Below are positions 1 to 64,000 of a stretch of 64,000 nt of DNA, piece by piece. Position numbers and translations under genes: made by a program. The first letter of the stretch is position 1, and the number at the start of each line of letters is the position of its first letter. The DNA lies in assembly GCF_964213995.1 (NCBI RefSeq), contig NW_027590121.1, positions 558,001 to 622,000 of the forward strand, given 5' to 3'. Source of the DNA: Mustelus asterias (Eukaryota). Below the pieces are notes generated by a model that saw nothing but the letters and a program-made list of their open reading frames with translations, searched no databases and was not told the origin of the DNA.

Positions 1-183
1 CAGGAAGCAGTTCAGGAAATTATTGAGCTGTTGTCAGAAGGAAAACATGAGACCATAAAATATAGGAGCACAATTAAGCTATTTGGCCCATTGTGTTTGC
101 TCTGCTATTCAATCATGACTGATAAGTTTATCCATTCTCCTGCCCTTTGTAACCTTTGATCCCTTTACCAATCAAGAACCTTT

Positions 184-533
184 GGGGCGGCACGGTAGCA
201 CAGTGGTTAGCACTGCTGCTTCACAGCTCCAGGGTCCTGGGTTCGATTCCCGGCTCGGGTCACTGTCTGTGTGGAGTTTGCACATTCTCCTCGTGTCTGC
301 GTGGGTTTCCTCCAGGTGCTCCGGTTTCCTCCCACAGTCCAAAGATGTGCGGGTTAGGTTGATTGGCCAGGTTAAAAAAAAAATTGCCCCTTAGAGTCCT
401 GAGATGCGTAGGTTAGTGGGATTAGTGGGTAAATATGTGGGGGTAGGGCCTGGGTGGGATTGTGGTCGGTGCAGACTCAATGGGCCGAATGGCCTCCTTC
501 TGCACTGTAGGGTTTCTATGATTCTATGATTTC
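184..533 (+). mobile_element. HE1/V-SINE-like tRNA-derived SINE, full length
   Basis: tRNA-like head (TAGCACAGTGG A box, GGTTCGATTCC B box), central TGTGTGGAGTTTGCACATTCTC...GGGTTTCCTCC domain, CR1-like tail ending in CTATGATT repeats; near-identical copy at 61182. Confidence 0.9.
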
Positions 534-689
534 TATCTCTTTTAAATGTACTCAATGACCTTGCCATCACAGTCTTCTATGGCACTGAATTCCACAGATT
601 CACCACCCTCTGGCTGAAGAAATTCATGACAAACGCATCAGAGAAAAAGGAATAGAAAGATCAGCTGAAAGACTGAGATGTGGTAGATA

Positions 690-1007
690 GAATTTATAGC
701 ATTCCTACAATGTAGAAGGAGGCCATTTGGCCCATTGAGTCTGCACCAACCATAATCCCACCCTGACCCTATACTCATAACCCCACTTATTTACCCTGGT
801 AGTCCCCCTGACAGTAAGGGACAATTTAGCATGGACAATCATCCTAACCTGCACATACTTGGACTGAGGGGGCAAACCGGAGCACCCAAAGGAAATCCAC
901 ACAGACACGGGGAGAATGTGCAAACTCCACACAGACAGTCACCTAAGGCTGGAATCAATCCCAGGTCCCTGGTATGTGAGGCAGCAGTGCTAACCATTGT
1001 GCCGCCC
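690..1007 (-). mobile_element. HE1/V-SINE-like SINE
   Basis: Reverse complement of the same head, central domain and tail. Confidence 0.85.
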
Positions 1008-1427
1008 ATGATGGGACAGGAGGAGACGTGTGTCGAGTATAAACAACAGCAGGTTAGTTGGACCAAATGGACTGTTTGTGTCTGATAAGTTTGAAGTAAT
1101 TCAATTTAAACTCCTTTCGCAGAATATTTGCAGATTGGAAATTCAAACTGAATATCATGTCAAGATTGGTCAGAGTCACTTGATTCATCAGGAGCTGATC
1201 ATCATCAGCCTATGAATGTGGAAGGAGAAATGTTGTCTGTTTTGTCTTTGGGAAATGATTCAAATATCAGTGTGACTGGAAAAGCACCGCATCTAAGCGA
1301 TTTTCCGCAGTTTTCTGGAACAGAGCTTTAACCAGTCACACAGCATGAAAAGAAACTGCACATTTACATCAGGAGACACCTTACTCGTGTTGTGTTTGTG
1401 GATCAGGCTTCAACTGATTACCATATG

Positions 1428-1502
1428 TGGGGAGCTGCCCCTTTTACTTTGTCCTGATTTAATCTGAGTTTGTTTACTTGGTTTGGTTTGACCTAAAAAG
1501 AG
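1428..1502 (+). mobile_element. Tx1-like LINE 3' terminus (75 bp)
   Basis: Matches about 43477-43551, the 3' UTR end of the Tx1-like ORF2, ending GACCTAAAAAGAG. Confidence 0.85.
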
Positions 1503-1625
1503 GACAAGGAACAGCAACAGGCCATTCGGCCCCACGAGCCTGCTCTGCCATTTAATAACATCATGGCTGATCTGATAGTGACTTCAAATCTCACCCCACC
1601 TACACCCAATAACCTGTCGTTAACC

Positions 1626-2282
1626 ATGGAGAAACCATGGAAATGTGGAGACTGTGGGACGGGATTTAATTACCCGTCTGAATTGGAAACTCATCGACGT
1701 ATTCACACTGGGGAGAGACCGTTCACCTGTCCTGTGTGTGGGAAAGGCTTCACTCGGTCATTCAGCCTGTACACACACCAGCATGTCCATACTGGTGAGA
1801 GGCCATTTACTTGTCTTCAATGTGGGAAGGGATTTAATGCTTTATCAAACCTCCGGACTCACCACCAGGTTCACTCTGATCAGAGACCGTTTAAATGTTG
1901 TGAGTGTGGGAAGAGCTTTAAAAGCAGAAAGGATTTATTGATTCACCAACGCACTCTCACTGGGGAGAGGCCATTCATCTGCTCCGTGTGTGGGAAGAGA
2001 TTCACTCAGTCATCCCACCTCCTGACACACCAAAGTGTTCACACTGATCAGAGACCATTTGAATGTTCTGACTGTGAAAAGAGATTTAAAAGTAAACAGA
2101 ATCTGCTGATACACCAGCGAGTTCACACTGGGGAAAGGCCGTTCAACTGCTCCATGTGTGGGAAGGGATTCACTCAGTCAAACAACCTGCTGAAACACCA
2201 GCAAGTTCACAGGCAACAGCAAGGGTTGGATTCCGCTGTTATTGCTGGAGTCCTATGGACCCGGACCCCAAGGTCCTTCTGA
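1626..2282 (+). CDS. C2H2 zinc-finger protein, 7 fingers (ZNF-1)
   Basis: MEKPWKC start in ACCATGG context; CxxC..HxxxH repeats with TGERP linkers; finger 4 has H to L; in-frame upstream ATG at 1563 lies in an antisense CR1 tail. Confidence 0.8.
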
Positions 2283-2289
2283 TCCTCTA

Positions 2290-2860
2290 CATGATGTTGG
2301 AGCTTGTTACTCATAACTCGAGTCCTGTGTGCTGTTCTGTTTGGAACACTATAGGAAGGATGTGATTGCATCAGAAAGGGTGCACAGGAGATTCACCAGG
2401 ATGTTGCCTGGGCTGGACCATTTCAACTATGAAGAGTGGCTGGTTAGGCTGAGGTTGTTTTCCTTAGAGCAGAGAAGGCTGAGGGGTGACCTGACTGAGG
2501 TGTACAAGATTATGAGGAATATAAATCAGGTAAATTGAAAGGAACTTTTCCCCTTTGTAGAGGGGTCAATAACCAGGGAGATAGATTTAAGTTAAGGGGC
2601 AGGAGGTTTAGAGTGGAGTGGAGGAATAACCTTTCACTCAGAGGGTGGTGGGAATCTGGAACTCTCTGTCTGAAAGGGTGGTAGAGGCAAGAATCCTCAC
2701 AATATTTAAGAAGCATTTAGATGAGCAGGTGAAACACCGTAGTATTCAAGGCTATGAACCAATTACTGGAAATGGGATTAGAATAGATAGGTGCTTGCTG
2801 GCCGGCACAGACATGATGGGCCAAAGGGCCTCTTTCTATGCTGTAAAACTCTATGATGCT
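2290..2860 (+). mobile_element. CR1 LINE 3' fragment
   Basis: HYRKDV..ERVHRRFTRMLPG..LFSLEQRRLRGDL motif and CR1 3' tail. Confidence 0.85.
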
Positions 2861-3289
2861 AAATGGAGGGAATTTCTGTGCATCCAGAATAAGATGCCAG
2901 ATAAGTCAGGGTGATGTGTGACTTGAAGGGAATTTTGGAGGGATGATGTTCACATACACCTACTACCCTGGTCCTCCTCGGTGGTGGAGGTTCGTTTATT
3001 TGTAAGTAAATAAAATTCCCTCCCGTCACCCCATGCTGCTCCACTTCTCACCCTCTCCCTCCCCTCCCATAGAGAAGAGCCTGGTGTCAGTCCAGAAAAG
3101 GTGGTAGGTTCCCCGACCAGTGAACCAGTTGAGTTTTTCACAACAATGTCAGTTTTCATGGTCACATTTTTCTAGTGTCTGCCCCACAAATGACCAAATT
3201 TGTTCAGCTCGATTTCACAGCCTGCTTTTGCGGCTTGTCTCTCATTCCCTTTTCTCGGTTTTGAAATAATTTCACATGGCAATTGGAAG

Positions 3290-4310
3290 GAAGGATTTGC
3301 TGTTGGAAAACTCAAACTAAACATCACATCAGAATCTGATGGAGTCGCCCAATTTATCCAAACCTGAAATCATTGTGTTGTAAACATGGAAGGAGAAAGT
3401 ACCATTCACTGTGGGGAGAAACCGTACGTGTGTTCTGTGTAGATGAGGCTTCAGCTGACTGTGGAACCTGGAGAGACACAGGACACCCACAGCATGGAGA
3501 AACTGTGGAAATGTGAGGACTCTGGGAAGGGATTCAGTTACTCAGTTATACTGCAAACTCATCAGTGCGTTCACACTGGGGAGAGGCCATTTAGCTGCAC
3601 CGAGTGTGGGAAGAGCATCGCAAATTCAACCAACCTGCTGAGACACCAGCTCGTTCACACTGGGGAGAGGCCATTCACTTGCACTGAATGTGGGAAGGAA
3701 TTCACTCATTCATCACATCTGTTGAGACACCAACGAGTTCACACTGCGGAGAGACCTTTTAAATGCATGGACTGTGGGAAAGGCTACAAAAGTTCTGGGA
3801 ACTGAAGCGCCATCAGCATGTTTCACACTGACATGAGACCATTCAGGTGCTCTCATTGTGGGACTGGGTTCACACAATCATCCGACCTCACTGTACACCA
3901 GTGGATTCACACTGGGGAGAGGCCGTTCACCTGCAGAGAGTGTGGGAAGGGATTTGCTCAGATGTCCACTCTGCCGACACACCAGTGGATTCACACTGGG
4001 AAGAGACCATTCACCTGCTCTGAGTCTGGAAAGGGATTCATTAATTCATCCCACCTGCTAACGCACCAGCAGATCCACACTGATGAGACTGAACTGCGGA
4101 AAGTGCAACAAAAGTTCCAGGGAACTGCTGTCCCATCAACGAGTCCACACTGACTAGAGACAATCCAAGTGTTGTCATTTTGGTCTGAGTTCAGGTAACC
4201 TCTTCCCACTGTACACCAGTGCATTGACACTGAGGAGAGAATGTTCACTCCCTCTGAATGTGGGAAGAGAGTCACTCATTCGTCCCATCCGCTGAGATCC
4301 AGTGATTTCA
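3290..4310 (+). pseudogene. C2H2 ZNF pseudogene (ZNF-2)
   Basis: SMEKLWKC start at 3494, stop at 3803-3805, Cys to Ser substitutions, degenerate and frameshifted distal fingers; AATAAA at about 4442. Confidence 0.8.
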
Positions 4311-5141
4311 GAAATAACTACATTGATTGTATTTTACTTTTAATCACAACCAGTACTGAATCGCATTCTTTGGGTCTGTTTCTACTGCTGATGATAAACT
4401 CCAGGCCAGTTGTATGTTTTTAATCTTCTGGTTAAAAGTTAAATAAATCAGCTGTATGTTAAGCTGAGTGTCAATCTTTTTGATATCTCCAATATGTTAG
4501 GAGCTTTTGAGATGCTCTGCCCATTCCCTCTTTCCTCCATCCTCACTTCTAATAACAAGTGTAAGCAGCTCATAGAGCTTCTTTAAGATTGAGAACATCC
4601 AATGAATTACCTCTACTACCTCCAACAGCCCACCAGAAAAATACTGCTTCTAAAGTTCCTCATTGTCTGAGCTCTGAACCTGTATCTTCCTCTGGGTTCT
4701 GTCACCATTTAATTGGGACCATCAGTGGTGGTGTTTTTAACCCAGCATTCCCCATGGTTGAGAGTATCCCCTTTCCACAGCACAGGAGAGCAGTGGGCAG
4801 GCCTGGTTCTGCCCTGTGTTTGGAGCATCCACAGTGTCAGCCATGACTATGAACAGACATTTCTCTCTCGGATCCACGATGGGTAAAAGGTGGGATGGTG
4901 GGAGCAATGGATTTGGTGGTGGATAGAGATTCTCCAGATACCTGTTGTGTAAACTGCAAATCCCAAATGAGAAGCGACTGAGTTGACACAAGGGGAATTA
5001 TCCTGGTGACAAAGCTGGAGCAGGAGGAGAGAATGTTGTGAATTTCTATCCTGGATGGATTTCGAAAACTCCTTTGACGGGGAGTTAGAAGGGGAGGATT
5101 TACACACGGCAATCTCAAACTAAAGAAAGGCTCATCTCTAC

Positions 5142-5397
5142 AGGGTGGCACAGTGGTTAGCACTGCTGCCTCACTGTCAGTGTGGAGTTTGCACATTCCA
5201 CCTGTGACTTTAGGGGTTTTCTCCAGGTGCTCTGTTTTCGTCCCACAGTCAAAAGATGTGCAGGTTAGAGGATTAGCGGGGTAAACGCGTGCAGTTGCTG
5301 GCGCTGGGCCTAGGAAAGATGTTCTTTTGCAGAGTCAGTGCAGACTCGTTGGGCTGAATGGCCTCCTTCTACACTGTAGGGAATTCTATGATTCTTC
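5142..5397 (+). mobile_element. HE1/V-SINE-like SINE with internal deletion
   Basis: Head fused directly to central domain; tail CTATGATTC. Confidence 0.8.
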
Positions 5398-6029
5398 GGA
5401 TACAGGTCTTCAAATGGGATGGACAGGTAGATATGGACAGAATGTTTCCACTGTGATACACAGTAAATAGTAGTAAATCCAACCACTTAAACCCAGACAC
5501 CAAATCCAGAGACCACTTACACCATGACATCAAACTCAAGGACCACTTACAACGAGACACCAAATTTAAGTAGCAATAAAAGGACATCTAAGCAAGCAGC
5601 CAATGTCACAATAAAATAAAGCTGCTTACAAACTGCGGAGAACATGTTCTAAAAAAATACATTTCTTAAAGGCACACGAGCGTCACTTTCTTGAAAACAT
5701 AAAGGGTGCAATCTTCCCCAACAAAAGTTCTATTTGTCAAAAGAGTCTGACGAGTTTGGCACTGCAATCTTCCCAAACTCTGTCAATTTCTTTAGCAATT
5801 GGGAGATTTGTGTCCATGGGGGAGCGGGTGGTGTGGAGCTTTTGCATGCCAGGGAAGCCATCAAAATCAACGATGACAATTGCAAAGATCAGAACATTTC
5901 AAAGGCTCTCACATGCAGTACGTGTGGTGGAGATTCCAAAAGGGTTAATTGAGCCAGAAAATAACAGATTTCTTCTGCAATATCGTTCTACAATGGGTCG
6001 TTCACAGGAACTCCAGATGTGTGTAAAGT

Positions 6030-7229
6030 GAAACACATTGATGAAAGGAAAGCGGTAGATGCAGTTTATATGGATTTCAGCAAGGCGTTCGATAAGGTCC
6101 CCCATGCAAGGCTTCTAGAAAAAGTGAGAGGGCACGGGATCCAAGGGGCTGCTGCCCTGTGGATCCAGAAATGGCTTGCCCAAAGGAGGCAGAGAGTGGG
6201 TATAGATGGGTTTTTTTCTAAATGGAGGTCGGTCACCAGTGGTGTGCCGCAGGGATCAGTTCTGGGACCCTTGCTGTTTGTCATTTTCATAAATGACTTG
6301 GATGAGGAAGTGGAGGGATGGGTTGGTAAGTTTGCTGACGACACGAAGGTTGGTGGGGTTGTGGATAGTCTGGAGGGATGTCAGACGTTACAGAGGGACA
6401 TAGATAGGATGCAAGACTGGGCGGAGAAGTGGCAGATGGGCTTCAACCCAGATAAATGCGTAGTGGTCCATTTTGGCAGGTCAAATGGGATGAAGGAGTA
6501 CAATATAAAGGGAAAGACTCTTAGTACTGTAGAGGATCAGAAGGATCTTGGGGTCCGGGTCCATGGGACTCTAAAATCGGCCCCGCATGTGGAGGAGGTG
6601 GTTAAGAAGGCGTATGGTGTGCTGGCCTTTATCAATCGAGGGATTGAGTTTAGCAGTCCGGGGATAATGATGCAGCTATATAAGACCCTCATCAGACCCC
6701 ACTTGGAGTACTGTGCTCAGTTCTGGTCGCCTCATTACAGGAAGGATGTGGAAAAGATTGAAAGGGTGCAGAGGAGATTTACAAGGATGTTGCCTGGATT
6801 GAGTGGCATGCCTTATGAGGATAGCCTGAGGGAGCTCGGTCTTTTCTCCTTGGAGAGACGTAGGATGAGAGGAGACCTAATAGAGGTATATAAGATGTTG
6901 AGAGGCATAGATCGGGTGGACTCTCAGAGGCTTTTTCCCAGGGTGGAAATGGCTGCTACGACAGGACACAGGTTTAAGGTGCTGGGGTGTAGGCACAGGG
7001 GAAATGTTAGGGGGAAGTTTTTCATACAGAGGGTGGTGGGTGAGTGTAATCGGCTACCGTCAGTGGTGGTGGAGGCAAACTCAATAGGGTCTTTTAAGAG
7101 ACTCCTGGATGAGTAGATGGGACTTAATAGGATGGAGGGCTATGGGTAGGCCTAAAAGGTAGGGATATGTTCGGCACAACTTGTGGGCCGAAGGGCCTGT
7201 TTTGTGCTGTAGTTTTCTATGTTTTCTAT
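6030..7229 (+). mobile_element. CR1 (HER1-like) LINE, 5'-truncated, open RT C-terminal ORF
   Basis: ORF 6019-7116 with [19 protein letters not shown] and FADD; tail TTCTATG repeats. Confidence 0.95.
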
Positions 7230-7397
7230 TACAGTTCAATTTGTCACACCCAAAAGTAGAACACGCAAACAGAACAAGCTTGTGGTTTCTTTTCTTCTTC
7301 TCCTGTCTGAGAGAAGAAGCAAAAACCGTGTTAAATATTAATCTCTGAGCTCGATATCCAGGTCAAAGCTTCTGGTATAAGATTTCTTATGAGTTTA

Positions 7398-7700
7398 GGG
7401 GCACCCAGTGGCGAAGTAATATTGAACAAGTAATCCAGAAACCCAAAGTCATGTTCTGGGGACCTGGGTTCAAATCCCACCATAGCAGATGGTGGAATTT
7501 GAATTCAATAACAAAAAAATCCAGAAATAAACTTTTAATGAAACCAATGCCGATTGTCATAAAAAACTCTTGTCCTTTAGGGAAGGAAATCTGCCACCCT
7601 TACCCGGTATGTTCCATGTGTGACTCCAGATCCACAGCGATGTGGGTCTTTAAATGGTCCAGCAAGCCATTCAGTTCAAGGGCAATTAGGTTTGAGCAAT
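7398..7700 (+). mobile_element. Deu-domain (SacSINE1-like) tRNA SINE
   Basis: GGTTCAAATCCC B box, CTTTAGGGAAGGAAATCTGCC core; paralogous to 38682 and 46300. Confidence 0.7.
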
Positions 7701-8050
7701 GAGTATGGACAGAGTAAATAGTCAGAAACTGCTCCCACTCAAGAGAGCACCAAGAACTAGGGCACAGATTCAAAGGATTTAGCCAAGGAGTAAGAGTGAT
7801 GTGAGTAAAAATGTTTCACTCAGAGGTTGGTTGGAGTCTGGAACAAATTCACTGAGAAGGTTGTGGAGGCAGGTTCTATCGAGGTATTGAAAAGAAAATT
7901 AGATTGCTATCCGAAAAGAAAGAATGTGCAATGTTACGGGAATAAGGCAGGGAAGTAGCACTGGGTATAATGCCCTTTCAGAGACCCAGGACAGACTCAA
8001 TGGGCTGAATGATGTCCTTCTGCGCTGTGAGGATTCTGTGTTTCTGTCAG
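7700..8050 (+). mobile_element. old CR1 3' fragment
   Basis: TTCACTCAGAGG..TGGAAC motif and GGGCTGAATG tail. Confidence 0.65.
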
Positions 8051-8521
8051 CACAGACCCCACATCATCAGCATTGGAACTGAAACTCCCATCATTACATC
8101 AACACCAGAACCACGATGGAATTTCAGAAAACTGGGAAATCTTCCAAAAGGCAATTGATACCAACATCAGGTGGGTTCACCAAGCACCCAATGTCTTCAA
8201 TAGATTGATAGGATTGATGAAAGTTCAGAGTTTAATCTGGGAGAAGATGAATCAGAGAACAGAAATAATCTTGAGCAAGAAAAGGCCCAAATAATGGCAC
8301 TGTCAAAAACAGGAGATCAATCATTCTCCTCTTATTATTGGAGAAATCCAAAACACTGTGTTTGAATCAAAGCTGATTTAATCAACATTTACAAACAACA
8401 TCACTGCACACACCAGCTTTCATGCTTATTAATATCAGCAGCAACAAACTCCAACTGTCAGAATGAACATGGTTCAGTCCTGGATGTGATTAACAGCAGA
8501 TTCTAAATCCAATCCCTTCCG

Positions 8522-9391
8522 TTACTTGTGAACTCGCTGGTGCCTCAGCTGTGTGGATGAACGACTGAATCTCTTTCCACACACTGAGCAAGGAAATGGC
8601 CTCTCCCCGGTGTGAACCCGCTGGTGTGTCAGCAGGGTGGACGACTGAGTGAATCCCTTCCCACACACTGAGCAGGTGAACGGCCTCTCCCCAGTGTGAC
8701 TCCTTTGGTGATTAAGTAGGTTGGACATCCAAGTGAAGCCTTTCCTACAGAAAAAGCAGGTGAAGGGCCTCTCCCTGGTGTGAGTGAGTTGGTGCATCAG
8801 CAGATCCATCTGGCTTTTAAAGTACTTCTCACAGTCAGGACATTTAAACAGTCTCTTATCAGTATGAACAAGTTGGTGTGTCAGTAGGTCGAATGAACAG
8901 GTAAATCCCTTCCCACACACGGAGCAGGGGAACAGTCTCTCCCCAGTGTGAGTGCGTTTATGATTCAACAGATCATTTTTCCTTTTATAGTTTTTCTCTC
9001 AGTCAGAACATTGGAAAGGTCTCTCCTCACTGTGGATTCGATGGTGTGACAGGAGGTGGGATGGGTTTGTGAAGTCTTTCCCACAGACGGAGCAGGTGAA
9101 TGGTCTCTCCCCAGTGTGAACACGCCGGTGTCTTAGAAGGTGGGATGATTTAGTGAATCCTTTCTGACACACAGAGCAAGTGAATGGCCTCTCCCCAGTG
9201 TGACTGCGGTGGTGAATATGTAACTCAGATGGGTAATCAAATCCCTTCCCACAGTCTCCACATTTCCACGGTTTCTCCCCAGTGGGACAACACTTGTGTT
9301 TTGACAGGTTTGATGAGCGACTGAAACCTCGTCCACACACAGAACATGTAAACACCTTCTCCCCATTGTGAACGGTGCTTTTTGATTCCAT
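8522..9391 (-). pseudogene. C2H2 ZNF, 10 fingers, with one in-frame TGA (ZNF-3)
   Basis: ORFs 8999-9391 and 8522-8968 are in the same frame; TGA at 9001-8999 replaces the second Cys of finger 5; acceptor-like site at about 9499. Confidence 0.8.
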
Positions 9392-9904
9392 GTTCAGAAG
9401 TCGATGATGTTCAGGCCCTGATGAATTGGGTGTCTGTCAGATCCTGATGTGATGTTTGATCTGAGTTTCCCACCTACAAATCATCCTCTTCTAATATGCT
9501 GTAAAATTAATTCAAAAAGGAGAAAAAAACAGTGATAAACACAAAGGTAGGTTGTGAAATTGAGCTGAATGAATCCGGTAATTTGTGGAGCCGGCACAAG
9601 GAAAAAGTGACCACGAAAGCTGCTGGATTGTGATTAAAAACTCAAATGGTTTGCAAATGTCCTTCAATTCAGGAAACCTGCCACCCAGTCCAGATCTACA
9701 CAAGAATTCAACCTTAATGGGAGGAGAAAGTTAGAGATGAAACAGGGAGGGAATGAACGGTAAGGACTTTATACATCTACAACTGGACAAGAACTTTGAC
9801 AGAACCTGCCAAACCACAACCTTCACCAACTCAAAGGATGCAGGAAAACTATCACCTCCAAATGTCGCTTTCAATCTCAAAACAACTTGTAATCCTGAGG
9901 TAAC

Positions 9905-10122
9905 CTGTAACCTCCTGCATTTAAGGGGCAATTTAGCCTGGCCAATCCGCCTAACCTGCACACCTTTGGGGTGTGGGAGGAAACCGGAGCACCTAAAGGA
10001 AACTCATGCAGTCACAAGGAGAACTTGCAAACTCCACACAGTCACCCAAAGCTGGAATTGAACCCGGGTCCCTGGTGCTGTGAAACAGCAGTGTTGACCA
10101 CTGTGCCACCCTGTGCCACTGT
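9905..10122 (-). mobile_element. HE1/V-SINE-like SINE
   Basis: Reverse-complement head and central domain. Confidence 0.8.
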
Positions 10123-10479
10123 ACTATTGTTGCTCAGAAATAAGTTTTAGGATTTTGGCCGAGTGATTGTGAAAGCAGTATACTACCAAGTCAGAATAGT
10201 GTGTGATTTTGAAGAGTAAATGCAGGTAGTGGGGTTTCCACGGACAAAATGCCCTTATCCATGTTGGAGAAGAGGTTTGTAGTTTTGGAAGCTGCTGTCA
10301 AAGGAGGTTTAGCCAATTGCTGGTAATTCTAGTAATGTCCATGTTCCAATTATTAATTTGAAAATTTTCTAAATGTAAATTTAATGAAAATCCCCAACAG
10401 AACTACTTTTTCCTTACTTGAAACACAGCTTTAAATGGTCCGTTTGGTTCTAGATTCAGTTCCATGAGCAATGCCTTCA

Positions 10480-10610
10480 AATAAACAAAACCAAACTCTG
10501 CAGCTGCTGGAAATCTGAAATGAAAAGAGAAAATGTTGGAAATACTCATCAGGTTAGACAGCATCTATGGAGACAGAAACAGAGTTAATGTTTGCAGTCA
10601 CCGACGCTTC
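10480..10610 (-). mobile_element. Penelope-like terminal fragment
   Basis: Reverse complement of the TCTCCACAGATGCTG..ACCTG..TTTCAGATTTCCAGCA terminus seen at 28130 and 31390. Confidence 0.65.
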
Positions 10611-10949
10611 TCTAATAAAACACATACCAATAGCTGCTGTTTAATGGGGCCGTGGATCCCACAATCCCCTGTGCCCCAGAAACAGCTCTATCCATCACAC
10701 ACATTTCCCATTATGACACTTCTATGTCAAGAGGGCGAGCTGTTTAAAAGTCATTAAGTTCCATTTTTGTGTGTTGATGTTCATTAAAGATAAGGATCGA
10801 TTTCCCCCTCATTATGTATCAATTTCAGATACTTCGGTTGAGAATTTCCATTCCCCTACTTTCTGGTGGATAATGAATGCCTTGAGTACTTAGATTACAG
10901 TATAATTTGATTCCTAATTTTATTGACTGCACCTCTATCCCTAATTTTC

Positions 10950-11420
10950 ACATCGCAGCAAAAAAAGCTCACTGTTCACAAATGAGGAGTTTCGATGGCG
11001 TGCGCTTTACCCACCATTCCTCGCGGTGGAGAATGTCCCCTATCCACAGCACGGGAGCGTTGTGTATGCGCAGTCAGGCAGTGTGTGGCGCATGCGTAGC
11101 GTGGATGACGGCAATGGGGAGCGACATTCCTCTGTCTCATCAGCAACCGGTAAGGATGCGGATACATGGAGGAAGGATTGGAACCGGCAGATGGACGGAG
11201 AGGGTTTCTAAATATCTGCTGAAGGTCTCAAACCTCTAATAGTAATCCGCAGGTCCCGTGTTTGCAGCTTCAGGTCTTTTTCCCGGGACGAGGCTCAGGT
11301 TAACAGCCGCCATCTTGATTCAGCAGGGAGCGGAGCGCATGCGCCGGTGTCTTGGTGACGCAACAGTGAGTGGGTGGGGCTTCAGCGTTTTCTGCTCCCA
11401 ACTGGGTCCTAGTGACCGGA
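10950..11420. promoter_or_regulatory. CpG-rich, probably bidirectional promoter/exon 1 between ZNF-3 and ZNF-4
   Basis: CpG enrichment, NRF1-type GCGCATGCG at about 11088 and 11336, YY1-type GCCGCCATCTT 11306-11316, donor CCG|GTAAGG at about 11150; paralog at 33190-33620. Confidence 0.65.
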
Positions 11421-11519
11421 TTTAACAGCAAACTGAGCAACAGGTTTTAAACACCCACTCCCAGGCTGCAGCCAATGTTTGCAGCCTTGAGGAATCCATG
11501 GGCCATGTACATACTCCAG

Positions 11520-12520
11520 AAGTTGTTTATTCCTGTTTGGCGCAAGAGTGGTAAGGGAATTGTGGCCAAGCCATGGCTTACAAGGGAAATTAGAGATAGT
11601 ATCAGATTCAAGGAAGAAGCATACAAATCGGCAAGAAAAAGCAATAGGCCCGAGGATTGGGAGCAGTTTAAAATTCAGCAAAGGAGGACCAAGGGATTGA
11701 TTAAAAAGGGAAAAATGGAGTATGAAAGTAAGCTAGCAGGGAACATAAAAACTGACTGTAAAAGTTTCTGTCGATAAAGAGAAAAAGATTGACAAAAACA
11801 AATGTTAGAAATGGGAGAATTCATAACGGGGAATAAAGAAATGGCCGACGAATTAAATTTGTACTTTGCTTCAGTCTTCACAAAGGAAGACGTGAATAAT
11901 GGACCAGATGTGCTGAGAGAAACATGTTTTAGTCAGGGGCTGAAGGAAATCAGCATCAGTCGAGAAATGGTTTTGGGGAAATTGATGGGATTGAAGGTGG
12001 ATAAATCTCCAGGTCCAGATAATCTTCATCCCAGAGTACTTAAGGAAGTGACCCTGGAAATAGTAAATCCATTGGTGGTTATTTTCCAAAATTCTTTGGA
12101 CACTGGAATAGTTCCTGCAGATTGGAGGGTAGCTAATGTAAGCCCACTATTCAAAAAGGGAGGGAGAGAGAAAACAGGGAACGAGAGACCAGTGAGCCTA
12201 ACATCGGTACTGGGGAAGTTGCAGGTGTCTATTATCAAGGATTTCACAACTCGGCATTTGGAAGGTAGTGGTATAATCAGACAAAGACAGCATGGATTTA
12301 CAAAAGGGAAATCATGTTTGATGAATCTATTGGAATTTTGTAAGGATGTAAGTAGTAGAGTTGGCCGAGAAGAACCAGTGGATGTGGTTTATTTAGACTT
12401 TCAGAAGGCTTTCGACAAGGTCTCACATAACAGACTATTTTGTAAAGTTAAAGCACATGGGATGCTGATAATGTCTTGAGATGGATAGAAAACTGGTGAG
12501 CAGATAGGAAACAAGAGCTG
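11520..12520 (+). mobile_element. CR1 LINE ORF2 internal fragment
   Basis: PWLTREIRDSI, KSPGPDNLHPRVLKE, LDFQKAFDKV. Confidence 0.9.
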
Positions 12521-12859
12521 ACATAAATGAGTCTTTTCCATGGTGCTGGTGTCCTTGTGTCTCTCTCGGTTAAACAATCTGTTCAAGCCTTGTCGACACA
12601 AAGAACTTGTGTATTGTTTCTCAGTGAGGGAATCAAGGTTTATGGGGCAAGGTGGAAAAGTGGAGTTGGGGATTATATCAGATCAGCCATGATCTTATTG
12701 AATGAGATCAAACAGTGTCATCACTGATCAGTCAAGAGGTGTTGTGGACCAGGCCCAATTTAAGATTATTAATTAGACTCACAATGTGGCTCACTTATGC
12801 TGACTAGAAGATCCATATATCCCGACTCGGGGTCTGGTTCACTCCAGGCAAAAGCAACT

Positions 12860-13430
12860 TTCCAGGAAGTCTTGCTACAGCTGTACAAGGGATTGTTAAG
12901 ACCACACCTTGCGTATTCTGTACAGTTTTGGGCTTCTTCCTTCAGAATGATATACAAGCATTGGAAGCAGTTCATAGAAAGTTCACGAGGCTGATTCCTG
13001 GGATGAAGGGTTGTCTTATGAGGAAATGCAGAGCATGTTGAACCTTAACTCAGTGGAGTTTAAAAGAAAAAGTAGTGACATTATTGAAACAAATAGGATT
13101 TTGAGGGGGTTTGGTAGGAGCTGCGAGGTGGATGTTTTCTCTCATGAGGAAATCGAGAACAGTTTGAATAGATGGAGATGAGGAGGAGTTTCTTCTCTCA
13201 GAGGGTTGTTAATCTTTGGAATTCTGTTCCACAGAGAGCAGCGAAGGCTGGGTCATTGAATGTATTCAAGGCTGAGTTGGACAGATTTTTGACCAACAGG
13301 GAAGTCAAGAGGAATGGGTAACTGGCAGGAAAGTGCAGTTAAAGCCAGATCAGGTCAGCCATGGTCTCACTGAATTGCAGAGCAAGCTTGATGGAGTAAA
13401 TGGCCTCCTTTTTACTCCCATTTCTTATGA
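12860..13430 (+). mobile_element. CR1 LINE 3' fragment
   Basis: LYKGLLRPHLAYSVQFW plus CR1 3' UTR. Confidence 0.75.
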
Positions 13431-13972
13431 TCTCTGACTCCAGGACAGCAAACAATGAGCATGGATCTGGGAGCGTGTATATTAGGTACAGCAAAGTGAG
13501 AATGGAGGGAGTGTGTGTGGAATGGAGATTTACAGATTTTGGGGAATGAGAGAGGAAAGAATGTTCCATGGAAACTCGAATTGTCTGTTCTGAATGTCTA
13601 TCCTTTACTGATACTAATGATCTTTGTAAACTCCTTCTCCAGAATATTAGAAGGCGAGGATTTGCCTCAACTCAAGATCTGACAGAATCTGCAATTCACT
13701 TGACCTGAATATCATCGGACATTGAATCTAAAAGCAGAAATATTGGTTGTTCTGTCTGCTTCAAACTTCAATGTGATTGGAAAAGCACCGAGATGTACAC
13801 ACACCCAAGTGAGAGTGTTCCGGTGCACTGACTGGAGAAAGCTTTAACTCGCTATACAGCTCCACAAACACATTAGACCGTTCACAGCGTGCAGAGACTG
13901 TACAGGTGTTCTGTGTGTGGACGAGGCTTCAACTGACCATCCAACCTGGAGAGACACAAGGACACCAGCGCC

Positions 13973-14941
13973 ATGGAAAAACCATGGAAATGTGGGGACT
14001 GTGGGAAGAGATTCCAATCCCCGTCTGCACTCGAGAAACATCGACGCAGTCACACTGGGGAGCGGCCATTCACCTGCTCCAAATGTGGGAAGGGATTCAC
14101 TCACTCATCGGCCCTCCTGACACATCAGCGAGTTCACACTGGGGAAAAGCCGTTCATCTGCTTTGTGTGTGGAAAGCGATTCTGTGATTCATCAGTCTTA
14201 TTGGCACACCAGCATGTTCACACTGGGGAGAGGCCATTCACCTGCTCTGAGTGTGGGAAGGGATTCAGTCAATCAGCCAACCTGCAGACACACCAGCGAG
14301 TTCACACTGGGGAGAGGCCATTCACCTGCTCTGAGTGTGGGAAGGGATTCACTCGGTTGTCCAACCTGCAAACACACCAGCGAATTCACTCTGGGGAGAG
14401 ACCGTTCACCTGCTCTGACTGTGGGAAAGGATTCAGTGATTCATCCAACCTGCTTACGCACCAGCGAATTCACACGGGGGAGAGGCCGTTCACCTGTTCT
14501 GACTGTGGGAAAGGATTCACTAATTCCTATAACCTGCTGAGACACCAGCGGATTCATACTGGCGAGAGGCCATTAACCTGCCCTGCTTGTGGGAAGGGAT
14601 TCATTAATTCCTACAACTTGCTGATACACCAGCGAGTTCACACTGGGGAGAGGCCATTCCCCTGCTCTGTGTGTGGGAAGGGATTCACTCAGTCATCCAA
14701 CTTGCTGACACACCAACGAGTTCACTCTGGAGAAAGGCCGTTCACATGCACTGAGTGTGGGAAGGGATTCATTCAGTTATCCCAGCTAATAACACACCAG
14801 CGAGTTCACACCGGGGAGAGACCATTCACCTGCTCTGTGTGTGGGAAGCGATTCACACATTCATCCACCCTGCTAACACACCAGCGAGTTCATAAGTTGG
14901 ATTCTGTTGTTATTACTACTGTTAATCACACCCAGGACTGA
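13973..14941 (+). CDS. C2H2 zinc-finger protein, 11 fingers (ZNF-4)
   Basis: Intact 322-aa ORF, GCCATGG start, acceptor CTCCAG|AATATTAG at 13642, conserved family 3' UTR. Confidence 0.9.
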
Positions 14942-16984
14942 ACCATGTTCATTCTGACAGTTGGTGAAGTGGGAGAGTCGGGGGGTTTCTTTCTGCTGGA
15001 CTGGCCGGTCTCACGACTTTGCTTCCAATGGGCTGATGGTCTTTGAGCCTGGGAGAGCACATTTCCACTGAAATGATTCACAAAAGCTGACAAATTCATT
15101 TAATCCTGGATAGTAAATAGTGTTTCTCCTACCACTACAGCTAGATCCAAAATAATACTTTTGTCTCAGTTCCATTGAGTGTCTCTCCAGTGCCTCCATG
15201 TCCTAAATGGAGATCACTAATTTGGCAGAGCTCCCAGTGTTGTGTAACCCTGGTTTTAAACAAGCTGAACATAATCTTCCCGCTTTTTAATTCTATCCCT
15301 CTGGAATGGAGCCCTATGTATGGGCCCCACACTTTAGGAAAGATGTGAAGTTCTTAGAGAGGGTGCAGAGGGGATTTACGGGAAGGAAACCAGGAAAGAG
15401 GGACTTCAGTTAGTTGGAGCGGCTGGAGTAGCTGAAATTATTCTCTTTAGATCACACAGTAATAGGGACAGGCCATTTGGCCCATTGAGTCCAGACCAAC
15501 TCTGTAGAAAAAACATTCAGTCCCATTGCCCTGTTCTCGTGCCATAATCTGCAGATTTATTCCCCTCAAGCATCCATCCAATTTCCTTTTGATATCGTTC
15601 AGTCTCTGCTTCCACCCCCTCATATTCAGCGAGTTTCAGTTCATTATCAGGGTCTGTGATAAAATGTTCTTCCTTACATCCCCTCTGCATCTCTTCGCCA
15701 AACCTTAAATCTGTGCCACCTCATCCTTGAACAACCAGCCAATGGCAACAGCTTTTCTTTCTCTGTCTGATCTAAACCTGTCATAAATTTCTACACCTCT
15801 ATCGAATCTATCAAACCAAGAGAAATGTTTGTCTCTTCCAAATTTCACACCTGGACATGACTGTGATGGATTTTGTAAATTTATTTTGTAGTGTATTGGA
15901 AAAGAAGTTGCAGGCAGTAACTCAAACTAGATCTCACATCAAAATCTGACTGAGTCACTGTTCAACAGGACCTGGATATTGAGTTCCAGGTCATTACCAC
16001 TCACTGTGTAAATGTTTTTTCCTCCAACCTCCTCTGTAGATCTTGCTCAAAATCTTAAAACTGTGTCCGAAGATCCTTTGTAAATCAGCTGATCAGAACA
16101 GCTTTTCTTTATCTATCTTCTAAAATCTGTTATAAATGTGTACACCTTCATCAAATCTCCCCTCAATCTACTTTGCTCCAAGGAGAACAACCCCAGTTTC
16201 TCCAGCCTATCATTGTTGTTAAAACCCCTCATCCCTGGTATTATTCTGGTAAATCTCCTCTGCACCTTCTCAAGGGCCCTCACTTCCTAAAGTGTGGTGA
16301 TCAGAAATGGACTCATGAGTTGGGGTCTAACTGGTCCCAGAGGAAACCAATGCAGGCAGGAGCATAACATACAAACTCCACACAGTCACCAAAGGCCAGA
16401 ATTGAACTGGCAGTGTGAGTCAGCAGTGCTAACCACTGTGCCAAAAGCAGGAGGTCATTGTATCCATCGTGCTTATGCCAGCTATCCGATTAATCCCATC
16501 GCTCTGCAATTTTCTCAGCGTTTACCCATTTAAAGCCCCCTCCCTTTATCTGCAGTCACAAAGTTTAATAATAAAACCCCAGTCTAAATAACATGTATCT
16601 GACTGACAAATGTTGAAGTGTTTGTTTGGAGCCACAAGTTTCAAGTTTGCACCTGAGCTTCAGGAACCTTTCTGCCTGTCTTGCTTCTTGTGTCAATGAC
16701 ACACTGCTCTGCCCCAGATGCCATGGCACCAGTCAATGCAATATGTAAAACCTCGACTAATCTCTGTGCTCGGGGAATCCCCTCTTATACTTTTTCACAT
16801 CACAAAGACTATGGAGATTGATTTAACTCAGTCATTGCCGAGCTAACATTTGAACAGACCAATTATAAAATATGTCTTTGAACCATCTGTATCCATTCAA
16901 GCCACGTCAAACTCTCAAACAATTGCCATCCCACACTCCATCCCCGGTAAAGGGAGTCAGCATTGCCATGCCAAGCAGTGAAAA

Positions 16985-17720
16985 CAAGGTTATCTTGACA
17001 CCCAGGTGTCGTTTAGAATTCAGAAAAAGTGTTCCATATGCCTTTTTCACCACCCTACTAACATGTCCTTGCGTCTCTAGAGATCTATGGACAAACACGT
17101 CAAGATCCCTTTGTTCCACAGAACTTCCGAGTGTTCCATCATTCATTGAGTACTTTCTTGTCAAATTACTTCCAAAGTGTATCACCTCACACTTTTCAGA
17201 GTTAAATTTCATCTGCCACTTATCTGTCCATTTGACCATTCTGTCTCGTATCTTCTCGTAGACCAACACATTCTGCCTCACTGTTAACCACCCGTTGGTT
17301 CTTTGTGTCATCCGCAAACTTACTAATCCTACCCCCCACTTGGTTATCAATGTCATTTGTAATAATGACGAATAATAGGGGGCCCAACACAGCTCCCTGT
17401 GGTACACCACTGGATACTAGCTTCCAATCATTAAAGTAGCTTCACTCTCTGCCTCCTACAACTGAGTCAATTTTGAATCCACTTTATCAAATTACCCTGT
17501 ATCCCATGTGAATTTATCTTCTTTACACATCTCCCATGTGAGACCTTGTCAAAAGCTTTGGTGAAATCCACATAAACTACATTGACTGCACTACCCTCAT
17601 CCACACACCTAGTCACCTCCTTAAAAAATTCAATCAAATTTGTTTGGCATGACCTCCCTCTGACAAAGCCATGCTGACTATCCCTGATCAAGCTTTGCCT
17701 CTCCAAGTGAAGATAGATGC
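16985..17720 (-). mobile_element. CR1 LINE RT fragment
   Basis: SQHGFVRGRSC, DFTKAFDKV, WQMKFNSEKCEVIHFG; frameshifted. Confidence 0.9.
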
Positions 17721-18499
17721 TCTCCTTCAGAAGTTTCTCTTGAGGAGAAGGAGATCTCTCTCTCTCTCTGACCCCTCACTCAATTTCACTCTGTTGTTTT
17801 GCAGTTCTGTTCTGGGCCTGAATGGTGTAACATCTACTCAATCTTTCCTTCTCCTGAAGGAGCACCGTGAGTTCTAGGTTCCTAGTACATGAGGACAGAT
17901 GCTTCAAGCAACAGATCAAGCATGGATGTAAAAGATTCTCCAGCTCTCTCTTTACCTCTATCCAACTTGTGGACAGTTCTTATTCAGCATTGTTTCTCTC
18001 AAGACCTTAATTGTCCCAATCCATTATTTTATCCATTTTGCTTTAATTTCACTCACTTTCTGTCCCTGTGTATTGTGTTTAATTGGACCCTGATTGTTTT
18101 GAACTCAGTTTCTCTCTGGAGTGTGTGTCAATGCCTTGATGATGTCACAATGTTGTCTCAATCCCCTGGCCACATTAACCATTTCATCTCCTGCTGTGTC
18201 TCAAGTAGCTGTGTGTGTTTGGGACCCGCTCTTCACTCCATCTCACCATGAATTTAGGCTTGCTATTTTTCACATGTAACAAATCACATCTGCACACTCA
18301 CTCCGGTGTCCCAAAATCATGTCACACATTCTTAACTCTCAGATGTGTTGATGTAAAGATCAAAGTGAGTGTCTGTCTTACCTTGCCCTGTTATGGTTCT
18401 GATATTTCAGATATTTCAGCAGGGATTACAAATGTGGCTTTCCTTAAAACAAAGTTCATGGACAAGGATATTAAAAATTCCAAGAAAAAGTGATCCACC

Positions 18500-19380
18500 T
18501 CTTCATCCCATCTCACGTTTTAGGAGTGTTGATGGAAAGGAGGTCATTGATATTGTTAAATATCATAAGAATAAAAAATCTACAAATTCAAACAATACTG
18601 AGATGTCAATCATTAAGCAGGTTATTGATTGTGGAGTAAAATCATTGACTTATATTTGCAACCGGTCTTTTCAAACTGGACTATTTCCCTGTAAAATGAA
18701 AATAGACAAAGTTATTCCCTGGTTTAAAACTGATGACAAATGTGATTTTACTAATTCCAGGAGCGTGTCTTCACTTTCCTTGTTTTTCAGAGAAAAGAGA
18801 AGTCATTTGCTAAATGATCTGATAATTCCATTGCTCAATGTAACTCACTGTGTAATAGTCAGATCAAGTCAGTCGATCTCATTATCACTGATGGAATTTG
18901 TGGAGGAAATGATGAATCCTGTGGATAAAAAGACATTTACAATAGAGGTTTTTACTGATCTTACACAGCATTTAATACAATTGACCATGGAATATTACTT
19001 GAAACACTGGAAACATATGCGATTCAGGGAGTGGTGAATAATTGTCTCAGAAGTTATTTGGAAAATCTCAACAATTTGTAACAATAGATGATTGTGAATC
19101 AGATTGTGTGAATATTGTGTGTGGAGTCTCACAGGGATCTGTTTTGGGCCCTAAATTGTTTATTTTATATATTAAGGACATTTGAAATATATCAACATTA
19201 TTACAATTTGTTTTATTTGCAGATGATGCCAATATTTTTGCTGTGGGTGGGACCTTCAAGAGCTTATTGAAATTGTTAGTGCTGGTTTGTCAAAAATAAG
19301 TTGTCACTGACTCTGAGTAGAATGAAGTTTCTATTATTTGGTAAAGTAAATCCTCAGACTAATAAAATAAACAATGTCAA
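18500..19380 (+). mobile_element. Degenerate Crack/L2-group LINE RT fragment
   Basis: TGLFPCKMKIDKVIPWFK..FTNSRSVS, GVSQGSVLGPKLFILYI, LFADD; AT-rich and distinct from the CR1 copies. Confidence 0.7.
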
Positions 19381-19411
19381 TATTTACAAAAATAGAAGAG
19401 GGGTCAGACCC

Positions 19412-19470
19412 CTCTGATGAAGGGTCATCTAGACATGAAATATTGGCTCTATTCTCTCCCCACAGACAAT
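19412..19470 (+). mobile_element. Penelope terminal fragment with hammerhead-like core
   Basis: CTGATGA-AGGGTCATCTAGACAT-GAAA. Confidence 0.6.
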
Positions 19471-19477
19471 GTCAACA

Positions 19478-19695
19478 TTTATTTATTCATGGGATGTGGG
19501 TGTCGCTGGCTGGTACAGCATTTATTGCCCATTCCTAATTGTCCTTGAACTGAGAGGGCAATTAAAGGCAACCACATTGCTATGGATCTGGAGTTACGTG
19601 TTGGCCAGACCAGATTAGGGAAGCAAATCTGCCGACCTTAAGGACATCAGTAAACCAGATGTGATTTTACGACAATCATTTCTAATCATCATTAG
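19478..19695 (-). mobile_element. Deu-domain SINE 3' part
   Basis: Reverse complement of GGGCAATAAATGCTG..CCCACATCCCATGAATAA tail. Confidence 0.65.
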
Positions 19696-20007
19696 TGTCA
19701 TGTTCAAAATAAATAAATAAGTTCAGTGTAACTTAGGTAAGGGGCCCATTAACCACTCCCACACAAGATCTCATACCTTTACTATTTCTTATCTCGACCC
19801 AAACTGATTCTATATCCTGATCTTTCAGGCTAAGGTTGTCGCTCTGTACTGGACTAATGTCATCGTTAATTAATGTGAGAGATCCTGTCATCTTTTCCTA
19901 GCTTCCTGCCATTCCGTAATGTCAAATACCCTTTCATATTTAGATCCCAGACTTGGTCACCTTTCAAGCCTCTGTAATGTCAATCAGGACACACATATTT
20001 AACTTTA

Positions 20008-21375
20008 GTGAGCCTCACATCTGTGGTGGGTACGTTGTTGAAAGGTATTTTGAGAGGCAGGAACTACAGGCATTTAGAGACACAAGGTCCAATTAGGAAC
20101 AGTCAGCATGGCTTTGTGAGTGGAAAATCATGTCTCTCAAAGTTTTTTGAAGGGGTAACCAAGAAGGTAGATGAGGGCAGTGCAGTTGATATTGTCTACA
20201 TGGACTTCAGCAAGGCCTTTGATAAGGTACCACATGGTAGGTTGTTGCATAAGGTTAAATCTCACGGGATCCAGGGTGAGGTATCTAAATGGATACAAAA
20301 TTGGCTTCTTGACAAAAGCCAGAGGGTGGTTGTAGAGAGTTGTTTTTCAAACTGGAGGACTGTGACCAGCGGTGTGCCTCAGGGATCAGTGCTGGGTCCA
20401 CTGTTATTTGTCATTTATATTAATGATTTGGATGAGAATATAGGAGGTATGGTTTGTAAGTTTGCAGATGACACCACGATTGGTGGCATAGTGGACAGCG
20501 AAGAAAGTTATCTCCGATTGCAATGGGATCTTGATCAACTGGGCCAGTGGGCTGACGAATGGCAGATGGAGTTTAATTTAGGTAAATGCGAGGTAATGCA
20601 TTTTGGTAGATTGAACCAGGGTAGGACCCACTCAGTTAACGGCAGGGCGTTGGGGAGAGTTACAGAACAAAGAGATCTTGGGGTACAGGTTCATAGCTCC
20701 TTGAAAGTGGAGTCACAGGTGGACAGAGTGGTGAAGAAGGCATTCAGCATGCTTGGTTTCATTGGTCAGAATATTGAATACAGGAGTTGGGACGTCTTGT
20801 TGAAGTTGTACAAAACATTGGTGAGGCCACATTTGGAATACTGTGTACAGTTCTGGTCACCCTATTATAGGAAGGATATTATTAAACTAGAAAGAGTGAA
20901 GAAAAGATTTACTAGGATGCTACCAGGACTTGGTGGTTTGAGATATAAGGAGAGACTGGATAGACTGGGACTTTTTTATCTGGAGCATAGGAGGCTGAGG
21001 GGTGATCTTATAGAGGTCTATAAAATAATGAGAGGCACAGATCAGCTCGATAGTCAATATCTTTTCCCAAAGGTAGGGGAGTCTAAAACTAGAGGGCATA
21101 GGTTTAAGTTGAGAGGGGAGAGATACAAAAGTGTCCAGAGTGGCAATTTTTTCACACAGGGTGGTGAGTGGAACAAGCTGCCAGAGGTAGTAGTAGAGGC
21201 GGGTACAATTTTGTCTTTTAAAAAGCATTTAGACAGTTACATGGGTACGATGGGTATAGAGGGATATGGGTCAAATGCGGGCAATTGGGATCAGCTTTGG
21301 GGTTTTAAAAAAAAGAGTACGGACAAGTTGGGCCAAAGGGCCTGTTTCCATGCTATAAACCTCTATGACCTCTAT
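20008..21375 (+). mobile_element. CR1 (HER1-like) LINE, 5'-truncated, 458-aa open RT ORF
   Basis: RT motifs including FADD; tail CTCTATGA; sister copy at 34475. Confidence 0.95.
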
Positions 21376-22049
21376 CCACGCTGACAATTCATTCCTTTTG
21401 TTACAAATGCTGCGTGCATTTTCAGAGATTCAATAATCTTAATGGGATTTAATGAGAAACCTCTTTACCAGCGAGTGGTGAGAATGTGGAACTCACTACC
21501 ACAGCAAGTGGTTGAGGTGAACAGCATGAATACATTGAAGGGGAAGCTGGATACATACATGAGGGGGAAAGGAATAGAAGGATATGCTGATGGGGTGAGA
21601 TGAAGAGGGGTGGGTGGAGGCTCATGTGGAGCATAAATACTGACACAGACCAATTGTGCCGACTGATCTGGCCCTGTGCTGTGGACTCAATGGAACAGAG
21701 ACCAATGTATTTATTTAAGATCTAGCTTTAGTGGTAGGAAAAACAATATTTATGATCCAGGATTAAATAAACATCCTTCATCAGTTTGTGTGGATCATTT
21801 CAGTGGAAATGTGCTCTCCCAGGCTCAAAGAGCATCAACCCACTGGAAACAAAGTCGTGAGACTGGCCAGTCCAGCAGAAAGAAACCCTCCGACCCTCCC
21901 ACTTCACCAACTATCAGAATGAACATGGTTCAGTCCTGGGTGTGATTAACAGCAGAATCCAATGCTTGTAATCGCTTGTGAACTCGCTGGTGTCTCAGCA
22001 GGTGGGATGATCGTGTGAATCCCTTTCCACATTCAATGCAGCTAAACGG

Positions 22050-22898
22050 TCACTCCCCAGTGTGAAGTCGCTGGTGTGTCAGCAGGTTAGACAATCGACT
22101 GAATCCCTTCTGACACACAAAGCAGTTAAATGGCCTCTCCCCAGTGTGAACTCGCTGGTGTGAAATCAGGTTGGATGAATCACTGAATCCCTTGCCACAT
22201 ACTGAGCAGGTGAATGGCCTCTCCCCGGTGTGGACTCGCTGGTGTGTCTGCAGGCTGGATGCCTGACTAAATCCCTTCCCACACAGAAAGCAGGTGAATG
22301 ACCTCTCCCCAGTGTGAGTTCGCTGGTGTGAAAACAGGTTGGATGAATCACTGAATCCTTTACCACACTCAAAGCAGGTGAAGGAAGCCTCCCCAGTATG
22401 AAGTTGCTGGTGTCTCAGCAAGTTGGCGGAGTTAGTGAATCCCTTCCCACACACAGAGCAGGGAAACGGCCTCTCTCCGGTGTGAACTCGCTGGTGTGAA
22501 TACAGGTTGGATGACTGAGCAAACCCTTTACCACACATGGAGCAGATAAACGGCCTCTCCCCAGTGTGAACTCTCTGGTGTGTCTGCAGTGTGGATGAAA
22601 CGCTGAATCCCTTCTCACACACGGGGCAAGTGAATGGCCTCTCTCCATTGTGAACTTGCTGGTGTATCAGCAAGTGCGATAACTGAGTGAATCCCTTCCC
22701 ACAATCAGAGCAGGTGAATGGCTTCTCCCCAGTGTGAACTCGCTGGTGTGTTAGCAAGATCGATAACCGAGAGAACGCTTTCCCACAATTGGAGCAGGTG
22801 AACGGCCTCTCCCCGGTGTGACTGCGTCGATGAATTTCCAGCACCGATGGGGAACGGAATGACTTTTCACAGTCCCCACATTTCCATGACTTTTCCAT
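22050..22898 (-). CDS. C2H2 zinc-finger protein, 10 fingers (ZNF-5)
   Basis: MEKSWKC start; 282 aa; an 11th finger lies after the TGA (about 21975-22049). Confidence 0.85.
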
Positions 22899-22944
22899 GA
22901 TCTGAGTGTCTTTTTGTCTCTCCTGCAGCTTTCACAATACGTGC

Positions 22945-23028
22945 ACTGGGACACTGTCACTCGGGACTGGAACACTGTCACTTGGGACTGGGACACTGTC
23001 ACTCGGGACTGGGACACTGTCACTCGGG
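22945..23028. repeat. 21-bp tandem repeat x4
   Basis: ACTGGGACACTGTCACTCGGG unit, derived from the decayed upstream finger sequence. Confidence 0.9.
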
Positions 23029-23479
23029 TTGCACGGGCCTCGATGCTTTTCTGTTCACACCAATGGTTCACCGAATTCAAGCAGATAAACGTTTCTTCCT
23101 CCAGATTCAAAACCGATGACATCTAGCTCCCATGAATTGAGTGACTGTTAGATCTTGACATTTCTATCAGCAAATCCTCTCCTTCTAATATCCTGTAAAA
23201 CAAATTTACAAAAGTCATCACTGTCAGAACGAGATAGAAATTCAGATCAGACAATTCTAATTCATGTGGAACACTGCAAAGAATGCCAATGTCTTTAAGA
23301 GAGAGAGAAACCTGGGCCAACCTTTCCAGAGTCTGCAACCTCCCTGGATTCACTTCCTTTCCCTTCAGTTGCTGCAAGTCCCCAATTTCCCCCAGAATGA
23401 GAAAATAAATGGAAAGGGGGAAACATTGATTTCCTCCCAGATGTTGTCCAGAGGAAGTTTTGAGTCTGAATCTGAACCA

Positions 23480-23880
23480 ATCGAGTTTCCGCATTGTGAC
23501 GTCCACAATGGAGCCTGCCTGAATGACCCAATAAGAATCAGTCTCTTCCGCAATTACGTCATGGGGTTCCAGTGCGCAGGAGCTCCGCCCCCCCCCCCTC
23601 CCTCCCCCTGCCCCTCCCCTTGCACATCCTCGAGCCAAGGTTTGCAGACAGCCGGCTGGCGGGAGCGAGAAGCCGCTTGGAGATTTCCCCCGGCCCGGGA
23701 CTGCGCATGTCCGGGGAAAGGGGACACTGCGCATGAGCGGGGTAGCCCGCATCCTGACCTGCATACTGAGGTGTTGACCAATGGGAAGACCTGGAGGACC
23801 GGAAGGACACTGGTCCTCCAGCCAATCAGGTCTTTGTGACGCTCAGATTGAGCTGCACACAGACTGAAACTTCCTCCTGT
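23480..23880. promoter_or_regulatory. Bidirectional CpG-rich promoter between ZNF-5 and ZNF-6
   Basis: CCAAT boxes (about 23528, 23778, 23822), TGCGCATG motifs, C-rich tract; flanked on both sides by inverted copies of the exon1/intron module. Confidence 0.7.
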
Positions 23881-24053
23881 CTGAAGTGAGTTATTTTAGA
23901 TGACATGAATCACACTTCTGAGGATTATGCTTCATATCCCAGATGAAGCGAGGTACCTAAGTATGTTTTATTCTCCAAACAAGCGGTCAGATGACATCGA
24001 ACTCTGGCGGATAACTTATTTATCACTTATTTCCTTAAAAGAGGCCAACATCT

Positions 24054-24173
24054 CGCTTTTTCCTTTGTACTTTGATTTCTGTTCTGGCTGCTCCCCCTCC
24101 TTTTGGGGAGCTGCCCCTTTTACTTTGTCCCGATTTAATTTGAGTTTGTTTATTTGGTTTGACCTTAAAAGAG
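24054..24173 (+). mobile_element. Tx1-like LINE 3' terminus with TSD
   Basis: Matches 43431-43551; flanked by GCCAACATCT at 24044-24053 and 24174-24183. Confidence 0.85.
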
Positions 24174-24756
24174 GCCAACATCTGTGAGTAACACACTTTC
24201 TCCGCCCCCCCCCCCCCCCCCCCCCCCGCCCACCCCTTTCCATTTCTTTTCTCATTCTGGGGGAAATTGGGGACTTGCAGCAACTGAAGGGAAAGGAAGT
24301 GAATCCAGGGAGGCTGCAGACTCTGGAAAGGTTGGCCCAGGTCTCTCTCTTAAAGACATTGACATCCTTTGCTTCCTCGGCTTGACACATTTATTTATCT
24401 GGCTAAAAGGATGGTCTCTTTCCTGATGTTCACATTTAAAGGCTGGTTTCCACCGGAGATGGCTGACATTTAAGGGAACAATAAACTAATATAGGACAGA
24501 GATATGTCTAGTTTTGTTCTATTGTACAGATTAGATTTTATTTATGGTCCTGCAATAAAGTACATTTATTTGGAAAGAAAGCGAAGATGAGGTGGGATTT
24601 CTTCACTCAAGGATGTGGTGAAGTTTTGGAATTCTTTACCTCAGAGGACTGTAAAGCTCAGTCATCAAGAATTTTCAAGTGAGGGTTTGATAGGTTTATT
24701 CAAGATATCAAGGGATCCAGGGGATACTGTGGGGAAAATGGTGCTCAGGTACATCT

Positions 24757-25075
24757 GGGCGGCACGGTGGCTCAGTGGTTTTCATGGCTGTCTCACAGCG
24801 TCACGGACCTGGCTTCCATTCCTGGCTTGGGTCACTCTCTGTGTGGAGTTTGCATGATCTCTGCGTGGGTTTCCTCCAGTGCTCCGGTTTCCTCCCACAA
24901 TCCAAAGATGTGTGGATTGGATTGATTGGCCATGATAAATTGACCCTTCGTGTTAGGGGATTCGAAGGGTAAATATGGGGGGTTACGGGGATTGGATCTG
25001 GTTGGGATTGTTGTTGGTGCAGGCTCGATGGGCCTAATGCCTTCCTTCCGGACTGTAGATTCCATGATTCTATGA
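24757..25075 (+). mobile_element. HE1/V-SINE-like SINE inside a CR1 3' fragment
   Basis: GGGCGGCACGGTGG head, central domain, tail. Confidence 0.8.
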
Positions 25076-25720
25076 ATGGTTGAGCGGACTCGATGGGCCG
25101 AATTGCTGATTGCAGCTCGTTTTAGTTATGATTTGTGTGTGCTGGGCAGGAAGCAGTGAGCATGGATCTGTCAATCAGCCTCAATCAGTACCTTCAGGAG
25201 AATTGGGAGGGTGAATATTAGATACAGCAGAGTGAGAATGGAGGGAGAGTGTGTGGGATGGAGATTTACAGCTTTTGGGGAATGAGAGAGGAAAGAATGT
25301 TCCATAGAAACTAGAACTGTCTGTTCTGAATTTCTATCCTGCACTGACACTGATGGCTTTTATAAACTCCTTTTACAGGATATCAGAAGGTGAAGATTTA
25401 CAGACAGAAATCTCAAACCAAATAACTGACAGAGTCACTCAATTCATCTGGACCTGAATATCATCAGCCTTTGAATCTAGAAGGAGAAATGTTTCTCTGT
25501 TCTGTCTGCGAGAGAAGATTTTAAACATCAGCATCACTGGAAAAGCACCTAGACACAGACACAGTCAATTGAGAGTGTTCCAGTGCACTGAGGAAAAAGC
25601 TTTAACCAGATACACAGCCCGAAAATACATCGCAGCATTCAGTGGGGAGAGACTGTACTTGTGTTCTGTGTGAGTTTTAACTGATTGTTTAACCTGGAGA
25701 GTCACAAGGACACCCGCACC

Positions 25721-26647
25721 ATGGAGAAACCGTGGAAATGTGGGGACTGTGGGAAAGGATTCAAAGCTCCATCTGATCTGGAAATTCATCGGCGCAGCCA
25801 CACTGGGGAGAGGCCGTTCACCTGCTCTGTGTGTGGGAAGGGATTCACTTTATCATCCAGACTGCAGAGACACCAGCAAGTTCACACTGGGGAGAGACCG
25901 TTCGCCTGCCCTCAGTGTGGGAAGGGATTCAGTCAGTTTTCCAACCTGCGGACACACCAGCGAGTTCACACTGGGGAGAGGCCATTCAGCTGCTCTCAGT
26001 GTGGGAAGGGATTCACTCTGTCATCCAGCCTGCGGACACACCAGCGAGTTCACACTGGGGAGAGACCATTCACCTGTTCTCAGTGTGCGAAGGGATTCAG
26101 TCAGTTATCCAACCTACGGACACACCAGCGAGTTCACACTGGGGAGAGACCATTCACCTGCTCTCAGTGTGGGGAGGGATTCAGTCAGTTATCCAGCTTG
26201 CAGACACACCACCGAGTTCACACTGGGGAGAGGCCATTCACCTGCCCTCAGTGTGGGGAGGGATTCACTCAGTCATCCCACCTGCGGACACACCAGCGAG
26301 TTCACACTGGGGAGAAACCGTTCACCTGCTCTCAATGTGGGGAACGATTCACTCAATTATCCATCCTGCAGATACACCAGCGAGTTCACACTGGGGAGAA
26401 ACCGTTCACCTGCTCTCAGTGTGGGAAGGGATTCACTGACTTATCCAACTTGCAGAAACACCTGCGAATTCACACTGGGGAGAGGCCATTCACCTGCCCT
26501 CATTGTGGAAAGAGATTCACTGACTCATCCAGCCTGCAGAAACACCAGCGAGTTCACACGGGGGAGAGGCCATTCGTCTGCTCTCAATGTGGGAAGGCAT
26601 TCAGTGTTTCATCTGCCCTATTGAGACACCAACAAGTTCACGAGTGA
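25721..26647 (+). CDS. C2H2 zinc-finger protein, 11 fingers (ZNF-6)
   Basis: ACCATGG start MEKPWKC; intact; acceptor TTTTACAG|GA at 25378; putative intron 24184-25378. Confidence 0.9.
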
Positions 26648-28039
26648 TTCCAGGGGTTGGATTCTGCTGTTGTTGTTCCTGCTCTCAGTTACATCCAGGA
26701 CTGCATTTTATTCATTCTCACAGTTGGTCAATGGGGAGGGTCGGAGGGTTTCTTTCTGTTGGACTGGTCGGTCTCATGATTTTGCCTCCAGTGAGCTGAT
26801 GCTCTTTGAGTCTTGTTGCGAATACCTGGTTTCAAATTTCACAAGGATCACAGAGTGACAGGATGTTAGGAAGTTCAGAGATATTTAGTCAGCATTTCTG
26901 TTTGAAACCTCCCAAATGCCCATCCAATTTCCTTTGTAATTGTTTATTGTCTCCACTTCCTCCACCCTCGTAGGCAGCGAGTTCCAGGTCATTACCATTC
27001 GCTGCATCAAAATATTCTTCCTCACATCCTCCCCCCCCCCCCCTGCATCTCTGACCCAAAACCTTAAATCTGTGACCCCCTCATCCTTGTCCCTTCAGCA
27101 AATGGGAACAGCTTTTCTTTGTCCACCTTATCTAAACCTGTCAGAATCTTGTCCACCTCTATCAAATCTCCCCTCAACCTCCTTTGCTCCAAGGGGAACA
27201 ACCCCAGCCTGACATTGACAATAAAGAACAAACTAACAGAATATGTTAATACCTGAAATCAAATGGGAATGTTTAATTTCTGTTTTAAAGATATTGTAAA
27301 TATATTGTCCTGGACAATAAAGGAATTGGAATAACTCACCTTGGGTGTGGTTGAATGGAATATATCAATCTGATATCCACCTACAGTCTAGTGAAAGTCT
27401 GGAATGTGTAGCTGGAAATCCCTCCCTAACAGCACTGTGGGTGTACTGACACCTCAGGCATTGTAGCAGTTCAGGAAGGCAGTGTTGGGGTTGACCATGG
27501 CCGAGGCAGCTACATACAGCCACATATTCTGTTATAATTGAAGGACAGCAGATTGAATGTGAGGCATTATGGGACTGGACTATCTTGACCACATTCCTGT
27601 GACTGCTCAGTTTCTGCAATCACGGACCATTAAGCTGCTTTGCAGGGCCCCGATAGAGGACCTGGTGAGAATATTTACTCAGAAGAGTTAGAGGTAAATT
27701 TGTTCAGCGGCTGAGATACCAAATCTGTGAACAGGGGGTCTGACCAATCAACAATCAACAGTTGACTAAAAAATTAAGAAGCATTCTCATGCATTGTTTA
27801 AATCAATTTATCCTAAATTTGTGATAAGAACTGTGAGGGACTTGTGACCCAATAGTCGGTGGTGACGGTATACTCCAAGTAGCACTGCACTGAAAAGTGG
27901 ACCTCTGAGAGTAGATTCTAATGGTTATAATCCTACCCAAGCATGGCCAGTGAAAAATCAGAGCTCAAGTGGGAACCGGACAGGTCTCTTACCTGCTATT
28001 TGGAAACTAAGAACAAGAAACTTATCGATTAAATGATTC

Positions 28040-28215
28040 GAGAATAGAACCAACGTTTCGAGTCTGGATGACACTTCGTAAGAGCGCTTATGAAGGATCA
28101 TCCAGACTCGAAACATTGGTTCTGTTCTCTCTCCACGGATGCTGTCAGACTTGTTGAGATGTTCCGGCATTTTCTGTTTTTGTTTCAGATTCCAGCATCC
28201 GCAGTATTTAACTTT
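28040..28215. mobile_element. Penelope termini in inverted arrangement
   Basis: 43-bp inverted repeat 28040-28082 / 28087-28129 followed by the pLTR tail. Confidence 0.75.
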
Positions 28216-29281
28216 TACGATAAAATGTTTAATCAAAATAGAGGGAGTGGTGGCAAAAAGATAAACAGGGTAAGGATGATAAATTCTGGGTTCTGATTCT
28301 CCGAGCCCATATAGAATTTTTAAAAATGAGTGAACCAGTTTATAAAGAACAGAAGTTACCCATCCCTAACAAAAACTGATCATATTAAAATAATTAAGGT
28401 GAGGAATATAACAAAAAAATTAATAGATGAAGTTTAAAATCAAGTTTGTTTTTTGTTAGAGAAGTTTTTTAAACTTGTGTAAAGTGATGTAATTGTGTGC
28501 CAAGTTTTTGCTGCTCACCCCCCACCCCTTTAGATTCTGTAGAAAAGTTCACCCTTTCAGCACACAGCTCATTTGTTTTTAAATTGCCTGAAAACTCATG
28601 TATATTTTAGTTTATAATTGAAGATTTATGGGAATTTGCTGAGGTAGCTGTTTGACATTTTTAAAGGATTGAAAAATGGTCTTGAGAAGCCACTTTGGTA
28701 GAGAGAGGTGGAGGGAGAGGTGTTTACATAGAGGTGTTGAGAGCTGTTGGTTTTACAAGTTATCCCCATTTTCAGAGCCGTCACTTCATGTCCTGGTCTG
28801 AGAGGGAGAGAAGTCTGTTCAATTGTTAAAGTAAAGCTTTCTTTATTAACTCTTAATCGATACTTTGTTTTTTATCTTTCTGACTTGGTGCATTTTTAAT
28901 GGTGAATAAACTTTCTGAATTCACCATTTAAAGTGTTCTTTCTTGCCATATGGTTAAGTCACTGGAACCTGGTGTGATTTACGATGAGGGAGGTTATTGT
29001 AAATAAGAGAACCCCCATAAATCTTAGTTCAAATAAATCAAAGTTCTTACAAATGGAATACAATCCGTTATTCCGAGAAAAATTGAACATAGAAGTAAAG
29101 ATGTTATACTTCAGTTATACAGGGCATTGCTGAGGCCACATCTTGAAAACTGGATGTAGTTTTTGTCTCCCATTTAAGAAATGATACAAATGCATTGAAA
29201 GTGGTTCAGAGGAGGTTTAATAGATTGCTTCCCAATTGTTGACCCTTACAGTATAACTTTTGTCCAATTTTCCTTGTCTTC

Positions 29282-29412
29282 AGCTGACAAAGATTCATCC
29301 TGACTCAAAATGTTGTCTCTATTCTCTCTCTACAGATGCTGTCAGACTTGCTGAGATTCTCCAGCATCTTCTGTCTCTGTTTCAGATTCCAGCAACAGCA
29401 GAATATTGCCGT
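29282..29412 (+). mobile_element. Penelope terminal fragment
   Basis: Degenerate CTGACAAAG..CTCAAAATG plus TCTCTACAGATGCTGTCAGAC tail. Confidence 0.65.
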
Positions 29413-30824
29413 TATCCCAATTCTTATTGGATCAGGGAATCAAAAGTATCGGCTGTAGAATGAGAATGTGGAACTCCACACAAACAGATCAGCCATGATC
29501 TAAATAAACGGTGGAGCAGATTCAAAGGGCCAAATGGCCGACTTCTGCTCCTATATCGAATTTGGTAACAAATTCCTGAAAATTGCAAAACAAGGCTGGA
29601 AGATTCGCCTTGCTTGTGTTAGTGGGAAAATGTCCAGGAGAACCATCACTGTGAAGGACAGTTCTGGGATTAAAGGTTGCCAGACTGGAAAAGGAAAACA
29701 ATGGAAATAAACCCTTGAGGAGTAAAGAATCACTTTGGACTCATTCTTGGAGAATTGAGTGTCAACATTCCAAGGCAGAGTAAAATATAACCGTTGACTG
29801 GGATATTTCATTGTGTTAAGAGTAAAAGGGCAAAGTTCAATTTTTTAGTTTAAGGGCAATGTTCCCTACGAAGAACAGTGTTTAGTCATTGTTGCTTCCA
29901 GTTTGTTGGAGTAAACATCATAGAACCTGAAGTTTTGTCTTGTGATTCTTTAATTTACTCACTGGGTTTAGAATTCATTTTTAAAAATTATCGATCGTTA
30001 GAGAGATGCTAACAGTTCATTTAAATTCCTGTGTTTCGACTTCCCATTTGAGCCTGGGGCACCTTTCTGTCTCTCTATTGCTCGTGTCAATGACAGCCAG
30101 GCAACGGAGCTGAGGGCTGAATTTAGCTGAGAATAATGGGGCCTGCGCCCCAGTTGGGAAACTGCCCTGGGCGTCGCACTGATAGAGAGACAGGAAGGTG
30201 CTGGAGGACTGAGTGGGAAATGGGCCTCCAACCAATTGTTATATCAGTCACTCAGAGCTAAAGAGAAACCCGTCTCTTTAAATACAGATACAGGGAAGAG
30301 GCTGCACTGAAATCTGTCCCTTTTAACCTGCACAGAAGCAGGAGGCTGAGATTGACAGGCTGCAGGAGTCCATTTAGCCCATCATGCCCCTGCTATCTCT
30401 TTGAAAGGATTCATGCTACCACTCTGCCCTGTTCCCACAGTCCTGCAAATTCTTCCCTTCAAGTCTTTACCCTTTGGAAAGATTCTATTGAATCTGCTTT
30501 CAGGCAGATCAGAACAACTCGCTGTGTCAAAAAATAAAATAAAATCTCATCTCCCCCTCTGGCTCCTTTGCCAATTACCTTAGAGGGACTCACTTTCTGT
30601 TAAAGAGCCTGCCAACCCCTCTCACCCACTTTCCCTAAAGTGCATCAATCAGGAAAAGACCAGAAAAATCAAATATTTTTACTGATAAAATGTATTAATG
30701 AAACAGAACATGATTAAAACAAACAGAAAATGACTTGAGGATCAAAGACAACCAGAGTAAAAGGATGTTCACAATGTTCTGGACACAAATGGTTTCTCTT
30801 TAATTCATCTGTAGCCTGTTCCCT

Positions 30825-31450
30825 GTCCTCTTTGTGGAACACCTCTGCTCAGTCCACAAGCATGACCCTGACCTTCCGCTTGCCATTAGAATTCACCACC
30901 TTGCTCTCACACTCACATTTCTGTCCTCGGCCTGCTGCAATGTTCCGGAGAAGCCCAACACAAGCTGGACAAACAGCCCCTCATCTTCCGATGAGGCACT
31001 TTACAGCCGTCTGGACTCAACATTGAGTTCAACAACTTCACACCCTGAACTCTCTCCTCCATTTTGATTTGTTTTTATTTGCTGAGTCAGCCTGCATCTT
31101 GTTTTCATGTTTTTTTCCTTCCAGACAGAGCTGTCCTTTATTCTGCCATTCACACTTACTCTGGACCAATGCTTTGTTTCTTTACCACAACCATTACCTC
31201 TCCCTTTGCCTTTTATTCCAGAACATTTTTGTCATTTAATCTTCACCCGCCCTCTAACCAATCCCTGACTTTCCCTTTTGTTCTATCTGACCCTCCCCCC
31301 TTTCTCACCAGCATCAAACCCATCACATTTCTCCCTCTCTTTATTTCTGAAGTAGAGTTACATTGGACGTGAAATATTAACTCTGTTTCTCTCTCCACAG
31401 ATGCTGCCAGACCTGCCGTGTTTTTCCACACTTTCTGTATTTATTTTAGA
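30825..31450 (+). mobile_element. Penelope-like element 3' end (GIY-YIG C-terminus plus pLTR)
   Basis: Degenerate EHL.SVHKHDPDLPLA..LGLLQC..KL..LIFR.GTLQPSGLNIEFNNF followed by the pLTR. Confidence 0.75.
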
Positions 31451-31716
31451 TCTCCCTGTAATGGGTGGAAAAATACTATTTACGACCCAGGATAAAATAA
31501 ATGTCCTTCACCAGCTTTTGTGGATCATTTCAGTGGAAATGTGCTCTCCCAGGCTCAAAAAGCATCAGCCCATTGGAAGCAAAGTCGTGAGAGCGGCCAG
31601 TCCAGCAGAAAGAAACCCTCCGACCCTGCCCATTGACGAACAGTAAGAATGAACAAAATGCAGTCCTGATGTAACTGAGAGCAGAAACAATAACAGCAGA
31701 ATTCAACCCCTGTAAT

Positions 31717-31945
31717 CACTCGTGAACTTGCTGATGTGCCTGCCGGCTGGATAGCTGAGTGAATCCCTTCCCGCACACAGAGCAGGTGAACGGCCTCTCC
31801 CCAGTGTGGATGACTTGCTAAATCCCTGCCCACACGTGGAACAGGTGAATGGTCTCTCCCCAGTATGAACCCGTTGATGAGTTTCCAGGTCAGACGGGCA
31901 ACGGAATCCCTTCCCACAGTCCCCACATTTCCATCTTTTCTCCAT
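31717..31945 (-). pseudogene. C2H2 ZNF pseudogene, 3 fingers, frameshifted (ZNF-7)
   Basis: TMEKRWKC start, frameshifting deletion in finger 2, family 3' UTR (31470-31715) and acceptor module (about 32310). Confidence 0.8.
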
Positions 31946-32929
31946 GGTGCCAGTATCCTTGTGTCTCTCCGGGTTGGACAATCAGTTCAAGATTCATCTG
32001 CACACAGAACATGTACAGTTTCACCTCACTTTGAATGGTGTGATATTTTTTCAAGCTGTGTAACTGGTGAAAGTTCTTTCCACAGTCAGTTCAATGGAAC
32101 GCTCTCACTCCGGTGTGTGCATGTGTCTCGGTGCTTTTCCAGTCACACTGATGTTTGAAATCTTTTCCCACAGACAGAACAGAGAAACATTTCTCCATCC
32201 ACATTCTAAGGTTGACAGTGTTCGTGTGCTGATAAATTGAGCAACTGTGAAATATTAGTAAGAATTTTGATTTGAGTTTCCTGTCTGTAAAACTTCCACT
32301 TCAAATATTCTGCAAAAGAAGTTTACAAAATCACTGTCAGTGTAGGAAAAAAAATCGAAACAGGCAATTCTCGTTTCTCTGGAATATTTTTTCCTCTCTT
32401 GTTCCCCTAAATCAGTAAATCCCCGTCCCACACACTCTCCCTCCTCCCTGGACTGAAATCCAAACCCATCTCACCATTTCTTTCCTCCACTCCCAGTTTT
32501 CTCTCTCCCTCTCCTCTGTCTGGGTTCAGTTCTCCAGCTGCTGTCTGCAGACTGACAATAAAACCAATGGGTCTTATTGGGGGTGTTGGGGCCTCCAGCG
32601 GGTGTTTGTGAATCCTCCCCGCCCACCTCCCAGGGTTTCCTTCCTTCCCAGAGATCAGAGTCCTCATTGATTTGAGGCCAAAGTGTAACCTTATTTATTG
32701 TCCCCCTCCCCCATCCTCTGATGTGAACCATCCTCCAGTGGCTGAGCCAGGATGGGGCCGTTAACCTGGGCCTGTTCCCGGGAGGGAGTGAGGGAGAAGC
32801 CCCGCAGCTGCAAACCAGGGAGCTGACAATGATTCTGAAGGGTTTGCGGATCCACAAAGTGTTTCCAAATCCTCCCAGCCACCGCCTAACGCTGACTCCG
32901 CTTCTCCGGGACAAACAAGCGCCAAGGAC

Positions 32930-33620
32930 AGCAATGACACTGCGCATGCTCCACATCACAATGCCTGGGGACTGATTGACGGCAGCTCCGGACCAATAGG
33001 AAGAGGGGGCGAGGCTGGTCCCCCAACCAATCGGAGTGAATGAGGGGCGGGACTGGAGGAACGAGCGGGAGCGGCTGGTCCTCCAACCAATCGGAGTCAA
33101 TGAGGGGCGGGACTGGAGGACCGAGCGGGAGCTGCTGGTCCTCCAACCAATCGCACTGAATGAGGGCCCGGACCAATAGGAAGAGTTCCCTATTCTTTGC
33201 ATGGGAGAGATGCACATGCGCAGTAAGCAACGGCGTTCGCAGTGCGGGTGACAGCGACTGGAGAGAAGTTCCTGTGTCTCATCAGCAGCCGGTAAGGATG
33301 CAGAAACATAGAGGGAGCAATGGAAGCGGCGGATGGACGTAGAGGGTTTCTAAATATCTGGTGAAGGCCTCAAACCTCGAATATGAGCCCGTAGGTCCCG
33401 TGTTTGCAGCTTCAGGTCTTTTTCCCGAGACGAAGCTCAGGTTAACGGCCGCCATCTTGATTCAGCGGGGAACAGAGCGCACGCGTTGGTGTCTTGGTGA
33501 CGCAACCGTGAGTGGGCGGGTCTTTGTGTTTCTGCTCCCACCGGGTCCTAATGCACCCATCGGGATTAATGCATTCCAACAATGAGCAATAGATTTTCAA
33601 ACAGCTTCACCCACTCCCAG
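32930..33620. promoter_or_regulatory. Bidirectional CpG-rich promoter between ZNF-7 and ZNF-8
   Basis: Five CCAAT boxes, GGGGCGGG GC boxes, TGCGCATG, YY1-type GCCGCCATCTT 33448-33458. Confidence 0.7.
33014..33168. repeat. 60-bp tandem repeat (about 2.6 copies) of a CCAAT+GC-box unit
   Basis: GCTGGTCCTCCAACCAATCGGAGTGAATGAGGGGCGGGACTGGAGGA.CGAGCGGGAGC. repeated. Confidence 0.9.
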
Positions 33621-33719
33621 GCTGCACCTGACGTTTGCAGCCGAGAGAAGTTGATGGGTCATGTACATATTCAGTGTGAGAGGTTGCATCCCTGTGTACT
33701 TAGCTGAAGCGGTTACACG

Positions 33720-34135
33720 GCTTTTGTACTCATTGGAGTTTAGAAGGTTGAGGAGGAATTTATTAAAACTTACAGGATACTTCGAGGCCTGGACAGAGTG
33801 GACGTGGAGAGGATGTTTCCACATCACAATGTTGGAAAAACTAGAACTAGAGGGCACAACCTCAGACTAAAGGGATGATCCTTTAAAACAGATGAGGAGG
33901 AATTTCTTCAGCCAGAGAGTGGTCAATCTGTGGAACTCTTTGCCACAGAAGGCTGTGGAGGCCAGGTCATTGAGTGTCTTTAAGATAGAGATAGATAGGT
34001 TGTTGATGAATAAGCAGATCAGGGGTTATGGGGAAAAGGTAGGAGAATGGGGATGAGAAAAATATCAGTCATGATTGAATGGTGGAGCAGATTCAATGGG
34101 CCGAGTGGCCCAATTCTGCTCCTATGCCTTATAGC
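33720..34135 (+). mobile_element. CR1 3' fragment
   Basis: LYSLEFRRLR..; TTCTTCAGCCAGAGAGTGG; CR1 tail. Confidence 0.8.
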
Positions 34136-34474
34136 CTTTTCGTTACACTTCAGCCCCAGGCTCCTCATGTTTACATAGAAGCGGAAGTAGATCATTCAGC
34201 TCTTTCAGCATTCCCTGCCATTCATTATAGTCATGGCTGATCCTCAAATTCAATACCCTAATCCCACCCCCCACCCCATAATATCCCTTTAGCCCCAAGA
34301 GATATATCTAATTGAAATCAGGCTCTACTTCCACTTTTGAGGAACGGAGATCCAAAGAGTCACAACCCACTGAGAGAAAAACATCTCATCTCTGTCTCTA
34401 TGGGCAGCACTGTTTTTTAAATAGTGACCGCAAGATTCTCCCATAAGAGTAAACAACAGTTCTAACAAGTTTTT

Positions 34475-35917
34475 AGAAGGTATTTTGAGAGACAGAATCT
34501 ACAGGCATTTAGAGACACAAGGACTGATTAGAGACAGTCATGTGAGTGGCATTTAGAGACAGCATGGCTTTGGAGTGGAAAATCATATCTCACAAATTTG
34601 ATTGAGTTTTTTGAAGGAGTAACCAAGAAGGTAGATGAGGGCAGTGCAGTTGATGTTCTCTACATGACCTTTCGCAAGGCCTTTGACAAGATACCACATG
34701 GTAAGTTGTTGCATAAGGTTAAATCTCACGGGATCCAGGGTGAGGTGGCCAATTCGGTACAAAATTGGCCTGATGACAGAAAAAGTCTCACAACACCAGG
34801 TTAAAGTCCAACAGGTTTATTTGGTAGCACAAGCCACAAGCTTTCAGAACACTGCCCCTTCATGAAAGAAGACAGAGGATGGTTGTAGAGGATTGTTTTT
34901 CAAACTGGAGGCCTGTGACCAGCGGTGTGCCTCAGGGATTGGTGTTGCGTCCACTGTTATTTGTCATTTATATTAATGATGTGGATGAGAATTTAGGAGG
35001 CATGGTTAGTAAGTTTGCAGACACCAGGATTGTGGCATAGTGGACAGTGAAGAAGATTATCTCTGATTGCAACGGAATCTTGATCAATTGGGCCAGTGGG
35101 CTGACGAATGCCAGATGGAGTTTAATTTAGATAAATGCGAAGTGATGCATTTTGGTAGATTGAACCAGGGCAGGACTTACTCAGTTAATAGTAGGGCATT
35201 GGGGAGAGTTATAGAACAAAGAGATCTGGGGGAACAGATTCATAGCTCCTTGAAAGTGGAGTCACAGGTGGACAGAGTGGTGAAGAAGGCATTCGGCATG
35301 CTTGGTTTCATTGGTCAGAACATTGAATACAGGAGTTGGTACGTCTTGTTGAAGTTGTACAAAACATTAGTAAGGCCACACTTGGAATACTGTGAACAGT
35401 TCTGGTCATCCTATTATAGAAAGGATGGTATTAAACGAGAAAGAGTGCAGAAAAGATTTACTATGATGTTACCGGGACTTGATGGTTATAAGGCGAGACT
35501 GGATAGACTGGGACTTTTTTTTCTGGAGTGCAGGAGGCTGAGGGGTGATCTTATAGCGGTCTATAAAACAATGAGGGGCATAGATCAGCGAGATAGTCAA
35601 TATCTTTTACCAAAGGTAGGAGAGTCTAAAACTAGAGGTCATAGGTTTAAGGGGAGAGATAAAAAGAGTCCAGAGGGGCAATATTTTCATACAGAGGGTG
35701 GTGAGTGTCTTGAACAAACTGCCAGAGGTAGTAGTAGAGGCGGGTACAATTTTGTCTTTTGAAAAGCGTTTCGACAGTTACACGGGTACGATGGGTATAG
35801 AGGGATATGGGGCAAATGCGGGCAATTGGGACTAGCTTCGGGGTTAAAAAAAGGGGCGGCATGGACAAGTTGGACTGAAGGGCCTGTTTCAATGCTATAA
35901 ACCTCTATGACTCTATG
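34475..35917 (+). mobile_element. CR1 (HER1-like) LINE, frameshifted, interrupted by a Penelope fragment at about 34781-34866
   Basis: High similarity to 20008-21375; tail CTCTATGACTCTATGA. Confidence 0.92.
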
Positions 35918-36861
35918 AATCTCTGCATCCAAGACCTTTCAGGATGTGAAAGGTTTCAATTAAGTTGCCTCTTACTCTTTTAAACTCGAGCAGAAGCTAA
36001 ACTCGAGCAGAGACTGTCTCACTGCTCCTCATCAGACAATCCACCTATTCCAGGTATTAGTCTACTAAACCTACTATGAACTTCTTCTAATGCACTTATA
36101 TTTTTCCTTAAATAAGGAAATCGATAATGTAGACATTGCTCCAGATACAGACTCACCGTGTGCAACTGAAACATAACTTCCCTGCTTTTACTCCATTCCC
36201 CTCATAACAAATAATAGCTTTCTGAATTACTTGTACCTGGATTTTCTATCGTGATGGATTTTGAACACTTTTTTTTTACAGGGGGTTAGAAATTGAGGAT
36301 TTACACACCACAAGCTCAAACCAAGAGAAAATGTTGTCTCTTCTGATACGGGCTTTCTGAATGGGATAAGTAGGTAGATGTGAATGGAATGTTTCCACTT
36401 GTTGGTTTTTCCTTTACTGGGAACCATGAACAGACAACAAATAAATCAAACAGGAAAATAGGAGATGTTTCTTTCTTCAGACAGTTGTTAGAATTTGGAA
36501 CTCACTGCGACTGGAAGTGGTTGACACAAATACTTTAGATGCTTTCAAAAGGAAAATATATGAGCCTATGAGAGAAAAGGGATTGGAAAAATCAACTGAA
36601 AAGCTGAGATGTGGTGATCAGAATGAGAGGATACCCATGTGGAGTATAAACTCCAGTACAGACTCGATAAACCGAATGGCCTGTTTGTGTATTCTCCTTC
36701 CATGTTCAAAGACAATAACAATCAGCTCCTAATGATCCGAGTGACTGTCAGATCTCGACGTGATGTTTGGTTTGTGTTTTCTTGCTGTAAATCCTCCTTT
36801 CCAATATCCTGTAACGGGAGTTTACAAAAGTCATCACTGTCAGTCCAGGATAGATATATTC

Positions 36862-37196
36862 ATAGAATTCCACAGCTCGGAAGGAGGCTATTTGGCCCAT
36901 CAAATCGACTCTCCGACAGAGCATCCCACCAAGGCCCCAACAACATAACCCAACTTATTTACCCCACTAATCTCCCTCACGTACACATCCTGGGGGAAAA
37001 ATTGATAATTTAGCATGGCCAATCCACTAACCTGAATATCTTTGGACTGTGGGAGAAAACCGGAGCACCCGGAGGAAACCCACGCAGACAAGTGGAGAAT
37101 GTGCAAACTCCACACAGACAGGTAACCACGGCCGGAATCGAACCCAGGTCCCTGGCGCTGTGAGGCAGGAGGACTAACCACTGTGCCACCGTGCCA
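36862..37196 (-). mobile_element. HE1/V-SINE-like SINE
   Basis: Reverse-complement full-length copy. Confidence 0.85.
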
Positions 37197-37411
37197 GCCA
37201 CGTAATTCTTTGTAAACTTATTTTGCAGGAAATAGAAGAGGAGGATTTGCAGTCTGGACAAACAAATCTCACGTCAGACAGAGTCAATCAATTCATTGGG
37301 ATGTGAAGATTTGTACATCTGAAGGGATTTAATTGACCATCTCAGTTGGAAACTGGTGAGAATCTGTTTCCTTGCTCCTCCTGTGGGGAGGGATTGATAC
37401 AGCTGGAAAAC

Positions 37412-38617
37412 ATGCTGACACGACAGCGAACTCGCAATAGTGAGAGTTCATTCACCTGCTCCGTGTGTGGGAAGAAATTCATGTGTTCTTCCAACCTGCT
37501 GGCTCACCAACTCAATCACATTATTCAGAAGCCTCTTCAAAGCTCTGACTCTGGGGAAAGCATTGAAACCTCTGAGGAACAGGCCCAACACCAGCTCCTT
37601 CACACTGACGAGAGACCGTTCAGCTGCTCCCACTGCGGGAAGAGGTTCAGCCAGTCCTCCCGCCTTGCAGAGCACCAGCTCCTTCACACACACGAGAGAC
37701 CGTTCAGCTGCTCCCACTGTGGGGAGTCGTTCAGCGACTCAGTGCATCTCACTGAGCACCAACAAGTTCACACCAAGTACAGGCCATTCAGCTGCTCCCA
37801 GTGTGGGAAGAGATTCACTCAGTCCTCCCACTGCACCGTTCACCAACAGATTCATTTTCAGAAGAGACATTTTAAATGCTTTAAATGTGAGAAGACCTTC
37901 AAAAAAAGGATTAGTCTGCTGAGACACCAGGGCACTCACACTGGGGAGAGGCCATACGTTTGCCCTGTGTGTGGGAAAACATTTACTTGTTTGCAGCATC
38001 TGCTGAGTCACCGGCCTATTCACACCGGGGAGAAGGCATTCATCTGCTCCGTGTGTGGGAAGGCTTTCACGGAGTCATCCAGCCTCTGGAGACACCGCCG
38101 CATTCACACAGGGGAGAAGCCGTTCTCCTGCTCCATTTGTGGCAAAAGATTTGCTCAGATTTCCTCCTGCAATCAACACCAACACATTCACTCTGATAAG
38201 AGACCTTTTCAATGCTCAGAATGCAATAAGACCTTTAAAAGAAGTGATGATCTGCTGAAACACAAACGCATTCACACCGGGGAGAGGCCGTTCCTGTGCT
38301 CTGTGTGTGGAAAGGGATTCGCTCAGTCGTCTGGCCTGCTGAGACACCAACGCATTCACACCGGGGAGAAGCCGTTCACCTGCTCTGTGTGTGGGAAGGG
38401 ATTCACTGATTCATCCTATATGCTGAAACACCAGCGAGTTCACACTGCGACAGAACCGTTCACCTGCTCCCTGTGTGGGAAGGGATTCACTGATCCATCC
38501 CGCCTGCAGAGACACCAGCGAGTTCACACTGGGGCAAAACCTTTCAACTGCTCCATGTGTGGGAAGGGATTTAATCAGTATTACAGCCTGCTGAAACATA
38601 GACGACTTCATGTGTGA
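37412..38617 (+). CDS. C2H2 zinc-finger protein, 13 intact plus 1 degenerate finger (ZNF-8, divergent member)
   Basis: Frame open from 37346; first ATG at 37412; acceptor TTTTGCAG at about 37228; true start uncertain. Confidence 0.85.
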   Translation: MLTRQRTRNSESSFTCSVCGKKFMCSSNLLAHQLNHIIQKPLQSSDSGESIETSEEQAQHQLLHTDERPFSCSHCGKRFSQSSRLAEHQLLHTHERPFSCSHCGESFSDSVHLTEHQQVHTKYRPFSCSQCGKRFTQSSHCTVHQQIHFQKRHFKCFKCEKTFKKRISLLRHQGTHTGERPYVCPVCGKTFTCLQHLLSHRPIHTGEKAFICSVCGKAFTESSSLWRHRRIHTGEKPFSCSICGKRFAQISSCNQHQHIHSDKRPFQCSECNKTFKRSDDLLKHKRIHTGERPFLCSVCGKGFAQSSGLLRHQRIHTGEKPFTCSVCGKGFTDSSYMLKHQRVHTATEPFTCSLCGKGFTDPSRLQRHQRVHTGAKPFNCSMCGKGFNQYYSLLKHRRLHV

Positions 38618-38681
38618 CCGGCAACGTTGGATTCTGTTGTTTCTGCGCCCTGAGATAAACAATAACAATTGGATGAATAGG

Positions 38682-39025
38682 GGAGGCAGCGGCACAGTGG
38701 AATTATCACTGGACTCAGGGTAAGGCTCTGGGGACCCAGGTTCGAATCCCACCACAGTCGATGGTGAAATTGGTATTCAATTAAAATCTTCAATTAAAAG
38801 TCTAATGACAAACCTCAACCTTTAATCAATTGTCGTAAAAACCCATTTGATTCAGTAACGCCCTTTAGAAAAGGAAACCTGCCGTCCTTACTTGGTCAGG
38901 CCTACATGTGTCTCCAGACCAGCAATGTGGTTGACTCTCAAATGCCCTCTGAAATGGAGGGCAGTTAGGGATGGGAACGAAATGCTGGCCCAGCAAGTGA
39001 CGTCTACATTCTGTAAAAATGAACT
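38682..39025 (+). mobile_element. Deu-domain (SacSINE1-like) SINE
   Basis: GGCACAGTGG..GGTTCGAATCCC head, core, GGGATGGG tail. Confidence 0.75.
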
Positions 39026-40563
39026 GAAAAAAGTTCCTCAGTATCTCAGTAACCTCCTCCAGCCCCACAACACTCTGTGTAAATACAAGTTGTTGATGAT
39101 TATGCCCTGAGATCGATAACGTGAACCCGATTCCCCTCGTCCGCCAACTTGGCAACTTCTTCACAAAAAGTAAAGCACATGGGATTGGGGCTGTTGTACT
39201 GAGATGGGTAGAAAACTGATTGGCAGACAGGAAACAAAGAGTAGGATTAAACGGATCTTTTTCCAACTGGCAGGCAGTGCCTATTTGGGTAACGCAGGAT
39301 CAGTGCTGGGGCCTCGGTTACTCACCTGCCATGGGTCTTGTTTTTTTCCCCCTGTTTATTACGCATCATTTTTAAATTGTTGCTTCCTAAGAATCTAATT
39401 TAAAACCATGGATAAGCTCAAACCACTTTAGGAAAATCTGTGACTCTCTGATCAAGAATCTTACTGACTACTGCACACCATTCTGGTCACCGTATTATTA
39501 AAAAAATATCCGGGCACTGGAAAGGGTGCAGAGAAGATTTTAATGATGAGATTTTAATGTAGAAGGCAGCTCACCACCACCTTCTCAAGGGCAATCAGGG
39601 ATTAGCCATAAATACTGGCCAAGCCAGCAATGCCCACATCCCATAAATGATTTTCAAAACGTGTGTGTTTTTTTTATCAGGAAAGGATTGACAGGCTAGT
39701 TCTTCTTTCTTGAGAAATGAAGGCTGAGGGGTAACCTGAGCAGAGGTCTTCAAAATTATAAAAGGTTTAGATCCAGAAATAGTGTTTCCTCTTGTGGGGA
39801 AGAGCAAAAAGTAAAGTTTTTATTTATTAGTCACAAGTAGGCTTAGATTAACACTGCAATGAAGTTACTGAGAAACTGGAGACAATCAATATAAAACAGT
39901 CACTAAGAAATCCAATAGGAAATCCAGGATAAATTTCTCTACAAAGAGTGGCGAGAATATGGAAATCACAACTACAGGGAGTGAAATGAACAGTATAGAT
40001 GTCTTTCAGGGGAATCTCAACAAGTACTTCTGAATGATTTTATAGTTCATTCAGGATTTATTTCAAAAAGACTAAAAACAATAAAGTGACAGGAGATAAT
40101 TTGCAGGGTGTGAGACTCTGTGTGTGAGGGTGTCTGTGAGTGAGTGTGTTGCTTTTCATTGGTGTCACAGAAACCTTCCTCTTTCTGAGCAGACAATCTG
40201 GCCCCTGAAATGATGTGAATTGTACAACTCAGAGATTCTCCATTCAGAATGACCATGTGCTGTGTAAAACCTGACATCTCCACAACCAGACGCCACTTCT
40301 CCTGGAACAACGTGAAGTGACTACAATTTTTTAGATTGATTTCTTTGCTCTCAATATTTTCTCAGTTCATAAGTTCATAAATTCCATCATTATCCTTGAA
40401 CACACCTATGGTCTCCACTTTAAATACTTCTCTCAGTCTTACCAACATATAGCAATTGGATTGTTGCTATGACAGGAACCAATTCTGTAAATCTGATTCC
40501 CACCAAACACCAACCCATATCCCCATCCGAGTTCCAGATTTTAATGAGATTTCTTAAAACACA

Positions 40564-40870
40564 GGCAGCCTGGCAGCACAGTGGTTAGCATTGCTGCCTC
40601 ACAGCGCCAGGAACCCGGGTTCAATTCATGCCTCAGCTGACTGTGTGGAGTCTGCACATTCTCCCTGTGTATGCGTGGGTTTCCTCCGGGTGCTCTTGTT
40701 TCCTCCCACACTCCAAAAATGTGCAGATGAGATTGATTGGCCATGCTAAATTGGCCCTTAGTGTCAGGGATAAGCAGGATAACTACATGGGTTACGGGGA
40801 TAGGGCTGGGGGTGGGATCATTGTTGGTATAGGCTCAATGACCTCCTTCTGCACTGTAGGGATTCTATAC
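40564..40870 (+). mobile_element. HE1/V-SINE-like SINE
   Basis: Head, central domain and tail present. Confidence 0.85.
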
Positions 40871-40999
40871 CCTCTGTACTATCATTACATTGGATCCAAT
40901 ACTGTGTTCACTAACACACTGCAGCCTGACTTATTATTGGAATAAACACTGTGTTTGTTACACTCAGAGTAAGTAATCTAAAGTAAATCAAGGCAATCC

Positions 41000-41093
41000 A
41001 TGACGAAGGGTCATCCAGACTCGAAACGTTGGCTGGAATCTCTCTCCACAGTTGCTGTCAGACCTGCTGAGGTTTTGCAGCATTTTCTGTTTT
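41000..41093 (+). mobile_element. Penelope terminal fragment
   Basis: TGACGAAGGGTCATCCAGACTCGAAACGTT plus tail. Confidence 0.7.
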
Positions 41094-41094
41094 G

Positions 41095-41698
41095 AAGTCA
41101 GTGCTTTGCTGTGTTGTCTCTGTGCCCCATCCCCATTCTGATTGTATTGGAGCCTGTGTGTGTCATTGTTACACTCCGAGTAAGTCAGTGCTTTGCTGTG
41201 TTGTCTCTGTGCTCCATCCCCACTCTGATTGTATTGGAGCCTGTGTGGGTCATTGTTACACTCAGAGTAAGTCAGTGCTTTGCTGTGTTGTCTCTGTGCT
41301 CCATCCCCACTCTGATTGTATTGGAGCCTGTGTGTGTCATTGTTACACTCAGAGTAAGTCAGTGCTTTGCTGTGTTGTCTCTGTGCTCCATCCCCATTCT
41401 GATTGTATTGGAGCCTGTGTGTGTCATTGTTACACTCAGAGTAAGTCAGTGCTTTGCTGTGTTGTCTCTGTGCTCCATCCCCACTCTGATTGTATTGGAG
41501 TCTGTGTGGGTCATTGTTACACTCAGAGTAAGTCAGTGCTTTGCTGTGTTGTCTCTGTGCTCCATCCCCACTCTGATTGTATTGGAGCCTGTGTGTGTCA
41601 TTGTTACACTCAGAGTAAGTCAGTGCTTTGCTGTGTTGTCTCTGTGCTCCATCCCCACTCTGATTGTATTGGAGCCTGTGTGTGTCATTGTTACACTG
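41095..41698. repeat. 87-bp minisatellite, 7 copies
   Basis: AAGTCAGTGCTTTGCTGTGTTGTCTCTGTG..CATTGTTACACTCAGAGT unit, very few variants; 29-aa periodicity in the ORF track. Confidence 0.95.
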
Positions 41699-41739
41699 AG
41701 ACTCTGTCACTGTGATTATTGGACAAACAGCAAGTCACC

Positions 41740-42087
41740 GTCACAATGCCCGGCTGATTGACGGCAGCGCGGACCAATGGGAAGAGAAGGGGCGCGGTTG
41801 GAGGTCCGAGCGGAGAGGCTGGTCCTCCAACCAATCACAGTGAATGAGGGGCGGGGCCCGTTCTGACTGGAGCATGCGCAGTGTGGATAATGGCGACGGA
41901 GACGGGCTGTTTTTTCGGCTCGGAGATAGATTAGCGGTGATTGACGGTACGGAGGGGGCGAGGGATCTCGAGGGTGGACGGAAACGCTGCGGAAGCAGGT
42001 TGTGTAAGCGGTGAACCTCGGTAAAGAGCTTCACGGACCCAGTTTGCACCGAGCGGTACCGCAGCTCCTCATGTTCGGGCCGCGTTC
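41740..42087 (+). promoter_or_regulatory. CpG-rich promoter/exon 1 of ZNF-9
   Basis: Paralogous to 32957-33050 with a single CCAAT/GC unit; GCATGCGCA motif. Confidence 0.65.
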
Positions 42088-42198
42088 ACAACACCAGGTT
42101 AAAGTCCAACAGGTTTATTTGGTCGCAGAAGCCACGGGCTTTCGGAGCGCTGCCCCTTCATCAGGTGAGTGGGAGTTCTGTTCACAAACAGGGCATAT
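42088..42198 (-). mobile_element. Penelope (second family) terminus with hammerhead core
   Basis: Matches 55134-55243 and the reverse complement of 48870-48980; minus strand CTGATGA-AGGGGCAGCGCTCC-GAAA. Confidence 0.75.
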
Positions 42199-42199
42199 T

Positions 42200-43551
42200 G
42201 GGGCGGCACGGTAGCACAGTGGTTAGCACTGCTGCTTCACAGCTCCAGGGTCCCGGGTTCGATTCCCGGCTCGGGTCACTGTCTGTGTGGAGTTTGCACA
42301 TTCTCCTTCCGACCACCCTGCAGGAGTTGCCCGTCTTTTACCAGGACCTCCTCACTGTCTGGAACAAGGTCGCCTCGCGACGCAGCTCTCCCCCGTCAGG
42401 AATCTGCTCCTCCAGCCGTATGACTTCAGGTGGCTGGCGGAGAGGAGGGCTGTGGACGCCGGGGTGACCAGAATCGGGGACGTGCTCGATGGCGGAGGAG
42501 CGGGCTGGATGAGTCCCCACGTGCTGGCTGAGCGCGCGGGGACGTCCGTCTGGCGCGCGGCCAAAGCCATCCTAGACCTTAGGACGGTCGTGCTCGGCCC
42601 CGAAACTGCACGCAAACTTGAGACGGCGCAGGCGTGCGGTGGGATCCCGCCCGAGCGTTCCCCTGTTCGGGCGGAATTCCACATTGGCCCAAAGCCTCAG
42701 CCCCCTCCCCTGGGTGAGGTGCCCCACAGCCTGAGCCGCCTCGCGGAAATGCCCTCCGTGCCTTTTTCTACCGCGCGGAGGCGTTTCCTGTGCGGGCTGC
42801 TGCTGCACACCTTCCACTACCGCCTCCTCGCCTGTCGCCCGGATACACCTTGGCGGGCCTTGTTGCCGCCGGGCGGCGGAGGTCCCCGCTGGAGGTCCCT
42901 CTACGGAGGGATCTCCCCCAATTACGTCGGGGACCTGGGGTGGAGGGTGATGCATGCAGCAGTTCCGCACAACCGTAGGGTTCACTGGTTCACGGGCTCC
43001 GAAGACTGCCCTTTCTGCGGCCTTGTGGAGTCCGTGGACCATGTCTTTGTTGTGTGTCTTAGGCTGCACTCCCTTTATGTTTTCCCGAAGAACCTTTTGT
43101 TGATGTTTTGTCTGCACTTCAGTCCCACGCTCCTGATCTACGGACACCCGGTGCGGAGAGGGGAGGGTCGGGATGGCGACCTCCTCGTGAACCTGCTCCT
43201 GGGCCTGGCGAAACGCGCCATTTACCGGTCCAGGCTGCGGGCGATCGAGGGGGCCGTCCATCCTGACTGTCTTCCCCTCTACCGCGGCTACGTTCGCGGC
43301 CAGGTGTCCCTGGAGAGGGAGCATGCGGTGTCCACGGGCGAGGTTGACGCTTTCCGCGCCCGCTGGGCACCGCAGGGGTTGGGGTGCATTATTGACCCCA
43401 ATAATCACATTTTAATTTGATGTTTTTAAGTTTCCTTTGTACTTTGATTTCTGTTAGGGCTGTTCCCCCTCCTTTTTGGGGAGCTGCCCCTTTTACTTTG
43501 TCCTGATTTAATCTGAGTTTGTTTACTTGGTTTGGTTTGACCTAAAAAGAG
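42200..43551 (+). mobile_element. Chimera: V-SINE head (42200-42307) plus Tx1-like LINE ORF2 C-terminus and 3' UTR
   Basis: LPVFYQDLL..W, DLGWRVMH, CPFCGLVESVDHVFVVC zinc knuckle, LLLGLAKRAIYRSR typical of Tx1/L1 ORF2 ends; AGGGCATAT on both flanks. Confidence 0.85.
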
Positions 43552-44672
43552 GGCATATATGCAACAAGGCGCATGCGCAGCCGGCATCGTTTTCGGGGGT
43601 AATATTGTCATTGACTGGGAGGAGCTTGTTCCCCAGTGTTCAGAATGGAGACAACTTGTCCATCAAACTGCATCAACCCTCTGAGTCCCAATGTCTTATT
43701 GATGAGGCAGAGCGGTGGCAGAGAAGGAAAGAAAGGGAAAGAGCTTTGACAAAGGGTCATCTGGCCTCAACGTCAGCTCTTTTCTCTCCTCACAGACGCT
43801 GCCAGACCGGCTGAGATTTTCCAGCATTTTCTCTTTTGGAAAGGGAAATAAATTCTGCTTTCCAGATCCCACTATATCATGGGATGTTTTTCCCATTCAT
43901 CTTCTGTTCCACCATCCTCATAGGTAGCGAGTTCCAGATCATGTGCTCTCCCTACCCAAGTATAAATCTTCCTCAAATCCCTGCTCTATCACTCTGCAAA
44001 TAATGTCCTGTATATTACACTTTTATCCAGTATTATAGATATCTGTCTGGCAGTCTGCATGGAGATTTTCAGCTCCCTGTGTCCAGGACAGGAAGCAGTG
44101 AGCATGGATCTGTCAATCAGCCTCAATCAGCACCTTCAGGAGAATTGGGAGGGTGAATATTAGACACAGCAGAGTGAGAATGGAGAGAGAGTGTGTGGGA
44201 TGGAGATTCACAGCTTTTGGGGAATGAGAGAGGAAAGAATGTTCCATAGAAACTTGAACTGTCTGTTCTGAATTTCTATCTTGTACTGACATTGATGACT
44301 TTTGTAAATTCCTTTTACAGGATATTAGAAGGTGAGGATTTACAGACAGAAATCTCAAACCAAACGTCACATCAATATCTGACAGAGTCCTCAATTCGTC
44401 GGGATCTGAATATTATCGACCTTTGAATCCAGAATGGAAATGTTTCTCTGTTCTGTCTGCTTCAGGAGATTTTAAATTTCAGTGTGACTGGAAAAGCACC
44501 AAGGCACACACCCGAGTGAGAGTGTTCCAGTGCACTGAGTGTGGAAAGAGCTTTAACCAGTTACACAGCCTGAAAATACATCGCAGCATTCACAGCGGGG
44601 AGAGACTGTACCGGGTTCTGTGTGAGATTTAACTGATTGTTTAACCTGGAGAGTCACAAGGACACCCGCACC

Positions 44673-45518
44673 ATGGAGAAACTGTGGAAATGTGGGGAAT
44701 GTGGGAAAGGATTCAGTTTTCCATCTCAGCTGGAAATTCATCGACGCAGTCACACTGGGGAGAGACCGTTCACCTGCTCTGTGTGTGGGAAGGGATACAC
44801 TCAGATAATTGATTTACAGAGACACCAGCGAGTTCACACTGGGGAGAGGCCATTTACTTGCTCTGAGTGTGGGAAAGGATTCACTCGGTTATCCAGTCTG
44901 CAGAGAGACCATCAATTTCACACTGGGGAGAGACCTTTCATCTGCTCTGTGTGTGGGAAGGGATTCACTCAGTTAATTGATTTGCAGAGCCATCAGCGAG
45001 TTCACACTGGGGAGAGGCCGTTCACTTGCTCTGTGTGTGGGAAAGGATTCAGTGTGGCATCAGGCCTGCGGAGACACCAGTTAGTTCACACTGGGGAGAG
45101 GCCGTTCACATGCTCTGTGTGTGGGAAAGGATTCAGTCAGTTGCCCTACTTGTTGAGGCACAATGTCACTCACACCCAAGAGAGACCCTTTAAATGCTCT
45201 GACTGTGGGAGGGATTTCAAAAGCTCTCAGCTAATGATGTCCCACCAGCGAATTCACACTGAGGAGAGACCGTTCAGCTGCTCTCACTGCACAAAGAGAT
45301 TCAGATCATCATCTGCCCTGCGGACACACCAGCGAGTTCACACTGGGGAGAGGCCATTCCCCTGCACCGTGTGTGGGAAGGGATTCACTCAGTCATCCCG
45401 ACTGCAGAAACACCAGCGAGTTCACACTGGGGAGAGGCCATTCCCCTGCACCGTGTGTGGGAAGGGATTCACTCAGTCATCCCGACTGCAGACACACCAG
45501 CGAGTTCACAAGTCATAG
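44673..45518 (+). CDS. C2H2 zinc-finger protein, 10 fingers (ZNF-9)
   Basis: ACCATGG start MEKLWKC; acceptor TTTTACAG|GATATTAG at 44320; stop supplied by an antisense CR1 tail. Confidence 0.87.
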
Positions 45519-46072
45519 AGTCATACAGTACAGAAGAGGCCTTTCAGCCCATCGAGTCTGCACTGACAAAACTATACTAAATTTACACTCATCCATTTTC
45601 CAGCACTTGGCTGATGGTGTTTGAACTGTCAAAACATTCAAGTGCTCATCCGTGCGCTTTTTAAAGGTTGTGAGGTTTCCTGCCTCCACTCCCCTCCCAG
45701 ACAGTAAATTCCAGACTCCCACCACCCTCTGGGTGAAAACATTTTTCTTCAAATCCCCCAAAACCTCCTGCCCCTCACCTTAAAATGATGCCCCCTCGTT
45801 ATGGACCCTTCAACTAAGAGGAACAGCTGCTTCCTATCCACCCTGTCCATACCCCTCACAATCTTATACACCTCAATCATGTCCCCCCTCAGCCTTCTCT
45901 GCTCGAAAGAAGACAATCCAAGCCTATCGAGTCTCTCTTAGAACAATGTGGTTGACAATGTGGTTGTCTCTCCTTATAGCTCAGCTGCTCCATCCCAGGC
46001 AACATCCTGGTGAACCTCCTCTGCACCCCCTCCAGTGCAATCACATCCTTCCTATGGTGAGGCGATCAGAAT
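45513..46072 (-). mobile_element. CR1 LINE 3' fragment
   Basis: KKNVFTQRVVGVWN motif and tail TCATAGAGTCATAC (reverse). Confidence 0.85.
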
Positions 46073-46299
46073 GAGTACAAACTGGGGTCAAGCAGGGCTG
46101 CGTCATCGCACCAACATTCATCCCCACCTTCCCCGCAGCAACTCTCCACCCCAGCACCATGAAGCTTCCCACTGCAGTCGAGCTAACTGACTGGACCAGT
46201 GGGAAACTTTCAATCTCCGACCCCTCCAGGCCAGAACCAAGAACCAGCCCAGCCTCAGTCATCGGGCTGCAGTACGCAGACTCTAAGGGGGGTGGAGGG

Positions 46300-46628
46300 G
46301 AGGTGATGGCCCAGTGGGTATTATTGCTAGACTATTAATCCAGAAATTCAGCGAATGTTCTGGGGGTCTGGGTTCGAATCCCGCCACAGCAGATGGTGGA
46401 ATTTGAATTCAATTTTTTAAAAAGTTAAGAACCTACTGATTATCATGAAACCATTGTCGATTGTCGGAAAAACCCATCTGGTTCACCAGTGCCCTTTAGG
46501 GAAGGAAATCTGCTGCCCTTACCTGGCCTGGCCTACATGTGACTCCAGAGCCACAGCAATGTGGTTGTCTCTCGAATGCCCTACAAGGGCAACTCGGATG
46601 GCAATAAATGTCCCATAAATGAATGAAG
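46300..46628 (+). mobile_element. Deu-domain SINE nested in RTE
   Basis: GGTTCGAATCCC, CCCTTTAGGGAAGGAAATCTG core. Confidence 0.75.
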
Positions 46629-46637
46629 AAAATGCCT

Positions 46638-47035
46638 ATTTGATTTGATTTATTATTGACACGTATTAGTACACAGTGAAGAGGATTATTTCTTGCACGC
46701 GATACAGAAAAACCATAAAGTACATAAGGAAGGAAATGAGAGAGTGCAGAATGTTACAATCATAGCTGGAGTGCAGAGAAACATCAACTTAATGCGAGGT
46801 AGGTCCATTCAAAAGTTTGATGGCAGCAGGGAAGAAGCTGTTCTTGACTCGGTTGGTTCGTGTCCTCAGACTTTTGTTTCTTTTTCCCTGATGGAAGAAG
46901 GTGGAAGAGAGAATGTCCGGGTGCGTGGGGTCCTTAATTATGCTGGCTGCTTTTCCGAAGCAGTGGGAAGTGTCGACAGTGTCAATGGATGGGAGGCTGG
47001 TTTGAACGATGGACTGATCTTCGTTCACGACCTGA
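46638..47035 (-). mobile_element. Rex1/Babar LINE 3' end
   Basis: IIKDPTHP..SLRTRTNRVKNSFFPAAIKLLN C-terminus; (CAAAT)n tail. Confidence 0.75.
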
Positions 47036-47720
47036 GTGAGTCTGTGCGCACACTCAGAGGTTGATCAAGGGCATTTTTACAGTAACTTCATTGCAGTGTT
47101 AATGTAAGCCCACTTGTGACACTAATCAAAAAGCTTAAACTCATCAACATATTCACTGAGACATATGAGAGAATGGGCCTCAGACTAAACATCTGGGAAA
47201 CTAAGGTTCTCTACCAGCCCACTCCTGCTCCCCCTCCCCGACCCATCAAGATCCACAGTGAGCCCCTGGGTAACGTGGATCATTCCCCACACCTCAGGAG
47301 CCTCCTGTCGGCACGGGCAGACATCGACGATGAAATCCAGCATCGACTCCAATGGGCCAGTGCAGGCTTCGGACGCCTGAGGAACAGAGTTCAAAGCCCG
47401 AGACCTCAAATCCAGCACCAAGCTCATGGTCTGCAGAGCAGCCGTGGTCCCTGCCCTCCTGTATCCATCAGAAACATGGACAATGTACAGCAGACACCTC
47501 AAATCCCTGGAGAGATGTCACCAACGTTGCCTCCACAAAATCCTGCAAATCCACTGGCAGGATAGGCTTACCACCGTGAGTGTCCTCTCCCAGGCCAATA
47601 TCCCCAGTATCGAGGCACTGGTCACACTCGACCAGCTGTGATGGGCGGGCCACATTGTCCGCAAGCCCCAGACAAGACTCCTGAAACAAGTGCTGTACTC
47701 CGAGCTCCGCAATGGCAAGC

Positions 47721-48612
47721 TGTTGGAGAAAATTCCTAATAGTTTGGAGAAATGTTAAACCATGAGGCATCTCAGACACGAACAGAACTACCAGCATTGA
47801 GTTAAATGACTAAATCAGACTGAGAAGCTAACAAGGGAACAGTCTACACACATGTGAACACAGTAAGAGATTTAAACAAGTAATTCTGATTTAAACATGA
47901 ATTTTCTGAATTTAAAATGTATGTGAGCTGTATTTTTAAAAGCAATTGTAAACTTTAGCCAAAGGCAGGCTGCTGCAAGGCATGATGGTACAGAACACTG
48001 ACAGACAGGCTACATTCTTCGGAACAATGCAGTCACAGAATGTGACAACCTTTATTCAGGAAGTTTCCAACAAAGTTTCTAAAGGCAGCTTCATGAATAT
48101 GATTGATTCACACTGGCCAGACAAGACAGTGTCTTCTCAGACGTGAAAACGTGCATTTGTCTGGTTTGGCCAGTGACGGAATAAGAGCTGATTGGAACAT
48201 TAACTTTGACCTTTGTAGCTAAGCTTCTGGGGTTGCTCAGCAACAAGGGGAAGCAGAGTCAGCAATAGGGGGAGGAAGTGTCCGGATTCTACGGACCAAT
48301 GAAATCCCATTATGTCAGAGGGTAAAATGCAATTGGTTAAAGTATATGACGTGTAATTAATGATTGATTTGTATTGAAAATGATTGGTTTACACCTGATG
48401 AAAGGCAGGAGAATTGATATGAAGAATGTATTATTGATCTATCCTAATGATTGTCTGTCAGAGTTATTAGATCAGGATGCTTCTCTTCCAGAGCAGGATT
48501 AACACTGTCCAATAATTTCTCCCTTCAATCGTTGGTCAAATAAAAGATAAGTCTTTAAACTGGGATACTGGCTTTCATGAGTCTTTGTATTGTCTGAAGG
48601 TTTTGGCAATAC
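47721..48612 (+). mobile_element. Possible solo LTR
   Basis: Begins TG at the RTE break; contains CCAAT and AATAAA (about 48539); no clear CA end or TSD. Confidence 0.3.
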
Positions 48613-48729
48613 CTGGTCTCCAACGGTAATGTACCCAGTGTGTTTTGGGAATGAACTCAGAAGAATCATTCAGCACTCAAGCCTGATTCAATTGACAAAC
48701 AGTTTATTGAGTTATGCCAGTGGGGAGAA

Positions 48730-48992
48730 GTTTGCCTGTCTGGAGACAATACACATCTCTTTAACCTGTGCTTCATGCTCCGTCCACTCACATTGTCTGT
48801 ATCTTTAAGATCTGGTTGGCTGTAGAGATTCACATTCTAATCAGTATTCTGTAACTTGATTTTGTGTCTATGTGCCCTGTTTGAGAGCAGATTTCCACTC
48901 CATCTGACGAAGGAGCAGCGCTCTGAAAGCTAATGGCATTTGCGACCAAATAAACCTGTTGGACTTTAACCTGGTGTTGTTAAAACTCTTAC
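48730..48992 (+). mobile_element. Penelope (second family) 3' terminus
   Basis: Reverse complement of 55120-55370; contains a hammerhead motif. Confidence 0.75.
48900..48936 (+). ncRNA. Minimal type I hammerhead ribozyme motif
   Basis: CCAT-CTGACGA-A-GGAGC agc GCTCT-GAAA-GCTA-ATGG: stem I CCAT/ATGG, stem II, palindromic AGCT stem III, CUA cleavage triplet. Confidence 0.6.
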
Positions 48993-49959
48993 AGTGGGGA
49001 GAAGCCACAGGGGCTGACCATGTACAACTCCACCCCACAAGGAAAATCATCAATTCTTATACAGTTACTCAGCCCATCCCAGCTGGACACAATCCAATCA
49101 GAATGGTTATAGATTACATACATTATATATAGGTCCAATTAAATTAGTATCTGGGCATCATGGGGCTTTGCGATGATCTCATGAACAGATCGGTGCCCCC
49201 ATCATGATGTTTTCCAGACCCCCTTATCTACCATCCCTGGGCTTTCTTTGTACATCGACTCTCTTAGTTTGAAAAGCGTGGATTAAAAGTTCTCAAATGG
49301 ATATCAGTGCCCTTCCTTTGTTTTAATCGAACAACCACACGGTCTGGGAATCATTTCTATTTATAATCTCTCCTTTTAAACTCTTTCCTTCAGTATCCAA
49401 TTTCCTTTTCATTGTGTTAATTGCATCAGGAATAGATCTTTGGACCTGACAGGAGGTTTAACCCAAGATCAATCCAACACAGGATTGGTCAGAATCATTT
49501 CACATGTCCCAAATTTTAAATAACTATTACAAATTAAAACTCTCATTCTCACAGGTGTGAATTTATCCGGATTAACATTCCCACATGTTCAGTAAAATGT
49601 CCTGGAAACATATCCCTGGCCAGTAAATATGGGTCCAGGTTCATAACTTTTGAAAAAAAAGTTTTATTAATCACACTTCCATTTTAAAGTCCATTTGATT
49701 TAAATCACAGACACAAAACCTCAAAGCTTGAAGCGTTCAACACACAAATATCATACATACACAAGCAGAGAGTCTTAGCATGTGCTTTACAACAACAATA
49801 ACCAAAATTAATTCCTTAAGCGTTCTTGTGGTTCTGTTTTTAAACTTTCAGGAATGCCTTTAATTAAATACTCAAGGTAAGGTTAATTCCCCAGAAAGAT
49901 AAACCTTAGCAAATGTAGCCCAAAACAATGATAAAACACATTTACAAACATCCACATAA

Positions 49960-50362
49960 AACAAGAGATGGGTGAGATCCTAAATGAATATTTCTCATCA
50001 GTGTTTACTGTTGAGAAAAGCATGGATGTTTCGGGAACTCGGGGAAATAAATAGTGATGTCCTGAGGAGTGTACATATCACAGAGAAGGAGGTGCTGGAA
50101 ATTTTAAAGTGCATCAAGGTAGATAAATCCCTGGGATCTGATGAAGTGTATCCCAGGTCACTTTGGGAGACGAGGGAGAAAATTGTGGGTCCCCGAGCAG
50201 AGATATTTCAATCATCGATAATCACAGGTGAGGTGCCTGGAGGTTGGAGGGTGGAAAATGTTGTGCCTTTGTTTAAAAAGGGCTGCAGAGAAAAGCCTGG
50301 GAACTACAGGCCAGTGAGCCTCACATCTGTAGTGGGTAAGTTGTTGGAAGGTATTTTGAGAG
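49960..50362 (+). mobile_element. CR1 ORF2 internal fragment
   Basis: KVDKSLGSDEVYPR..VVPLFKKGCREKPGNYRPVSLTSVVGKLLE. Confidence 0.85.
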
Positions 50363-50364
50363 GA

Positions 50365-50563
50365 TCTAATCAAGTCTTAAAGATACAGACACTGTGAGTG
50401 GAGAGAGGGCTAAGCACAGGTTAAAGAGATGTGTATTGTCTCCAGACAGGACAGTTAGTGAGATTTTGCAAGCCCAGGCAAGTCGTAGGGGTTACAGATA
50501 GTGTGACATGAACCCAAGATCCCAGTTGAGGCCGTCCTCATGTGTGCGGAACTTGGCGATCAG
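50365..50563 (-). mobile_element. Penelope fragment (ORF C-terminus)
   Basis: Minus strand LIAKFRTHEDGLN.DLGFMSHY; matches 55300-55480. Confidence 0.7.
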
Positions 50564-50564
50564 T

Positions 50565-51698
50565 CTCAGGGGAGGTCCCAGAGGATTGGAGAGTAGCCAA
50601 TTTTGTTCCTTTGTTTAAGAAGGGTGGCAAGAATAATCCAGGTAATTACAGGCCGGTGAGCCTTACATCAGTGGTCGGGAAATTACTGGAGAGGATTCTT
50701 CAAGACAGCATTTATTCCCACTTGGAAATAAGTGGACGTATTAGTGAGAGTCAACATGGTTTTGTGAAGGGGAGGTCGTGTCTCACTAACTTGATCGAGT
50801 TTTTCGAGGAAGTGACGAAGATGATTGATGAGGATAGGGCAGTGGATGTTGTCTGCATGGACTTCAGTAAAGCCTTTGACAAGGTCCCTCATGGCAGACT
50901 GGTGCAGAAGGTAAAGTTGCATGGGATCAGAGGTGAGCTGGCTACGTGGATACAAAACTGCTCGGTCAAAGACAGAGGGTAGCAGTGGAAGGGTGCATTT
51001 CTGAATGGAGGACTGTGACAAGTGGCGTCCCTCAGGGATCAGTGCTGGGACCTTTGCTGTTTGTTATATATATATATATAAATGATTTGGAGGAAAATGT
51101 AACTGGATTGATTAGTAAGTTTGCAGATGACACAAAGGTTAGTGGATTTCCAGATAGCGATGAGGACCATCAGAGGATACAGCAGGATATAGATCAGTTG
51201 GAGACTTGGGCGGAGAGGTGGCAGATGGAGTTTAATCCGGACAAATGTGAGATAATGCATTTTGGAAGGTCTAATCCAAAAAGGAAATGTACAGTAAATG
51301 GCAGAACCCTTAAAATAGGTCAAGGGACCTGGGTGTACAGGTACACAGGTCACTGAAAGTGGCAATGCAGGTGGAGAAGGTAGTCAAGAAGGCATACGGC
51401 ATGCTTGCCTTCATCGGCCGGGGCATTGAGTTTAAAAATTGGCAAGTCATGTTGCAGCTTTATAGAAGCTTAGTTAGGCTGCACTTGGAATATAGTGTTC
51501 AATTCTGGTCACCACACTACCAGAAGGATATGGAGGCTTTGGAGAGGGTACAGAAAAGATTTACCAGGATGTTGCCTGGTATGGAGGGCATTAGCTATGA
51601 GGAGAGGTTGGAGAAACGTGGGTTGTTCTCACTGGAACAGCAGAGTTGAGGGGTGACCTGATAGAAGTTTACAAGATTATGAGAGGCATGGACAGAGT
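50565..51698 (+). mobile_element. CR1 LINE RT fragment
   Basis: Frameshifted ORFs 50542, 50946 and 51359 with RT motifs. Confidence 0.9.
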
Positions 51699-51714
51699 TC
51701 ATGCTGCACTATAT

Positions 51715-52222
51715 AATTATGCCGCACTATATTCCAAGTGTGGCCTAATTAAGGTTTTATAAAGCTGCAACATGATTTGCCAATTTTTACATTCAATGCC
51801 CCAGCCGATGAAGGCAAGCATGCCATATGCCTTCTTCACTACCTTCTCCAACTGTGTTGCCACTTTCAGTAACCTGTGTACCTGTACACCCAGTTCCCTC
51901 TGCCTATCAATACCCTGCAGGGTTCTGCCATTTACTGTATATTTCCTATCTGTATTAGACCTTCCAACATGCATTACCTCACATTTATCCGGATTAAACT
52001 CCATCTGCCATCTCTCCGCCCAACTGATGTATATCCTGCTGTATCCTCTGATGGTCCTCATCGCTATCCGCAAATCCAACAACCTTTGTGTCGTCCACAT
52101 TTTCCTCCAAATCATTTATATATATTACAAACAGCAAAGGTCCCAGCACTGATCCCTGCGGGATGCCACTAGTCACAGCCCTCCATTCAGAAACGCATTG
52201 TTTCACTGCTACCCTCTGTCTT
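51715..52222 (-). mobile_element. CR1 LINE RT fragment, inverted relative to its neighbour
   Basis: Same subfamily as about 50970-51500, opposite strand. Confidence 0.88.
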
Positions 52223-52465
52223 CTGCTGACTAAATATTTCTGAACTTCTTAACACCCTGTCACTCTGTCACCCTGTCACTCTGAGATCCTTGTGACATTT
52301 GACTCAAAGAGCATCAGCCCACTGGAGGCAAAGTCATGTGACCAGCCAGTCCAGCAGAAAGAAACCCTCTGACCCAATCCATGGATCAACTGTGAGAATG
52401 AACAAAATGCAATCCTGGATGCAACTGAGAGCAGAAACAATAACAGCAGAATCCAAACCCTGGAA

Positions 52466-53308
52466 TCACTCGTGAACTTGCTGGTGTCTCAGCAGCCGGG
52501 ATGAAACTGTGAATCCCTTCCCACACTGAGAGCAGGTGAATGGTTTCTCCCCAGTGTGAACTCGCTGGTGTGTCCGCAGGTCGGCTGACTGAGTGAATCC
52601 GTTTCCACACTGAGAGCAGGTGAACGGCCTCTCTCCAGTGTGAACTCGCTGGTGTCTCTGCAGGTCGGCTGACTGAGTGAATCCCTTCCCACACTGAGAG
52701 CAGGTGAACGGCCTCTCCCCAGTGTGAACTCGCTGGTGTCTCTGCAGGTCGGCTGACCGAGTGAATTCCTGCCCACACTGGGAGCAGGTGAATGGTCTCT
52801 CCCCAGTGTGAACTCGCTGGTGTGTCCGCAGATGCGACGACTGAGTGAATCCCTCCCCACACTGAGAGCAGGTGAATGGCCTCTCTCCAGTGTGAACTCG
52901 CTGGTGTGACTGCAGGTTGGATGACTGAGTGAATTCCTGCCCACACTGGGAGCAGGTGAATGGCCTCTCCCCAGTGTGAACTCGCTGGTGTGTCTGCAGG
53001 TGGGATGACTGAGTAAATCCCTCCCCACACTGAGAGCAGGTGAATGGTTTCTCCCCACTGTGAACTCGCTGGTGTGTCCGCAGGTTGGATAACTGAGTGA
53101 ATCCCTTCCCACACTGAGAGCAGGTGAATGGCCTCTCCCCAGTGTGAACTCGCTGGTGCATCTGTAGGCTGGATAAATGATTAAATCCCTTCTTACACTG
53201 AGAGCAGATGAATGGCTTCTCCCCAGTATGGCTGCGCCGATGAATTTCCAGCTTAGATGGTGCTCCATATCCCTTCCCACAGTCCACACATTTCCATGGT
53301 TTCTCCAT
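52466..53308 (-). CDS. C2H2 zinc-finger protein, 10 fingers (ZNF-10)
   Basis: Intact 280-aa ORF, ACCATGG start, nine CSQC fingers; acceptor at about 53628. Confidence 0.9.
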
Positions 53309-53729
53309 GGTGCAGGTGTCCTTGCCTCAGTTGCAGCCTTGTCCACACACAGAACACAAGTACAGTCTCTCCCAGCTGCGAATGGTGTGATATTTATTCA
53401 GGCTGTGTAACTGGTTAAAGCTCTTTAGTCAGTGCACTGGAACACTGTTGGTGTGTTGGTGCTTTTCCAGTCACAGTGATGTTTGAAATCTTTTCAAATC
53501 GACAGACTGTACAATCATTTCTCCTTCTAGATTCAAAGGCCGATGATATTTAGCTCCCAAGGAATATGACTGTCATGTCTCGATGTGACTTTTGAGATTT
53601 CTGCCCGTGATTCCTCTTTCAATATCCTGTAAAACAAGTTTTAAAGAGTAATCAGTGTCAGAACAGAATAGAAATTCAGAACAGAAAATTCTAGTTTCTA
53701 TGGAACATTCTTTCCTCTCTCATTCCCCA

Positions 53730-53989
53730 TACCTGCTGGGGGGTCGGTACAGGGGAAATGTTAGGGGGAAGTTTTTCACACAGAGGGTGGTGGGCGAGTG
53801 GAATCGGCTGCTGTCAGTGGTGGTGGAGGCAAAATCAATAGGGATTTTTAAGAGACTCCTGGATGAGTACATGGGACTTAATAGGATGGAGGGTTACAGG
53901 TAGGCCTAAAAGGTAGGGATATGTTCGGCACAACTTGTGGGGCCGAAGGGCCTATTTTGTGCTGTAGTTTTTCCATGTTTCTATGTTCT
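53730..53989 (+). mobile_element. CR1 3' end inserted in the ZNF-10 intron module
   Basis: Nearly identical to 6980-7229; splits CATTCCCC/AAAAGCTGTGA of the conserved intron module. Confidence 0.85.
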
Positions 53990-54599
53990 AAAAGCTGTGA
54001 ATCTCCATCCCACACACTCTCCCTCCATTCTCACTCTGCTGTATCTAATATTCACCCCTTCCAATTCTCCTCAAGGTGCTGATTGAAGCTGATTGACAGA
54101 TCCATGCTCACTGCTTCCACTCCAGCACATAGAAATCATAAGAAATAGAAGCAACAGTTGGCCATTCAGCCCAATGGCCAACCATTGCCTCAACCATTCA
54201 TTGGGAATTGGCTGATCTACCTCAGCGCCATTTCCCACATTATCTCCCAGATCACCCAATGTCCTCAATATCTCAAAATTTATCAATCTCCAGCTTGAAA
54301 ATTCTTGATGACTGAGGCTCCACAGTCCTCTGGGGTGCAGAATTCCAAAACGTCACCACATCCTTGAGTGAGGAAATCCCTCCTCATCTTAACTTTCTCT
54401 CCATTTTCCACCTGTTCCCCAAAGCGCTTGACTCCTTTATCAATCAAAAATCAGTCTAACTCACCCTGGAATATATTCAATGACCCTCAGCCTCCACTGA
54501 TCCCTGTGGAGAAGAAATCCAAAGACTCGAATAGGCAAGAGATGAATGACTGGAAATATATAATGTAGCGACAGTACAATATTAGTCTGTTTTAAGCTC

Positions 54600-55020
54600 A
54601 ATCTTCATCCAGAGAGAGAGGAGCAACAATGGAGGAAGCTCCATACGGCCATGCACACAAGTCCCGGACTCTGATTGGCTGGAGGACCAGCGCCCATCCG
54701 GTCCTCCACACGTTCCCATTGGTCAATCTGCCGCATGTAGACAATAAGGGGGCGGAACCGGGGCCCACGTGGGGGTGGGCGGGGCTTTGACCGCCTGCTG
54801 CGCTGAGCTGGTGTCCAATCCGCAGTGTGCTGCTTCTGTAACCAGTGACATTGCTGCCAATGGGACACTGTGTGCTGGGAACGCCCCTCTGAGTCATTGT
54901 GACGGCACAATGGAGCCCTGCCTGAATCAGCCAATAGCAATCACTCTGCTCCGCGGTGACGTCTCCGGGTTCAGGCGCGCGGACCCGGGAGCCCCGCCCC
55001 CACCCATTGTTCCCCAGTCT
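54600..55020. promoter_or_regulatory. CpG-rich promoter of ZNF-10
   Basis: ATTGG/CCAAT boxes, GC boxes, TGACGT; blocks paralogous to 23500-23580 and 23775-23830. Confidence 0.65.
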
Positions 55021-55113
55021 GTACATTCCACACATTGTTAGTCCAGTCAGATAGACATATATCTGTCTGGCAGCCTGCATGGAGATTTCCAGCTCTCTGT
55101 TTCCAGGACAGGA

Positions 55114-55484
55114 TAAACACAGTAAGAAGTTTAACAACACCAGGTTGAAGTCCAACAAGTTTATTTGGTAGCAAATACCACTAGCTTTCAGAGCGCTGCC
55201 ACTTCGTCAGGTGGAGTGGAGAAATGCTCACAAACAGGGCATACAGAGACACAAACTCAATTTACAGAATAATGATTGGAATGCAGTCTTTACAGATAAT
55301 CAAGTCTTAAAGGTACAAACAATGTGAATGGAGGGAGCATTAAGCACAGGTTAAAGACAGGACAGCCAGTGAGATTCTGCAAGTCCAGACAAGCTGTGGG
55401 GGTTACAGATAGTGTGACAGGAATCCAAGATCCCGGTTGAGGCCGTCCTCATGTGTGCGGAACTTGGCTATCAGTTTCTGCTCA
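55114..55484 (-). mobile_element. Penelope (second family) 3' end with 12-bp TSD
   Basis: TCCAGGACAGGA at 55102-55113 and 55485-55496; hammerhead core at about 55178-55214 on the minus strand. Confidence 0.8.
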
Positions 55485-56012
55485 TCCAGGACAGGAAGCA
55501 TGAGCATGGATATGTCCATAGAACGGGTAAGGGTTTGCTCTGCAGAGAGCCAGCATTGAATCAGTGGCCCGAATGGCCCCATTCCAAGCCCTGATGTCTG
55601 ACTGATCTAAAGAGAGAAATTTCAGCTGCTCCAGTCTCTCCAACTAACTGAATTGCCTCATCATAGAATCGTACAGTGCAGAAAAGGCCCTTCAGCCCAT
55701 CGAGTCTGCACCGACATGCAAGAAACGCCTGACTTCCCACCTAATCCTATTTACCAGCACCTGGCCCATCATCTTAAATGTTCTGACTTGCCAAGTGCTG
55801 GTCCAGGTACTTTTTAAGGATGTGAGGTGCCATTCTCGCAAATCTCCTCTGCATCCTCTCTAAGAACTTCACATCTTCCCTCAAGTCTGAGGCCCACATA
55901 CAGAGTTCCATTCTCGAGGGATAGAATCGAACAGCAGGGAGGTTATGTTCGACTTGATTAGAAGCGTGATTATACGACACTGGGAATACTGTCAACAGTT
56001 GTGATCTCCATT

Positions 56013-56290
56013 TAGAATCATAGAATCCCTCCAGTGCGGAAGGAGGCCATTCAGCCCAATTGAGTCTGTACTGACTCTCCAAAAGTTCATCCCAGCCAGG
56101 TCTATTCCACCCGAGCCTCGAACCCCGCATATTTGCCATAGCTAATCTATCTAACCTGCACATCGTTGGACTGTGGGTGGAAACCGGAGCACCTGCAGGA
56201 AAAATGTGCAAACTTCACACAAACAGTCACCCAAGGCCAGAATCAAACACGTCTCCCTGGATTTGTGAGGCAGCAGTGCTAACCACTGTA
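56013..56290 (-). mobile_element. HE1/V-SINE-like SINE
   Basis: Reverse-complement copy, degenerate. Confidence 0.75.
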
Positions 56291-56799
56291 GAAATAAAAG
56301 CACTGGAGAAGGGGCAAAAAAAGTCACAAGAATAATCCCAGAACTGAGAGCATTTAACCCTCAGGAAAGGCTGGGGCTGCTGATTGTTACAAAGACATTA
56401 TCAGTTTAAAAAATGTTTATTTTTGATCTGTTACATTGTTCCAATTTGGCTGTACACTGCCCAATTCTGGAACCCAAATTGTCCTTTTAAAGGGTTTGAA
56501 TTTGGCAGAGATATAACCATCAAGCAAAGACTCAGACACCAAATCAGTCAATTGTATCAAAGTTTATTGATTACATGCAACTTTTAGAAACTGATCGGGT
56601 CAAGTTTACTCATCAATGAAACTCTACCAACTCCACACTTTCAAGTCAGTGATCGATCCAAGAGAAGTGGACGACAATGTGAAATCCTGGGGCTGACAGA
56701 GAAACAGTCACTGCCTCTGAGAAGCACGGACGGCACCTTCCTGGGGTTTCGAATAGCAGGGAACCCTTCACTGAACCATTCCCAGGACTAACTACTCAT

Positions 56800-58610
56800 C
56801 TTTTTTTTATTCATTCGTGGGACATGAGCGTCACTGGCTGGCCGGCATTTATTGCCCATCCCTAGTTGCCCTTGAGAAGGTGGTGGTGAGCTGCCTCTTG
56901 AATCGCTGCAGTCCATGTGCTGTGGGTTGACCCACAATGCCGCTAGGGAGGGAATACCAGGATTTTGACCCAGTGACGGCGAAGGAACAGCGATATATTT
57001 CCAAGTCAGGATGGTGAATGGCTTGGAGGGGAACTTGCAGGTGGTGGTGTTCCCATGTATCTGCTGCCTTGTCCTTCTAGATGGAAGTGGTCATGGGTTT
57101 GGAAGGTGCTGTCTGAGGATCTTTGGTGAATTGCTGCAGTGCAGATAGTACACACTGCTGCTACTGAGTGCGGTGGTGGAGGGAGTGGATGTTTGTAGAT
57201 GTGGTGTCAATCTATGGGCTGCACGATGGTGCAGTGGTTCACACCGCTGCCTCACAGCGCCAGGGCCTGGGTTCGATTCCCGGCTTGGGTCACTGTCTGT
57301 ATGGAGTTTGCACATTCTCCCCGTGTCTGCGTGGGTTTCCTCCGGGTGCTCCAGTTTCCTCCCACATTCTGAAAGACGTGCTGGTTAGGTGCATTGACCC
57401 AAACAGGCGCCGGACTGTGGCAATTAGGGGAATTTCACAGTAACTTCGTTGCAGTGTTAATGTAAGCCTTACTTGTGACGAATAAATAAACTTTAAAACT
57501 TTAAAAGTGGGGAATATTCCATCACACTCCTGACTTGTGCCTTGTAGATGGTGGATAGGCTCTGCGGAGTCAGGAGGTGAGTTACTCTCCACAGTATTCC
57601 TCGCCTCTGACCTGCTCTTGCAGCCACTGTGTTAATGTGGTGAGTCCAGTTGAGTTTCTGGTCAATGGTAACCCCAAGGATGTTGACAGTGGGGGATTCA
57701 GTGATGGTTACACCATTGAATGTCAAGGAGCGATGGTTAGATTGTCTCTTATTGGTGATGGTCATTGCCTGCCATTAAATGTTACTGCCACTTGTCAGCC
57801 CAAGCCTGAATATTGTCCAGATCATGTTGAATTTGAACATGGACAGCTTCGGTGTCTGAGGGGTCATGAATAGTGAACATTGTGCAACCATCGGCGAACA
57901 TCCCCAATTCTAACCTTATGATGGATGAAAGGTCATTGATGATGCAGCTGAAATGGTTGGGCCAAGGACACTACCCCGAGGGACTCATGCAGAGATGTCC
58001 TGGAGCTGAGATGACTGACACTCCAAAACCACAACCATCTTCCTATGTACCAGGTATGATTCCAACCAGCGGAGAGTTTGCCTCCTGATACCCATTGATT
58101 CCAGTTTCGCGAGGGCTCCTTGATGCCGCACTCGGTCAAATGTGGCCTTGATGTCAAGGACTTTCACTCTCACCTCACCTCTGGGATTCAGCTCTTTGGT
58201 CCATGTTTGAACCAAGGCTGTAATGAGGTTGGGAGCTGACCCTAGTGAAACCCAAACTGGGCGTCACTGAGCAGGTTATTGCTGAGCAGGTGCTGCTTGA
58301 TAGCACTGTTGATGACCCCTTCCATCACTTTCCTGATGATCAAGAGTAGACTGATTGGGCGGTATTTGGCCGGGTTGGATTTGTCCTGCTTTTTGCGTTC
58401 AGGGCAATTTTCCACATTGCCGGGTAGATGCCAGTGTTGCAATTGTACTGGAAGAGCTTGGCTATGGAACGGGCAAGTTCTGGAGCACAAGTCTGGAATG
58501 TTATCAGGGCCCATTGCCTTAGCAGTATCCAGTGCCTCCAACTGTTTCTTGATATCATGTGGAGTGGATCGACTTGGCTGGAGACTGGCATCTGAGATGT
58601 TGGGGACCAC
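56800..58610 (-). mobile_element. CR1/L2-group LINE whose tail matches the Deu-SINE tail
   Basis: KAMGPDNIP, NPAKYRPISLL, LDIKATFDRV, ILGVTIDQKLNW; 3' tail GGGATGGGCAATAAATGC. Confidence 0.85.
57217..57505 (+). mobile_element. V-SINE variant with an alternative 3' tail
   Basis: V-SINE head and centre, but tail CACAGTAACTT..AATGTAAGCC..TTGTGAC, also seen at about 39810 (-) and 47070 (+). Confidence 0.75.
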
Positions 58611-59655
58611 TGGGACCCGCTCTTCGCTCCAATGCATCATGAATTTAGGCTTGCTATTTTTCACATGTAACTATTCATATCTGCACACTCACACCCGTAT
58701 CCCAAAATCATGTCACACATTCTTAACTCTCAGATGTGCTGATGAAAAGATCAAAGTGAGTGTCTGTCTTTCTTATCTCCTGCTGTTCTGGTGCTGATAT
58801 TTCATGTAGTGGCCGGACTTTTAAATGTGGATTTCTTTAAAACAAAGTTCATGGACAAGGATGTAAGTATTTCCAAGAGAAAGTGATCAACTTATTCATC
58901 CCATTTACACATTCCAGACTTTCTCAAGAATGTAGGTGGATACCAGATTGATATATTCCATTCAACCACACCCAAGGTGAGTTATTCCAATTCCCTTATT
59001 GTCCAGGACAATATATTCACAATATCTTTAACACAGAAATTCAACATTTCCATTTGATTTCAGGGATTAACATATTCTGTTTGTTCTTTATTGTCGATGT
59101 CAGGTTGGGGTTGTTCCCATTGAAGCAACGGAGGTTGAGGGGAGATTTGATAGAGGTGGACAAAATTCTGACAGGTTAAATAAGGTGGACAAAGAAAAGC
59201 TGTTCTCATTAGCTGATGGGACAAGGATGAGGGGGACAGAGATTTAAGTTTTGGGTCAGAGATGCGGGGGGGTGGGGGATGTGAGGAAGAATATTTTGAT
59301 GCAGCGAATGGGATGACCTGGAACTCGCTGCCTACGAGGGTGGAGGAAGTGGAGACAATAAACAATTACAAAGGAAATTGGATGGGCATTTGGGAGGTTT
59401 CAAACAGAAATGCTGACTAAATAGCTCTGAACTTCCTCACACCATCACACTGTGATCCGTGTGAAATCTGAAACCAGGTATTTGCAACAAGACTCAAAGA
59501 GCATCAGCCCACTGGAGGCAAAGTCATAAGACCGGCCAGCCCAGCAGAAAGAAACCCCCCGACCCTCCCCATTGACCAACTGTGAGAATGAACAAAATGC
59601 AGTCCTGGATGTAATTGAGAGCAGAAACAACAACAGCAGAATCCAACCCGTGTGA

Positions 59656-60246
59656 TCACTTGTGAACTCGCTGGTGTGTCTCCAGGTTAGATAACTGAGT
59701 GAATCCCTTCCCACACTGAGGGCAGGCGAACGGTCTCTCCCCAGTGTGAACTCGCTGGTGTCTCCGCAGGTGGAATGAAAGACTGAATCTCTTCTCACAC
59801 ACAGAGCAGGTGAATGGCCTCTCCCCAGTGTGAACTCGCTGGTGTGACTGCAGGGTGGATGACTGAGTGAATCCCTTCCCACACTGAGAGCAGGTGAACG
59901 GTCTCTCCCCAGTGTGAACTCGCTGGTGTGTCTGCAGGTTGGATAAATCTCTGAATCCCTTCCCACAGTGAGAGCAGGTGAATGGTCTCTCCCCAGTGTG
60001 ACCTCGCTGGTGTGTCTGCAGACTGGATGAATGACTGAATCCCTTCCCGCACTCAGAGCAGATGAAGGGTCTCTCCCCAGAGTGAACTCGCTGGTGTGAC
60101 TGGAGGATGGATAACCGAGTGAATCCTTTCCCACACCAAGAGCAGGTGAATGGCCTTTCTCCCGTATGAATGCGTCGATGAGCTTGCAGCTCTGATGGGG
60201 CTCTGTATCCCTTCCCGCAGTCCACACATATCCACGATTTTTCCAT
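59656..60246 (-). CDS. C2H2 zinc-finger protein, 7 fingers (ZNF-11)
   Basis: AACATGG start MEKSWIC; frame also open upstream through decayed fingers to 60429; acceptor at about 60570; putative intron 61861-60570. Confidence 0.85.
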   Translation of the reverse strand: MEKSWICVDCGKGYRAPSELQAHRRIHTGERPFTCSWCGKGFTRLSILQSHQRVHSGERPFICSECGKGFSHSSSLQTHQRGHTGERPFTCSHCGKGFRDLSNLQTHQRVHTGERPFTCSQCGKGFTQSSTLQSHQRVHTGERPFTCSVCEKRFSLSFHLRRHQRVHTGERPFACPQCGKGFTQLSNLETHQRVHK

Positions 60247-61181
60247 GTTTTGAGTCTCCTTGTATCCCTGCAGTTCAGACAACCTGTTGAAGCCGTGAAA
60301 ACAGGTGTGCGCTTTCTCCCCAGTGTGAATGGATGTCAGGCTGTGTAACTGGTGAAAGCTCTTTCCACAGTCAGTGCACTGGAACACTCTCACTCGGGTG
60401 TGTGTGTGTCTCGCTGCTTGTCCATCCACACTAATGTTTAGAATCTTTTGAAGTTGTCAGACCGGTCAAACATTTCTCTGATATTCATGTCCCAAGGAAT
60501 CGAGTGATTTTGTCCAAAATGCACATCACGTCTGAGATTTCTGTCAGTGATTTCTCCTCTTCCAATATCCTGTAAAAACAAGTTAGAAAACATTTCACTG
60601 TCAGTACAGGATAGAAATTCAAAACAGACAATTCAAGTTTCTATGGAATGTGCTTTCCTCTCTCATTCACCAAGAGCTGTAAATTCAGGCTGATTGACAG
60701 ACCCATGCTCACTGCTTCCTGCCCTGGACACAGATCTGAAGAAATAGTTGCTGCTGTTGACCATTCGGCCCATCGAGCCTGCTGAACCATTCAATGAGCT
60801 CACTGACCGATTTACCTCTGCCAGATTATTCCCCCATATCTCTTGATATCTTCAATGTCTAGAAATATATCAATCCCCTGCTTGAGCATACTTTATGACT
60901 AGGTTTCTGGGGTAGAGAATGCCAAAACTTCACCACATCCTCAAGTGAAGAAATCCCTCCTCATCTTAACTTTCTCTCCGTTTTCCCCATAACTCTTGAC
61001 TCTCTTGTCCCCTCAATGATATATTCAATGATCTTCAGCCTTCACTGGTCCCCAAGGAAGAGAAACCCAGATAGTACAACACTCTGACGGAAGAGATGAC
61101 TGGAAATATAGCTAAGGTACTACATTACACAGCAAGAAAAGACATTAACTATATTTTATTACAAGACAATAAATAATATAT

Positions 61182-61531
61182 GGGCGGCACGGTAGCACAG
61201 TGGTTAGCACTGCTGCTTCACAGCTCCAGGGACCTGGGTTCGATTCCCGGCTTGGGTCACTGTCTGTGTGGAGTTTGCACATTCTCCTCGTGTCTGCGTG
61301 GGTTTCCTCCGGGTGCTCCGGTTTCCTCCCACAGTCCAAAGATGTGTGGGTGAGGTTGATTGGCCATGCTAAAATTGCCCCTTAGTGTCCTGACATGCAT
61401 AGGTTAGAGGGATTAGTGGGTAAATGTGTCGGGATATGGGGGTAGGGCCTGGGTGGGATTATGGTTGGTGCAGACTCGATGGGCCAAATGGCCTCTTTCT
61501 GTACTGTAGGGTTTCTATGATTTCTATGATC
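61182..61531 (+). mobile_element. HE1/V-SINE-like SINE, full length
   Basis: Near-identical to 184-533. Confidence 0.9.
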
Positions 61532-61870
61532 TGATATGGACCATTTAATAACAGTAGACATATCTCTGTCCTATATTAATTTACTGTCTCCTTAAATGTC
61601 AGCCATCGCCTGGGGAAATCAGCCCTTTAATTGTGAACATTAGAAAAGAGACCATCCTTTTAGACAAACAAATAAATGTGTCAAGCTGAGGAAGCAAAGG
61701 ATGTCAATGTCTTTAAGAGAGAGAGAAACCTGGGCCAACCTTTCCAGGATCTGCAGCCTCCCTGGATTCACTTCCTTTCCCTTCAGTTGCTGCAAGTCCC
61801 CAATTTCCCCCAGAATGAGAAAAGAAATGGAAAGGGGGAGAAAAGAAAATGTTTCACTCACAGATGTTGG

Positions 61871-63762
61871 TATCTTTTCATTTATTACAAATACGTTAAT
61901 ACAAAACAATTAAAATACACAAAGCACAAATGTGAAAAATACATTACCAATAGCTAACGCCATCCATTTATCAGTCACTACCTTCTATTTCGGAAGGGTT
62001 CACTAACGGTCATAGTTTTCCAGGGCATTGCCCTCTCAATACACCTCCAATTACAAACCATAATCTACAAAGTGACAAACATTAGTCCAACACAACAAAA
62101 ATAAACATTGCAGCATATCCGCCACCCTCCAGGGCACCGCCTCCTGGGTTTTTCCCCTGCTGGGGGATGCAACCTTCCAGAGGTACTCAGGTCCGGGGGT
62201 TCCACCTAATGGATGTTTGGCTGGAGGGGGGAAATGGGAACCCACCCCGGACCTACTCAATCCGGAATCCCTTCCGGAGTTTCAGCCGGGGCGGTGGGAA
62301 AGGTTCTCCGGGATACTCAATTCGGCCTGCCGTCCCGATTTTCTCCCACAGAATAAGATCCCTCCGGTGTTACTGTGTCCGGGGCTTCACCACCCAGAAC
62401 TTTCCCCAACCGGATGTCACACCCCCCCCGGGGGTTACTCTATCCAGGGGGGGATGCCCCCCAGGCCACAAATCCGGCAAAGAATTTCTGTTGGTTAGTA
62501 CAAATACGATATTACAAAACAATTACAAATGCGCAAAGAACAAATATGAAAAATACATTACCGACGGCGAACGCCATCCATTTATCAATTACTACCTTCC
62601 ATTTCAGAAGGGTTCATCGTCGATTACAGTTTTCCAGGGCATTGCCCCTAAATACACCTCCATTTACAAATCATAATCTACAAATCTACAAACATTAACA
62701 CAACACCACAACTGTACACAACAAAAAATAAACACTGAAGCATAACCACTATCCTCCAGGGCACCGCCCCCTGGGTTTGTCCCCTACCGGGGGATGCAAC
62801 CCTCCAGAGGTACTAATGTCCGGGGTTACACATTACGGATGTTCGACCGGACGGGGGAAAAGGGGATACCACTCCGGACCTACTCCGTCCGGCATCCCTT
62901 CCGGAGTTTCAGCTGGGGCGGTGGGAAAGGCTCTCCGGGGTACTCATTTTGCGGGGGGGGGGCACTCCCCGACTTTCCCCCGGACTTTCTCCTGGAGAAT
63001 GGGGTCCCTCTGGTGTTACTATGTCCGGGGCTTCACCACCCAGAACGTTCCCAACCGGATGCTACACCCCCCGGGGGTTACTCTATCCAGGGGGGCGGGG
63101 GGAGATGCCCCCCAGGCCACAAATAATGCAAGGAAATAGACGGGGGTGGGGGGGGGGCGGAATAAACCACCAACTAATATAACAGGAGAACCACATATTA
63201 CGATAAACAATCCATTAACAACCATACAATTGTGAAACATTCCAGAGGCATCGCCTTCCAGAGCTTCGCCCATCAACATTACACCGTCCGAAGTCGACAA
63301 AGCTCAACTACAGTCTTCCAAAGTCCACCACTCCGGGCCAGATCTTCCAAAATCACACCCACTGGGGCTGCACCGTCTGGGGTCACACCTTCCGCGGCTG
63401 AACCTTCCGAAACCCTCGTTCCCAAATTGCTCCTCCCTGGCTAGGGTCTTCCGAGATTGCATCTACCTGGGCCACGCCATTCAAGGCACAGGAATCCCAG
63501 CGAGAGCAACATTCAACAAGCCCCAGCCGAAACAAAAAGTTCTTACACAAGTCACGAACCCAAGCACTTGAAACAGAAACTTCACGCCGACCAAGGCGTT
63601 CCTCCCAGCGGCCACATTTCCAAAAGCTCACCGCAAGGCGCGCATTAAGCCCGCCTTGAACTCCTTATCCTCTGCCCGCCCCCTGCCTGGAGCACACTAT
63701 ACTGGCCAACACGCAAAGCGAACGGCCAATATGGTGGACTGGCTGGACAATCCAATCTTTCC
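61871..63762 (-). mobile_element. Putative non-autonomous or truncated non-LTR element with 16-bp TSD
   Basis: CACTCACAGA(T/G)GTTGG at 61855-61870 and 63763-63778; minus-strand end AATAAATGAAAAGA; internal diverged duplication of about 600 bp. Confidence 0.65.
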
Positions 63763-63778
63763 CACTCACAGAGGTTGG

Positions 63779-64000
63779 TTTCTTTTTATTTATCACAAAT
63801 ACGTTAATACAAAGCAATTACAAATACACAAAAAATACATTACCAATGGCTAACGCCATCCATTTATCAGTTACTATCTTCTATTTCGGAAGGGTTCACT
63901 AACGGTCATAGTTTTCCAGGGCATTGCCCTCTCAATACACCTCCAATTACAAATCATAATCTACAAAGTGACAAACATTAGTACAACACAACAAGAATAA
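63779..64000 (-). mobile_element. 3' end of a second tandem copy of the same element (runs off the window)
   Basis: Highly similar to 61871-62105. Confidence 0.75.

Follow-up and report, generated by a model that had tools for sequence, protein, structure and literature searches.

The ZNF-11 locus and its array

The window, a stretch of 64,000 nucleotides from the 3.68-Gb genome of Mustelus asterias (C89:558001–622000), holds a cluster of C2H2 zinc-finger (ZNF) genes. ZNF genes are found head to head around a short common CCAAT promoter, and exon 1 and the intron module are separate for each gene (window 22050–26647; L031:1636–6731). On the minus strand the ZNF-11 frame (59656–60246), open from ATG to stop, specifies seven C2H2 fingers as counted by eye. 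It is preceded by what remains of intron 1 (60570–61855), a conserved module which runs to an acceptor AG at 60570–60571; contigs of related species show a junction between the donor and the homologous acceptor. A tandem repeat of about 117 bp with open frames on both strands occupies positions 40988–41761.

Between exon 1 of ZNF-11 and this intron lies an array which reads, on the minus strand, exon 1, target, unit 1 (1842 bp), target, unit 2 (1892 bp), target, intron: exactly two units of 1.85–1.9 kb between three copies of the target. The target is a 15-bp sequence which spans the splice donor from position -9 (exon) to +6 (intron) and includes GTGAGT. Its first copy (L031:1622–1636), some 1.6 kb past the end of the window, directly follows a CCAAT-box promoter and exon 1. 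Unit 1, on the exon side and the younger of the two, has its 3' end at 63779–64000, with an AATAAA (63785–63790) six bases from the unit end, and runs 1.62 kb past the window to this first copy. Pattern matching placed the middle target copy, with one mismatch, at 63764–63778, and the intron-side copy, a second intact donor, at 61856–61870. Unit 2 is composed of a 627-bp head (63136–63763) and two repeats of about 620 bp, R1 (62495–63135) and R2 (61871–62484), which are 79.6% alike by self-alignment; R2 carries the T-rich end, an AATAAA (61881–61886) and the A-rich terminus.

Both target copies in the window directly adjoin an element tail with AATAAA, as the preliminary description of this DNA had it, and only 0.005 chance occurrences of the 15-mer with up to one mismatch are expected in the window. 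That description had also given a 16-bp target-site duplication: the duplication and its single mismatch stand, and the repeat in common proved to be 15 bp. The sixteenth base, G, stands before the head in all 48 arrays described below, and follows the 3' target in only 4 of 37 listed junctions, namely at ZNF-11 and three near-identical loci. The two units are only 87.9% identical, and the array is therefore no simple tandem copy.

The site of ZNF-6 (plus strand, 23886–24189), also reported as occupied, is indeed filled, though by a different element. The GTGAGT (23886–23891) is followed by a short insert with a 12-base Tx1 tail (to 24044), a partial target (24045–24053), a 113-bp Tx1 LINE 3' end with the same 12-base tail (to 24174) and a full target (24175–24189). 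The ZNF-5 site (23433–23447) is empty and lacks the GT.

The unit and its copies

Elsewhere in the genome the unit contains one to four repeats and measures 1.2–3.1 kb. A coding origin of head or repeat was rejected, since every search came back empty. Six-frame reading of the unit gave no long reading frame, and the longest head frame had no hit among 1.84 billion proteins (phmmer) and none at E 1 in a word-based search. Neither tblastn with the proteins of TxB, the Tx1 family treated below, nor a profile made from TxB C-termini matched the unit, and a resemblance to a Tx1 C-terminus seen by eye was dropped as unsupported by these searches. Rfam returned three weak matches, none near the gathering score, and hence no RNA family or ribozyme, while ARAGORN found no tRNA gene; a tRNA, 5S, 7SL, U1 or U2 head, as in a classical SINE or SINEU, was not found by these two programs. 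Folding z-scores of -0.95, -0.20 and -1.43 are not special. Alignment of head and repeat with TxB or with its sister family was not significant beyond the last few bases: the terminal AAAAGA of the unit is common to TxB, and AAAAGAAA is common to the sister family.

Exact heads number 166 genome-wide and unit tails 235. An inner-head search allowing up to three mismatches gave 210 matches, of which the 100 listed are all exact. Some units lack head bases 1–117 and have another leader of 150 bp with a target-like end (L276, L277, L278, L280, L223, L226, L101). A diverged relative of head and repeat (compared with L114:3887–4859) occurs at low depth in contigs of run X1, from another species; runs X7 and X8 contain the unit at near identity, alongside the empty form. 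No RNA run is on record as containing the unit, which says nothing about its expression.

The unit might be the 3' remnant of an autonomous LINE of its own, rare or lost in the assembly, rather than a passenger of TxB. The T-rich end with AATAAA resembles a LINE 3' UTR, and the lineage that starts at head base 118 behind a different leader, as well as the relative in run X1, would suit such a parent. Against this, the full-length heads read (48 arrays and the LTR copies), among the 100 of 166 exact heads listed, all have the target and never coding sequence in front; neither an autonomous parent nor the full-length copies with an APE-RT ORF2 that the preliminary description proposed to look for were found among them. 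Nor does the stacked unit itself contain an ORF2 with APE endonuclease and reverse transcriptase (RT), and the longest head frame matches no protein. We regard this origin as quite unlikely.

Dispersed copies share a fixed 3' end and are 5'-truncated to between 66 bp and 1.5 kb. Among 27 tails examined on C3–C18, four of which had a 5' junction that was not reached, target duplications of 10–16 bp accompany 11 of the 23 copies with the junction in view; the test used detected none in the other 12. At ZNF-type sites, 48 complete arrays of 1–12 units were recovered (eight further stretches, with an end not detected, were left out), and a target copy precedes each unit, which bears out the proposed stacking at a regenerated site. 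Clustering at 97% divides the downstream flanks of these arrays into 25 groups and the upstream flanks into 32. Between 17 merged clusters (950 pairs) median head identity is 98.5%, against flank identities of 61% and 58%, and in 457 of the 950 pairs heads at least 98.5% alike stand between flanks that are both below 90%. The truncated dispersed copies with their duplications, together with like heads in unlike flanks, point to retroposition and not to segmental duplication; the divergence of units does not track that of flanks, as it would in a satellite or a segmental duplication without dispersed truncated copies. The proposed retrotransposition is thereby upheld, and a plain tandem segmental duplication, named beforehand as what would overturn it, is rejected. 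The stacked unit is a young, non-coding, non-autonomous non-LTR retroposon.

The tree of heads is star-like. The exon-side unit of the window falls in a young burst, and its intron-side unit clusters with further innermost units, which have longer branches; exon-side entry of new copies would be expected to give this pattern (L261_u1, x_L285 and x_L291, on long branches that probably reflect insertions or wrong extraction, were ignored). In some arrays a unit has inserted into the head of an earlier one, at head bases 17–37, with a seamless 5' junction (L112, L113, L116, L229, L246).

Recombination, too, shapes the arrays: on C140 two unit types alternate with a period of 3746 bp, and upstream and downstream flank clusters are discordant among arrays. 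These observations, with a similar dimer periodicity on C19 and the near-identical duplicated loci on C89, C145, C181 and C107 (98–100% alike), would be expected if the apparent targeting were simply inheritance, a single old insertion or a handful of them having been passed from one ZNF paralog to another through segmental duplication, gene conversion and unequal crossing-over. Gene conversion of the unit alone may be compatible with these data. Inheritance as the main explanation is nevertheless unlikely in view of the 457 between-cluster pairs, the 12% difference between the two units at ZNF-11, the duplication of locus-specific target variants (L107; first junctions of L111, L236 and C71_1709) and a second family with many independent truncations at the same base.

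Site preference, TxB and the putative template

The second family is TxB, which we take to be a Tx1 LINE from its ORF1 and C-terminal motifs, alongside a PF13966 homolog (P0002). Using exact degenerate patterns, 117 empty donors were counted, 37 junctions ending in a unit tail and 170 ending in a Tx1 tail, with none in the controls; the counts are lower bounds, yet inflated by duplicated loci, and empty sites match only if their exon motif is intact. Some 207 of the 324 pattern-matched donors thus carry an insertion, and the system shapes the ZNF family. All 20 occupied sites tested have C2H2 fingers in sense orientation within 5.5 kb downstream.

Thirty Tx1-tail donor loci were read by eye: 11 exceed the 1.2-kb reference, 11 break off at nine points and 8 retain only the last dozen bases, some of these behind unrelated sequence. 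There are thus at least nine different truncation points. The longer TxB copies L217 and L218 carry APE and RT; in L217, which ends at the target, the endonuclease (PF03372, E 5.6e-12) and the RT (PF00078, E 5.3e-33) lie in frames broken by stops and shifts. As an APE-RT LINE that hits the same nucleotide, TxB is likely the helper of the unit; the lack of likeness between the two beyond the last few bases counts against this. Donor inserts of tRNA-like or unrelated sequence that end in the 12-base Tx1 tail only (L105:5050–5270, L119:4118–4360, L185, L201) are possibly template-switch chimeras.

Both unit and TxB strongly prefer the ZNF donor and neither is confined to it. The unit is found at 31 non-ZNF loci as against the 48 ZNF arrays read, and TxB has 1379 tails genome-wide as against 170 donor-site junctions, about one tail in ten being at a ZNF site. 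One 5'-truncated TxB copy lies in the window away from any donor (plus strand, 42310–43552). On C1, 24 of the first 30 TxB tails, counted by eye, are followed by G-NCAA, and the motif at dispersed sites comprises only 3–5 bases. Target-like sites followed by tRNA-Val-like sequence and not by a ZNF intron are hit by both elements (L218:8400–8500, L259, L265). A shared preferred target, independent insertions and tandem stacks, the pattern of the Tx1-Mar/SINEU type, were observed; strict sequence specificity was not. Of the undescribed, target-specific retrotransposon in a ZNF niche that had been envisaged, the strong preference for the ZNF exon 1 donor therefore survives without strict specificity, and the Tx1 clade enters through a family at the same nucleotide, the stacked unit having no protein likeness and being no Tx1 LINE itself.

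A second hot spot is an LTR-like repeat with a CCAAT-containing inverted repeat (L110, minus strand, 3850–6250; L108, L109, L212, L214, L216), where units stand in tandem, each separated from the next by a repeated stretch of about 215 bp of LTR. A sister Tx1 family, 82–88% identical to TxB and represented by 2488 first-look candidates, ends in AAAAGAAA and often stands at this LTR site (L216:2678–2890, L327–L362), although its flanks are biased toward that site by a query which included 16 bases of the target.

One sub-lineage of the unit has a diagnostic 2-base deletion some 220 bases from its end. TCC comes next after the tail at 13 of 13 of its loci and at 0 of 11 loci of the remaining copies (Fisher p 4e-7); if LTR sites are excluded, the figures are 7 of 7 and 0 of 11 (p 3e-5), kin copies not being independent draws. 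This test drew on the 31 non-ZNF loci on C1–C70, each array being counted once; seven loci at which the deletion site lay outside the sequence or could not be recognised were left out. The long copies of the sub-lineage are located in the LTR and are followed by TCC, the others are in ZNF genes and are followed by CCA, yet the most frequent form of the final 60 bases (15 of 24 and 36 of 50 copies) is the same in both lineages. At dispersed CCAA sites the next base is A in 6 of 10 (p 0.04), and an RNA end of CCA plus poly(A) would favour such sites. Since the unit is non-coding and has no nuclease of its own, the TCC bias should come either from pairing of a read-through RNA end or from the sister Tx1 family. 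The data hint that the read-through end of the RNA helps to choose the site; alternatively, the TCC sub-lineage may have been moved by the sister family, at 87% identity to TxB. Four to five paired bases cannot alone explain the enrichment at ZNF genes, which needs a nuclease preference or an attraction to CCAAT-box promoters. Both are candidate factors, and CCAAT boxes are present upstream in most empty ZNF sites as well as beside the LTR site.

In some LTR-site copies (C3, C13, C16, C19, C26) the unit is preceded by part of ZNF exon 1. A junction on C71 consists of a tail, GCC, about 19 A residues, about 55 bases of exon 1, the target and a head; judged by its sequence, it is a retroposed RNA led by exon 1. 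Its poly(A) was added 3–4 bases into the target, so that the signal of the unit has been used at least once. The template thus likely starts in exon 1. Of the 48 arrays, 29 have a 5' target that is not identical to their 3' target, as might be expected of a head that arrives with a target copy of its own; recombination would look alike. An intron-lariat template with its 5' end at the GT fits L106, L242 and L254 and does not fit the copies with exon pieces; it was kept only as a minor route.

We consider it probable that the arrays represent a young non-coding retroposon, made up of a 0.62-kb head and one to four 0.62-kb repeats, which is stacked at ZNF exon 1 donors, copied by Tx1 and transcribed from the host promoter. 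Each copy is preceded by the 15-bp target with its GTGAGT, and exon 1 therefore keeps its donor and the stack lies in intron 1. The unit would be transcribed from the ZNF promoter, and most host transcripts would splice the stack out; the few transcripts left unspliced, composed of exon 1, donor and unit, would end a few bases into the next target copy, at a 3' end set by the AATAAA of the unit, and serve as template. The Tx1 ORF2 protein would nick 9 bases upstream of the donor GT and then reverse-transcribe this RNA. The 5' junction would be closed by pairing of the copied exon 1 and donor sequence with the target, which would lead to a uniform full-length start at ZNF sites and to random 5' truncation elsewhere. 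New copies would enter at the exon-side target, and unequal crossing-over would expand some stacks.

A further-reaching version of this scheme can be offered only tentatively. It holds that a promoter-less retroposon lives on the ZNF 5' splice site, with the ZNF promoter and exon 1 as leader, a copied donor and spliced stacks, and that its target choice is inherited partly via the RNA flank. Copies born at a ZNF donor would then go to CCA sites and those born in the LTR to TCC sites, despite identical tails. If such steering by RNA is real, target choice would pass through the RNA flank and not only via the endonuclease.

Consequences for the host genes

The GTGAGT had been proposed as a used donor, and this was borne out in runs X1, X3 and X5, which are contigs of other species from two studies and presumably derive from RNA (X2 has only 6 contigs). 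At an empty paralog, L171, contigs of X1 and X5 pass from the last exon 1 base ahead of GTGAGT straight into the start of exon 2. At the donor, depth drops from 141 to 13 in X1, from 63 to 0.2 in X3 and from 108 to 0.2 in X5. No spliced joint across an occupied gene was seen in these related-species contigs; those of X5 do not cover the unit and are uninformative here.

In the 48 arrays the donor of exon 1 is GTGAGT in 43, GTGGGT in 4 and GTGTGT in 1, GT being present in all; the downstream target lacks GTGAGT in 13. With the GT kept throughout, the stack is intronic if the first donor is used, and it is likely spliced out of host transcripts. The ZNF donor is thus probably a harmless home for a mobile element.

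A different role would make the stacks a host- or parasite-side device which truncates ZNF transcripts by premature polyadenylation and so disables putative repressors. Every unit carries an AATAAA in the sense orientation, and at the C71 junction poly(A) was indeed added just inside the target. The preliminary description, which had raised such truncation, placed the poly(A) signal just before the donor; this holds for the downstream donor copies, while exon 1 keeps its own donor upstream in 48 of 48 arrays. Moreover, open reading frames with at least five fingers remain in 11 of 20 genes with an occupied site and in as many of 20 with an empty one, a crude comparison between paralogs that are not independent, so that no excess loss accompanies occupation. 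Truncation of transcripts is possible and not obligatory, and a device of this kind is very improbable.

Comparison with known systems

In the literature searched, to which Repbase and most subscription papers did not belong, no description was found of Tx1 or other LINEs that target the first exon of ZNF genes or splice donors. Known target-preferring Tx1 systems use RNA genes, microsatellites or other transposons, and we found no target class in print that consists of a conserved splice donor in a large family of protein-coding genes. Shuffling of exons and promoters is observed among the paralogs, and the homologous stacks can serve as its substrates. The system also provides two natural tests, one of how a promoter-less passenger can be transcribed without killing the host gene (splicing versus early polyadenylation) and one of RNA-target pairing versus endonuclease in the target choice of LINEs.

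Among Tx1 elements, Dewa targets tRNA spacers and Mutsu 5S. Keno, Kibi, Koshi and Tx1L resemble the present system in an APE-RT helper of Tx1 type, a short target duplication and a multicopy target; according to PMC4494074, their targets are RNA genes, microsatellites or transposons, unlike the ZNF donor.

In R1Bm and SART1Bm the 3' sequence of the RNA anneals to the target and downstream target sequence aids accurate priming, as set out in PMC7265360. These are autonomous R1-clade elements of insects with rDNA or telomere targets, shown in assays, whereas for the unit we infer such priming.

The human SVA_F1, led by MAST2 exon 1, is likewise a long composite non-autonomous element with a host first exon in front (PMC12593883), and RAP1GDS1/L1PA2 uses a host first exon as leader together with the host promoter (10.1101/2025.02.02.635956). 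Each arose by a single splicing event and inserts without return to the gene. In the unit, the junction with exon 1 is unspliced and retains the donor, and new copies come back to the same site of paralogous genes.

The closest precedent is SINEU-3/Tx1-Mar of crocodilians, in which a non-autonomous element and Tx1 LINEs have a preferred target in common (PMC4494074). There, tandem copies sandwich a 16-bp duplication, 13–90% of copies are on target, a preference and not strict specificity, and 5' extensions derive from the source locus, as in the unit; the sister Tx1 families Tx1-8_Crp and Tx1-4_AMi prefer LTR elements, and SINEU-1 likewise lacks the tail of its LINE partner (PMC4494074). The unit differs from SINEU-3 in having no U1, U2, tRNA or 5S head and in its length of 1.2–3.1 kb with internal repeats. 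Where SINEU-3 targets a Mariner transposon, the unit targets a splice donor in a family of host protein-coding genes, and its duplication restores that donor.
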